64,000 nt of DNA. Origin: Malacoraja senta. Its lineage: Eukaryota. A model generated the notes under the pieces. That model was given only the letters and a program-made list of their open reading frames with translations, ran no database searches and was not told the DNA's origin. Positions 1-64,000 of the stretch are shown here, one piece after another. Both the position numbers and the translations under genes were made by a program. The DNA is taken from contig CM075977.1 in the NCBI GenBank assembly GCA_038087875.1, forward strand, positions 312,046,001-312,110,000, written 5' to 3'. The first letter of the stretch is position 1. The number at the start of each line of letters is the position of its first letter.

Positions 1-778
1 CTTTTCATGTGTCTTTTACTGAGGAGTTGCTTCCGTCTGGCCACTCTACCATAAAGGCCTGATTGGTGGAGTGCTGCAGATATAGTTGTCCTACTGGAAG
101 GTTCTCCCATCTCCACAGAGCAACTCTGGATCTCTGTCAGAGTGACCATTGGTTTCTTGGTCACCTTCCTGACCAAGGCCCTTCTCCCCCAATTGCTCAG
201 TTTGGCCGGGCAGTCAGCTCTATGAAGAATCCTGGTGGTTCCAAAGTTCTTCAATTTAAGAATGACGGAGGCCACTGTGCTCTTCGAGACCTGCAATGCT
301 GCAGCAATTGTTTTATACCCTTCCCCAGATCTGTGTCTCGACACAATCTAGTCTCGGAGGTCTACAGACAATATCTTCATGGCTTGGTTTTTTGCTCTTA
401 CATGCACTGTCAACTGTGGGACCTTATATAGACAGGGGTGTGCCTTTCCAAATCATGTCCAATCAATTTAATTTACCACTGGTGGTCTCCAATCAAGTTG
501 TAGAAACATCTCAAGGACAATCAATGGAAACAGGATGAACCTAAGCTCAATTTTGAGTGTCATAGCAAAGGGTCTGAATACTTATGTAAATGTGATATTT
601 TAGTTATTTCTTTTTAATTACTTTGCAAAAATTTCTAAACACCTGTTTTCGCTTCTTCTGTGGTATTGTGTCTTGATTGATGATAAAAAAAAAAGAATTT
701 AATCCATTTTAAAATAAGGCTGTAACGTAACAAAATGTGGAAAAAGTGAAGGGGTCTGAATACTTTATGAATGCACTG
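1..778 (-). mobile_element. Tc1-like DNA transposon (IR/DR type), left end with degenerate transposase N-terminus; runs off the window; lies in an NMU intron
   Basis: Terminus ...GGGGTCTGAATACTTTATGAATGCACTG|TA (TA at 779-780) with inner direct repeat GGGTCTGAATACTT near 570. The minus strand from ATG 380 reads MKILSVDLRD*IVSRHRSGEGYKTIAAALQVSKSTVASVILKLKNFGTT...GLYGRVARRK (paired-like HTH, in-frame stop). Confidence 0.9.
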
Positions 779-2691
779 TACATTAATATTACCTTAATAT
801 TTTCATATTGAGTGATTTAAACAAAACGTTGAAATAGACCTATGTTTGAAATAGATTGTGGTGAAACTGGAAAAGTAAGAATGGAAAGGATGTATTTGCA
901 TAATTTTGTAGTAGTACATAAATATTTTGTGACTGAATAATCAAGGTAAATTGACCATGGATGATATGGATTGCATTTGCCCTCAATGGTGTCATTGAAT
1001 TTAGGAGAATATCTAATTCAGCCCAAGATATATAATGATGATATTGCTACAATCATGTCCTCAGAAATCTTTTGTCATTCTCATTCACATTTAACTGAAC
1101 CTTTTCTTCTAATTCATTATATTGTTTACAGTGTACTATGTTTACATATTCTGGTGTGCTGCTGCAAGTAAGAATTTCATTATTCTATCGGGGACATATG
1201 ACAATAAAACTCTCTTGACTCTTGACTATCAGATGACATAAAACCAGAGAAGGCAGAAAATATTCAGCAGGGCAGTAGCATCTATGGAGAGAAAATAAAT
1301 TACCTTTCAAGTCAATGAGTTTTCATCAGAACTGTGCAAGATTAGAAATTAAATAGGTGTTAAGTTACTGAATAAGCGGTAAAAAGTAGAGTGAACTAAA
1401 GGGAATGGATGAAGGGAGATAGAATACTGCAAGTGTTGTGGTGCCAAATTAAATGTATCTCTGGGAAAAGTGACAAATAAGAGGAGACAAATGACATCTG
1501 AAATATCAGAAGAGCAGAGAGGAACAAAGATAATGCCAGAAATATGACGAGAAATCAATATTGAGTCCTTAAGGCTGTAATATTCCATGTCAGAAGATGA
1601 GGTGCTCTTCCTTGGGCTTCTGTTGTGCTCCATTGGAAAAAGTGTTGGAGGCCAAAATGTAAAGGTCAGAATGGGAGGAGATAGAGAGTTGAAGTGACAG
1701 GTGAGTGGAAGATCAGGGTCCGTCTTGTGAACTAAAACAAAGGGTTCTGCAAAGTGGTCGCCCAATATGCATTTAGTTTGGCCAGCATTAAAAGAGACAC
1801 CTTGGGAGCACAGTATACCATACACTAAACTGGACGAAACATCAGTGAATTACAGCCTCATGTGGAGTAAATTATTGTGTCCCTGAACAACTGAAAGAGA
1901 AGAGGTAAACTGCAGTTCTTCCAGGCCCTACCATTAAATTCAACATTTCATTTCAACCTTTTTTAGTCTTGTCTCTCACTTTCCCAGTATTTGTTTTATT
2001 TTCATCCCCTCCTAGTTATGACATAACTTACCCATCCTATTTCAGCTGGCATGACTGCCACGTGTTATTCAATCTCTCCTGCTCTCCATCACATTCTCTT
2101 TTGTGTAAGAATTAACTGCAGATGCTAGTTCACACCAAAGATAGACACAAAATGCTGGAGTAACTCAGCGGGACAGGCAGCATCTCTGGAGAGAAGGAAT
2201 GGGAGACGTTTCGGGTTGAAACCCTTCTTCAGAGCATCTCTCCAGATATGTTGTCTGTCCCGCCGAGTTACCCCACCATTTTGTGCCGACTTTCTCTTTT
2301 GTGCTCCCTATCCATCCTCTACAACATAAAACCTGTGCCCTTTCTAGCTCTCTATTTCTGATGAGAGGTCATCAACCCGAAATATCAACTCTCTCCGCAG
2401 ATGCTACCCACCCGATTGCTGAATATTTCCAGCATTTCCTGTTTTTATTAGGGAAACACATCATGTGCAAATGTAATATGTGTGTTGCAGGTAACAGTCT
2501 TCCATTCCATAAGAAGAGTTCCCATCATCAGCATTGTTACATTTTACCACACATGACTCAGTAAAATAAAGGAATGATAGCAATGAAGTTGTACTATTTT
2601 AATCATTGCAAAAATATAGCACAAGAAATGTGAAACGGGCATTTTTGTACATGATGTGGTTTAATAATACTTTTGTTTGTTTTTGCTTTAG

Positions 2692-2745
2692 GAAGAATAT
2701 AGAGGACCTGGTATAATTCCGAGTAGAGGCTATTTTCTGTTTCGG
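2692..2745 (+). CDS. NMU: Neuromedin U precursor, penultimate coding exon (EEYRGPGIIPSRGYFLFR)
   Basis: 54-nt AG/GT-bounded phase-0 exon. It matches the human NMU segment EEFQSPFASQSRGYFLFR in length and motif. Upstream exons were not found in the window. Confidence 0.93.
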
Positions 2746-3216
2746 GTATGTGTCAAAATTTGGAAATTTACACACAAATAGCATTTCTGAACAACCCTTA
2801 GATTTTGTTCCTGGATTTAGATAACTATTCTTAGGAATATCAGCGGGAGGTATTCAGTGTTCCCAGAGGAGACCTGCACTGAGGGTGGCGAGAAGGCAGG
2901 GCTGCAACAGAGCACTAGAAATTTATAATTTACTTGAGCTATCAATTTAAAAAATAACTTGGAATTATTATATGGGCCGATAGAAGCCAAGAGATCAAGT
3001 GATGTGTGATACATTTCTGTCTAATTCTAGTATAGTGGATCTTGTGAAAGGGAGACTATGAGCATTGCTGTTAACTGGTTAGTAGATTATTTAATACAGT
3101 ATATTTACAGAAGAAGATGAATCTTGTCATCAGCCATTGCTTTGTTAAAAGACTTTGGCGCACTCTGATATTGTTCAATAGTTACAATCAGAGTTCTCTT
3201 ATTTTCTTTTCTCCAG

Positions 3217-3252
3217 CCACGAAATGGAAGGAGCTCATCTACTTTTCGCTAA
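3217..3252 (+). CDS. NMU: Neuromedin U precursor, last coding exon (PRNGRSSSTFR*)
   Basis: Polypyrimidine tract + CAG acceptor, stop TAA 3250-3252, donor CAG|GTATT at 3256. Spliced to the previous exon it gives FLFRPRN-G-R, the NMU signature plus amidation glycine. Confidence 0.93.
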   Translation, partial: PRNGRSSSTFR

Positions 3253-3756
3253 CAGGTATTTCAATATTTTAATTTAATGAACCAGTTAATCAGGTGACAG
3301 TTATCATGTTTCACTATCATAGACACAATCACCTAATAATGATGATGAGCAATCACCAAGTTATGATGAGCAATCACCAACAACAGACAGCCAACCATCT
3401 CTGGGTGCCCGCTCTACCACTCACCAAATGGAGCTCAGGGCCTGGCAGACATTGATGCAGAGACAACAACCTGGCTGCTCAACACCCGGCTTGAGATCTA
3501 ACTATTCCTTTGGTTTATGTTTCATTCGCAAGAAGAAGACCAAGTTATTTTCAATGTCATTTTGATGTGCAAATTATTGACTAATTTTCCATCAATCGGT
3601 TATTCAGATACGTGTTGTGTTTTAATTACAAAAACAAAATATTGCAAATTATAACTTAATTTTGGTCCATGACTAAGTGCATTTTAACTATTGCTTGACA
3701 ATTTTATTTTGCAATTATAGCATTTAGGTGATGAGTATAACTATTTCATTTTGCAG

Positions 3757-4075
3757 GAGCGTGAATATCTATAGGAATGGTACACACTGATGCTGAAAAT
3801 GATTTATGTTCTATAATCTATAATATGCATGATAACTTAAACTACATGACTATTGATTGCTGTTTTCATAACGCATTCACCACTGAAATCAAAAGTAAAC
3901 TTGTAAAATGTTTCATTCGTAAAAAAATGTTAATTTATGGCTGGTGTGTAAATATCATTGTCAGGCTAAACTGTGAACAGGATGCATGTTACTAAGTTCT
4001 CTTCTTGCATTCCTTGCTTATAATGGTGTTAGCAAATGCGTGAATTAAAATAAAACTCTTTTTAAAGAATATCCG
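3757..4075 (+). other. NMU: Probable NMU terminal 3'UTR exon
   Basis: TTTCATTTTGCAG acceptor at 3755-3756 downstream of the donor at 3256; AATAAA at 4049-4054. The end is approximate. Confidence 0.6.
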
Positions 4076-5689
4076 TTTGCTTTTGTTTAAGAACCTTTCC
4101 TCCAAAAAAAATATGGACAGTTGCCGTGGGATTTTAATTCCATTTGCCTTTAACATATGCAGCAAATAGTTAAGGCTACCAGTTTTCTTGCTCAGTGATC
4201 TATGGCTATTATTCTGCAGGGCCAATAGATGACAACTCACCTTTAAGGTTTCGAGAGGAGTCATAGAAACATAGAAATATAGATGCAGGATGCAGCCATT
4301 CGGCCCTTTGAGCCAGCATCGCCATTCAATATGATCATGGCTGATCATCTAAAATCAGTATCTCGTTCCTGCTTTTCCCCCCAACATCCCTAGATTCCTT
4401 TAGCCCAAAGAGCTAAATGTGCTCATTGCCAAATCCCCAATTAACACTGTATCTAATGTGTGTTTCTCAAACCATTGTAGGTGGGTTTTTTTTCTACTAT
4501 TCTATTAACTGCACCTCACTATCTGTGGACATTCATCTCCATGTTGTATGATTAAATGATAATATTTTTGCAAGTCATGGATAGAAAGGAAGTTAAGTAT
4601 GTTGCAATGAAATGTTCCTGTTAAACTCCCCACTTTTCTTTTAAAATCCAGAGAAGACTGTTCCGTACCAGCCGACATTGTTCAAAATGGTTGTATTGGT
4701 TTTACCTATGAAGATTAACCAGACAACAATCCTCACTGTACTTGTCTAGGAGTGAATCATCCAGTTCATGGTTTGACCGGTGGCATTGTTCCAGGTCCCA
4801 AAACAAAATAAATTAAGCACACTGTATACTTTATACTTTTACAGACAAATTCACGAAGATCCACCTCTATACTATAATTATCATGTCTTTAATATCATTA
4901 CTAGGAATGGATCATCATCATTATAAATTACAGCACTCTAAATATTATTCAATGCAGAATACCTATTGGGTGGTGGAGGAGGAGAAGGAGAATAATTGAT
5001 AATCAAGATCAAAGCAGGATGCAAACAGTGGTTATGAATAAATTGTTGTAGAATTTTGCAGCAATTATTCATATGATGCTTATTTCTTTTAGGCTCTCAA
5101 AATATTTCTATGACCACAGATTTCATGGCTCCCAATATCATGAGCTTCAACAGCTTTTAATAACTCAATCCCTAAACATAGATAATTGCATTACCTGGAA
5201 ATAGCAAATGTATTAAATGGAAAGTTAAGAGAGACAGTTCAGGATGACTGTTAGAGCATATTCATGAGAATATTGTATGAAAAAAAAATGTCAGTGTGCA
5301 ATTTTAAGACTGAAGAAGGAGCAGACATTGTTCACTATACTGTCCAGACATTGAGATGAGCCATTTGTGGTCATTTATTTCACATTTCTCTAGGACACTC
5401 ATTTCTGGTGATATTAAGGTGGTATGAACTATGTAGTGCAGACCAGATAGCTAAGTTGCCTTCCCTGAAGGACTTTAAAATAATCTTCATAATTATATGG
5501 CACCTTAAATGATCTCAAGACTGCCAATAAGGTACTTTTGAAATGTTATTCCCAGTAGAATGTGGAAAAGTTGGCAATTCATTTGCTTTTATTTAGGGAA
5601 GTTCAAGAGATCTTCTGGTCATTATTTATTACCGTACTAGCCAATCTGCTTTTTTTTTAACCTTATTTACCAAATTCAATTTCACAATG

Positions 5690-5975
5690 ATGGCACAGTT
5701 GGAAGAGTAGCTGCCTCACAGTGCCAGAGACCCGGATTCAATCTGGACCTCGGATGCTGTCTGTGTGGAGTTTACACGTTCTCCCTATAACTGCATGGGT
5801 TTTTCCCAGGTGCTTCGGTTTCCTCTCACACCCCAAAGACTTTCATTTTGTAGGTTAATTGGCCTCTGTAAATTGCCCTTAGTATGTAGATAGTATGTAG
5901 AAAGTGGGATATCATAGATCTAGCGTGAACGGGTGATAGATTGTCAGTGTGGAGTCAATGGGACGAAGGGCCCGT
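5690..5975 (+). mobile_element. tRNA-derived SINE (HE1/V-SINE-like)
   Basis: A-box-like GGCACAGTTGG, B-box-like GGATTCAATC, V-domain-like TGTGTGGAGTTTACACGTTCTCCC core, CR1-like 3' end GGACGAAGGGCC. Confidence 0.8.
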
Positions 5976-7453
5976 TGCAACTCCCTGGTTAACTCATCCC
6001 TTCCCACCCAAACTTTTCCTGCAAACGCAGGAGATGCAACGCCTGTCCCTATACCTCCTGCCTCGACTCTGTCCAGGGACCCTAACAGTCCTTTCAGGTT
6101 AGGCAGAGATTCACTTGCACCTCATCCAAACTCATCTACTGTATCCGTTGTTCCAGGTGTGGACTCTTATATAGTGGCAAGTATAGACTGGGCGAACACC
6201 TTCGCTCTGTCCGCCTTGGCCTACGTGATCTCCCTTCCCTTCCCATACTGACTTTTCAGTCCTGGGCCACCTCCATTGTAAGTGTGAGGCTAAACACAAA
6301 TTGGAGGAACAGCATCTCGTATTTTGCTTGGGCAGCTTACACCCCAGCCTCTATTATGGGGAAAACAGTATACACCCCTCGTAACTTTGTATAGCTCAAC
6401 CAGATCCCACTTTAACATCCTTTGCTCGAAATAAACCAAACCCAGCTTATCCCATCTCTCCTTGTAAGTGAAAAACTCTATCTCAGGGAACATCCTGTGA
6501 ATCTCCTCTGAATCGTATCCATTCAAATCACATCCTTCCTGTAAGATGGCAATCAGAATGGCATGTGGTACTCAAGCTGTGGCCAAATTAATGTTTTATA
6601 AAGTTGAACCACAATGTCCTTGCCCATATATTCTAAGTCCAGTCTAATGAAACCAAGTATCCTGTACACTTTCTCCACCCACCTTATCGACCTACGCTAC
6701 CACACAAGAATCATTAGACTAAGACACTGATGTACCTACTTAGTAGATTTCTACCATTCATTATGCATGTCCCACCCTTGTTAGTCCCTCGAAGTGCATC
6801 TCCTCATTTTTTCAGTTTAGTTTATTGTCACGTGTACCGAGGTACAATGAAAACCTTGTTGTGTGCTAACCAGTTAGCAGAACACAATACATGATTACAA
6901 TCGATCCATTTACAGATAAGGGAATAATGTTTAGTGCAAGGTAAAGCCAGCAAAGTCCGATCAAGAATAGTCCGAGGGACATCAGATGTAGATAGTAGTT
7001 CAGCACTGCTCTCTGGTTGTGGTAAGGATGATTCAGTTGCCTGATAACGGCTGGGAAGAACTATACCCAAATCTGGTGGTGTGCGTTTTCACACTTCTAT
7101 ATCTTTTGCCTGATGGAAGAGGGGAGAAGAGGGAGTGGCCAGGGTGCATCCTGGATTATGTTGCTGGCCTTGCTGAGGCAACGTGAGGTATAAATGGAGT
7201 CAATAGAAGGGAGATTGGTTTCTGTGATGGTCGTTGGTCAGCTGACGATTGTCCAAGGAGCGGGGGGTTTTCCTCTTATGATTTCTTGCAAGCCCTTCCA
7301 CACTGAAGAAGAGTCACTTGCTGAGAACTTGCTCCTCAACTTCTCAGAGTACCTTTCCTTGGCAGCTCTGATTCCTCTTCTTAGCTTGTACTTGGCCTGC
7401 CTATAGAGGTCTGCATCCCCGCTCCTGTAGGATCTACCCCTGCAAGCGTCAAA

Positions 7454-8527
7454 ATGCCTAAAGTCAAGTCAACGCCTTGTAAAAAACGGAACGATTTGGT
7501 GATAGTGTACGGGAGTGATATATTCTCTACAGACAACTGTGTGCTGTTTTGCAACGCATGTGAGAAAGCAGTGAATCATGAGAAAAAATATTTAATCTCC
7601 ATGCATGTACAGACAGCTAAACATAAGTTGGCGGCAGAGAAAGAGAAGGTAGGAAATACGCAAGCTTGTCTCCTCACAACATTTACTGCTGGCTCCAATC
7701 GCAATTCTGAATTTTCGAGTGATCTGTGCAACGCATTCATTGATGCTGGAATTCCACTGTGGAAATTGGAAAACAAATCTCTCAGAGGTTTTTTAGGGAA
7801 ATACACAGGAACATATACCAAGCGAGTCATCATTACGGAAAAATTATGTTGACAGCAACTTCAACATTGTTGTGCAGAAAATTAGAGATAAAGTTGCATG
7901 CAACAAAATATGGATCTCAATAGATGAGATAGCTGATGCTGTGGGGAGATTTGTTGCCAATGTGGTCATTGGTACACTGGAGGCAGGTCAACCATCAAAG
8001 GAATATTCTTGACATCGGAAGTATTGGAGAAGTCAAAGAGCTGAACTATTGCTCAGTTGTTTACATCTTCACTAGCGATGTAGGTGAAGACATACAAGGA
8101 AAATGTGAGAGGGTGATTTTAGTTAAGAAAGATCTTGAAGAAATACAAAACATAGCTAAAGTTCTCAAAGGTAGTTGTAATGCACAAGATGTAGAGTTTG
8201 TAGCTTGTTTCAGGTATGCACCAGTGACCCCAGCTGGGGTAGAAAGAAGTTTTTCACAACTGTAGCATATTCTGTCTGAAAGACGGCATAGTATAATGGC
8301 ACACCAGACGGCACATAGACGGCACACCAGATAATTTGAAAAAATGCTGCTAATTATGTGCAACCAGGCAACTTTGGTCATTTAATGTAGTATACCTTTA
8401 TAATTATAATTTTTAACCATATTTTGGTGGTGGAAATAAATGCCTTTTTATGCCTTTTTTGTAATTTTATTATGCCTTTTTGCCTGCCTATTTCAGAGAA
8501 TTTTAGTGCCTAAACATCCTGGCTCTA
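7454..8527 (+). mobile_element. Internally deleted hAT-superfamily (CGGBP-related) transposase remnant with right terminus
   Basis: BED-like zinc finger (LFCNAC...HVQTAKH), FIDAGIPLWKLEN, and a hAT dimerisation-like motif FRYAPVTPAGVERSFS. Frameshifted. Putative TIR GCCTAAACATCCTGGCTCTA ends at 8527. Confidence 0.75.
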
Positions 8528-9173
8528 CTGATGAACAATGTGACAATACGAAATCTAAACCTAAAGCTAATGTCCATAGCATATATCATTTACTACACAC
8601 AGGAAACAATAAACAATGGGTATCCAAGAAGTAAAACATATTTTCAAGAGAACATTCAAGGAATGTGGACTAAATGGACAGCTCTTTCCCAGAAAAGGCA
8701 TAATTATGATGGATGATGTCTCCTTCTGTATTGTAAGATGTCACCAGTTGTTGAATGACCTGGTGAATTATTCATCAGAGGGGTTGTTTCATCATAGCAA
8801 TGGAAACAGGCAAAATTGTGCCATCACTGTATGAATGTATACATTTAAACTTGGATTGCTGTGATCACAGAGTTCTATCATTGAACCATTGTGTAATTGT
8901 GATGCATCTTATTTGTTTACAATTATTGGGCAGTTACCTGATAACATTAGCTTTGGTGAAAAGGATTCAGTAGCTCTGCTGAAGTCTTAAATCATCTCAA
9001 GTATGATAGTTTTCCTGCTTTTGGATTTCTTTATATTTTGATGTGGTTTGTATTTTAGTTAAAAGTGCATTTCTAAACCTAGACGAAAGAAGTAAGCCTT
9101 AAACTTTCCCTTTCGCTCCTGAGTAATTTTCCACTGTGCATGAATCTTTCAGGAGGAAAAAAAGAAAGGAAAC

Positions 9174-9179
9174 ATGCAG
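9174..9179 (+). CDS. PDCL2: PDCL2 coding exon 1 (MQ)
   Basis: AACATGCAG|GTAACA: good Kozak context and donor. It supplies the MQ that precedes DPNEDTEWND in phosducin-like 2/3 proteins. Confidence 0.75.
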
Positions 9180-11232
9180 GTAACAAAGCGTTTTTAGATT
9201 TAATAAAATGTATTCAGAGGCATTGGCATGATGAATTGGAACACAAGAACTTCCTTTGACCTCTTCAACGTGAGTTTGAATGTCTCTCAGACCATCAGGA
9301 TGAAAAGCATCCCCTTTCAGTATGTATTGTAAATTGAATGAATTTGGATCCACAGCCAGAGAGGAGGCTAAGTGTAACATTGGATTGACAATTAATTGAG
9401 AAATGTCAGATGGATGCCATAGGAAATGTGAAATTTACCGTGATTCCACAGAATTCTTTTTATAAGCAGAAAGAAGTTGTTCAAGGTCCATGGTTGACAA
9501 ACTGAGCGGGGGTGGGGTGAACTGTTACAATGCCTGCAGATCCCACCAAAGGTGCCACTGTCTTCTGGGTGGTCACCGTGACACCCAGTGGGATTCTTCT
9601 TTGAGAAACCAGATGGAGATCAGATGACAAGGTCCTAATCAAAGCCTCAATAGGCAGGAAGTCACTTTCCTACTACAAGTCCACCCTCATGGAGAGGTTG
9701 AGAAGAAAAAAAGGCCAAACATTTTGTGGAAGCCAGCTTACTCGTAGCTTTAGCAGAAGGATATATTTCACTGGGTTCCAAAAAGATAATTGAGGTTGCT
9801 TGTTTTCCTCTCACCCTGACTGGGAGCTGTGAGGTTTTCCAAAATGTTCTCCAAACTAGTTTTGTGAATACTATTGCATTTTGGTGCTCCCAATGTGGCC
9901 TCCTCTACATTGGCAAGACGTTTCGGGTTGAGACCCTTCTTGAGACTCGACTGAAGAAAGGCCTCGAGCCGAATAGTCACCTATTCTTTTTCTCTAGAGA
10001 TGCTGTCTGATGCGCTGAGTTACTCCAGCATTTTGTGTCTATCTTCATTTTAAACAGTTCCTTCCTACCAACCATAGATGAAGTGACCAATTTGTTGAAC
10101 ACTTACTCCATCCATCTCCCCAACAAACCCACTCCTCCTTTCACCTGTATCTACCTATCACTTGCCAGGTTATGTCCAGCTCCACCTCTCTTTTCCGGCT
10201 TTCCCCCCCTACTCCAATCAGCCTGAAAGATCCGACCCAACACATTGTCCATTCCCTCTGCAGATGCTGCCTGAGCTGCTGAGTTCCTTCAGCATTTTAT
10301 GCATTACTTTTGTGTAACTTTCTGTGACCACTGCTGACCTCCCACTGCCAAACATTATGTTTCTCCCCATCAGTAGGCTGCAGCTTCTCACAGGGAGGCT
10401 GATGAATCCTTTGCCCATCCCGGGTCACGACAGAACGCCTTGTCACATGTTATAATCTGAACTATAAGAATCTATTAAGGCAGCGTTGAAATAGTTCATG
10501 TTATCCTCGCTGGTTGACAGAATTGGGCAGGTGACATTTGTTCTGCACCCGACTCATTGAGGTCATTTGAACCAACATTATTTGATGCTGAGAATAGCTG
10601 CTGTGAAAGCAAAACATTGCTTTCATGAGCATCAACATTCCAAATACTTGATCAAATGTAAATAGAAATGGCAGATGGAAAGCGAATGGCTTTCTGCTGC
10701 AGATAAAACTGCTAAAGCAGAATTACATCTCAACAAGCAAAAAAGAAAAATAATGAATATTCCGTTAAATGGGAGTAGCTTAGATGGGGCATCTTGGTCA
10801 ACATGGAGGAGTTGAGCCAAACAGCCCGTTTCCACGCTGTATAACTCTATGTAACTTCTTGCAAGGAGAGTCTTTTCATTTCCATGCTTATCGACGTGTT
10901 TTTGACACTTGTGCATTTCTAGAGAAAGCTGGAGTGGGAAGTAGGGGATCCAGGGGAAGTAGGGGGTAGGTGATTAGCAGAAGGAGATGGTGTATTGAGG
11001 GGAAGTGTTGCCTCTGGTAAATTGGAACATACAGCTGAGGTGACAATCAAATAAGCTGTGGTATTCATTAATGGTTGAATAGGATAGAGGGGTTGATGCT
11101 TAAAATTTATATGCATGATTGTTTATGAAATTTAAGAATATTTTTTCTATATCTTTGTACAACGATGTAACCTTATTGACTAAGCAATGGTTGTTACTTT
11201 GAAACAGAAATCAGAACTTTTCTTTCCTGTAG

Positions 11233-11353
11233 GATCCCAACGAAGACACTGAATGGAATGATGCCTTGCGAAGTTTCGGCATTATCCCTCCAAAAGAACA
11301 ACCAAGGGATGAAGTTGAAGAAATGGTTTTACGTTTACAAGAGGAAGCGAAAG
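11233..11353 (+). CDS. PDCL2: PDCL2 exon 2 (DPNEDTEWNDALRSFGIIPPKEQPRDEVEEMVLRLQEEAK)
   Basis: 121 nt, AG/GT. The EEMVLRLQ motif is typical of PDCL2 rather than PDCL3. Confidence 0.95.
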
Positions 11354-13140
11354 GTGATAGTTTAATTTCACCTAACGGAGTGTATCAAGGCACAAAGTTT
11401 TCAGAAATGTGACGAGGGAGAAACCGCTACTGTAGTCAAGTCAAGAGTATTCAATTGCCATATGATCTGGGAACAGAACAGTGAAACTCTTACTTGATGT
11501 AGCTTTTACAAGCACATTAGTACAATTACACGACACATATACAATACACAATAATACAATAAATTATCAATTGTACTAGTTAACCAGACCATAATAGTGC
11601 AAGCAAAGTATGTGGTGCAATCCTTATGCAAAGTCCAGAGTAGATCAGAGCTGAGGTAAGGGAAATGGTTAGAGGTGGTAGGTTTGCAGTTAGGGGTTTT
11701 CTGCATGCAGTAAAACCACTGTTAAGATTTAACGTAATATATGTTCTTTAAACAAAATGCAACATCAGTTGCATCTCTGATGAATCTTGTAAAGAAGATG
11801 CCTTTATGAAAAGTACCCACATAAAAGGGGATGATGGTACACTGTGTAAAAGTATGTATTCCCTAAAATTAAGTAGATAAAATGCAAGCAATTTCATTGC
11901 AGCACTTAGAAATGCATTAAGGAAGAGAAAATTGCACCACTTTTAATTGTTATTGAAGAAGCAAATCTATCATGATTGTACAACCTCCTGCATCAGCCAT
12001 CCACAGAAATCTTCTTGTGGTCGGTGCCGTGGATATTTCCAATTTTATTTCAGTTAGCATTGTACCTTTATGCATGCTAATTGAGATAGCCCTAAATCTA
12101 CATGTGATGTAGCCCCTAACCACACACTGATTCAAATAGTTCTAAATCTACATTGCTTGGTGTAATAATCTAATAATAAAATGTTTTGCAAGTAGACCTA
12201 GACCTTTTCTGTAAATATGTTATGTGATTTAACTGTGAGGCATGGAGAGTCTTAGATATGTTGATATTTTATTCGATAACATTGTGAATATTCAAAGCAA
12301 TTGCTATTATTAGAATTAGATTCACATATAAGTGTTTTTTGCATACCATTGCAATAATCAGCACACCATGTTTCTCCACTTCCAAAGATGGTACAGTATC
12401 TTCTGCATTTCATTCTTCAGGAGGTTTTTTCTGAATCTGATTGTTGTATCAATCTTTGCATCTCATTTCCAATCTGTTCTAAAACGGAATGGAAACAGAT
12501 ATTTCAAGACAATTATTATGATATTTTTCATTCAGTGAGATCAGAATAATTTATTATTATTTATAATGTATGGGAATACATTATTAGAATTGCTTATTAG
12601 AATTCTACTAATGAAAGTTTCATAGCCTCTTCTTTAAAAAAAAGTGCACACAAATCATAGTATTAAGGCAATTCATATTTTGGTTATTTTGCAGAAAATA
12701 GATCAAAATCAGGAGCCAATTTTGCCCCAATATCTGACTAATTCATGAACACTCTTAATCTGATAATCTACCAAATTGAAGCAGGAGGAAAGAAACAGCA
12801 TTATTCAATATATCATATTACTGCCAAGACAAAAATTAACAACCTTAGCACTTGATAATTTTTCTGATAAAATTGATAAATATTCCACTCATCAAACATA
12901 ATTGATCTTACAGTGTTATTAACCAATATTAAATTTACACTCCAACTCTATTCAGCTAAAACAACTTTTTATATTAATTCTTTATTACAAGCACTGAATT
13001 GTTTTGCATTGGTGCAGCGGTGCTGCAATAGCATTGGAACACACACAAAGTCACATTATAATATTTATTTGGAGCATTAAAAAAAAAAGAAATCCTAAGA
13101 AAGTGACAGTAATGTTACCAGTACGCATTGTCAACAGATT

Positions 13141-13445
13141 TAGACTTTAGAGATTCAGCGCGGAAACAGGCCTCTCGGCCAACCGAGTCCACGCTGACCA
13201 GCAATCACACTGTACATTAGTTTTATCCTACACACTAGGAACAATTTAAAATGTTTTACCGAAGCCAATAAATCTACAAACCTGTACATCTTTTTAGTGT
13301 GGGAGGAAACCGGAGCACCCGTAGAAAACTCACAAAGTCACAGGGACAACGTACATATGCCATACAGACAGCATCCATAGTCAGGATCAAACCCAGGTCA
13401 CTGGTACTGTTAGACAACTCTACCATTGCGCCATTGTGCCACCCC
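13141..13445 (-). mobile_element. tRNA-derived SINE (HE1/V-SINE-like)
   Basis: Reverse complement of the same family as 5690-5975, with a (CTAAAG)-like tail near 13141. Confidence 0.75.
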
Positions 13446-13966
13446 AGATCTATTTCAGAAATTTAAACTAAAAGAGAAAATACTGGAAACAGCAGGCAGG
13501 CTACATTTGTGGGAAGAGAAACAGAATTCATGTTTTGGGTCAGAGACCCTTCGTCAGAACACTTTTCTGTTTTTATATTACATATCCAGCATCTGCAGGT
13601 TTTTTATTTACATCAGAAATTTGTATGTCAGATGATTTTCCAAATTTATAGCTTTTTTAGTTACAGTAATTATAGTAAATAATTTTGTGTGTATGTTTGT
13701 TAATAACAGTTGAGGCTCCCTACTGGAAACATGGTTGGAACTATTTCCACTCTCTTACAATAAGTTTGTAACATGCAGTAGAACCATCACTCACAAATGG
13801 CTTTCTATCTTACTTCAGGCAAAAAAATGTTAACAGAACTGGAAGCACTCTGAACAATGCCCTGAGCCCATATGTTATAAAATACTGTTGACACCCAATG
13901 TCAAAACAAAATCATTCAGTCATTATGCACACTGATGTATTATTTCCCAACATCTGCTTCTCACAG

Positions 13967-14057
13967 TTAAGCCCTATGAACGGATGAATCTTGCAGAGCT
14001 AAAGGAAGCAGAGGATGATTTTGATGAGGAGGATGAAAATGCTATTGAATTGTACAG
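13967..14057 (+). CDS. PDCL2: PDCL2 exon 3 (VKPYERMNLAELKEAEDDFDEEDENAIELYR)
   Basis: 91 nt, AG/GT, phases 1 and 2 compatible with the neighbouring exons. Confidence 0.95.
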
Positions 14058-15437
14058 GTCAGCATGAATTTTAAACAGCTGCCACACGGAAGGGATCTCT
14101 TTTGATCTAAACACTGTATATGCGGATAAAGTACTATTAATATATCTCACTTTCTTACACTTACTTTTGCAATATATGCATACATTTGAAAGGATCAAAG
14201 AGAATTTTGAGGATTAGGAGTATGCCGGCCAATGTGAAATATGAAAACATACTTTGCATCAACTTTAAAAGTTTGGAAGGAACTTTACTTGTTGGAATCC
14301 AGTTTTGAAAATTCACCGTACTGTGTATCATTGGCACCAGCTCAAAGGCTCTGGACCCGCACCCACCCCCTCCCCCCCACCTCCAATCCTATGAATCCTC
14401 GTCTTCCACTGCACTGATCTGCCCAGGCCTATGATCCAACAATCCCACAAACTCATAATGGAGACTGTCCAACATTCCCACTCCATTCCATTTACCTGAA
14501 CTCTGATCTGATCCGGATATCTGAACTTGATTGCTGGCACCATTGCGCCCATCCCTAACTCCAGTTCCTATGAAGGAAGGTCATACAGTCAGAGTTACAC
14601 AACATGGAAATAGGGCCTTAGGCCCAACTCATTCATACCGACCAAGGTGCCTTCCTGAGCTGGTGCCATTTTGCCGGCATTTGGCCCATACCACTAAACA
14701 TTTCCTATCCACGAACCTGTCCAAATGTCTTTTAAACATTATAATTGTACCTGCCTCTCCTTCCTCTGGCAGGTTGTTCCACATTCCCACCACCCTGTGT
14801 GAAAGAGTAGTCCCTCAGATCCCCTTTAAATCTTATTCCTCTCACTTTAAACCAATGTTCTCTACGTTGTGACTCCCCTACCCTGGGAATACAGACTGTT
14901 ACCATCCACCTTATCTGTGCTCCTCATAATTTAATTAACCTCTATAAGGTCAATCCTCAGCCTCCTTTGCTCCAGGAAAAATAGTCACAGTCTATCCTGT
15001 CTTTCCTCATAGGCTAAAGGGATCGGGGGTATGGAGAGAAGGCAGGTACAGGATACTGAGTTGGATGATCAGCCATGATCATATTGAATGGCGGTGCAGG
15101 CTCGAAGGGCCGAATGGCCGACTCCTGCACCTATTTTCTATGTTTCTGTTTCTATAGCTCATGCCGTCCAGTCCTAGTAACATCCTTGTGAATATTCTCT
15201 GCACCCTCTCCAGCTCATTCTCATTTTTCCTATGGTAAGGCAAACAGAACTACACACAACAATACGGTCTCACCAATGTCCTTTACAGCTGTAGCATGAT
15301 GTCCCAAATCTTGGATTCAATGCTCTGTTTGATGAATGCAAGCATGTCATATATCTCTATTGACTCTGGGAACTATGCACTTCTACCACTGAAAACTCTG
15401 CTCCACAACACCCCCAGTTGGCAAAGGGAACAAAAAT

Positions 15438-15490
15438 GAGAGAGAGAGAGAGAGAGAGAGTAGAGAGTAGAGAGTAGAGAGAGAGAGAGG
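15438..15490. repeat. (AG)n microsatellite, interrupted
   Basis: GAGAGA... run with TAGAGAG interruptions. Confidence 0.9.
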
Positions 15491-15956
15491 AATACAAAAG
15501 GTGTGAGTTATCTGAAATTGGAATAAGCAATGTTCATACCATTTGGGTGTAGACTAGCCAGGTGAATATGGGGTATCATACACTGTCAAACACCACAGAA
15601 AAACGCCCTTTGCCTGACTTGTCCATGATGTTCATCTAAGTTGCATTTGGCCCCACACTAGCAGTGAAGAAGGCTGTCGAGGGAGAGATTGCTGTGAGAA
15701 TGAGAAGGAGGGTTGAAATAGCATGCAAACAAGAGCTCGGGAAATGTCAAATTTGTGAGTCTATGTCCATAAGCTTGAACAGGAAACAGACCATTGCAAT
15801 CATATCAATGCAGTGAGATCCATTTGTTCAGGTACATAAAATGAAAGATTTGAAAGAATATGGGGAAAGAGAGGAAAATGGGAACTGCAATTATGATTAT
15901 TTTGCAATTCATAGATATGAGTTCCACACTGAAAATAGTTCACATTTATATTTTAG

Positions 15957-16100
15957 ATGCCAGAGAGTGGCAGAATGGCAAGCTGTACAGAAAAAAAGCA
16001 GATTTGGTGAGTTGGCTGAACTGCAAGGAGATGAGTACGTAAAACAAGTTACCTATGCAGGAGAAGATGTATGGGTCATACTTCATCTTTACAGACCTGG
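15957..16100 (+). CDS. PDCL2: PDCL2 exon 4 (CQRVAEWQAVQKKSRFGELAELQGDEYVKQVTYAGEDVWVILHLYRPG)
   Basis: 144 nt, AG/GT; start of the thioredoxin-like domain (WVILHLY). Confidence 0.96.
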
Positions 16101-16776
16101 GTACGTAGTCAATCAGACCCCAGATGTTTCAGTCAGTTGTGCTAACATTTTATGAAGTTTCAACAAGGAACAACAGGATAACTAATTCTACAAACTAATG
16201 TCCCATATCATATGTGTTATTATTAAATGAAATAGGAATATTTTTGTTCACTCAAGATAAAATCACCAATATTGTTTGCAATGCTTCAAATTACAAAATA
16301 TTGGTGCACAATCAAGAATAATGTTTAGGTGGTAAATATTTGTAATTTGGAAGTTTTCAGAGATCATGCTCATTTATAAAACAGAAAATGTTGGAAAGAC
16401 TCTGTAGAGAAAGAAAACAAAAGTTAATACATTAGGTCAATGGCCTTTCATCAGAACTAGGAAAAACTAGAGATAAACAGATTTTAACATGCAGACATGA
16501 GAAGAGAAAGAAATAAGAGAGATTTGTGTTAGTGCGGATAGTGCAGGGTATTATAATGCAAGCTGAGAGAAAGAAGTACTGGGATACATAAATTAGCAGA
16601 AAGCTCATCTAGAGAAAGTGTGAATACGAGAAGCAGAGTCATTATCTGAAGTAACTAAAGCAAATAATGCTGGAAATCAGAAATAAAAATCGAGTCAAGA
16701 GCGTTACGAACAACAGAATAATGACACTCGGAGTTGCAGCAGCTTAAGGCCCATAAATGCAATGCACACTGATAGT

Positions 16777-17058
16777 CATCATCATCATCGTTGAAAACAT
16801 CAACCGGCACGGTGCCTGACAATGCTATGTACGACAGTGATCGCAACTTCTACTGAAGTATGAATGTCCGTTGGCTCGCTAGGAGCTCATCCGCGCTTTG
16901 ACAGGTCTTGGTTTTGGTCCTGTTGGGGTCCACAGACCCCATCCTCACCTGGCAAACCAGGTGGGGGAGACAGTTTAGTCGCCGTCTATCCGACCATGGA
17001 GCAGGTAGCACGGGATTACATGGTACCCGTGGCGGGGGGAACTCCCCCCGACCTGACG
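16777..17058 (-). mobile_element. Short non-autonomous retroposon (RTE-like tail), highly structured
   Basis: Flanked by the 8-bp direct repeat CTGATAGT (16769-16776 / 17059-17066). (GAT)n tail on the minus strand; GC-rich body with several hairpins. Confidence 0.8.
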
Positions 17059-18233
17059 CTGATAGTAGATCATTATTTTTAATTCAATAAAAATTCATCA
17101 AACGAATAACTGCTGATTATTTTAAATTGTTGAACTCACTGTTGAGTGAAGAAGACATCATGAGCCTTATTGGAAGATGTGCTAGTGTTCTTTGAGCTTA
17201 TGCTGCATTTTATCGGAATCATATAGAAGATGTGGGAATGGGATATAACAAATAAAATAATACTTGGGGCTCACTTGCAGAAGATGTTCCTCTAAACAGT
17301 TTTCAAATTTATATTTGGTCTCCCCAATGAACAGCAGGCCACAATATGAGGAAGGGAGCAAGTTTTTATTTTTATTTTTCATTTGTTTTTCAGAGTCTGG
17401 GCTCCAGGCCAGCATTTATTGTCCATCTATAATTGGCTTTGGAAAAGTGGTGGAGATCAGATTTCTTGAACTGCTCAAGTCCTTCTCGTGAGGGCACTCC
17501 CACAGTGGTGTTGGGAGGGGTTTCGTGAAAATGAAGGACCTGCAATATACTTTCAAGTCAGAATAGTGCATATTGGAGGCGAGTTCCCATGCACCTGGCT
17601 GCACTAGTCCTTTTTGGTGTTAAAGGTTGCAAGTTTGGAAGTGTCCAAATGGTGGAGGGAAGGAACATTTAGAGTACCATTCAAACATGCTGCTCTACGC
17701 TGGATGGGTTTTAGCTGCTGGAGCAGGATTCACCCAGTCAAATGGAGAGTATTCCATCAGACTCTTAAACTGCCTTGCAGATGTAGGAAAGAAGATGGCG
17801 TGTCAGGAGATAATAACTCACTGCAGGATACCCAGTATTTGACCTGGTCTTGGAAGCATGGTATTTATGATGTTAATCCAGCTTAGTTTCTGGTCAATGA
17901 TGATCCTAATAATATTAATGGTGAGGGACTTGGCAATGGTAATTGCTATTGTATGTCAAGGGTATGTTAGATCCTCCCTTGTTGGCATGGTCATTGGTAC
18001 TTTTATGGAATATCTCGTGAACTAATGATTAATTTGTTTGAATTAGATCCATTGGATGCCAAAACACAATTATTGATTGGAACAGTGTGACCTGCAAAAT
18101 AGAATAAATGTTGACATGGTATGATTAGCAAAGCCTTAAGAGACTTTTATCCTCCAAAGCAGTAGCAATAGGTTTGCAAAAAGTTTAATCTGCCCTTATT
18201 TATGAAACATTTTAAAATACAATAAAACATATT

Positions 18234-18512
18234 GGCGGCACAGAGGCGCAGCGGTAAAGTTGCTGCCTCACATGCCAGAGACACGAGTTTGATCCTGATA
18301 TGGGTACGGGTTGTATGGAGTTTGTACATGCTCTCTATGACCGTGTAGGTTTTCTCCAGTGTTCCGGTTTCCTCTCACATTCCAAATTATTTTGCTTTGT
18401 AATTTTGTGCCTAATGTGTAAGATAGAGGTAAATGGTCCCTAGTGCACCGATGATCGCTGGTCGGCATGGACTTGGGCCAAAGCCCCTGTTTCTACACTG
18501 TATCGTTAAACT
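18234..18512 (+). mobile_element. tRNA-derived SINE (HE1/V-SINE-like)
   Basis: GGCGCAGCGG A-box-like and GAGTTTGATCC B-box-like motifs; same body as the other copies. Confidence 0.75.
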
Positions 18513-19244
18513 AAAATATTCATTGTCAATAATTCATGTAAGTATGTTTCAGTTACCACTTTTCCAGGCAGATTTTTGTTTCAAGTATTTGAATAGCTCA
18601 TGCATTCAAATGTAACCCTTAATTTTGACATTTTTCCATTTTCCCTATTCCATTCCTGTTTGTTCCTGCAAGTTTAATGTTATATATTGTCTCACATTAA
18701 TAAAACAAACCAACACAGGAACTTAATTTTATCATGCTTTGGAGGAGATAATATTTTAACATTTTCTCTTCCTAATTTCAAGATAAAAACAAGGTTTCAA
18801 AGGTATTATTTCAAAGGCATCCTGCTATTACTATCTCACGTTTCATATTGAGAGTAAACTTGGTTGAGCTAAAGATTGCAGGTATAAATAATGCTGCTCC
18901 AGCAGATGGCTATAAGTAAGGTACCTAATTTTTAAAACTATTCACAGAACAAAAAATGTAGTTATGAATCTAATTTTCCAATCCCAGCAAAATCTTTTAA
19001 ACCTCAAGTATGTAAAAATGGAATTTACTTTACTCCATTAGGTGCCGAAGTGGTAAAGGCTGTCACTTGAGAACACTAATGATTCTTATATATTGTGTTG
19101 TTCAGTTTTATCGGGGAGAAGAGGATCGCTCCTATGTTACAAGGAGAACAATCCTCTTTCTCCATTCTTATCCATTCTGTCTGTTGGGTAGGACTGTCCA
19201 ACCAATAAATTATATTCTTAATATGCACTGCCCAATAATAATAC

Positions 19245-19490
19245 TAAAAGTTCGGAAGTGAAAGTCCCCCAACGTCTTTTGGTTTGCACAAGTGTTTTCT
19301 TTGAATTCTATGTGATCTATAGTCCCAAATAAAATTGTTAATATTAGAGTCTAGTTTTTTGAAAAAGTTTTTTGGTATATATAATGGTATAGATTGAAAT
19401 AGGTATAATATTTGTGGTAAAAAGATCATTTTTATAGCGTTTATTCTTCCTATTAATGATAACGGAAGTGTTTTCCAGAATTTAATCAGT
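19245..19490 (-). mobile_element. L1/Tx1-type LINE ORF2 fragment
   Basis: LPQILYLFQSIP...FIW...GGLSLPNF, the same region as in the L1 at 44201-47949. Confidence 0.85.
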
Positions 19491-19760
19491 GGGTGATTTC
19501 TATTAATTGAATTTCCATGGGGGTTCTTTTGATTCTATAACTTCAGGGAAGGGGGAGGGGAAACAAACTAGAAACAACATAAAAACAATTTACATCACTT
19601 ATCTGGAGTTTTTGCTACTTTTCCTCTGAAGTTGCGATGGATAAGCTAAAAAACTCTTTCAGCGGTTTATTATCATTGTTTATTTATCTTTGCAAATATA
19701 GATTCAAATATTAAGGCAAACAGAACTGTATAATCTTTTTTGTTACTATTGTTACTGCAG

Positions 19761-19966
19761 CATACCAATGTGCATTTTCCTCAATCATCACTTGGGTCAT
19801 CTAGCTAAGAAATATCCCGAAACAAAATTCATGAAGGCTATTGCAAACATTTGTATTCCTAACTATCCAGACAAATATTTGCCAACAATATTTGTGTATT
19901 TTGAGGGTCAAATGAAGGCAAGGTTCATTGGATTGGAATGTGGATTACCAGATATGAAGTTAGAAG
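19761..19966 (+). CDS. PDCL2: PDCL2 exon 5 ([68 protein letters not shown])
   Basis: 206 nt, AG/GT; phosducin thioredoxin-like core ([17 protein letters not shown]). Confidence 0.96.
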
Positions 19967-21379
19967 GTAATGTGTTTTAATTGTTGGCAATAGTTGAAAT
20001 GTTTCTGTCCTAAATCATGTAAGAAAAAATAATTTATCAACATTGCTCTCAATTGTCTTCTACCTTTCTCTACTTCTCCTGAAACAGTGACAACCTGTTG
20101 GAATATGATTTTACTGACAGTGATAAATTTCTAATTTTTCATTCTGAAGCCTCCATATTAAAGATTGTAAAGGTGCATCATCAACCTGAGGTCTTCATTG
20201 CAAGCTGATTATTTACCAAATATAATATCATCCACAAACTTTATGGTGCTATTTCCTTTGCAAGGTTCTTTATAAACACTGAAAAGAGTGATGATGTTAC
20301 AATTGACCCTTGGGAAACACCAGTCAGCAGTTTGTTTTTCAAAGCACGAAAATGCCCATGTTCAGAAATTTGTTGATTTGTGGACATGCCATTACTACCC
20401 AGCAGAAGCAGATACACTAAAAGTCTAAATTTGAAATGTTAGAAGAAATATTGCAGTGAATTGTTGACTTCTTAATCAGTAATGCATAGTTCTGTTTTTA
20501 AATAAAGGGCACTAAGTTCAAATAATCATTTTTCCTGAAGATAATGCTGGAGTAACTCAGCGGGACAGGCAACATCTCTGGATAGAAGGATTGGGTGAAG
20601 TTTTAGGTGAAGACCCTTCTTCATTCCTCCTGATGCAGGGTTTCAACCTGAAATGCCAACAATCCCTTTCACGCAACAGATTCCAGAGTTCCTCTGCAGA
20701 TTTCATGTTTTCCCTATAGATGCTCCACTGGTCATATTAAACCAAATTGGTGGTAGGGTCCTGCTTCTAATGCGTGAATATTTACTTTGAACATAGAACA
20801 GTACAGCTCAGGAACAGGCCCTTCGGTCCACAATGTCTGTGCTGCACATGATCTCAAGTTAAACTAGTTTCCTTTGCCTGCACATGATCCATTTACCCAA
20901 TTCACTGCTTATCCATGTGCCTATCTAAAGGCCTCTTAAATGCCACTAGCGTATCTGCCTCGACCGTCACCCCTGGCAGCACGTTCCATCCATCCATCGT
21001 GCTCTATGTGAAAATCTTGCCCTGCGCATCGCTTAAAAACTTTGCCCACCTCATCTTAAAGCCATGCCCATATGGTGCTTCTGTCCAGAGACCTAAAGGG
21101 AGTCAATCCCACGAGGACTCAGCACTTGCCACAGCAATTTAACTACTGCTGTTGCCAGCTGACCGGAAAGAACTTTGAGAGGTCTCAAAGAAGCAAAAGA
21201 GCCTACATCCTGAATGAGGACTGCTTGTGCCATTCCTTCTGCAGAAGGGTCTCGACCCAAAACGTCACCTGTTCCTTTTCTCCAGAGATGTTGCCTGACC
21301 CACTGCATTTTGTCTATCTTTGGTGTAAACCAGCATCTGCAGTTCCTTCCTGCACATGTAAACATAGCACTCTGTAAAC

Positions 21380-21530
21380 AATATAATATATAATAAATAT
21401 ATTTATCTTCTTATATTTTATTATTTATTATATTATATTTTATTATATAAATATATATTATATATATATTTATAAATATATACAAATATATCATAAATAT
21501 ATAACAATATAATAAACAAAACACACCCAC
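21380..21530. repeat. AT-rich low-complexity tract
   Basis: Irregular TA/ATA repeats with almost no G or C. Confidence 0.85.
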
Positions 21531-22582
21531 ATACTAATTAAAAACAAACAAACAAACAATAATAGTGCAAAAAGACAAAACCTATGCCCCACGTCTATGT
21601 AGTTCGGAGCTTATTTGGCGGTTGTAGTGTTTAATAGCCTGATGACTGTTGGGAAGAAACTGTTCCTGAACCTGGATACTACAGAGTCCAGGCTCCTATA
21701 TCTTCTTCCGAATGGCAGGTGTGAAATGAGTGTGTGGCCAGGATGGTGCGAGTGTCTGATGCTGCCAGCTCATTTTTTGAGGCAGCGACTCCTGCAAATC
21801 CCTTCAATGGTGGGGAGGTCAGTACCCGGTCAGTTCACCACTTTTTGCAGTCTTCTTCGCTCCTAGGCATTCAAGTTGCCGAATCAGGCGTGATACAACC
21901 AGTCAATATGCTCTCTACTGTACACCTTGAATATTTTCGCTACTTTCCTGAGGCAGTGTAAAGTATACATGGCGTAGATGGGGGAGAGCATGGGGTCTGT
22001 AAAGGACTAAGCTATATCCACAACTTTCTGCAATATCTTGCAGTCTTAGGCAGTGTTGTTATCAAACCAAGCCTTGCATCTGTTGAAGTTGGTGAGAACT
22101 GTTGGAGACATGCCGAACTTCCCCATCTTCTGAGGAAGTGGAGGCATTTGTGTGCTTTCTTGGCAGTAGCTTCAATATGGATATTGGTGATATTTGTAGC
22201 CAGGAACACAAAGCTCTCGACCATCTCCATTTCAGCAGTATTGATGCTGTCTGGGGCATGAAAACCACATTGTTACCTGAAGTCAACAACTATCACCTTC
22301 ATCCTGATGAAATTGAAGGAGAGATTGTTGGCTTGACACCTTGTTACTAAGCTCTCTAGAGTTGCGCAGCTTTGATTGGGAAAGAGGTGTGAGCAACAAA
22401 GAGGGAGAATGCGGGACAATGTGGGAGATGGGGCCTGAGTTCAGACAATGTATATCAAAATATGAGTGAGACGGTTACCATGTCAGCTTTTGTGAAGAAT
22501 TAAACATATTGGTGCATGTTGCTTGCTGTATTATCAACAGCCATTTGTTGCTTTGGCAATTTGCTTTGTAAATCTTGTTCCA

Positions 22583-25500
22583 AGTCAAGTGTCAAGAGAG
22601 TTTTATTGTCATGTGTCCCAGATAGGACATTGAAATTCTTGCTTGCTGCAGCACAACAGAATATATAAACATAATACTGAACAGGAGATAAAACGTTCAG
22701 TGTGTCTATATACCATAGACCATATATGTACACAATAAATAAACAGATAAAGTGCAATAGGCTGTAATTGTTCAGAGTTTGTTTGATGGCGAGTTTAATA
22801 GCCTGATGGCTGTGGGGAAGTAGCTGTTCCTGAACCTGGATGTTCCAGATTTCAAGCTCCTGTACCTTACCTTCTTCCCAATGGCAACGGAGAGACGAGT
22901 GTGTGGCCAGGATGGTGTGGGTCTTTGATGATGTTGGCAGACTTTCTGAGGCAGTGACTGCGATAGATCCCTTCGCTGGTGGGGAGGTCAGAGCCGATGA
23001 TGGACTGGGCAGTGTTCACAACTTTCTGCAATCTTTTCGCCTCCTGGACGTTCAAGTTATCGAACCGAGCCATGATGCAACCAGTCAGCATGCTCTCTAC
23101 TGTGCACCTGTAGATGTTCGAGAGAGTCCTCCTTGACAAACTGAATCTCCGTAATCTTCTCAGGAAGTAGAGGCGCTGATGTGCCTTCTTTATGATTGCA
23201 TCAGTGTGCTAGGACCAGGAAAGATCTTTGGAAATATGCACGCCCAGGAATTTGAAGTTCTTGACCCTTTCCACCATCGTCCCGTTGATATAAACGTGAT
23301 TGTGGGTCCTTATCCTACCCTTTCCAAAGTCCACAATCAGTTCCTTGGTTTTGCTGGTGTTGAGAGCCAGGTTGTTGTGCTGGCACCATATGGACAGTTG
23401 CTCGATCTCTCTTCTATACTCGGACTCATCACCATCAGTGATACGTCCCACAACAGTGGTGTCGTCGGCGAACTTGATGATGGAGTTCGAACTATGTCCA
23501 GCTACGCAGTCATGAGTATAGAATGAGTACAGCAGGGGGCTGAGCACGCAGCCTTGAGGTGCTCCCATGTTCATTGTTAACGAGGACACATTTGCACCAA
23601 TACGAAAAGACGGTGATCTGTGAATGAGGAAGTCGAGGATCCAATTGCAGAGGGATGCGCAGAGACCCAGATCTGATAGCTTGGTAACCAGCTTGGAGGA
23701 GATGATGGTATTAAACGCCAAGCTGTAGTCTATGAATAACAGCCTGACGTATGTTTTTTTGTTGTCTAAGTGGTCCAGAGCGGAGTGGAGAGCCAGTGAG
23801 ATCGCATCCATCGTTGACCTGTTGGGACAGTAAGCGAACTGCAGTGGGTCGAGGTTCTTGTCGAGGTAGGAGTTGATATGTGCCATAATCAACCTCTCAA
23901 AGCACTTCATCACCACAGACGTTAGTGCCAAGTCATTGAGGCACGTCACCTTGCTCTTCTTGGGCACCGGTATTATTGATGCCCTTTTAAAGCAGGTGGG
24001 AACCTCAGACCTCAGAAGTGAGAGGTTGAAAATGTCCGTAAAATCTCCAGCCGGTTGGTCCGCACAGGTTTTTAGAATACGTATACCATCAGGTCCAGGC
24101 GCTTTCCGAGGGCTCACCCGCCTGAAGGATCTTCTGATGTCGGCCTCTGTGACTGTGACTGAAATACCATCATGGCGAGTGGGGGCTCGGGAAGGCACAT
24201 CAGTGTTCTCCCTATCAAAGCGTAAAGGGCCTGTCCCACTTGGCCGCCATTTGCGCCTCATTTACGCGTCATATGTAAAATAGGTCGACGCGTCGTTACA
24301 CGCGATGTCGCGCGTAAATCATGCGTCATCATACCGTCTGCTGCGCGTGATGTCATTAGAATACCCTGCGGCACGCGGTGACGCATGGTTACGCACGGCG
24401 ACATAACCATGCGTCATGCGATACACGTGAGATGTCGGAATGCAGCGTGTGATGCCAATGCGTCAGCATGCGTACCCAATGCGTCAGCGTGCGTATGCGA
24501 TATGTCACACAGGTGGCGAGCGAGGATTTTGTGCAGCACAAAATCCTGGAGCGCCGCGCTATACCGCGCACAACTCCACACTCCTCCACGCCTCTCCATG
24601 CGCTCGTCCCGCGCTACCCACACGCTACCCACGCGTCACAACGCATCGACCTATTTTACATATGACGTGTAAATGAGGCGCAAATGACGGCCATGTGGGA
24701 CAAGCCCTTAAGTAGAATGCATTGAGCTTGTCGGAGTGATGCTTCGCTGACATTTGAGCTGCCTCCTGATTTTGCCTTATAGGAGGTGATGGCATTCAAG
24801 CCCCGCCACAGTTGCCGAACATCCGTCTCATCCTCTAGCTTGGAGCAGAAGTCCCTTTTGGCCTTTTTGATGGCCTTACCAAGGTCGTATCTGGACTTCT
24901 TGTAGACCTCTATGTCTCCAGACCTGAATGCCCAGGATCTGGTCTTCAGAAGAATGCGGATCTCATGGTTTATCCAAGGCTTCTGGTTAGGAAACACTCG
25001 GAAGGTTTTTGTTGGGATGCAGTCCTCCACACATTTCTTTATGAAGTCTGTAACGACTGTGGCATATTCATTCAGGTCCGTTGCCGAGTCCCTGAACATT
25101 ACCCAGTCTACAGACTCCAAGCAGTCCTGTAGTTGTTCCTCTGCCCCCCCTCCCCTCCCCCCCGACCAGCTCTGTGCAGTCCTCATCTCTGGGGGTGCAC
25201 TCTTCAATTTCTGCCTGTAGGAAGGAAGAAGCAGCACCGCAGTATGGTCGGTTTTACCGAAGTGAGGGCGAGGGATAGAGCGATAGGTATCCTTGATGGT
25301 TATGTAGCAGTGGTCGAGGGTGTTTGGTCCTCTGGTGCTGCAGGAGACATGTTGGTGGAAGTTAGGGAGCGATTTCTTAAGGTTGGCTTTGTTGAAGTCC
25401 CCGGCAATGGTGGTAAATGCCTCGGGGTAAGCCGTCTGGTGCTTGTTGACCACGGCGTGCAGCTCCTCCAGTGCAAGATGGACGTCTGCCTGGGGTGGGA

Positions 25501-26050
25501 TGTAGACCGTGGTCAGGATGATGGAGGTGAATTCCCTCGGTAGATAGAAGGGGCGGCACTTCACCGCCAGGTGTTCCAGGTGCGGAGAGCAGGAGTTAGA
25601 TAGGACTGCCACGTCTGAGCACCACGAAGAGTTGACCATGAGGCAGACGCCCCCTCCTCTCCCTTTCCCAGATGCCTGCGTATGATCCATACGGTGGATG
25701 GAGAACCCTTCAGGCTGGACCGCTGAGTCTGGGGAGCTGGGGGTGAGCCATGTCTCTGTGAAAGAACACAGAGCATTCCCTCAGCTCCCTTTGGAAAAGC
25801 AGCCTTGACCTTAAGCCCTCCACTTTGTTTTCTAGTGACTGTACGTTAGCTAGTAGGATGGTAGGGAGAGGGAGCCAAAGTCCTCTACGCTTCAGTCTTA
25901 CTTGTAGTCCTGCCCGACGACCACGTTTCCGTACTCCCAAGAAGACCTCCTCGGTGTTTACACGTACAGTACTTGCAAGTCTCTGCGAGGTCGGGGATTC
26001 CCCTGAGATCGGGGTTTCCCTTACAGTCGGCACCTTCAGCTCCGTAGCAT
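22583..26050 (-). mobile_element. Near full-length Rex1/Babar-type non-LTR retrotransposon (APE + RT), disrupted
   Basis: ORFs 25710-26033 (ILLANVQSLENK), 24656-25690 (GDFN, TLDH endonuclease motifs), 23209-24261 ([15 protein letters not shown]) and 22867-23139; (CTTGA)n-type tail near 22583. Interrupted by a MITE. Confidence 0.9.
24226..24708. mobile_element. PIF/Harbinger-type MITE
   Basis: ~75-bp TIRs beginning AGGGCCTGTCCCAC / ending GTGGGACAAGCCCT; TAA target duplication at 24223-24225 and 24709-24711; splits the LINE between AFY and RFDREN. Confidence 0.88.
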
Positions 26051-29000
26051 CAGCACATAACTTTTTAACTAAGACTAGTCAGATTTTTCACTGTAGCACC
26101 TTGCCTGACAAAAACAATTGCATACTAGGGTGAGAAAATGTGACTTGTCCTTAAATAGCAGTAGACCAACAATAATTTCTGTGCCTTGGTGAGAAGGTTA
26201 AATTAAATGGTGGCCTGATCAACAAAATAGAAAGATTAAACGAAAACTTACCGTTTGATGTTTGATCTTTATTTTATGAGGAGTTACGATGAGCGATTAC
26301 GTGAAGAAGGCCGTCAGTCTGCATGCGCGTCAATCTTTAAAGCAGCGGTGTGAAATCACAGATAACAGTTGTTAAACTAAACATAGTAAGATTAGAGAGA
26401 ACTAGAACTACCAGATGATCTTTATGATACGAGGGTTGGGAGTGGAGGGCACGTAATCGCTCATCGTAACTCCTCATAAAATAAAGATCAAACTTCAAAC
26501 TGGTAAGTTCTCGTTTAATCTTACTATTTTACTTCGGAGTCACGTGAGTGACTACGTGAAGATTTTAAAGCTCTGTGATATTATGCCGTGGATACGAGTC
26601 CATGCGTCACATACTGCATCAGTTGACCAGGATGAGTGAAAATAATTAATGCATTCAGACATGATATAGACAAAAAATGCTGATTTTTTAATAATCAAAG
26701 AAAATAATAGTGACCCCTCTCATCCAGGGGGAAACTATAAAACAGAACCTAAAATTGAATTAGCAAAAACCCCCCGTCTGGCGATAGGTTTGTTATAAAA
26801 CCTTTGGAACGTCAGTTCTTTAGACCATCCTGCAGCCGCTAGAATGTGGTCGAGAGGGACGTCCATATCCCTCGCTGCTGACATAGATGCAGCCCTGGTG
26901 GAGTGAGGTTTAAAAATGTCAGTGTCCACTCCTGCACATGCCAGAACCTGTTTTAACCATCTTGAAATGGTCTGCACTGTAACCTTCCTATGAGGTTTTG
27001 TGTAGCTGATGAATAAAGATAATTCGGAGCCTCTGAGGCTCTTAGTGACCTTGATGTATTGTAGTATGCGTGTAACTACACACAACCATAGGTCTAAGGG
27101 GTATGCCATAAAAATTAATTTGTGCCCCGACACCTCGGGTCTGCTCTGCTTAATTAAATCATAAACAAAAAAGGTAATATTATCAATAGATTAAACCATG
27201 CTGTCCAGTCGTAGTTTATGTAATGTCTGGACCCGTTGCGCTGAAACCAGTGCCATGAGCATGACCACCTTGAGAGTGAGATTGAGCAGAGACAGAGATG
27301 AGGCTGGAGCCCACTGGCGAAGCAGCGTGAGTACCATGCTCACATCCCATATCTGTGAATATCGGGCCCTAGGGGGAGTAGAGTTAAAAATGCCCTTCAT
27401 AAATCTGGTTATTAAGAGGTGAGACCCGACAGTGTGGTGTCCTGACCCCAGCCATAAGTAAGATGATAATGCGCTCCTAGCATTATTTATGGCACTATAA
27501 CTGAGTTTCTGATCGTAGAATAGTGTAGATAGGAACTCCAAAACATCCGTAATGGAAGCCGTGTCCTACGAAATTTTCGAGAGAGAGCAGTACATCTCCC
27601 ATTTCCTTATATGAGTGATGTACTGTTTCTGGGTACTCTTCCTCCAGGCCGCAGTGATTACATCAACCGTACGATCTGAAAGTCCGAGCCCCAGGAACAG
27701 TCTCCACAGAATCTGCAAACCAATAAATTGATTCGGTCATGTAGTGGATGGTTTTCCCCTGTCACAGGATGAACCAGCATATTTCTGCTTTTGGGGACAG
27801 CCATAAAAGGCTGTGTAATCATACCTAGGACAAGTGGGAACCAATGCTGTGTAGGCCAGTCTGGTACTACCAATATGCCAGAGGTGGAGTCTTGCTTGAT
27901 TTTGGCCAAGCACCGACTGATGAGGCAAAATGGGGGAAAGGCCTACAAGAACTTTCCACCCCAGTGCAGTGAGAATGCATCTACTGCCACTGCCCCTGGG
28001 TCTGGTTCTCATGAAACGTATTTTGGTAACTGGTGATTTAGTCTGGATGCAAACAAATCGATATCCGGTACGCCATACCCAGCGACAATGTCATTAAACA
28101 CTTCATGATTCAACATCCATTCTGTGTTGTCATTGAATTTCCGTGACCTGGTGTCCGCCACCATGTTATATCTACCTGGTAAGTAGATAGCTGAAACCCA
28201 GATGTTTCTCGTAATACACCAGTGCCAAATAAGGTTAGACAATTTATCACAGGATACAGACTTAATTCCACCCATGTGATTAATGTATGCTACCGCTGTA
28301 GTGTTGTCAATCTGAAGTTGAACATGCACATGATGCATATTGCTACAATAAGCCTTCAGCCCATAGAGTGCTCCCAACAACTCTAAGTAGTTAATACCAT
28401 GTGACTGAAGAATTAATGATTCCTGCATATTCCATCTCCCACTGCAGCTTGAGACGTGTTTGTAGCACCCAATCCTAGAGCACTAGCATCAGTTTGTAGG
28501 ATAACTGATGGTGTATCGACTAAAATTACACTGGAGCAATGCTGAATATTGGTCACCCACCATTGTTACTCAGCAATGGCTTCAGGTCTACCGCATAGGT
28601 CTACCGAAGTGACCTTTATGAAATTTGAGTGCCTGCTCCTTTGCACGTTGTAAGTTTTGGTAGTGCAAAGGCCCGAACTGAGCAGCTGGGAAAGCAGCCA
28701 CTAATTTGCCAATTATACTAGCCACATGTCTAATAGAATGTTGGTCCTTAACAATGAGATTGTTACAGGCTTCAATTAATTCTAATTGCTTGCCCCAAGG
28801 CAGAGTCACTGACATGTGAAATGAGTTAATGGTGAATCCCAAATAATCAATTACTCTAGATGGTACCAATTTGGATTTAACTGGATGGATGAGGAACCCC
28901 AATCTCTCAAACATGAGTTTGGTAGCTGACACAGATAATTCAGCTAATTTCATAGTTTTCCCTATGATTAGGATGTCATCCAAGTATGCCATCACAATAT

Positions 29001-30607
29001 GATTCTGAGCCCTGAGTAGCCCCAGGACTGGTTTTAGCAATTTAGTGAATAATCTGGGGGCTGAGGTTAACCCATTAGGCAATGCTTTAAACTGCCACAG
29101 TTGCCCCATCCAGCTAAACTTCAAATATCTCCAGTGATCCCCATGAATGGGCACCGAATAGTCTGCATCTTTGAGGTCGATGCATGCCATATAACATCCC
29201 TTGGAAACCAGTTGTTTGGCAGTAACAAAGTTTTCCATTTTGAAGTGTTTATACTGCACAAAGGTGTTAAGCTCAGTCAAGTCAAGGATGATTCGGCATC
29301 CTCCATCCTTCTTTTGCTTAGTAAATATATTGGACATAAATTGGTGAGACTCATGACACGACATCTCAATTACCCCTTTTTTGTGTAATGATTCAATTTC
29401 AGCTTGCGCATCCGCACACTCCTGTTGTGAAAGAACAAATGTGCGGTTCGGTGTATGCTGTGTGGGTGGAAGCGAATTGAGAAGGAACTCAATTTGGAAA
29501 CCTTGTATACTGTGCAGTATAAATGGATCTGATGTTATCAAATGCCATTCATTCAAGAAAAATTGTAATCTCCCCCCAACTTGTAACTGATCCATAAACA
29601 ATGTGTTCTGCAAATAACCAGACTCACCTACCTCAATGGTTACCGGTGGTATGGTGTTGGTTTCTGCCCCTGAGGTTTGTGGGGTAGGACTGTTGGAGGG
29701 CGCCATCCGCGCATCTTGAACGTGGGCCGGCTTGGGCCTAGCCCTAAAAAAGGCCTCTGTGCCTGTTGTTCGGGTTTCCCACCATATTCAGCGAACCGTC
29801 TGGTGTTGAGAGGGGCATAGCGGTGCTGCCGCCGGAAAGATGAATTCTTGGAAGATGTTGGGACCTTCATAAGCCCGACCACTTTAGCTTCATCATCCAG
29901 CTCCCTGACCTGCTTCGGCAGATCTTCACCGAACAGGAGGTTAGGTGGTTGGATGTTGCCGGCCTTGCACAATGCTGCAAATTTGGGGTTCAGAGCAGGA
30001 CGGATGGCATTCTTTCATAGGCAATTTATCTCAAAATGTGTCTTGCACATTAATGCCATGGCATCCTGCTGAACATCAGACAGGGGCCCCCCATCCACTG
30101 ACCTGGCAAAGGCCGTGATGCCTGAGGCGAGCAACCTTAATATTTCTTGTAACATCACCTCCTGGGCTCTGATGCCCCCTCCAATATAACCCCAGATGGA
30201 GTGATTTACTGCCGGCACATTCAATGAGGCACAGTTTGCAGGGGTATGGTACTTGGTGGTGGTTTCCTCCATGGCCCGATCTTGGAGCTGGTGAGAGGCC
30301 AGGTAGTTAATGCTCATGGCTAAATCCTCTCCCAGCAGTTCCCCTGTTAGAGACGGTATAGCAAATTTGGATGCCATTGGGGGTACTTCCAAATCTTGCC
30401 CTTCATGCCTTGAAGCATGCTCCCCAGCTGTGCCTCCGTACTCTGAGTCAGTGTAGAACTGGCCCGAATGCTCCCCTCCTCAGAGAGAAAGACATTTTGC
30501 AGCCCTGAGACAGGTGCCACTGCCGCGGGCTCTCTAGGATACCTGGGCTCAGATAGCTCCCTCCTTTGGAGCATATCATTTTGGAGCAACCTCTCCATCA
30601 GGTGCTC

Positions 30608-31066
30608 AAAAATGCTGGAGAAACTCAGCGGGTGCAGCAGCATCTATGGAGCGAAGGAAATAGGCAACGTTTCGGGCCGAAACCCTTCTTCAGACTGATA
30701 GGGGGTGGGAAGAAGAAAGGAAAAAAGGAAAAAGGCGGAGGAGGAGCCTGAGGGCTGGGGGAGGGGAGGAGACAACCAGAGGGCTGATGAAGGGGAGGGG
30801 ACAGCAAGGGCTAGCAGAATTGGGAGAATTCAATGTTCAAGCCCCCAGGATGTAGACTGCCCAAGCGGAATATGAGGTGCATTTCCTCCAATTTACGGTG
30901 TTGCTCGCTGTGGCCATGGAGGAGACCCAGGACAGAGAGGTCAGATACGGAATGGGAGGGGGAGTTGAAGTGCTGAGCCACCGGGAGGTCAAGTTGGTTA
31001 TTGCGGACCGACCGGAGGTGTTCGGCGAAACGATCGCCAAGCCTCCGCTTGGTCTCACCCATGTAG
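30608..31066 (-). mobile_element. Penelope-like element 3' fragment (GIY-YIG C-terminus + terminal repeat) inserted in DIRS gag
   Basis: YMGETKRRLGDRFAEH...VAQHFN...RKLEE..LIFRLGSLHPGGLNIEF; 11-bp TSD ATCAGGTGCTC at 30597-30607 and 31067-31077. Confidence 0.9.
30666..30693 (-). ncRNA. Penelope-type minimal hammerhead ribozyme core
   Basis: Minus strand CUGAAGA-A-GGGUUUCGGCCC-GAAAC-GUU. Similar intact cores at 2205-2232 (GUC) and 37999-38026. Confidence 0.6.
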
Positions 31067-31510
31067 ATCAGGTGCTCCATGTGGGTCAGTCGCCCATAGA
31101 CACTGCCCATTGAAGGAGAGGAACCCTCCTGGCCCGACTCGTCTGAGTCCACGGGCCTAACAGACTTCTTGGTGGCTTTTCTCCCCAGCGGGGTAGCCAA
31201 GGTGCTTTCAATCGGCACCAAGTCTGTAGCCGCTGGCTCCACTGCCAGCGACCCGGAAGGCGAAATCGGTGGCCGCCCGCTACCCGCAGTCTTCTGTAGT
31301 CGGTTTCCCCGTGGCCCGCCTCTTCACCTTAGACATAGTCTCCACAAGGATCGAAACTTCTGTAAGTAGAGTTAACGAACCGGGAGCAACGACCTCAGAG
31401 AGAGTATAAGCACTTACCTGAGGGTTTTAAACTTACCGCTGGAAGGAGCGAAGCGCCCGCCAGTCAGTCGTTGCGCAATGCATTAGACGTAATGACGCGC
31501 ATGCGCAAAG

Positions 31511-31933
31511 TCCGGCGACTTCTCCCGCCCGAGTTGCGGGGTTGAAGTGCACCTGGAGCGGGGCTTTATCCCCCCGCGCGGCTTGGAATGGCCACCGGAC
31601 TTTGCGGGCGCGCGCCGGGGCTCTAACACCAAGACCCGGTGCGCGACCTTGCATCACCCGGCGTGGCTTTAATGGCTGCGGGACAATCACCATCGCCCGC
31701 CGGGGGCTTTGACTTTGACTCTGACATCGGGGGGGGGGGGGGGAGTGCAGTGGAGAGATACGTTTTTTTGCCTTCCATCACAGCGCTGTGATGGATGTAT
31801 GTGTAAATTGTGTTGTGTTTCGGGTCTTCTTCGTTTTGTATTGTATGGCTGCAGAAACGACATTTCGTTTGGACCTCAAGGGGTCCAAATGACAAATTTG
31901 TCCAAAAGACAAATAAATTGAATTGAATTGAAA
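31511..31933 (+). mobile_element. GC-rich non-autonomous retroposon fragment inserted in the DIRS left terminal repeat
   Basis: It separates TGACGCGCATGC from GCCTTCTTCACGT, which lie only a few bp apart in the other ITR. It ends in AATAAA(TTGAA)3. Confidence 0.7.
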
Positions 31934-31979
31934 AAACGCCTTCTTCACGTAGTCACTCACGTGATTGCGAAGTAAAATA

Positions 31980-34900
31980 ACCGTTGAGTTACCGAATGAT
32001 CTTTATGAGATTCAGGGTTGGGAGTGGAGGGCATGTAATCCCTCACTTCAACTTCTTATAAAATAAAGATCAAACTTCAAACGGTAAGTTTCCGTTTAAT
32101 CTTTCTATTTTATTTCGAAGTCACGTGAGTGACTACGTGAAGCCTTCAAAGCTCTGTGGTTTCATGCAGTAACCCAATCTGTGTGTGAAACACTTAAACA
32201 GATAAACCATAAATGGTAGAAAAGACATGGGTTATTAACAACATGATGCTAACTTGCATACATGGCCATTGCCCTTAAAACCCACAGTCCCAATTGGCTT
32301 TGAGTTAGACAATAACTCATGCAACACTGTTCAGAATTCTATCTGCAATCATCCAGGCATATTCAACCAAATTTTATAACTTCTGAAAGCGCACTATGTA
32401 AGCCTCCTGCTGTTGCAAGAAGATCAAATGGGAATATCCATTCTATTGACTGCTAATGAGACACCAGCAATCTCTTGAGAAAACTGTTAAATAACAATGA
32501 AGAAACTATCCTTCATCTCATAGGTACTAGCAAGCTCAGTGTACCTGTATACATAATAACACCCCCAATCTCCTATCTGGTGGGTATGCTGTCAACTCCA
32601 AATTGTACCCAACCATGCCCGTTTTGCTTTATGAGATCTTTCCCATAACAAGCTACCCTCATGTCAGTTAAGACCCAGAGACCGAGTAAAGACTGTGTTC
32701 TTTGTGCTGAAATCAGTTGCTAAAAGCATAATCAACTTAAAAATACTGCTCCCATTTAAATACAGTAGATGAATATCTGCATAATAATTTACTGATATAC
32801 ATCCCACACTACTATGAGTCCAGGCTTTTAGAGCGGTCATATAAAAGACACCTTGCATAACGTTAGTCAACAGCGGGTGAATAACCAATCATTTATTGTC
32901 CCACTTATGGTACTATAGAGAATGACAAAGCAGCACAAGCAGTGTTAATTGTGCTATAACATAATCGCCTCTCTAAGCCCAAACTGAAAGAAAACAAACC
33001 TCTGCTACTTCTGTTTAAAAGTAGTTCACATGTCTTCTTCACAACTTCCCATACAATCGTGCAGAGCTAGCTGCACGAGAAAAAGGCTGAACTAGCCATC
33101 ACTCGTGACTTCGAGTAAATAGGAGTTTCTTTCAGCTGCCATTACCATGGACACCCTGAATGAGTAGGCAAATTTGGCATTATTAAGTTTCATGTTGCCT
33201 CATCCTTAATATCGTAAGAGGCATCTACTGATAAAACCCCTGAGTCTTATCAGCTACAAATGTTGCATGTCGTTTATAAACTCCATGACACAATGCCTTT
33301 TTGATCTGAGTAGGGCAGCATTAGCTTTAGAAACTTTGTAAATAGCCTAGTCCTGAAGACAACCCCTAGGTAGAGCCTAAACTTTGCACCACTGGCTTTG
33401 TCATCAAAAACACCAGATATATCTGTGCCTCTCGTGTATAGTTATGGCAAAGTATGCCATATCTATCGATTCAAGATCGATTGAGGCCCTAATCCTCTGA
33501 ATCAGCTAAATTGCTGAAAGACAAGTATCCATCTTAAACTGGGTAACCAAACACATGATTAGACTAGCCAAATTCTAACCTGATTTGGCATGCTCCATTT
33601 TTCTGCAACCTTGAGACATATCAGAAATATCCCCCTCTTGTTCTTGGGCAGACTACTCATCCTTTGTGAGACGTCTCTGTTTCCACTTGGATAACCATTG
33701 TTTCCTCTATAGACCGTACGGACGGAAATGTTTGGCTTCTCTTGCTGCGGAAGATGCATTTATCTATTTATTTATTTATTTATTTCGCTCATAACATATA
33801 ATCAGATCCTTATGACTAGAGTTGAAACACAATGTCCACTTGAGATGGGAATACGAGTTAACTGTCAACTCTTGACTGTCAGAGTCACCACGAATCCTCA
33901 GCCTACTTCCTCAGAGTGGAAAATTGCATAATGCAACCCTGAACCAGGAATTGCTCCGCAGTCCTCTGAGTGAAACCACCTGTCTCAGTCGCCAGTGTGC
34001 GCAACACACTCTCTTCGACCAGCCACTCAATCAGGAATACTGGTATTGAGAGCCTACAGATTATTATATATATTTTCTATTCACAACATGAACCTGCAGG
34101 TCAGATAAAAAATGCTACATGCCAGACCGGCTTTCTGCTTGTAGCTACCTATCCCAGAGAGGATGGCAATGATGTATCCAATGAACGGGCAACTGAGCTG
34201 AAAGAATTAAGCATGTGTTGAGGGAAAACTCAACCTACCTCACTCTACTGAGCAGCTTGATAACCTCAATCACAGATGTTGAGGCAATACTTCCCTGGTC
34301 AATATGTTCCATATGGCCAGCCAGTTCCAAGATGGTCTACCCTGAACCAGGGTAGCCAAGCTGTTCCTACTTGGAACTTACAGAGGTTGCTATGCAAGGC
34401 ACCCTGCCAATGTCTCTGCATCCACCTGATCGACTCCAGAGACAGTGAAAGGTACTAGACAGCCCATGCTGCCAGTAAATCCAAACCCGGGGCGACAGAC
34501 TGTTCCATTTCAGAGTTTTACGGAGGTTAACAAAGAGACCTTACCTGCCAGCTTCTCTGAGCCCAGTTCGACCTGCTTGTTGGAGCTTCAGCGAAGTTCC
34601 ATTGCACACCATGTCTGACCACATCTTCAGCCCCACGCTTGCCAAACAGCTCGTTACCGGAGCTCAAAAGCGATATTGCTGTGCAAGGCACGCCTGCCAG
34701 CATTTCTGAGCCCAATGGGACAGACTGCTTCTTCGGCCTACAGCCTCTTTAGAGCCTAGCTGGAGCTTTACTGTGCAGGTCATGCTACCAGTTATTCCCA
34801 GCGTGGTTTGACACGCCGCTCCTTCGACCCCTTCTGCTTCTTCAGGGCCTTAGCGGACCTCACTGAACAGGCCATGCCTGCCATAACACCGAGCCTGCCT

Positions 34901-36615
34901 CGACAGGCTACTCCTGCGGCCTTCTGCCTTTTTTGAAGCCTTTGCTGGAGCTGACTGTGCAGATCGCGCTGCCAGTTTCTCCCAGCCTGGATCGACAGGC
35001 TGCTCCTTTGGCCAGCTGCTCCTTCGGAGCTTCAGCGGGGCTCACTGGACAGGTCACACCTGCCATTACTGCAAGCCTGGTTCAACAAACTGTTCTTGCG
35101 AGGCCAGCTAGTGACTCCCGACTGCTCCTTTCCGGAGCTTCAACGGCGCTTCCAGCTCCTTGAATACAGGGTGAAAAAACCCACCGGAATACTGGAGCTT
35201 TACCCACATAGAATGGTACTCCACCCCCGCAGCCGCCTTAAATTCCCCCTGCAAGTCTTCAACTTGCTACATAAGTCCTCTCGGAAGAGATACTATGCAG
35301 GCTGCACGTTATTGGCCCTGTAAAAAAGCCATTTTGGGAATTATCTCACGCCTTATAGCATTTTACGAAGGCAGTAGCCCCAACTGTGTATTACAGTGAA
35401 GAGATAATGCAGCTTTCTGTACTTCCGAGAGTTGAGACCCATCTACTGACTTGCAAAAGGCCGTAATGACTCCAGAGCGGTTTTTGGACTTGCTGACATA
35501 ATTCGTTGCCTACATATCATCACTGGGATATCCCAACTGATGAAATTGACGTATGGAACATCCAAAAGTCTGGCAGTTATCTGGACTGGCATATTTCCCA
35601 GATACTTTTAGCCAGATCTTCCTCCTGTGAATCTCCTATCCCCAAAGGGATGGCAAATATGTGACAAGAGCCGGTAGCTCCTTCATATGATTAAAAATGA
35701 AGCATATCCCCCATTAGTTCAGGGATTCGATTTCCTTATCGATATCCACATAGTTGGAGTCACCTATGTAAGAATCTCCAACACCTCCCTCTTCTGAGCG
35801 GGAAAATATAACACAACCCTGAGCCAGGTATTGATTCCCTTTCTCTGTGCGGGAGATATTATAACGCAACCCTGAACCACAGGCATCGGACTGACAGCCT
35901 GTAAATGTCTCATGAGCTAGGAGCACATTTCCTTTTTCCATTTTATTTATTTATTCATCCCTTTATTTCTTCCTTTATTTATTTGTATGTTTGTTTATTT
36001 ATTGATTTATTTTACTCACTAGACAGGTTGCGCCTGCTCGTGACTCCGAGTCCTTGCTCCCTTCTGGAGCCTCAATGGAGTTTCTTAGGGGAGGAAATAG
36101 AACGCAACCCTGAACCAGGTGTTGCCTCCTCAGGCCTCTGGCTGACTCCTTTTCGGAGCTCCAATATGTACAGGCATTGCCTGTCAGATGCTCCGAACAG
36201 CCGCCTGCTCCAGTGGAGCACCATTCTGCCACGGCAGCCGCTGTCCTGGCCGAGCCGGCAGCGCTATTTTTAAAACCGCCAGCTCCTGCTGAGCCTCCAC
36301 GGCATTCACTGTCCCGGCCTGAGCCGGCAGCTGCTATTTATAGCCGCCAGCTCCTGCTGAGCCTCCATGGCGTTCGTTATCCTGGCCGCGCCGGCAGTCG
36401 CTATTTTTATCCTGCCCGCTCCTTACGGAGCCTCCACGGCGGCAGCTGTACAAGCTGTGCCAGCTTCTCCGGGCCCGCTGCCCCTATTTTCGGAGCAGCG
36501 GCCCGTTACTGAAAGAAAATTTTCCTCTTACCTGTCGGAGCAGTTTCGAACTGCTCCGATTCTCGCTCCATGCGTCGACGTGACTCATGTGACTCACGTG
36601 ACTTCGAAATAAAAT
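31980..36615 (-). mobile_element. Second, older and deleted DIRS1-type element
   Basis: Own ICR at 32032-32142 and matching 5' terminus ...CACGTGACTTCGAAATAAAAT ending 36615. Degenerate YR-like and gag-like sequence; internal tandem repeats at ~34500-35160 and ~36130-36500. Right terminus absent. Confidence 0.8.
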
Positions 36616-36771
36616 ACACCTCCAGCCATACAAAATACAAAAGCCATACAAAAGCCATACAAAATACACCTCCATCTGGGAGACACTGCCTAATAAATAT
36701 GTGACATGATCGGCTCCTCATAAAATGAAGGGTCAGGATTTTTGATGATAGTGATGGAAACATCAACAATT

Positions 36772-37678
36772 ATAGACAATAGACAATATGTGCATGAGTA
36801 TGCCATTCGTCCCTTCGAGCCAGCACCACCATTCAACATGATCATGGCTGATCATCCCCAATCAGTACCCCATTCCTGCCTTCTCACCATATCCACTGAC
36901 TGCTATCTTTAATAATAATAATGAATTTTATTTATGGGCGCCTTATACCGAGGTCTCAAGGACACCTTACAGAGATTTATAGGAAACATATAATCAGAAT
37001 TTAAAAAAATAAGTTATAAAGACCAATACACAAATCAGGGACAGAATTCCTTCCAAAAACACAAAAAAGAAAATCAGAAGCACAATTTGAGGAGAGAGCA
37101 GCGGCAACGAAACCGCGCCAGCGTCCACTCTCCCCTCCGACCTCCATCTTGAACACAGACTAACAAATACAATTACAAACAATTACATACAAAAATCATC
37201 CCCCCACAGTGATTTCCACTGTGGGGGAAGGCACAATGTCCAGTCCCCAGCCCTCTCTGGATACTTTCAAGAGCTCTCTCTTGAAAGTATCCAGAGAACC
37301 GGCCTCCACCGCCCTCTGAGGTAGAGAATTCCACAGACTCACCACTCTCTGTGTGAAAAAGTGTTTCCTCGTCTCCGTTCTAAATGGCTTACCCCTTATT
37401 CTTAAACTGTGGCCCCTGGTTCTGGACTCCCCCAACATCGGGAACATGTTTCCTGCCTCTAGTGTGTTCAAACCCTTCATAAACTTATATGTTTCAATAA
37501 GATGCCCTCTCATCCTTCTAAACTCCAGAGTATACAAGCCCAGCTGCTCCATTCTCTCAGCATATGACAGTCCCGCCATCCCGGGAATTAACCTTGTAAA
37601 CCTACGCTGCACTCCCTCAATAGCAATAATGTCCTTCCTCAAATTAAGGGACCAAAACTGCACACAATACTCCAGGTG
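36772..37678 (-). mobile_element. CR1 (HER1-like) LINE 3' fragment with a nested retroposon piece (~36910-37253)
   Basis: HLEYCVQFWS...QRRFTRLIPG...TRGH...WNSLP; (CAATAGA)n tail at ~36772-36788. Confidence 0.88.
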
Positions 37679-38463
37679 CTCTGACTGACCACTACATAAC
37701 ACTTTCACTCACCCACATTCTGTAAGAATGACTGTCTTCTTCTTGTTTCTCTCCATCCATGGGCAAGTGTTTTGACAGTGCTATCTTCCACACCAGTGCT
37801 TCCAATACATTGTCCTTATTGCTCAACCTAGGATTAACATTCACCATAAATGACAGACCTTAATAGTATCAGTATCACTTCCTGTATCTTTGTCCTCACT
37901 CCATTAATTTTCTCCCAGAACAACAAGATTACTGGTACACAAAAATGCTGGAGAAACTCAGCGGGTGCAGCAGCATCTATGGAGCGAAGGAAATAGGTAA
38001 CGTTTCGGGCCGAAACCCTTCTTCAGACTCAAGATTACTGTTGCCTCACCTTGCACCTTACCAACCTCCACTTTCAACAGATCATTAGGTGGAGACTAGG
38101 TGGACATATCTTTCCATCAAGGTTCCTCTCAGAATCTCATTGGGACTATTCTAATCTGCTATATTCGTGTCCAATCTCCAATCACCCTCAATGATTGCTT
38201 TCTTTATCATTTCATTTTCCCATGTAAATTTTTGCAACAAATCTTTCCGCGTGTCCACCTTTCAGGATGCAAAAACAGTGCTTCTTTCATTTGAATGCAC
38301 CAATTTCAGTGCCTATAATGAGCTATTTTCTATTGTCTGCACTACAGTAGTCTAAACAATAAAGTACTGTGCATTATCAGATGTTTTGATTTACAATCTC
38401 AAGTGAAATGGCATTAATCATGACTAATTAATGTACATTACTGCTAACTTTCTTTTTTTTCAG

Positions 38464-38612
38464 AGCTGGAACGGAAACTAGGAAAGACAGGTGCAATAAA
38501 GACAGATATAGAAGAGAAACACAAAAAAAAGACTGTGGACATGAAGGCATCAACAATAAAAGAATGTTCTATTCGACATTCTAATGAAAGTGACCGCGAA
38601 GATGAGGCGTGA
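38464..38612 (+). CDS. PDCL2: PDCL2 exon 6 (ELERKLGKTGAIKTDIEEKHKKKTVDMKASTIKECSIRHSNESDREDEA*)
   Basis: T-rich CAG acceptor at 38462-38463, phase 1, stop TGA 38610-38612. Aligns to the ELEWKL.EVGAIQTDLEE tail of PDCL2. The six exons sum to 717 nt. ATTAAA at 38648. Confidence 0.93.
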
Positions 38613-38869
38613 TACTGACAGCAAATATTACCAGATCATTAGTATTGATTAAATAATATGTTACATCAACTTATTCTGATCCATTTTTATTTTGTAATAC
38701 ATCCACATGCTTGTTAGTTTTGTGAGCTGACTTTGCTATGTCTGAAAACCAGATAAATTAAAAAAATCTCCAAACTCCTGAACTCAGCAGAATTGATGAA
38801 AACTAATTTTAATCATCATAGGCGGGCAGTATTAAGAACCGGTTTTCCTTTTGAGAAGACTTTGAGAAG

Positions 38870-41432
38870 ATGAGTTGAACAGGTACTTTGGATCCGTCTT
38901 CAATAAGGAGGACACAAACAATCTTCCTGATATACTAGTGGCCAGAGAATCTGGGGTGACAGAGCAACTGAAGGAAATCCACATTAGGCAGGAAATGGTG
39001 TTGGGTAGACTGAAGGGACTGAAGGTTGATAAATCCCCAGGGCCTGATGGTCTGCATCCAGGGTACCTAAGGAAGTGGCTCTAGAAATTGTGGATGCATT
39101 GGTGATCATTTTCCAATGTTCTATAGATTCAGGATCAGTTCCTGTGGATTGGAGGGTAGCTAATGTTATCCCACTTTTTAAGAAAGGCGGGAGAGAGAAA
39201 ATGGAATTATAGACCAGTTAGCCTGACATTAGTGGTGGGGAAGATGCTGGAATCAATCATAAAAGATGAAATAGCGGCACATTTGGATAGCAGTAACAGG
39301 ATCGGTCCGAGTCAGCATGGATTTACGAAGGGGAAATCATGCTTGACTAATCTTCTGGAAATTTTTGAGGATGTAACTAGGAAAATGGACAAGGGAGAGC
39401 CAGTCTGTAGTGTACCTGGACTTTCAGAAAGCATTTGATAAGGTCCCACATAGGAGATTAGTGGGCAAAATTAGGGCACATGATATTGGGGGTAGAGTGC
39501 TGACATAATAGAAAATTGGTTGGCAGACAGGAAACAAAGAGTAGGGACTAACGGGTCCCTTTCAGAATGGCAGGCAGTGACTAATGGGGTACTGCAAGGC
39601 TCGGTGCTGGGACCGCAGCTATTTACAATATACATCAATGATTTAGATGAAGGGATTCAAAGTAACATTAGCAAATTTGCAGATGACACAAAGCTGGGTG
39701 GCAGTGTGAACTGTGAGGAGGATGCTGTGAGAATGCAGAGTGACTTGGACAGGTTGGTTGAGTGGGCAGATGCATGGCAGATGCATTTTAATGTGGATAT
39801 CCACATTGGTAGCAAAACAGGAAGGTGGATTATTATCTAAATGGTGTCAAGTTGGGAAAAGGAGAAGTACAACGGGATCTGGGGTTCCTTGTTCATCAGT
39901 CAATAAAAGTAAGCATGCAGGTACAGCAGGCAGTGAAGAAAGCGAATGGCATGTTGGCCTTCATAACAGGAGTTGAGTATAGGAGTAAAGAGGTCCTTCT
40001 GCAGTTGTATGGGGCCCTAGTGAGACCACACCTGGAGTATTGTGTGCAGTTTTGGTCCCCTAATTTGAGGAAGGACATTCTTGCTATTGAGGGAGTGCAG
40101 CGTAGGTTTACAAGGTGAATTCCCGGGATGGTGGGACTGTCATATGCTGAGAGAATGGAGTGGCTGGGCTTGTATATTCTGGAGTTTAGAAGGATGAGAG
40201 GGCATCGTTTAAGGACAAAGGACATTTATTATCACATACACCAATTGGTGTAGTGAAATTTGACTTGCCATGCAGCACACAAATAAAGATAAGACACAAC
40301 ATCCAAGAATTTAACAATAAACATAAAAACATCGCCCCACAATGGTTTCCACTGAGGGGGAAGGCAGCAAAGTCCAGTCCCATCCCCAGTTCACCCATAG
40401 TCGGGGCCTATTGAGGCCTCTGCAGTCGCCGCTATGGCAGCCCGATGCTTCAGGCCCTCTCGCCGGATGATGAAGCTCCGACGTCGGGTGAACTCTCTCA
40501 GCGGCCCGGAGTGTCTGGAGCGGCCGCTTCCTCCCAGGAGACCGCGGCTCCCGAAGTCCACGAGCCGCGCTGGTCGATGCTCCGACTCTGGCGACCTCGT
40601 CGTGTGATCCCAGGCTCCGCGGTGCTTAAAGCTCAACGCCGCCCGCGGCTGCGCGATGTTGGAGCCGGCGGTCACAGCACTCCGGAGCTTGCTGCACGGC
40701 GACCCGGGTAAGGCATCGCCCGCTCCACGATGGTGCTTCAGCGCTGTGCCGCCGCCGAAGCTGAAGTCCTGGCCGGTCCCGGCAGGAAAACGCCGCTCCA
40801 GTCTGCCCGTAGGCCACGAGGAAGGGGCGAAGATACGGCTCGGAGAAAAGCCGCATCTCCGACCAGGTAGGTACTGAGAAAATAGTTTCCCCCTTTTCCC
40901 TCCCCTACCCCCCACATAAAAGTACTAAAAGACCTCCAAAACAAACACTTTTAACTAACTAAAAATAAAAAAGGGTGAAAAGACTAACAGCTGCTGGCAG
41001 GGCAGCCATACTCGACGGCGCCCCAGGTGGACCGGCGGATAAGCCTTATTGAAATATATAAGATTATTAAGGGTTTGAACACGTTAGAGGCAGGAAACAT
41101 GTTCCCGATGTTGGGGGAGTCCAGAACCAGGGGCCACAGTTTAAGAATAAGGGGCAAGCCATTTAGAACGGAGACGAGGAAACACTTTTTCACAAAGAGA
41201 GTTGTGAGTCTGTGAAACTCTCTACCTCAGAGGGCGGTGGAGGCCGGTTCTCTGGATACTTTCAAAAGAGAGCTAGATCGGGCTCTTAAAGATAGAGGAG
41301 TCAGGGGATATGGGGAGAAGGCAGGAATGGGATACTGATTGGGGATGATCAGCCATGATCACATTGAATGGCGGTGCTGGCTCGAAGGGCCGAATGGCCT
41401 ACTCCTGCACCTATTGTCTATTGTCTATTGTC
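38870..41432 (+). mobile_element. 5'-truncated CR1 LINE (RT), interrupted at ~40208-41045
   Basis: KSPGPDG, NYRPVSLT, QGSVLGP, KFADDTK; (CTATTGT)n tail near 41411-41432. Confidence 0.92.
40208..41045 (-). mobile_element. GC-rich non-autonomous retroposon nested in CR1
   Basis: It splits the CR1 sequence GGGCATC/TTATTGAAA. CpG-rich non-coding body; Rex-like 3' end TGTGATAATAAATGTCCTT on the minus strand. Confidence 0.7.
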
Positions 41433-43533
41433 TTCCGAATTCCACCCTCCCATCCATCTCACTTTTGCATTGGATCCTCTCCCCTAATAATGTAGCTTAA
41501 ACCCTCCTGAATAGGACTACCAAACCTGTCCACTGTTATATTGGTCCCAAATCTTTCAGGTCTAACCTGCCCATCTTGATCAAGTCACCCTGCCCCAGAG
41601 GAGACCCAATAGTCCAAAAATCTGAATCCCTTTCCCCTTCACCAACTCCTCAGCCACACATTCATCTATACTATCGTCCTGTTGTTACCCTCACTCACAC
41701 ATGTGAATCCAGTGACTTATCGAACACAACACGTGGCACCAGGATAATCGGAAGGTCAGTACCTTTGAGGTTCTGCTTTTTACCCTTTTTATGTCCAAAC
41801 TCCCTATATTCAGACCTCAATCCTTATTCTACCCGTCATTTGTGCTAATGCACACAAAGTCTTCTGGCTGCTCATCCTTCCTCTTGAGAATGTTCTACAC
41901 TCAGTCCAAGACAACCTGGACCATGGCACCTTGAGGGAAATGGACAAAACAGAATTCCTGCACTCTCTGCCTTTCCTGGAGGTCACTAGTCTATTTTCTG
42001 CCTGTATCTTGGTAATAACTACCTCACTATAACTTCCATCTATGATGCTCTCATTCTCCACGATGATCCTGAGGTTTGTAAGATTCAACTCCAGTTCCCT
42101 CATGCAGTGTCAGGAGCTACAGCTGAACGCACCTCCCACAAGTGTAGCCCTCAGGAACACTGGATGTTTCCCTTATTTCCTACAACTGTAAGAGGGAAAT
42201 ACCTGTGCCCAAACTGCCATCCCTATTGCACTAAGATCAAGGAAAAATTAGAAACAAAAATGGATTGCACCTCATCTTGCTGCCACCTTCTGCTAAGCCT
42301 CATTGCTGAAACTTCATGACCCAATGAAGCTTCATGAGCCAAAGCCTTAGCACTTACCCATAAACAATGCACAGCCTCTCCCAACACATCCATTCCCAAT
42401 CAGCCGTTTTGCTAGTGCCTGCCTTTATTTGATGCACCACTATGAGCAGTCTCACCTGGACTCCTGTTTGAATCTCCCATGAAGTTCCTCCTTTAAGTTG
42501 CTCACTCGCAAGTGAAACTTTTATTTAAAAAAACATAAAGTGCTGGAGTGACTCAACAGGTCAGGCATCACCTCTGGAGAACATGGACAGGCAACGTTTT
42601 GGGTCGGGACCCTGCTTGCCAACCTGAAATGTCATCTGTCCATATTCTTTAGAGATGCTGCCTGACCCACTTAGCTACTACAGCACTTTTGTGGCTTTTC
42701 TTATAAACCAGCATCTGCAGTACCTTGTGTCTAAACTTTAATTTTACTTTGTTTGTAGAAGGCATCCAAATGAGAATGCTAGGTGCACAGCATTTATTAG
42801 TCATCTCTGGCTGTTTGGTGAGAACATTTAAAATCAAACACACCCTGTGGGAAAGGAATTAGAAGTAGGCCAGAAAACTGGGTGTGAGCAGATTTATTTA
42901 TCTGAGCAACATGAGTCAAACCAATTGACGTTTCACACTGGATGTTTTCATTATCTTTTGTCGCGTACAAATATGACAGATTGGGTTTGTTTCAAACCCC
43001 ACCCAAATCCTTGACGTCTACCACCTAGAACAACTGCTGTCGTCAAGCTGCAAGGATGCATCCAAATCACATGTGCCCCCAATTTGTAAACTAGAATGCT
43101 ATTCCTTTGTAGAATTGCAGATGCTAGTTTAGAGTGCAGGAGTAACTCAGCAGCTCAGGCAGCATCTCTGGAAAACATGGTTAGGTAACATTTTAGGTTG
43201 GGACCCTTCTGCAGACTGGAAGAGTCCCGACCCCAAAACGTCATTGATCCATGTACTCCAGAGATGTGGCCTGACCCGCTGAGTTACTCCAGCACTTTAT
43301 GTCCTCTATATTACTAAAACTAAGATCTTGACCGCTTTTGACTTACTGTTTTGTGATTTCTGAGAGAACGCCGCCACTTCCGGCAGTCATTTTTGGCCAC
43401 CTCGCTCAGAGCCCCCCTCCGCCGGACTGGACCGGAGGATTTTTGCCATCGATGAAAAATCAGAGAGATTTTAATGTTTTCGAAAATTTCGCCATTCTCT
43501 CTGCTGCCCCCGCTGGCGGCAGGGGGGAGGGAC

Positions 43534-43647
43534 TATAAAACACGGAATGTCATGGCTCACTCAGTCTCTGCCAGACGGAGGAAGCAAGAGGGTCACGGCT
43601 CTCTGAGCTGCGAATAACACTTAACGCACGTCTACTCTACGGTGAGT
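43534..43647 (+). promoter_or_regulatory. Candidate Pol II core promoter and first exon within the Helitron
   Basis: TATAAAA at 43534, Inr-like TCAGTC with A at 43563 (29 nt downstream), donor CG|GTGAGT at 43642, ETS-like ACTTCCGG near 43376, CpG-rich context. Confidence 0.5.
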
Positions 43648-43659
43648 CCCCAGGATGTG

Positions 43660-43920
43660 GTTTTCAGAAAATGTGTTTGTTGCTTGCAAAGTGTTTGCCC
43701 AATTAGCTTTTTGGCTTTTTAAAGGGCTTTCAGAAAATGTGTTTTGTTGGCTTGCAAAGTGTTTGCCCAATTGGCTTGGCTATTAAAGGGCTCTCAGAAA
43801 ACGTGTTTTGTTGGCTTGCAAAGTGTTTGCCCAATTGGCTTTTTGGCTTTTTAAAGGCCTTTCAGAAAATGTGTTTTGTTGGCTTGCAAAGTGTTTGCCC
43901 AATTGGCTTTTTGGCTTTTT
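43660..43920. repeat. 64/68-bp minisatellite, left part
   Basis: About 4 units of GGGCTTTCAGAAAATGTGTTTTGTTGGCTTGCAAAGTGTTTGCCCAATTGGCTTTTTGGCTTTTTAAA. Confidence 0.95.
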
Positions 43921-46900
43921 TTTTTTTAAATCGAAATCTTTTTTATTTAGTTTTCAGGACATAACAATGTGCAAAGTTGTCCATTTGTTACAGACAGAGT
44001 GTACGAAAAGAGTAAATAAAAAACAACTTATGCCAACATAACAAGACAACAACAATAAAAGAAAAACAAGATACCAAAAATAATCCCTCCCCAGTCACTG
44101 CCAGTGATCATATGCAAATATCAGCCTGTCACAACAATAATCCACGATAAGTGAATGGGTAGACTGTTAAGCTGTTAAACTGTGCTTGATGATCAAGCAT
44201 TTACAAAGTCTGGAATGCATTTAAAAAAGGTCCCCACGCTTTCTGAAACCTTCCATTTGAATGTTGAAGTGAGTACCTGATTTTCTCGAGCTTTAGGCAG
44301 GACATAATATCTGTCAGCCATTGTGTATGAGCGGGCAGGTTAGGTTCCATGCACCTGAGCAGGATTGTTCGCCGAGCCAGAAGAGAAGCAAAAGATATAG
44401 TGCGGCGTTTATCTGCAGTTAATCTAACCTCCTCACCAGTGACCCCAAAAAGAGCGATTAGAGGCTCTGGTTTCAATTTGATGTTTAACACCTGAGATAA
44501 TGTATGAAAGACCTCTAGCCAGAACTTGTTAAGGCTGGGGCATGACCAATACATATGGTTAAGAGAGGCTTCAGAAATTTTACATCTAGCACAGAATAGA
44601 CTAACCTCAGGGTAAAAAGTAGATAATTTGGCTTTTGAGATATGAGCCCTATTAATTGGATCAGACAGTGACGAGCACATAGAGAGGTGGAATTAACCAG
44701 TTTAAGAATGGAACTCCATGTATCTTCCGAGAGAGAGAAGCCCAAGTCTTCCTCCTATGCTGCCTTGAGCTTGTCCATGGGGGCGCGCCTTAGATCCAAC
44801 ATCCTGCCATATAAAGCTGAGACAAGTCTATTCTGAGATGGGTTTAAAGAAAGAACTCTATCTACAAGGGTTGTGTCTGTTGGTATAGAAGAGCTGGGCA
44901 GCTTATAGAACACATAATGTCTTGTTTGCAGGTATCGGAAAAAGTCTGACTTTGGAAGATTAAATTTGTTGCTTAATTGTTCAAATGTTGCTATAGTGTT
45001 GCCCATAAGCAGGTCCTTGAAGCACACAATACCCTTCCTATGCCATTCTTTAAAGACAGCATCATGAGTTGATGGTTTAAAAAGGTGGTTTGATGCAATA
45101 GGGCTCAGTAGAGAAAAGTTATGCAACCCAAAACATTTCCTGAATTGAACCCATATCCTCAAAGAGTGTTTAACCACTGGATCTTTTACAGATTTAATTG
45201 AGGGGAGTGGAAGTGAGGAACCAAGTAGTACAGGTATGGACATATTATCATCTGTGTGTAATTCCATGGCTACCCAGTTAGGGCAATCGGGCTGGCTGTG
45301 AAAGAAAGACCAAAATGCAAGGCAGCGCAGGTTAGCAACCCAATAATAAAAGCGAAAGTTTGGGAGAGCCAGGCCACCAGCAGCCTTGGTTTTTTGAAGG
45401 TGGGCCTTATTAAGACGAGGCCGCTTACCTCTCCATATATAGGAGGAAATAACTGAGTCAAGATGGTCAAAGAAGGACCTGGGGATAAAACCCGGTAAGG
45501 CCTGAAAAAGGTACAAACATTTGGTAAAATGGTCATTTTGATTGAATTTATCCGGCCGACAAGTGACATTGACAGGGGTGACCACTGTGTTAGCATCTGT
45601 TTGATCTGGTTTAACAGAATGATAAAATTATCTTTGAAAAGATCCTTGTATTTCCTCGTAACTGAACCACCCAAGTATGAGAGCTTGTTTTTTTCAATTT
45701 TGAATGGCAAGTTGGTAAGATCCGAGGGTTGTACTTCATAGTTAATGTGAAACAGTTCGCTTTTTCCAAGATTTATCTTATAACCTGAAAATTGACCAAA
45801 ATTATTGAGCAGTGACATAGCAGAATGCAGAGAGGTGCCTGGGTTTGAGACAAAAAGCAAAAGGTCGTCAGCATATAGTGAGACCTTATGCTGTGTACTG
45901 CCCCTCCAAATACCGGCTATGTCCTCACAGCTGCGAAAGGCCATGGCAAGTGGTTCGATGGCCAAGTCAAAAAGCATGGGGCACAGAGGACACCCCTGGC
46001 GGGTTCCACGATGCAAGTCGAACGGCTTGGACAACTGTGAATTAGTCTGAACTGAGGCTGTGGGATGAGAGTATAGTAACCTGATCCATGAAATAAAGTT
46101 TGTTCCAAAACCAAATTTGTCCAGAACAGCCCATAGTTAGACCCACTCAACACGGTCAAATGCTTTTTCTGCATCAATAGATACGACACACTCAGGGACA
46201 TCCTCAGAAGCAGGGTAGACAATATCTAATAATCGACGTATGTTAAAGAAGGAATGTCTGCTCTTAACAAAGCCGGTTTGGTCCTCAGATATAACAGTAG
46301 GGAGGGCATTCTCTAGTCTATGAGCTAGAACCTTAGCTAAAATGTTAGCATCCGTGTTTAGAAGGGAAACGGGTCTGTAGGAGGCGCATTCGGTTGGATC
46401 TTTACCTTTTTTGGCGATAAGAGTAATACAGGCTCCGGCAAAGGATGGAGGAAGAGAACCTTGTCTGTAGGATTCAGATAGAACGGAACACAACTGTGGG
46501 GAAAGGAGTAGAGATAACTTTTTTTTAAACTCTGCCGGGAAGCCGTCAGGGCCTGGACATTTGCCTGATTGCATTGAGGAAATGGCTGAAGCTATTTCTG
46601 CCTGTGATATGGGTTCATCCAATCTTTCCCTAAAATCTAATGAGAGTTTGGGAATATTTAGACTGCTCAGAAAGTCATGCATTACCTTATGATCCGGTTG
46701 AGATTCTGAAGTATACAGCTGGGAATAAAAGTCTCTGAAAGCATCATTAATTCGCAAGTGATCCGAAGTGAACTGGCCATTAAGCATGCGAATTTTAGAA
46801 ATATTTTGTCTCGCTTTAGCACCTTTAAGTTGATTTGCAAGTAATTTGTCAGTTTTATCTCCATATGTGTAAAACATGGCTTTATTTTTTTAAAGTATGT

Positions 46901-49900
46901 GTTCAATTGAGTGAGTAGTGAGTAGGTTAAATTTGGTTTTGAGTTCCAATCGTCTTTTATAAAGAGTTGGATTTTGAGTTTGCGCATATTGCTTGTCAAT
47001 TTCTCCGAATTGATGAGCAAGATCTAAATGCTCTTTATTGGATTTTCGCTTCATTTGAGCAGTATAAGATATGATCTGCCCCCTAAGGTAAGCCTTAAGG
47101 GCATCCCACACAATCAGGCTAGATATTAGTGGAAAGAAAAAAAGGCTATCTCTTTTTCCATAAACTCTACAAACTTATCATCTGAGAGCAAAGTTGAATT
47201 GAATCGCCACTGCCTACTCTTTTGAGGCAGATCTGGAAGGGACAAGGCCAGAGCAATAGGGGCATGGTCAGAAATGACAATACTCTCATAGTCACAGGAA
47301 TAAACCAGGGGTACAAGTTGGTTATCAAGAAAGAAATAGTCAATTCTAGAATACGTATGATGGACATGTGAAAAAAATGAGTATTCCTTATCTTGTGGAT
47401 GTAAAGAGCGCCACACATCGCAGACACCATAATGGGAGAGAAAGGTTTGGATGAAACAAGCTGATTTACTTACTGTACTGGGGTTAGTAGAGGATCGGTC
47501 TAAAAGAGGATCTAACCAACAATTGAAATCACCACCGAGTATGAGTATGTGTTCAGGTCTGGAAGTAATGAAAATAACCGCTCGAAAAACCCTACATCGT
47601 CTACATTAGGGGCATACACGTTGACAAATACTACCAGTGTATTGTATAATTTTCCAGTCACAATTACATACCGACCAAACTTGTCAGAGATCACATTATG
47701 TGGTTCAAAGGAAATGTTCTGGCTGATAAGGATTGAAACGCCTCTGGCTTTAGCCTGAAAGGAAGAGTGGAACCCCTGCCCCACCCAACCTGATAAAAGA
47801 CGGCCATTATCTGAGCAGCAGATATGAGTTTCTTGCACAAAGGCTATTTCTGTTTTGAGTTGTTTAAGATGCGAAAAATCCTTTTTTCTTTTAACAGTGT
47901 GGTTTAGACCTTTGACATTCCAGCTCACTAGCTTTATGTCTCTATCCATGCATAATAAAGTAAAACATTAAGTTGTAATGTAAATACAATGAACCAAATG
48001 CCAGGCTGAAAACAAAGCAACGGGTCAGTGCAGGTTGAAAATGACTAGTGTGTAATGATGCGTTTATATAAATTGCTAAAATGTTACTGGCAGTGACATA
48101 ACCCCCCTTCCTACCCAAGAAAGCTGCTATAGAAAGAAGCAGCAAACTCTTCCAAACAAACATTTTACAAATCAAATCTTCCTGTTTAATGCTAAACTAT
48201 TTCTCCAGTATAATGTAAATACATTTAAGCACCTCTATAATAAAATACATTTAAGCACCTCTATAATAAAATTTTGACTTATCCAAATAGTCCCCCAAAA
48301 ATATGGCTATGAAGACTGAATATCAACTTTGGAATAACTGAACAGTGCAAACACTGAACTGTGTCATAGATACATAGAAAATAGGTGCAGGAGTAGGCCA
48401 TTCGGCCCTTCGAGCCTGCACCGCCATTCAATATGATCATGGCTGATCATCCAACTCAGTATCCCGTACCTGCCTTCTCTCCATACCCCCTGATCCCCTT
48501 AGCCACAAGGGCCACATTTAACTCCCTCTTAAATATAGCCAATGAACTGGCCTCAACTACCCTCTGTGGCAGAGAGTTCCAGAGATTCACCACTCTCTGT
48601 GTGAAAACGTTTTTCCTCATCTCGGTCTTAAAGGATTTCCCCCCTTATACTTAAGCTGTGACCCCTTGTCCTGGACTTCCCCAACATCGGGAACAATCTT
48701 CCTGCATCTAGCCTGTCCAACCCCATAAGAATTTTGTACGTTTCTATAAGATCCCCTCTCAATCTCCTAAATTCTAGCGAGTATAAGCCAAGTCTATCCA
48801 GTCTTTCTTCATATGAAAGTCCTGACATCCCAGGAATCAGTCTGGTGAACCTTCTCTGCACTCCCTCTATGGCTATAATGTCCTTCCTCAGATTTGGAGA
48901 CCAAAACTGTACGCAATACTCCAGGTTGTGGTCTCACCAAGACCCTGTACAACTGCAGTAGAACCTCCCTGCTCCTATACTCAAATCCTCTTGCTATGAA
49001 GGCCAACATACCATTCGCTTTCTTCACTGCCTGCTGCACCTGCATGCCTACTTTCAATGACTGGGTGTACCATGACACCCAGGTCTCGCTGCATCTCCCA
49101 TTTCCTAATCGGCCACCATTTAGATAATAGTCTGCCTCCGTTTTTGCCACCAAAGTGGATAACCTCACATTTATCCACATTATACTGCATCTGCCAAACA
49201 TTTGCCCACTCACCCAGCCTATCCAAGTCACCTTGCAGTCTCCTAGCATCCTCCTCACAGCTAACACTGCCCCCCAGCTTAGTGTCATCCGCAAACTTGG
49301 AGATGTTGCTTTCAATTCCCTCATCCAGGTCATTAATATAAATTGTAAATAGCTGGGGTCCCAGCACTGAGCCTTGCGGTACCCCACTAGTCACTGCCTG
49401 CCATTGTGAAAAGGACCCGTTTACTCCTACTCTTTGCTTCCTGTTTTTCCAGCCAGTTCTCTATCCACATCAATACAGAACCCCCAATACCGTGTGATTT
49501 AAGTTTGTATCCTAATCTTTATGTGGTACTTGTCAAAAGCCTTCTGAAAGTCCAGATACAACACATCCACTGGTTCTCCCCCTATCCACTCTACTAGTTA
49601 CATCCTCGAAAAATTCTATAAGATTCGTCAGACACGATTTACATTTCGTAAATCCATGCTGACTTTGTCCAATGATTTCACCACTTTCCAAATGTGCTGC
49701 TATCCCATCTTTAATAACTGACTAGCAGTTTTCCCACTACCGATGTTAGACTAACTGGTCTGTAATTCCCCGTTTTCTCTCTCCCTCCCTTCTTAAAAAG
49801 TAGGGTTACGTTTGCTACCCTCCAATCCTCAGGAACTACTCCAGAATCTAAATAGTTTTGAAAAATTATCACTAATGCATCCACTATTTCTGGAGCTACT

Positions 49901-52900
49901 TCCTTAAGTACTCTGGGATGCAGCCTATCTGGCCCTGGGAATTTATCGGCCTTTAATCCATTCAATTTTACCCAACACCACTTCCCGACTAACCTGGATT
50001 TCACTCAGTTCCTCCATCTCCTTTGACCCCGCGGCCCCCTGCTATTTCCCGCAGATTATTTATGTCTTCCTTAGTGAAGACGGAACCAAAGTAGTTATTC
50101 AGTTGGTCCGCCATATCCTTGTTCTCCAATGATCAATTCACCTGTTTCTGACCTGCAAGGGACCTACATTTGTTGTTTAACTAATCTGTTTCTCTTCACA
50201 TATCTATAAAAACTTTTGCAGTCAGTTTTTTATGTTCCCTGCCAGTTTCCTTTCATAATCTATTTTTCCTTTCCTAATTAAGCCCTTTGTCCTCCTCTGC
50301 GGTCTCTGAATTTCTCCCAGTCCTCTGGTATGCTGCTTTTTCTGGCTAATTTGTACGCATTATCTTTTGCTTTGATACTATCCCTGATTTCCCTTGTTAT
50401 CCACGGATGCACTACCTTCCCTGATTTATTCTTTTGCCAAACTGGGATGAACAATTTTTGTAGTTCATCCATGCAGTCTTTAAATGCCTTCCATTGCATA
50501 TCCACCATCAACCCTTTTAGAACTAATTGCCAGTCAATCTTGGCCAATTCACGTCTCATACCCTCAAAGTTACCTTTCTTTAAGTTCAGAACCGTTGTTT
50601 CTGAATTAACTATGTCACTCTCCATCCTAATGAAGAACTCAACCATATTATTGGTCACTCTTGCCCAAGGGGGCACGCACAACAAGACTGCTAACTAACC
50701 CTTCCTCATTACTCAATACTACTTCTTCATTACTCAATGCCATCCCCAACTTCACTACTACTGCTAGGTGGCCTGTACACAACACCCACCAGTGTTTTCT
50801 GCCCCTTAGTGTTTCGCAGCTCTACCCATACCGATTCCACATCCTCCAAGCTAATGTCCTTCCTTTCCACTGTGTTAATCTCCTCTCTAACCAGCAACGC
50901 TACCCCACCTCCTTTTCCTTTCTCTCTATCCCTCCTGAATATTGAATATCCCTGGATGTTCAGCTCCCAGCCTTGGTCACCCTGGAGCCATGTCTCCGTG
51001 ATCCCAACTATATCATAATCATTAATTGCTATCTGCACGTTCAACTCATCCACCTTATTACGAATGCTCCTTGCATTGAGACACAAAGCCTTCAGGCTTG
51101 TGTTTACAACGCTCTTAACCCTTATACAATTATGTTGAAAATTGGCCCTTTTTGATTTTTGCCCTGGATTTGTCTGCCTGCCACTTTTACTTTTCACCTT
51201 GCTACCTATTGCTTCCGCCCGCATTTTACACCCCTCTGTTTCTCTGCTCACCCATTTAAGAACCCCACCACCTCTTATTCTCTGTTTATTATTGTTTTCT
51301 TCTTTCCCCCCTGCATGTTGGGTCTGAGTGCTTTCCTTCTCTGCCTCCTGCCTCACACACCGTCTAATAGCATTCTCTATTTGAGTCCCTCCCCCCAACC
51401 ATTCTAGTTTAAAGTCTCCCCAGTAGCCTTTGCAGATCTCCCCGCCAGGATATTGGTCCCCCTCAGGTTTAAGTGCAACCCATCCTTTTTGTACAGGTCG
51501 AACCTTCCACAAAAGAGGTCCCAATGGTCCAGAAATTTGAATCCCTGCCTTCTGCACCAGTCCTTGAGCCACGCATTTATCCTCCACCTCGCTCCATTCC
51601 TACTCTCACTGTCGTGTGGCACAGGCAGTAATTCCGAGATTGTCCTTCTCTTTAACTCCCCTCCTAACTCCCTAAATTCTCCTTTCAGGACCTCTTCTCT
51701 TTTTTTACCTATGTCATTGGTACCTATATGTACCACGACCTCGGGCTCCTCTCCCTGCCCTTTCAGGATATCTTGGACACGTTGAGACACATCACAGACC
51801 CTGGCACCAGGGAGGCAAACTACCATCCGGGTCTTCCGACTGCGTCCACAGAATCGCCTGTCTGACCCCCTAACTATAGAGTCCCCTATTAGTATTGCCC
51901 TCCTCTTCTTTTCCTTACCCTTCTGAGCAACAGGGCCGGTCTCTATACCGGAGGCCCGGCCGCTGTCGCTACCCCCGGTAGGCTGTCCACCCCAACAGTC
52001 CTCAAACAGGAGTACTTATTGTCAAGGTGTACAGCCACCGGGGTACTCTCTAGTCCCTGCCTGTGCCCCTTGCCTCTCCCAACCGTGATCCACTTTCCTG
52101 CCTCCTGTGGTCTTGGAGTGACCACATCCCTGTAACTCCTCTCAATGACTTCCTCGCTCTCCCTGACCAGACGGAGGTCATCGAGCTGCTGCTCCAGGTT
52201 CCTAATACGGTCCATTAGGAGCCCCATCTCGATACACCTGGCGCAGATGTGGACGTCTGGAGGGCTATCAGACTCCATGACTTCCCACATCTGACATCCA
52301 GAACAGTAAACTGCCCTGGCCCTCATACTCCCCTTACTTAGGATACAATAGAAAACAAACTGCTACAATACAAAACAAACTGCTACAATACAAAACAAAC
52401 TGTGTCAACAGTGAACTAAATGGTTATATGTAACCGAAAACTCACATGGGTTAACATGTCCTTAAAAATATGAATGCAGCTTGAAAGTTACTTACTGGCC
52501 CATAAGAGCTTTTAAAGAACCGAAGTTAGAACGCAACAGTACACAGATATAGGGCCAGGCCATATGTGGTAACAGCACACAAAAATCCAGCTGGAAATCG
52601 TTTCTAATTTACAGTGCACATATAGTGATATTTGGCTGTAGCCATTTTGTATAAGTATATTAGTAAATAAGCAGCACACCCGGATGAATAAGCACGTTCA
52701 GCCATGTAAACAAACCACAGACGTTAGCTGACATGCTGCACGACGTGCCAGTAGGTAGAGCTATACAGTGTTACCTCTCATCTAGTGGGTTCAAAGTTCC
52801 TAAACAGAGTCTTTATATGGGTTTAGGTGACCTAGGGAGGCTGTCGATATATTTCTGCGCCTCCTGGGCTGAGTTTATCCACTTTCTGGCTCCACCGGAC

Positions 52901-53698
52901 AACGTGAGACGGAGTCGAGCTGGATATAGCAGAGCAGGCTTTAGTCCCAGTTTGTAAAGTTCTGCCATGACGTCTCTGTAATCTGCCTGCTGGCTCTGAA
53001 CTTCAGGGCTGTAATCGTCCACAATCCGAATTGGTTTTCCGCGAAATTCAAGATTCCCTCTCCGCCGTGCCTCTCTGATGAGGAGATCCTTCGTCTGGTA
53101 CCGATGCAGGCGGAGAATGACTGGCCGCGGTCTCTGGCCGGGGGCCGGTTTAGCGTTTAGGGAGCGATGGGCTCTGTCGACTTCTGGAGGGGATGTCAAC
53201 GTCTCGCTCCCGAAAACCTCTCGCAGCAAACTGGAGAAAAACTCAGTGGGCCGTCCGCTTTCAGTGGATTCCGGTAGACCGAGGATGCGTATGTTTTGTC
53301 GCCGACTTCGGCCCTCCAAGTCGGCCACTTTATGTCACCACTCAGAGTGGAACAAATGTTCTCAAGGTCGACGACTCGCTGGTTAAGGTCCTCTGCAGAA
53401 AGTTCCAGGGATGAGACACGTTGATCATGATACTCCACTGTAAGCTTCATTTGGTCTAGCTTTGAGTCGAGCCGACCAACCAAAGTTCTAACCTCGGTGG
53501 CTAGCGCAGCGTGGTAATAGCCTCCAAGCCAACATCCGCATCCTCCCTTTTGCTTGACCTTGTACCCTTCGAAGTCATTTAGAGAGACGGCAACACTTAA
53601 TCTAAAGGAATGTCAGACAAGTAAAAAAAAGCTGACTTCGTTCTGGTGTAAAAGTTAGAGGGCGGAATGTTATGAAAATTATAAGATTACCGGAGCAC
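43917..53698 (-). mobile_element. Full-length fish-type L1 (ORF1 + ORF2), frameshifted, with a CR1 in its inter-ORF spacer
   Basis: ORF1 ~52813-53578 (LEGRSRRQNIRILGLPE, EVDRAHR). ORF2 44201-47949 (SWNVKGLN, SRIDYF, SDH, PGPDG, GTRQGCP, YADD, CARC...H...C). Poly(A) near 43917-43927. Confidence 0.95.
48367..52397 (-). mobile_element. Full-length CR1 LINE with zinc-finger/esterase ORF1
   Basis: ORF1 CSGC..CARC + coiled coil + SGNH-type GTND/DGLH motifs (51404-52326). ORF2 APE (LNARSIRNK, ETWL) and RT (PQGSVLGP, KFADD). CTATG-type tail; TSD AACTGTGTCA at 48357-48366 and 52398-52407. Confidence 0.95.
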
Positions 53699-54355
53699 GC
53701 GTGTTTTCTTGGCTTGCAAAGTGTTTGCCCAATTGGCTTGGCTATTAAAGGGCTTTCAGAAAATGTGTTTTGTTGGCTTGCAAAGTGTTTGCCCGATTGG
53801 CTTTTTAGCTTTTTAAAGGGCTTTCAGAAAATGTGTTTTGTTGGCTTGCAAAGTGTTTGCCCAATTGACTTTTTGGCTTTTTAAAGGGCTTTCAGAAAAT
53901 GTGTTTTGTTGGCTTGCAAAGTGTTTGCCCAATTGGCTTTTTGGCTTTTTAAAGGGCTCTCAGAAAACGTGTTTTGTTGGCTCGCAAAGTGTTTGCCTAA
54001 TTGGCTTGGCTATTAAAGAGCTCTCAGAAAACGTGTTTTGTTGGCTTGCAAAGTGTTTGCCCAATTGGCTTGGCTATTAAAGGGTTTTCAGAAAATGTGT
54101 TTTGTTGGCTTGCAAAGTGTTTGCCCAATTGGCTTTTTGGCTTTTTAAAGGGCTTTCAGAAAATGTGTTTTGTTGGCTTGCAAAGTGTTTGCCCAATTGG
54201 CTTTTTGCCTTTTTAAAGGGCTTTCAGAAAATGTGTTTTGTTGGCTTGCAAAGTGTTTGCCCAATTGGCTTTTTGGCTTTTTAAAGGGTTTTCAGAAAAT
54301 GTGTTTTGTTGGCTTGCAAAGTGTTTGCCTAATTGGCTTGGCTTTTAAAGGGCTT
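53699..54355. repeat. 64/68-bp minisatellite, right part
   Basis: About 10 units of the same monomer as 43660-43920. Confidence 0.95.
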
Positions 54356-55581
54356 GCTTGCAACCGTTTTTGGATGGATAAAGCGTGAATAAACATTTTA
54401 TTAGATTAGGACTGTGTTTAATTTCAAAATTGGCGCTCATTCTGTGATTTTCGCTTAGTTGCAAGATGGTGCCGATGACGTCATTCTTTCTTAAAATTTG
54501 ACTGCTGAATCTCTCTATATTAAAATTGTCTCTTTTTATCAACAGGAGATAGTCATCAAGAGGCAGTGAGCAGCAGAACACAACAAGAGACACAACAAGA
54601 AATAACTTAATAATTCTCATGTTTAACATTTAAATTGTTCTTATATTTTAAGAGTCATTCACATTTTAAACTTTAATAAATCCTTTTTGCACTTTTGATG
54701 CCTGTGTGTTCTTCATCACAATAGGAACCTAATGGGCAGAAATGGCTGCTCTGTGGGAGAGCCACCAAGAGTGCATGGGGGGAGGTTGTGGGGAGATGCA
54801 CTTAATGCGTGGGGGGGAGGGGAATGGCAAGGAGCAGAGTGGGGGGGTGAAGGGAGGAGGAGTGACTGAGTGAATTGCCAGCGTACCAGGCGTGAGTGAC
54901 TGCACTGCCAGCCCACGAGCCATGAGTAAGTGAACTGCCATCCCACCAGCCGTAAGTGACTGAATTGCCAGCCCAATTGTATTGTATTGTATTGTATTGT
55001 ATATCTTTATTGTCATTTCCTGAGTATTCGCATACCCAGAGGAAACAAAAAAACGTTCCTCAACCAGTGTCCATTTCAGTGTGCAGTAAAAAATAAATAG
55101 AAGTAAAAATACATATATCATGAACAAATTAACACTCTACTCTACTAAACATCAACAGGCGTTCCGATCGGCAGCGGCACGACAGTGGCTCTGCTGCAGT
55201 GTGTCCAGGTTGGTGGTTGGTGCACGATACTTTGGCAGGGGACAAAGTCCGTTTATAAGTCTTATAACCTGCGGGAAGAAGCTGAGGAGCATCCTGCTGG
55301 TTTTGCACCTAATGCTCCGGTACCTCTTCCCAGATGGCAGGATGGAGAATATGTGATGCGATGGGTGGTAGGGGTCTTTGATGATGGAGATGGCTCTGCT
55401 GATACATCTCTTCCTGTATATGTCCAGCAGGAAAGGGAGTGGAGCACCAATAATCCTGCTGGCGGCCTTCACAATCCTGTCTAGTTGGTGCCGTTCGTAC
55501 GCCTTGCAGCTCCCGAACCAGGAAGTGATGCCGTAGGTTAATGTGCTCTCGATTGTCCCCCTATAAAAAGTTCGTAGGTGT

Positions 55582-58500
55582 TGTAGATGAGATATGCATG
55601 TGCCTTTAACATAGTGACCTCATACCTACTAACCACTCCCCATATCACAAGTATATCTACAACCTCCCCACCCACAGATCGCTCTCTAGTTCCTGTGACA
55701 GACCACGTACAGCTAGTGCAATGTGTAATGATCCAGTATGAATAAAGATAGTAAAGTAACGATGCCTCGTTATACACTCTTTACAAGCCGGATCTGACTT
55801 TAACCGATGCTATGCACGCTACTCGCTTAGCTGAAGCTGTTTCCTCGGCGGCGGCGCCGGCTGAGCAGGCGATCAACTTTGCCAGCACTCCCAGTCATCT
55901 CATGAACACACCCCAGTCGCGACCCCCGGGGTCGCTCACTGCTCGAGGGGGACGCGCCCCGGGGTTCGGTGCTGCTACAGGGGGAGGTACCCGGCAAAGG
56001 TGCCCTAATTGCAACTTCACGACTCATCAATTCAATGTGTGCCCTGCCTTGGGGAAAACGTGTAATGTCTGCAAAAAATTGAACCATTTTGCTGCGGCTT
56101 GTCGTTCCCGTGGGAAGCCTGTCGCTGCTCGAAGGGGAAATTTAAACAACCTTCTACAAGCTGACAGTGAGCTCAGCTCCCAGTGCTATTTCGATGAACA
56201 GTCTGTTTCTGCATCTGACTCCTCTCAGGGGGAGACCAACTTGTTTACCGTGTTGGACGCACCTGCTATGATAACGGACCCTTCTGTGCTAGTCACTGTG
56301 AACAACTCGACCTTCACTGCTAAGATCGACACGGGGGCTGTGGCCAACGTAGTGTCAACATCTCTTTTCAACCAGATAAGAACTAATGAGCAGATATTTT
56401 CCCAGAGCTCAACCTTGCATGCCTACGGTGGGGAGATTCTTACTCCTGTGGGCAAGGCCACGCTACGCTGTAAGATACTAGAGACCTCTCGGCCCCTCAC
56501 CTTCTATCTCCTCAATCAAAAATGCATTCCCCTGCTGGGGATCCAGGCATGCCAGGAAATGGGACTGGTGTACTTCCACCGTGACATCCACCAGGTGCTG
56601 ACTCTTATGGACCCGCTGGCCGATTATCCCGACCGCTTTGATGATAAGCTAGGCAAACTACCCTGCAGCTACAAGATTGTAGTGGACCATAAGATCGTTC
56701 CTGTGGTCCATGCTCCTCACCGTGTCTCCTTCGCCATGAGGGACAGAGTGGAGCCGACCCTACACAGTATGGTACAAATGGGCATCCTAAAGGCGGTCGT
56801 CGAGCCCACCAGCTGGGTCTCTTCCATGGTTGTTGCTGCTAAAAAGGACATGAGCGAGATATGCATCTGCATCAACCCCAAAGACCTCAACCTGGCCATT
56901 AGACGCCCTCACTACCCTATGAGAACGGTGGAAGAAGTCGCTGCACAGGTTGGTCCAGCAACGGTTTTTTCTGTCCTCGATGCCAAAAGCTCCTTCTGGC
57001 AGATACCACTGGACGAGCGGTCGTCCATTTTGACAACTTTCGCCACCCCCTACGGAAGGTTTCGGTTCCTCCGAATGCCATTCGGGATCAACTCTGCCAG
57101 CGAGGTATTTCAGCGGACAATGGAGCAGTTGTTTTTAGGTCTACCTTGCGCCATAATTGTTGACGACATCCTCGTTTACGGTAAGGACGTTGCCGAACAC
57201 GATGTCAACCTCCGCCAGGTCCTGGACCGGGCCCGGCAAATCAACTTGAAACTGAACCCCAAGAAGTGCCGATTCCGCGTCCCGGAGGTCACCTATGTTG
57301 GACATGTATTCACCGCTGAGGGGTTAAAGCCAGACCCGCAGAAAACGGCTGCCATCTCAGGGATGCCCCCTCCTACCAATGTGGCAGGCCTGCAACGCTT
57401 CCTAGGCTTGGTAAACTACCTGGGGAAGTTCATCCCCGACCTCAGCGAGCTCAGCGCTCCCCTGAGGGATCTGATCAAAAAGGACACGTCCTGGCTTTGG
57501 TTACCCAACCATCAGAAGGCATTCGACATTCTTAAGTCTAAGCTGATCAGCACCCCCACGCTCAAGTTCTTTGACCTGCAGCGTCCCATTGTCCTCACCT
57601 GCGACGCCTCTCAGTTCGGACTCGGTGCCGCCTGTCTCCAGGTCCATGACGGCCTGCAGCTGCCTGTCTCCTTCGCGTCCCGCACCATGACCGCCACCGA
57701 ACAGCACTACACGCAGATTGAGAAGGAGCTACTGGCCGTGGTGTTTGCCTGCTCCAAATTCTGGGACTACATCGTGGGCAACAATTTCACCGTTGAAACT
57801 GACCATCAGCCACTTGTCACCATCCTCAACAAGTCGATCCATGTGGCCTCATCACGCCTGCAGCGCATGATGCTGCAGCTCCAGCGCTTCACGTTCACGG
57901 TGGTTTATCGTAAGGGCAAGGACATGTTCGTGGCCGACACGTTGTCTCGCGCCCCGCTGACGTCCACCGCTCGCCACCAATATGAAATGTCTGAGCTATT
58001 GGTGCTACGATTGAACATCGTCCCCTCACAGCAGATGAAGTCCCTGGTTGAACACACTACCAATGACCCTGCCCTGCAACAGCTGTCTGCCGTCATCCGG
58101 CAGGGCTGGCCTGACCGTCGTTCGGCACTGCCGGCTGGTGCCGTGCCCTACTTCCTGGTCCGGGACGAGCTCGTACTGCACGACGGCGTGGTGGTGAAGG
58201 GTCACAAAGTGGTCGTGCCCGCGGCGCTGCACGACCACTATTTTCAAGTCGCTCACCGCGGTCATCCTGGGGCCGAAGCCACCGTGTCTCTCGCCAGGAG
58301 CCAGTTCTATTGGCCGGATATGGCCAAATACATCCGGGAGAGGGTCTCCTCGTGTTCCACCTGCAACAGCCTTGCCCCCCACCAGCAGCGTCAGCCGCTT
58401 CTGCAGCAGCCCGCGTCCGAACTGCCCTGGATGGCGCTTGCCGCTGACATTTTCGAGTGGCGGGGCAAACATTTCCTGGTTCTCGTTGACTCCTACTCCA

Positions 58501-59764
58501 GCTGGTTTGTGGTCGACCGGCTGCATTCCATAACCTCTTCGGCCGTCATCGATAGGTTGTACCCTCATTTTGGCAATTTTGGCCCCCCGGCAAGTCGGAC
58601 AATGGCAGCCAGTTCACGAGCTCCGAGTTTAAAGCGTTCGCTTCCAGATGGAACTTCCGCCATTTCACCAGCAGCCCGGAGTACCCGCAAAGCAACGGTT
58701 TGGCCGAGCGCGCAGTCCGCAGCGCGAAGCACCTGTTCGAACAGTGTGGTGGCATTAACTCCGACTTCCATCTGGCCCTCCTCAACCTTCGGAACATTTC
58801 CCGCGACTCTGCCATGGGTTCACCTGCTCAGCGGCTCATGTCTCGCGCTACCAGACTCCCGCTCCCTGTGGCCCAGCGCTCAGTCATACCCTCCATCCTC
58901 CCACCTACGGCGGTTCAGAAACGCATTGCCTTCAGGCACGACGTCCAACAGCGTTCCCATGACAGGTCCTGCCACCCGCTGCCGCGCCTCTTCCCCGGTC
59001 AAGTTGTCCGTATGCAGACCGCTCCCGGTCACTCCAAGCTCGCTACCGTCGTCGGCTCTGCTGGGTCGCCCAGGTCCTATCTCGTCGACCACGCTGGAGC
59101 CATTTACCGACGGTCCCGCCAGCACCTTCGGCTCGTCAACGAGCCGCGTCCTCCTGCCGCGGATCCCTTTGCTCCCCCACTGCCTGTTTCGCGTCAGGGC
59201 GTTGCTCTGCCCGTCCTTCCTGACATGCAACGTTCTGCTCCTCCTCAGCCCCTTCCGTTCCACCCCACTCCGACTAGTCCTCGCTCGCCTGCCCGCGCTC
59301 TTCCCGGTCCCGATCTCGCATCCCCTCCGGGTTCGGTGCCGCGGTCTCCTCCGTCTCCTCCCGTTTCTCCCTTTCAGGTTCGTCTGTCCCCGCCGGTGCC
59401 TCTTCCTCCTGCAGGAAGGGTGGATGGCGAGACGCGAACCCGGGCGGGACGTCTTGTCAAACCGCCTGACTGCTATGGCGATTTTGTTTAACTATCCTAG
59501 CGCATGAGCCGTGGTCGCCATGTCACCATTGTATTTGCCTGTCGTTTCGAAGAGGAAAGATGTAGATGAGATATGCATGTGCCTTTAACATAGTGACCTC
59601 ATACCTACTAACCACTCCCCATATCACAAGTATATCTACAACCTCCCCACCCACAGATCGCTCTCTAGTTCCTGTGACAGACCACGTACAGCTAGTGCAA
59701 TGTGTAATGATCCAGTATGAATAAAGATAGTAAAGTAACGATGCCTCGTTATACACTCTTTACA
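55582..59764 (+). mobile_element. Gypsy (Mag-clade-like) LTR retrotransposon, young, gag-deleted
   Basis: 204-bp TG...CA LTRs at 55582-55785 and 59561-59764 that look identical; TSD GGTGT; PPT GAAGAGGAAAGA. Double CCHC, protease IDTGA, RT IVDD, RNase H CDAS/EKELLA/TDH, integrase HHCC. Confidence 0.97.
55812..59491 (+). pseudogene. Gypsy gag-pol polyprotein, N-terminally deleted and frameshifted in integrase
   Basis: The 1231-aa ORF loses homology at ~58595. The integrase core SDNGSQF...SSPEYPQSNGLAER continues in the frame of ORF 58700-59491. Confidence 0.9.
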
Positions 59765-61306
59765 GGTGTGTAGTGGGGAGACCTGCTTTACGTAGTCTTC
59801 GGAGAGGGTGTAGTCGCTGCTGGGCTCTCTTGACCAGTGCTGTGGTGTTGGTCGTGGACGTCAGGTCATCTGACAGGTGGAGTCCTGGGAACTTCACGCT
59901 GTTGACCCTTTCCACATCAGCTCCATCGATGTTCAGAGGTGTATGGTGTTGTTTTCCCGCCCTCCTGAAGTCAACCACCATCTCCTTGGTTTTTCCCACG
60001 TTGAGAATGAGGTTGTGGGATTTGCACCATCCTGTGAGCAGCTCCACCTCCATCCTGTACGCCGACTCATCATTGTCACTGATGAGACCCACCACTGTTG
60101 TGTCATCAGCGAACTTGTTGATGAAGTTGTTGTTGAGTCTAGCAGTACAGTCGTGTGTTAGCAGACTAAACAGCAGGGGGCTTAGGACACAGCCTTGGGG
60201 TGAGCCAGTGCTCACGGCTATGGTTTTTGATGTCCTACTGCCCACCCTGATTGTCTGCTGCCGTTGCGATAGAAAGTTCAGGACCCAGTTACATGTGCCA
60301 GCATCAACCCCCAATAGCTCCAACTTCTCCACCAACTGCTGCAGAATGATTGTATTAAAAGCAGAGCTGAAGTCTATGAAGAGGATCCTGGCATAAGTAT
60401 TTTTCCGATCAAGGTGTGACAGTACGAGGTTCAGTGTTGTTGAGACTGCATCCTCTGTGGATCGGTTGGCTCTGTAGGCGAACTGCAGTGGGTCTAGGTC
60501 GGCAGGTAGACTATTTTTGATATGCTGCATAACCAGTCGCTCAAAACATTTCATTACTATGGGTGTTAGAGCCACTGGTCGATAGTCATTATGGCAATAA
60601 TCCATTCAGTCCACCCTCTCCCCCTTCTCTCTCACAGTCTGTCACCTGTTTTGGGCAGAATTTCTGGCAGTTTCTCAGCTGCCAGCCTGCCAGGTCCGAG
60701 TGACTGTACTCCCAGGCCTCAGTGACTGAGCTGCCTGGCTTCAGTGACTGAGCTGCCAGCCCAAGAATCCATTCGGCCCACAATATCCATACTAGCCCTC
60801 TGGAAACAAGTACCTTCGGCCCACAACACCCACACTAGCGCAACAGAAAGCACCCCCCCCCCCCACCCCCACTGGCCAGCAATATTGGAATTGGTGGAGA
60901 GGTGGAATATTGCGTTGGGTGACCAGCCCTCCGGTGTGATGCTGGGACCCAACGGGTTCCACTTAGTCTAGTTTAATTCTATTCCTTTATTGTAGTGAGT
61001 GGACATTTGGTAACTTCCTATCTAGTGACACTGTGGGAGTTTCTGATTGGACCAGTGGCAATTTACCATCAGCTTCTCAAGGACAATTATGAATGGGCAA
61101 ACTATGTAATTAAAACCCTCGCTATTTGCATTCTCACCTCCTCCCACCATCCCTACCTGTCCTAAGAAACCACAATAATTTATTGGCCTTTGTACCCCTT
61201 TGTTGCTCTTCAGGCTTGAATTCTTATGTGTAATTCATATGATATTCTTCAATGAGCTTGCTGTCATTACTTCTTGCTGAACCATAAACTTAGCAATTAC
61301 TTTGGC

Positions 61307-61340
61307 CCAACAGATGGCGACTCAACGCTCCCTCTAGTGG
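61307..61340. promoter_or_regulatory. Pair of convergent CTCF-like motifs
   Basis: CCAACAGATGGCG (+, 61307-61319) and CCACTAGAGGGAGC (-, 61327-61340), each one mismatch from CCASYAGRKGGCR. Confidence 0.5.
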
Positions 61341-63219
61341 AGATAGACACAAAGTGCTGGAGTAACTCAGCTGGACAGGCAGTGGTTTAGTGGTTTCTCT
61401 AGTGGTTTCTCCTTATAAACTCAAAGCAACCTAGCTAATTTCGACCTGTTACTTCTAACACCTTGGTTACATTCTGAACCTTTATGGTTTTCTCATAAAC
61501 TGGTTTAAACTTCACAGTGGTCATTCTGAGATCAGTCAAAAAAAACAAAAAGACTTTAACACAAAATAATCCCAGAAAACATTTTAATAGTGCCAGACAG
61601 TATAGAAATTGGCACACTGAGACAACACCAAAATCAAATGCACATCCCACAATACTACACTAGTCCCACTTTATTCTCCCCAGGGTCCCATCAACTACCC
61701 CCATGGCGCACCCACACACTGGGGGTAATTTGGAGGACAATCAACCTACCAAGCAGCACGCATACAAACAAACAAGATGATAGTTTTAGTAATATACAGA
61801 TTTTGCACTGGAGTTTAAAAAAACATGAAAATAAAACAGTACTCTTGTTAATATGTTTCAATTGAAATATGATCTTTATTATAGTCACAGCACAATCAGA
61901 TGCCAGTGAAATACACCAAGACTGGAAGCCTACGTTCATTATTAATGAAGAATTGACAGTTGATGTTGGAGGTACGTGGTATTTATCAGTAGTTTTTACC
62001 TGCTGAAAAGAGCCAAGATTTTGTGGCCTCCACCAATGTTTTGCAGATGCACTGATTTGCTTTGCAAGCCAATCCCATCCTCTGACAGGACAGGGAAGAT
62101 GAGTGATATAACTAGTCACGCCCATCAAATAGCTGGAAAGAAATTGCATCTGGCAAATATAATATATAAGTCAATGGGATTCTATGAAGGGAAAATAGTG
62201 TTCGGCAACTTTAATACAATTTTATTTGAGGAAGAAACTTGCATGAGGAATTGATTAAAAGACAGAAAATGGAATGGGAATAAATAGTTCATTTTGAGTT
62301 TGCCAAATGTTTAGTAGTTGGCTGCTATTGGGATCAAACTTCGGGCCTTTAGACATTCACTATTGATATTTATGACCAAGGAAAATAATGATATTGTAGA
62401 GAAATTTGAAGATGAATCTAAGCTAGATGGCAAAGTGGGCTACAAGGATAATCCAATGGAATATGGATTTTGTGTATTGATAAAACGGTGGCAGATAAAC
62501 TATAATGTGGGTCAATATGAGGCAATGCATTTGAGTTTGAAGGATTTTTAAACATGTAAGCATTGGTGCACAGAGCAATTTTGTGTGCTGGTTTGTTTGG
62601 TTCACAAGCAACTGTGTTTACAATCAAAGACTGGAAAATGGAAGATAAATAAAATGGAGGCTGGAAATGGAAATAAAAATAAAAAATGCGAGAAACACTC
62701 ATCGAATTGAGAGCTGCTGCAGAAAAGATCAACAGCATCGTTCCTAGACATCCATATTATCAGCAACATAACCTGGTCTCTTCATACTGATGCAGAGATC
62801 AAGAAATTGCACCAGCAGTGTATTTATATTTTCGGATCTGGGAAGGTTCGGCAAGACCACAAGGATTCTCTTGGACTTCTAAATTAGACCTGCAGAAATT
62901 ATTCTGAAGAAATGCATCTTTACCTAGTATGGCAGCTGCTCTGTTTTTGACAGCCTGAACGAACAGAGAGTGGCAAACATGGCTCGTCACTTCCTTTCAT
63001 CCAGTCAATCTACGCAGAGTGCTGCATCTGGAAGGTTGGACATTTCATCAGGGCTGCCTGTGACCTTGGCCATTCCTTTTTCTTTCTTCCACCTGCCGGG
63101 AGAATATACAGGAGTTTGAAAGCCTGATATCCAGACTGATCTTCCTCCACTGCTATCAGACTTGTGAACCAATCACCTCTCTCGCACACCCTTCCCAGAG
63201 TTTCTGCCACATACTCTTA

Positions 63220-63495
63220 CAGTGCCCTTCATAATCTTTGGGCCAAAGACCCATTTATTTATTTGCCTCTCTACTCCACAATTTGAGATCTGTAATAGAA
63301 AACATCACATGTGGTTAAAGTGCACATTGTCAGATTTTAATATAGGCCATGTTTATACATTTTGGTTTCACCATGCAGAAATTACAGCAGTGTTTTGTAC
63401 ATAGTCCCCCCATTTCAGGGCACCATAATGTTTGGGACACAGCAATGTCATGTAAATGAAAGTAGTCATGTTTAGTATTTTGTTGCATATCCTTG
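63220..63495 (+). mobile_element. Tc1-like transposon terminal fragment (IR/DR)
   Basis: TA|CAGTGCCCTTCATAATCTTTGGG terminus with inner repeat CCATAATGTTTGGGACA near 63423. Confidence 0.75.
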
Positions 63496-63614
63496 TAACG
63501 ATATCTCATTCAGTTATTCTGTTATTGCACTTTTATATTTTTCCTGCACTACTTGATGGCACTACAATCTGCATCATTCTATTGTTTTGCATTTGTCATT
63601 GTATCTATCGACGT

Positions 63615-64000
63615 ATCTACCTCTAAAAGTCTCATCTTGTTTCTATCTATCTATCTCTGCGTGCGTATGTGATCTGGGACCTACGCCAAAATGTTTGTAT
63701 GCACGGAAGCGCAAAAATATTTGCACCACCATACTCACTGTTGTTCCGTGGTCATTCCTATAAAGTTTCGTTCAGATTGAAGTTATATTTCACGTTATTC
63801 ATAATTTTTTACTTTAACTAAGTTTAAGAAGAATTTAACAGCTAAATCCTTGCTGGCCCAGCTTGCAACAAGTTGCATACAAAGTTGCAATCGAGGAACA
63901 CTCAGTCCTTCCAGCAAGTTTTTATCTGAAGAGGCGGGGGTGGGGGCAATTGCATCTTTTTCTTAAAGTCCTCAAACCAAGAGGAGGGGGAAGCTGTGCT
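63615..64000 (+). mobile_element. Possible second Helitron-like repeat, 5' part
   Basis: TCTACCTCTAAAAGTCTCATCTTG resembles the start of the element at 43305 (TCTATATTACTAAAACTAAGATCTTG). No 3' end in the window. Confidence 0.35.

Follow-up and report, generated by a model that had tools for sequence, protein, structure and literature searches.

A short retroposon in the Malacoraja senta genome appears to be a deleted RTE-type LINE with a flavivirus-like, probably exonuclease-stalling RNA fold at its 5' end

The 64,000-nt stretch of contig CM075977.1 analysed here (hereafter, the window) contains a 282-bp retroposon that raises two questions, namely from which source so short a mobile RNA derives, and what its structured 5' end does. 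The preliminary description, made from the letters of the sequence, had presented it as a LINE-mobilised RNA whose pseudoknotted 5' fold might process itself and might be undescribed. The hairpins listed there, the (GAT)n tail and the perfect 8-bp target-site duplication CTGATAGT were all read directly at the claimed places of the minus strand (Table 1). The CACGGG/CCCGTG stem was likewise present, with its ACCATG loop complementary to the downstream CATGGT. A box search of the element found no tRNA A/B box, and it contained no ORF longer than 30 aa from Met, in agreement with the same description. The GTCG/CGAC region and the GGGGTC/GACCCC hairpin are present in the window copy but are not exactly the family state, because this copy has private changes: most of 30 aligned copies have TAGTC with CCGTC, and GGGGGC-TGTG, whereas the window copy has TAGAC with CTGTC, and GGGGTC-TGTG. 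The first bases are GGTC in most copies and CGTC in the window copy. Folding of the whole element gave z = -2.59, with 2 of 200 shuffles equally good. The Rfam search of the 64-kb window returned nothing at gathering score, and the search around the element at E ≤ 10 nothing meaningful. The neighbouring exon of the host gene, at 15958-16098, resembles phosducin-like protein 3 (E 2.8e-13).

As judged by sequence comparison, the element derives by internal deletion from a LINE of presumed RTE type, of which the two ends remain. The full-length partner LINE in the same genome, L181 (1 of 20 extended loci), extends over ~3.86 kb and comprises the 5' end, broken endonuclease and RT frames, and then the common 3' end. 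Nucleotides 2-244 of the element are 90.7% identical to the 5' end of L181, and its nt 245-253 and 259-276 are identical in sequence to the LINE 3' end. We classify the element as a bipartite non-autonomous LINE derivative because its 5' and 3' parts match the two ends of L181. The 5' part stops just ahead of the likely start codon, placed from the N-termini of homologous proteins; two patterns guessing the start of the partner ORF gave nothing useful. The common 3' end was present in 30 of 30 loci read, a few of them shortened. A pattern on the 3' part of a sister family, which reads like the end of the RT frame, occurred at 230 places, and the 30 that were read comprised 28 LINE 3' ends and 2 sister-family copies.

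The partner's relatives encode ~1,000-aa single-ORF proteins with endonuclease and RT domains, and its named endonuclease relatives come from a sea star, rays, bony fish, a sea urchin, a lancelet and a hydrozoan. We take the partner to belong to the RTE group, probably RTEX; it is 29% identical to a DUF6451-bearing family. Two DUF6451-bearing LINE families, and further LINE families from the endonuclease search, were rejected as partners, neither end being in common with the element. The matches to the ends of L181 bear out the proposed LINE-mobilised retroposon without Pol III boxes, from a 5' UTR of presumed RTE type. The head is a LINE 5' UTR with no box or Rfam match and not that of a tRNA-, 5S- or 7SL-derived SINE.

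Bipartite non-autonomous RTE elements are known (RTE-N1_Lch, 262 bp; RTE-N2_Lch, 286 bp; RTESINE1/2; WALLSI3; PMC5786205). They also consist of a LINE 5' UTR and 3' end fused by internal deletion, without a small-RNA head, and have a similar size and a microsatellite tail; in the accessible parts of that source, they differ in that no head like an exoribonuclease-resistant RNA (xrRNA) is described for them. In its supplement, four of five short element terms were absent and the tail repeat alone was present. The retroposon is ordinary in kind; the head is the surprising part.

The genome holds at least 2,286 first-look candidate copies of the element, and the best 39 other copies (of 40 scored) are 91-94% identical to it. 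Element position ≤ 14 was reached by 24 of 29 loci chosen on the 3' end alone and by 13 of 20 chosen by the sister-family pattern. Part of the element's words were also found in runs from eight organisms, with no RNA run among those listed. A ~400-bp sister deletion family (L130-L149) has the same nt 1-244; contig loose ends at 16815, considered as an alternative tail, were rejected as such and correspond to this family. A 26-nt pattern just beyond the junction of the short family, which a full LINE can hold too, had 381 exact matches. Divergence among copies was 0.033 in the 5' motif and 0.030 elsewhere; such equality is what dead copies should show and lends the motif no support. We also observed a third deletion form (L208), and 5' halves of the partner LINE in which the endonuclease frame stays open over a long stretch and the head carries deletions (L202-L205; G000:C16, C2194); these halves have common flanks (segmental duplication).

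The first 66 nt of the element very probably fold as a flavivirus subclass-1a xrRNA, to judge from pairing pattern and covariation (Table 1). The preliminary description had treated the first two hairpins as separate; both are present, but the closing helix CAGGU/ACCUG, which joins them into a three-way junction, had been overlooked. The L3 loop carries ACCAUG at 17019-17024. The first S1 base is C in the window copy and G in most copies, and the outer PK1 pair is lost in the window copy. The second module, around GGCGACUAAAC, is kept in L243 and L258 and replaced in L236 and family 2, four carriers of the motif described below.

Table 1. Coordinates of the retroposon and of the predicted parts of its 5' motif within the window
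Feature	Position	Strand	Basis or remark
282-bp bipartite non-autonomous retroposon	16777..17058	-	antisense, within intron of phosducin-like gene
Target-site duplication, copy past the 3' tail	16769..16776	+	read directly
Target-site duplication, copy ahead of the 5' end	17059..17066	+	read directly
Partner-LINE 5' UTR (element nt 2-244), ending just ahead of the likely start codon	16815..17057	-	90.7% identity to L181
Partner-LINE 3' end, again shortened internally by ~24 nt, plus (GAT)n tail	16777..16814	-	exact matches, nt 245-253 and 259-276
Subclass-1a xrRNA-like motif (element nt 1-66)	16993..17058	-	covariation, feature tests
S1: predicted PK1 partner of S3 (two bases), and U predicted in base triple	17056..17058	-
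P1, 5' strand CAGGU	17051..17055	-	alignment fold, covariation
P2 hairpin (first hairpin of the preliminary description)	17033..17050	-	two-sided changes in 4 of 6 pairs
Single C separating P2 and P3 (subclass-1a discriminator)	17032	-	7 of 7 sequences, 6 lineages
P3 stem of 6 bp whose second pair is A-U, capped by 11-nt loop L3	17009..17031	-	two-sided changes in 3 of 6 pairs
S3, PK1 junction bases	17007..17008	-	outer pair covaries G-C / U-A / G-U / U-G over lineages
P1, 3' strand ACCUG	17002..17006	-
S4 CAUGGU, 3' strand of loop pseudoknot PK2 (pseudoknot of the preliminary description)	16993..16998	-	two-sided changes in 2 of 5 pairs
Second module: putative helix P4 or second H-type pseudoknot	16969..16993	-

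A diverged head was located upstream of the ORF in L236, L243 and L258, among 80 of 245 metagenome loci with related endonucleases. The alignment of these three with two family copies folded unaided into the three-way junction (RNAalifold, 5 sequences). The covariance model matched the untrained head of a second family of the same genome (L128, E 1e-10), copies of which start at the motif; this family 2 (L128, L344-L373, e.g. G000:C4:66800019-66800269) has 108 first-look candidates, many apparently short bipartite derivatives. A sixth lineage, L306, was found by a descriptor of which the junction C was a condition, and shows two compensated P1 pairs; a second model, trained without L306, placed it top among 35 loci (E 0.008). 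The motif hence stands in the 5' leader of six LINE lineages, with endonucleases 23-47% identical where alignable. Its support rests on these six, of which three and L306 are single contigs and two are families with a mapped 5' boundary.

In six sequences of five lineages, 93% of cells were paired and 10 pairs had two-sided changes (1 of 500 shuffles as high), against at most 4 in slid controls. The covariation score was 0.378, compared with 0.131 for shuffled and ≤ 0.119 for slid alignments, and across the six lineages compensatory changes were found in every helix. The pseudoknot of the preliminary description proved well founded in that PK2 pairs covary over distant LINE lineages. In L258 and family 2, PK2 pairs only after its register is shifted (a single register pairs 70% of cells), and in L306 it has only 3 bp. 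Single-sequence folding of the motif was unremarkable (z from -1.59 to +0.70), and the three-way junction was the minimum-energy structure in only two of seven sequences. The strict descriptor, written after the motif was seen, matched 12 of 30, 4 of 20 and 15 of 30 genomic copies in three sets and did not match full-length L181; on both strands of the window this element was its only match, and 0 of 500 element shuffles passed. A minus-strand descriptor match in L310 was taken as chance.

The head appears to be an exchangeable module, because the endonucleases of its carriers are so diverged and close relatives carry other heads, twister included. It occurs on both sides of the best-supported split of the endonuclease tree, which comes from a quick, unfinished search and for which we claim no order of events. 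Pattern and protein searches of viral contigs gave no homologue of the motif. The prokaryotic genomes gave 0 and 5 pattern matches (≤ 15.8 bits), of which three aligned without P3 pairing; the two others sit in coding frames and were not counted as homologues.

Literature statements here refer to the accessible parts of the sources cited. As reported in PMC7527734, subclass-1a xrRNAs form a three-way junction with P1 of 5 bp, P3 of 4-8 bp and P2 of 1-9 bp, and all seven motif sequences form it with 5, 6-7 and 4-9 bp, respectively. The single conserved C between P2 and P3 (PMC8374639, PMC7527734) was present in all seven. The subclass further has a PK1 of up to two pairs joining the 5' end to the junction, the inner one G-C, and a U-A-U base triple (PMC7527734, PMC8571300, PMC5760640, PMC7749634, PMC13161572, PMC8374639, PMC4829329). 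In our sequences, the inner G-C occurred in 7 of 7, and the outer pair was G-C, U-A, G-U or U-G in 6 of 7, broken in the window copy only. Over the six lineages the outer pair reads G-U, U-A, G-C, G-C, U-A and U-G and was not required by any search; as read from the alignment, no other single sign of the xrRNA tertiary fold is as strong as this covariation. The U ahead of P1 and the A-U second pair of P3 are invariant and agree with the Rfam consensus; that these form the triple is a register we presume. A figure legend in PMC4829329 puts the A-U pair of the triple in P1. PK2, described as 2-7 bp between L3 and S4 (PMC8571300), has 3-6 bp here, G-U included, with register shifts in two lineages.

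Rfam Flavivirus_SLIV (RF01415) came first, with matches along the full length of the model, in two of five sequences, L243 (22.6 bits, E 0.032) and L349 (18.4 bits, E 0.24); both scores lie far below the gathering score of 54.5, and the window, L345 and L258 were unmatched. The viral subclass-1a elements of Zika, MVEV, dengue and West Nile share with the LINE motif the CAGG/CCUG P1 core, the variable P2, the junction C and the 6-bp P3, as well as the two-pair PK1 with inner G-C and the L3-S4 pseudoknot; the 5' boundary of the DNA copies, ~5-7 nt ahead of P1, may be a further parallel. The suggestion of an undescribed fold was not upheld; on sequence-testable features, the layout is the described subclass-1a xrRNA of mosquito-borne flaviviruses, a class that does not cut itself but holds up nucleases. 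The viral members withstand Xrn1 unaided by protein and form a ring about the 5' end. The two nevertheless differ in context, the viral element lying in the viral 3' UTR and the LINE motif at the 5' end of chromosomal retrotransposons. The former leads to a non-coding decay product, whereas the latter would yield RNA that serves as template for retrotransposition and, in the case of the LINE, as mRNA. The LINE motif, whose nuclease resistance is a prediction, also scores under the RF01415 gathering score.

In viruses, the halt site was placed 5-6 nt ahead of P1 in PMC5760640, and PMC13161572 puts it upstream of PK1 by two bases. With genomic copies as a DNA proxy, bases were non-random from -1 to -7 ahead of P1 in family 1 (79 copies) and from -1 to -5 in family 2 (24 copies), and at background further out. 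These counts left out 12 family-1 and 5 family-2 copies without a recognisable P1 strand, and 33 loci picked by 5'-motif patterns, some of which held the upstream bases. The gap between duplication and P1 was 0-18 nt (median 6) in the 39 of 91 copies with a detected duplication; the scoring mis-called the window copy's own. In L028, L029, L030, L150 and others, we noted that the bases between duplication and element often copy the element's own start, with one apparent snap-back. A precise 5' end common to copies, for which the preliminary description had proposed a check, was found in part: the motif stands at the boundary in two families, but the boundary fades over several bases. Such a boundary agrees with trimming by an exonuclease and less well with cleavage at a single bond, although target preference or untemplated additions could contribute to the upstream base bias. 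The earlier idea that the pseudoknot-bearing fold defines the RNA's 5' terminus is likely correct, given the covariation and the place of the motif at the 5' boundary of the DNA copies.

RTE-type elements have been described as promoter-less and freed from co-transcripts by ribozymes (PMC6765202). The reading we favour, and consider probable, is that the element is a deleted RTE-type LINE whose subclass-1a xrRNA-like head would make its 5' end by stalling a host exonuclease; that nuclease stalling is the job of the fold has, in our estimate, a good chance of being right. A copy would be transcribed within a host or read-through transcript, and decapping, debranching or cleavage would create an upstream entry point. 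Xrn1 or Xrn2 would degrade toward the element and halt ~5-7 nt ahead of P1, leaving a protected RNA that retains the 3' end recognised by the LINE protein. Reverse transcription would then copy this RNA into a new site; the enzyme would come upon the knot from the 3' side and pass it, as reverse transcriptase is able to do with such knots (PMC4829329). The knot would thereby take the part that HDV-like or twister ribozymes play in other RTE elements. We propose that the deletion derivative, with both the knot and the 3' recognition end retained, may therefore have been amplified far beyond its parent. We must also note that the window copy is antisense to the host gene and lacks the outer PK1 pair, both of which count against this scheme.

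A real fold could serve another RNA job without any trimming of a co-transcript, by protecting a ready-made 5' end, binding the LINE protein for the 5' junction or supporting cap-independent translation. The fold is kept in non-coding derivatives of both families, extra bases like the element's own start are often found between duplication and element, and such extra roles have been discussed for retrotransposon ribozymes (PMC6765202). We nevertheless consider this unlikely: the exact tertiary signature tied to nuclease resistance in viruses is retained (PMC8571300, PMC5760640), and the boundary lies at halt distance. Quite improbable, too, is a 5' segment that acts chiefly at the DNA level, as an internal Pol II promoter with secondary pairing, a role put forward for the LP head and demonstrated for Pr77. 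LINE 5' ends often contain internal promoters, a dual role is possible, and a clade-shared 5'-terminal 70-bp domain has been read so (PMC4758252), but two-sided changes in four helices and two pseudoknots cannot come from DNA-level constraint, and the LP head differs in sequence.

That a self-cleaving ribozyme, new or aberrant in class, excises the element from a co-transcript, as first suggested, is very improbable, since the xrRNA core accounts for every invariant base, motif-bearing sequences have no Rfam ribozyme match, and the boundary fades over several bases and differs between families, unlike one bond. Its position is that of the ribozymes of other RTE elements (PMC5786205), related LINE heads contain twister matches, and contig loose ends pile up at 17056-17057 in two DNA runs. 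In four lineages, P1 can also be extended by drawing a terminal G-U pair, an option that fails in family 2. In the motif-bearing sequences scanned, none of the twister, hammerhead, pistol, hatchet and twister-sister Rfam models matched, and the same approach did pick up twister-P1 (E 1e-5 to 7e-5) in the heads of three other LINEs. These twister-P1-like starts, under gathering score, lie in L110 at 4159-4233 (-), L113 at 771-844 and L250 at 1-50 (E 7e-5, 2e-5 and 9e-6) and belong to another LINE family of the same genome and a metagenome relative. An HDV-like ribozyme has a nested double pseudoknot with a 3-bp P3, a short P1.1 and a P2 closed 3' of the catalytic C; on inspection, the motif instead has a 6-bp P3, a local P2 hairpin and an exchangeable downstream module. 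The HDV descriptor gave no match in five of seven motif sequences and poor ones in two, and was also unsuccessful on presumed controls. Other LINE families (L069/L071, L116/L120/L123, L235) have another conserved 5' head, presumably HDV-like; Rfam at E ≤ 0.1 gave no match for the three of these scanned. Hairpin-ribozyme, pistol and permuted-pistol readings were dropped, the required loops being missing.

A close parallel is with ribozyme-headed non-LTR elements (HDV-like in R2, L1Tc and RTE; twister in Schistosoma RTE), whose first nucleotides likewise form a compact structured RNA by which the 5' end inside a co-transcript is likely set. Those heads cut RNA chemically, whereas the xrRNA-like fold is predicted to block a host enzyme mechanically. 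The LP ("LINE promoter") head (Nimb-17_LMi, I-3_DR, RTE-9_CPB, mollusc SINEs) is likewise a ~70-nt 5'-terminal domain common to distant LINE clades and their non-autonomous derivatives, but it has another sequence, lacks the two-hairpin junction in the accessible text and was proposed as a promoter (PMC4758252).

A 2021 review stated that xrRNAs were characterised in viruses only and that their presence in eukaryotic genomes was an open question (PMC8374639). The literature searched, with most subscription journals outside the search, contained in its accessible parts no report of xrRNA in retrotransposons, and bioRxiv 2025.03.11.642701 and PMC12397905 concern viral elements. We tentatively advance, as a possibility somewhat short of probable, that flavivirus-type xrRNAs are native and old in animal retrotransposons, and that many RTE-group LINEs use knot-stalled exonucleases for their 5' ends and swap the knots between lineages. 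In this broader proposal, the near-identical core suggests a common origin with viral subclass-1a through retrotransposon-virus exchange. If true, LINEs said to be promoter-less would have, besides ribozymes and promoters, a third way of forming their 5' ends, and the origin of the flavivirus element could be seen from a new angle. The copies would also provide concrete, high-copy chromosomal xrRNA candidates with natural covariation, and natural 5'-protecting modules compatible with retrotransposition, of use in RNA-templated insertion tools.

Elsewhere in the window, a 1,250-codon open frame at 55755-59507 (+) belongs to an LTR retrotransposon, with domains for RT, RNase H and integrase zinc. 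Other LINEs have left an L1-type ORF1 piece and several RT fragments at 52813-53334 (-), 23209-24261, 28588-29787, 45270-46889 and 59760-60605, and the stretch at ~18225-18510 (+) has, by eye, the look of what we take to be a tRNA-derived SINE.
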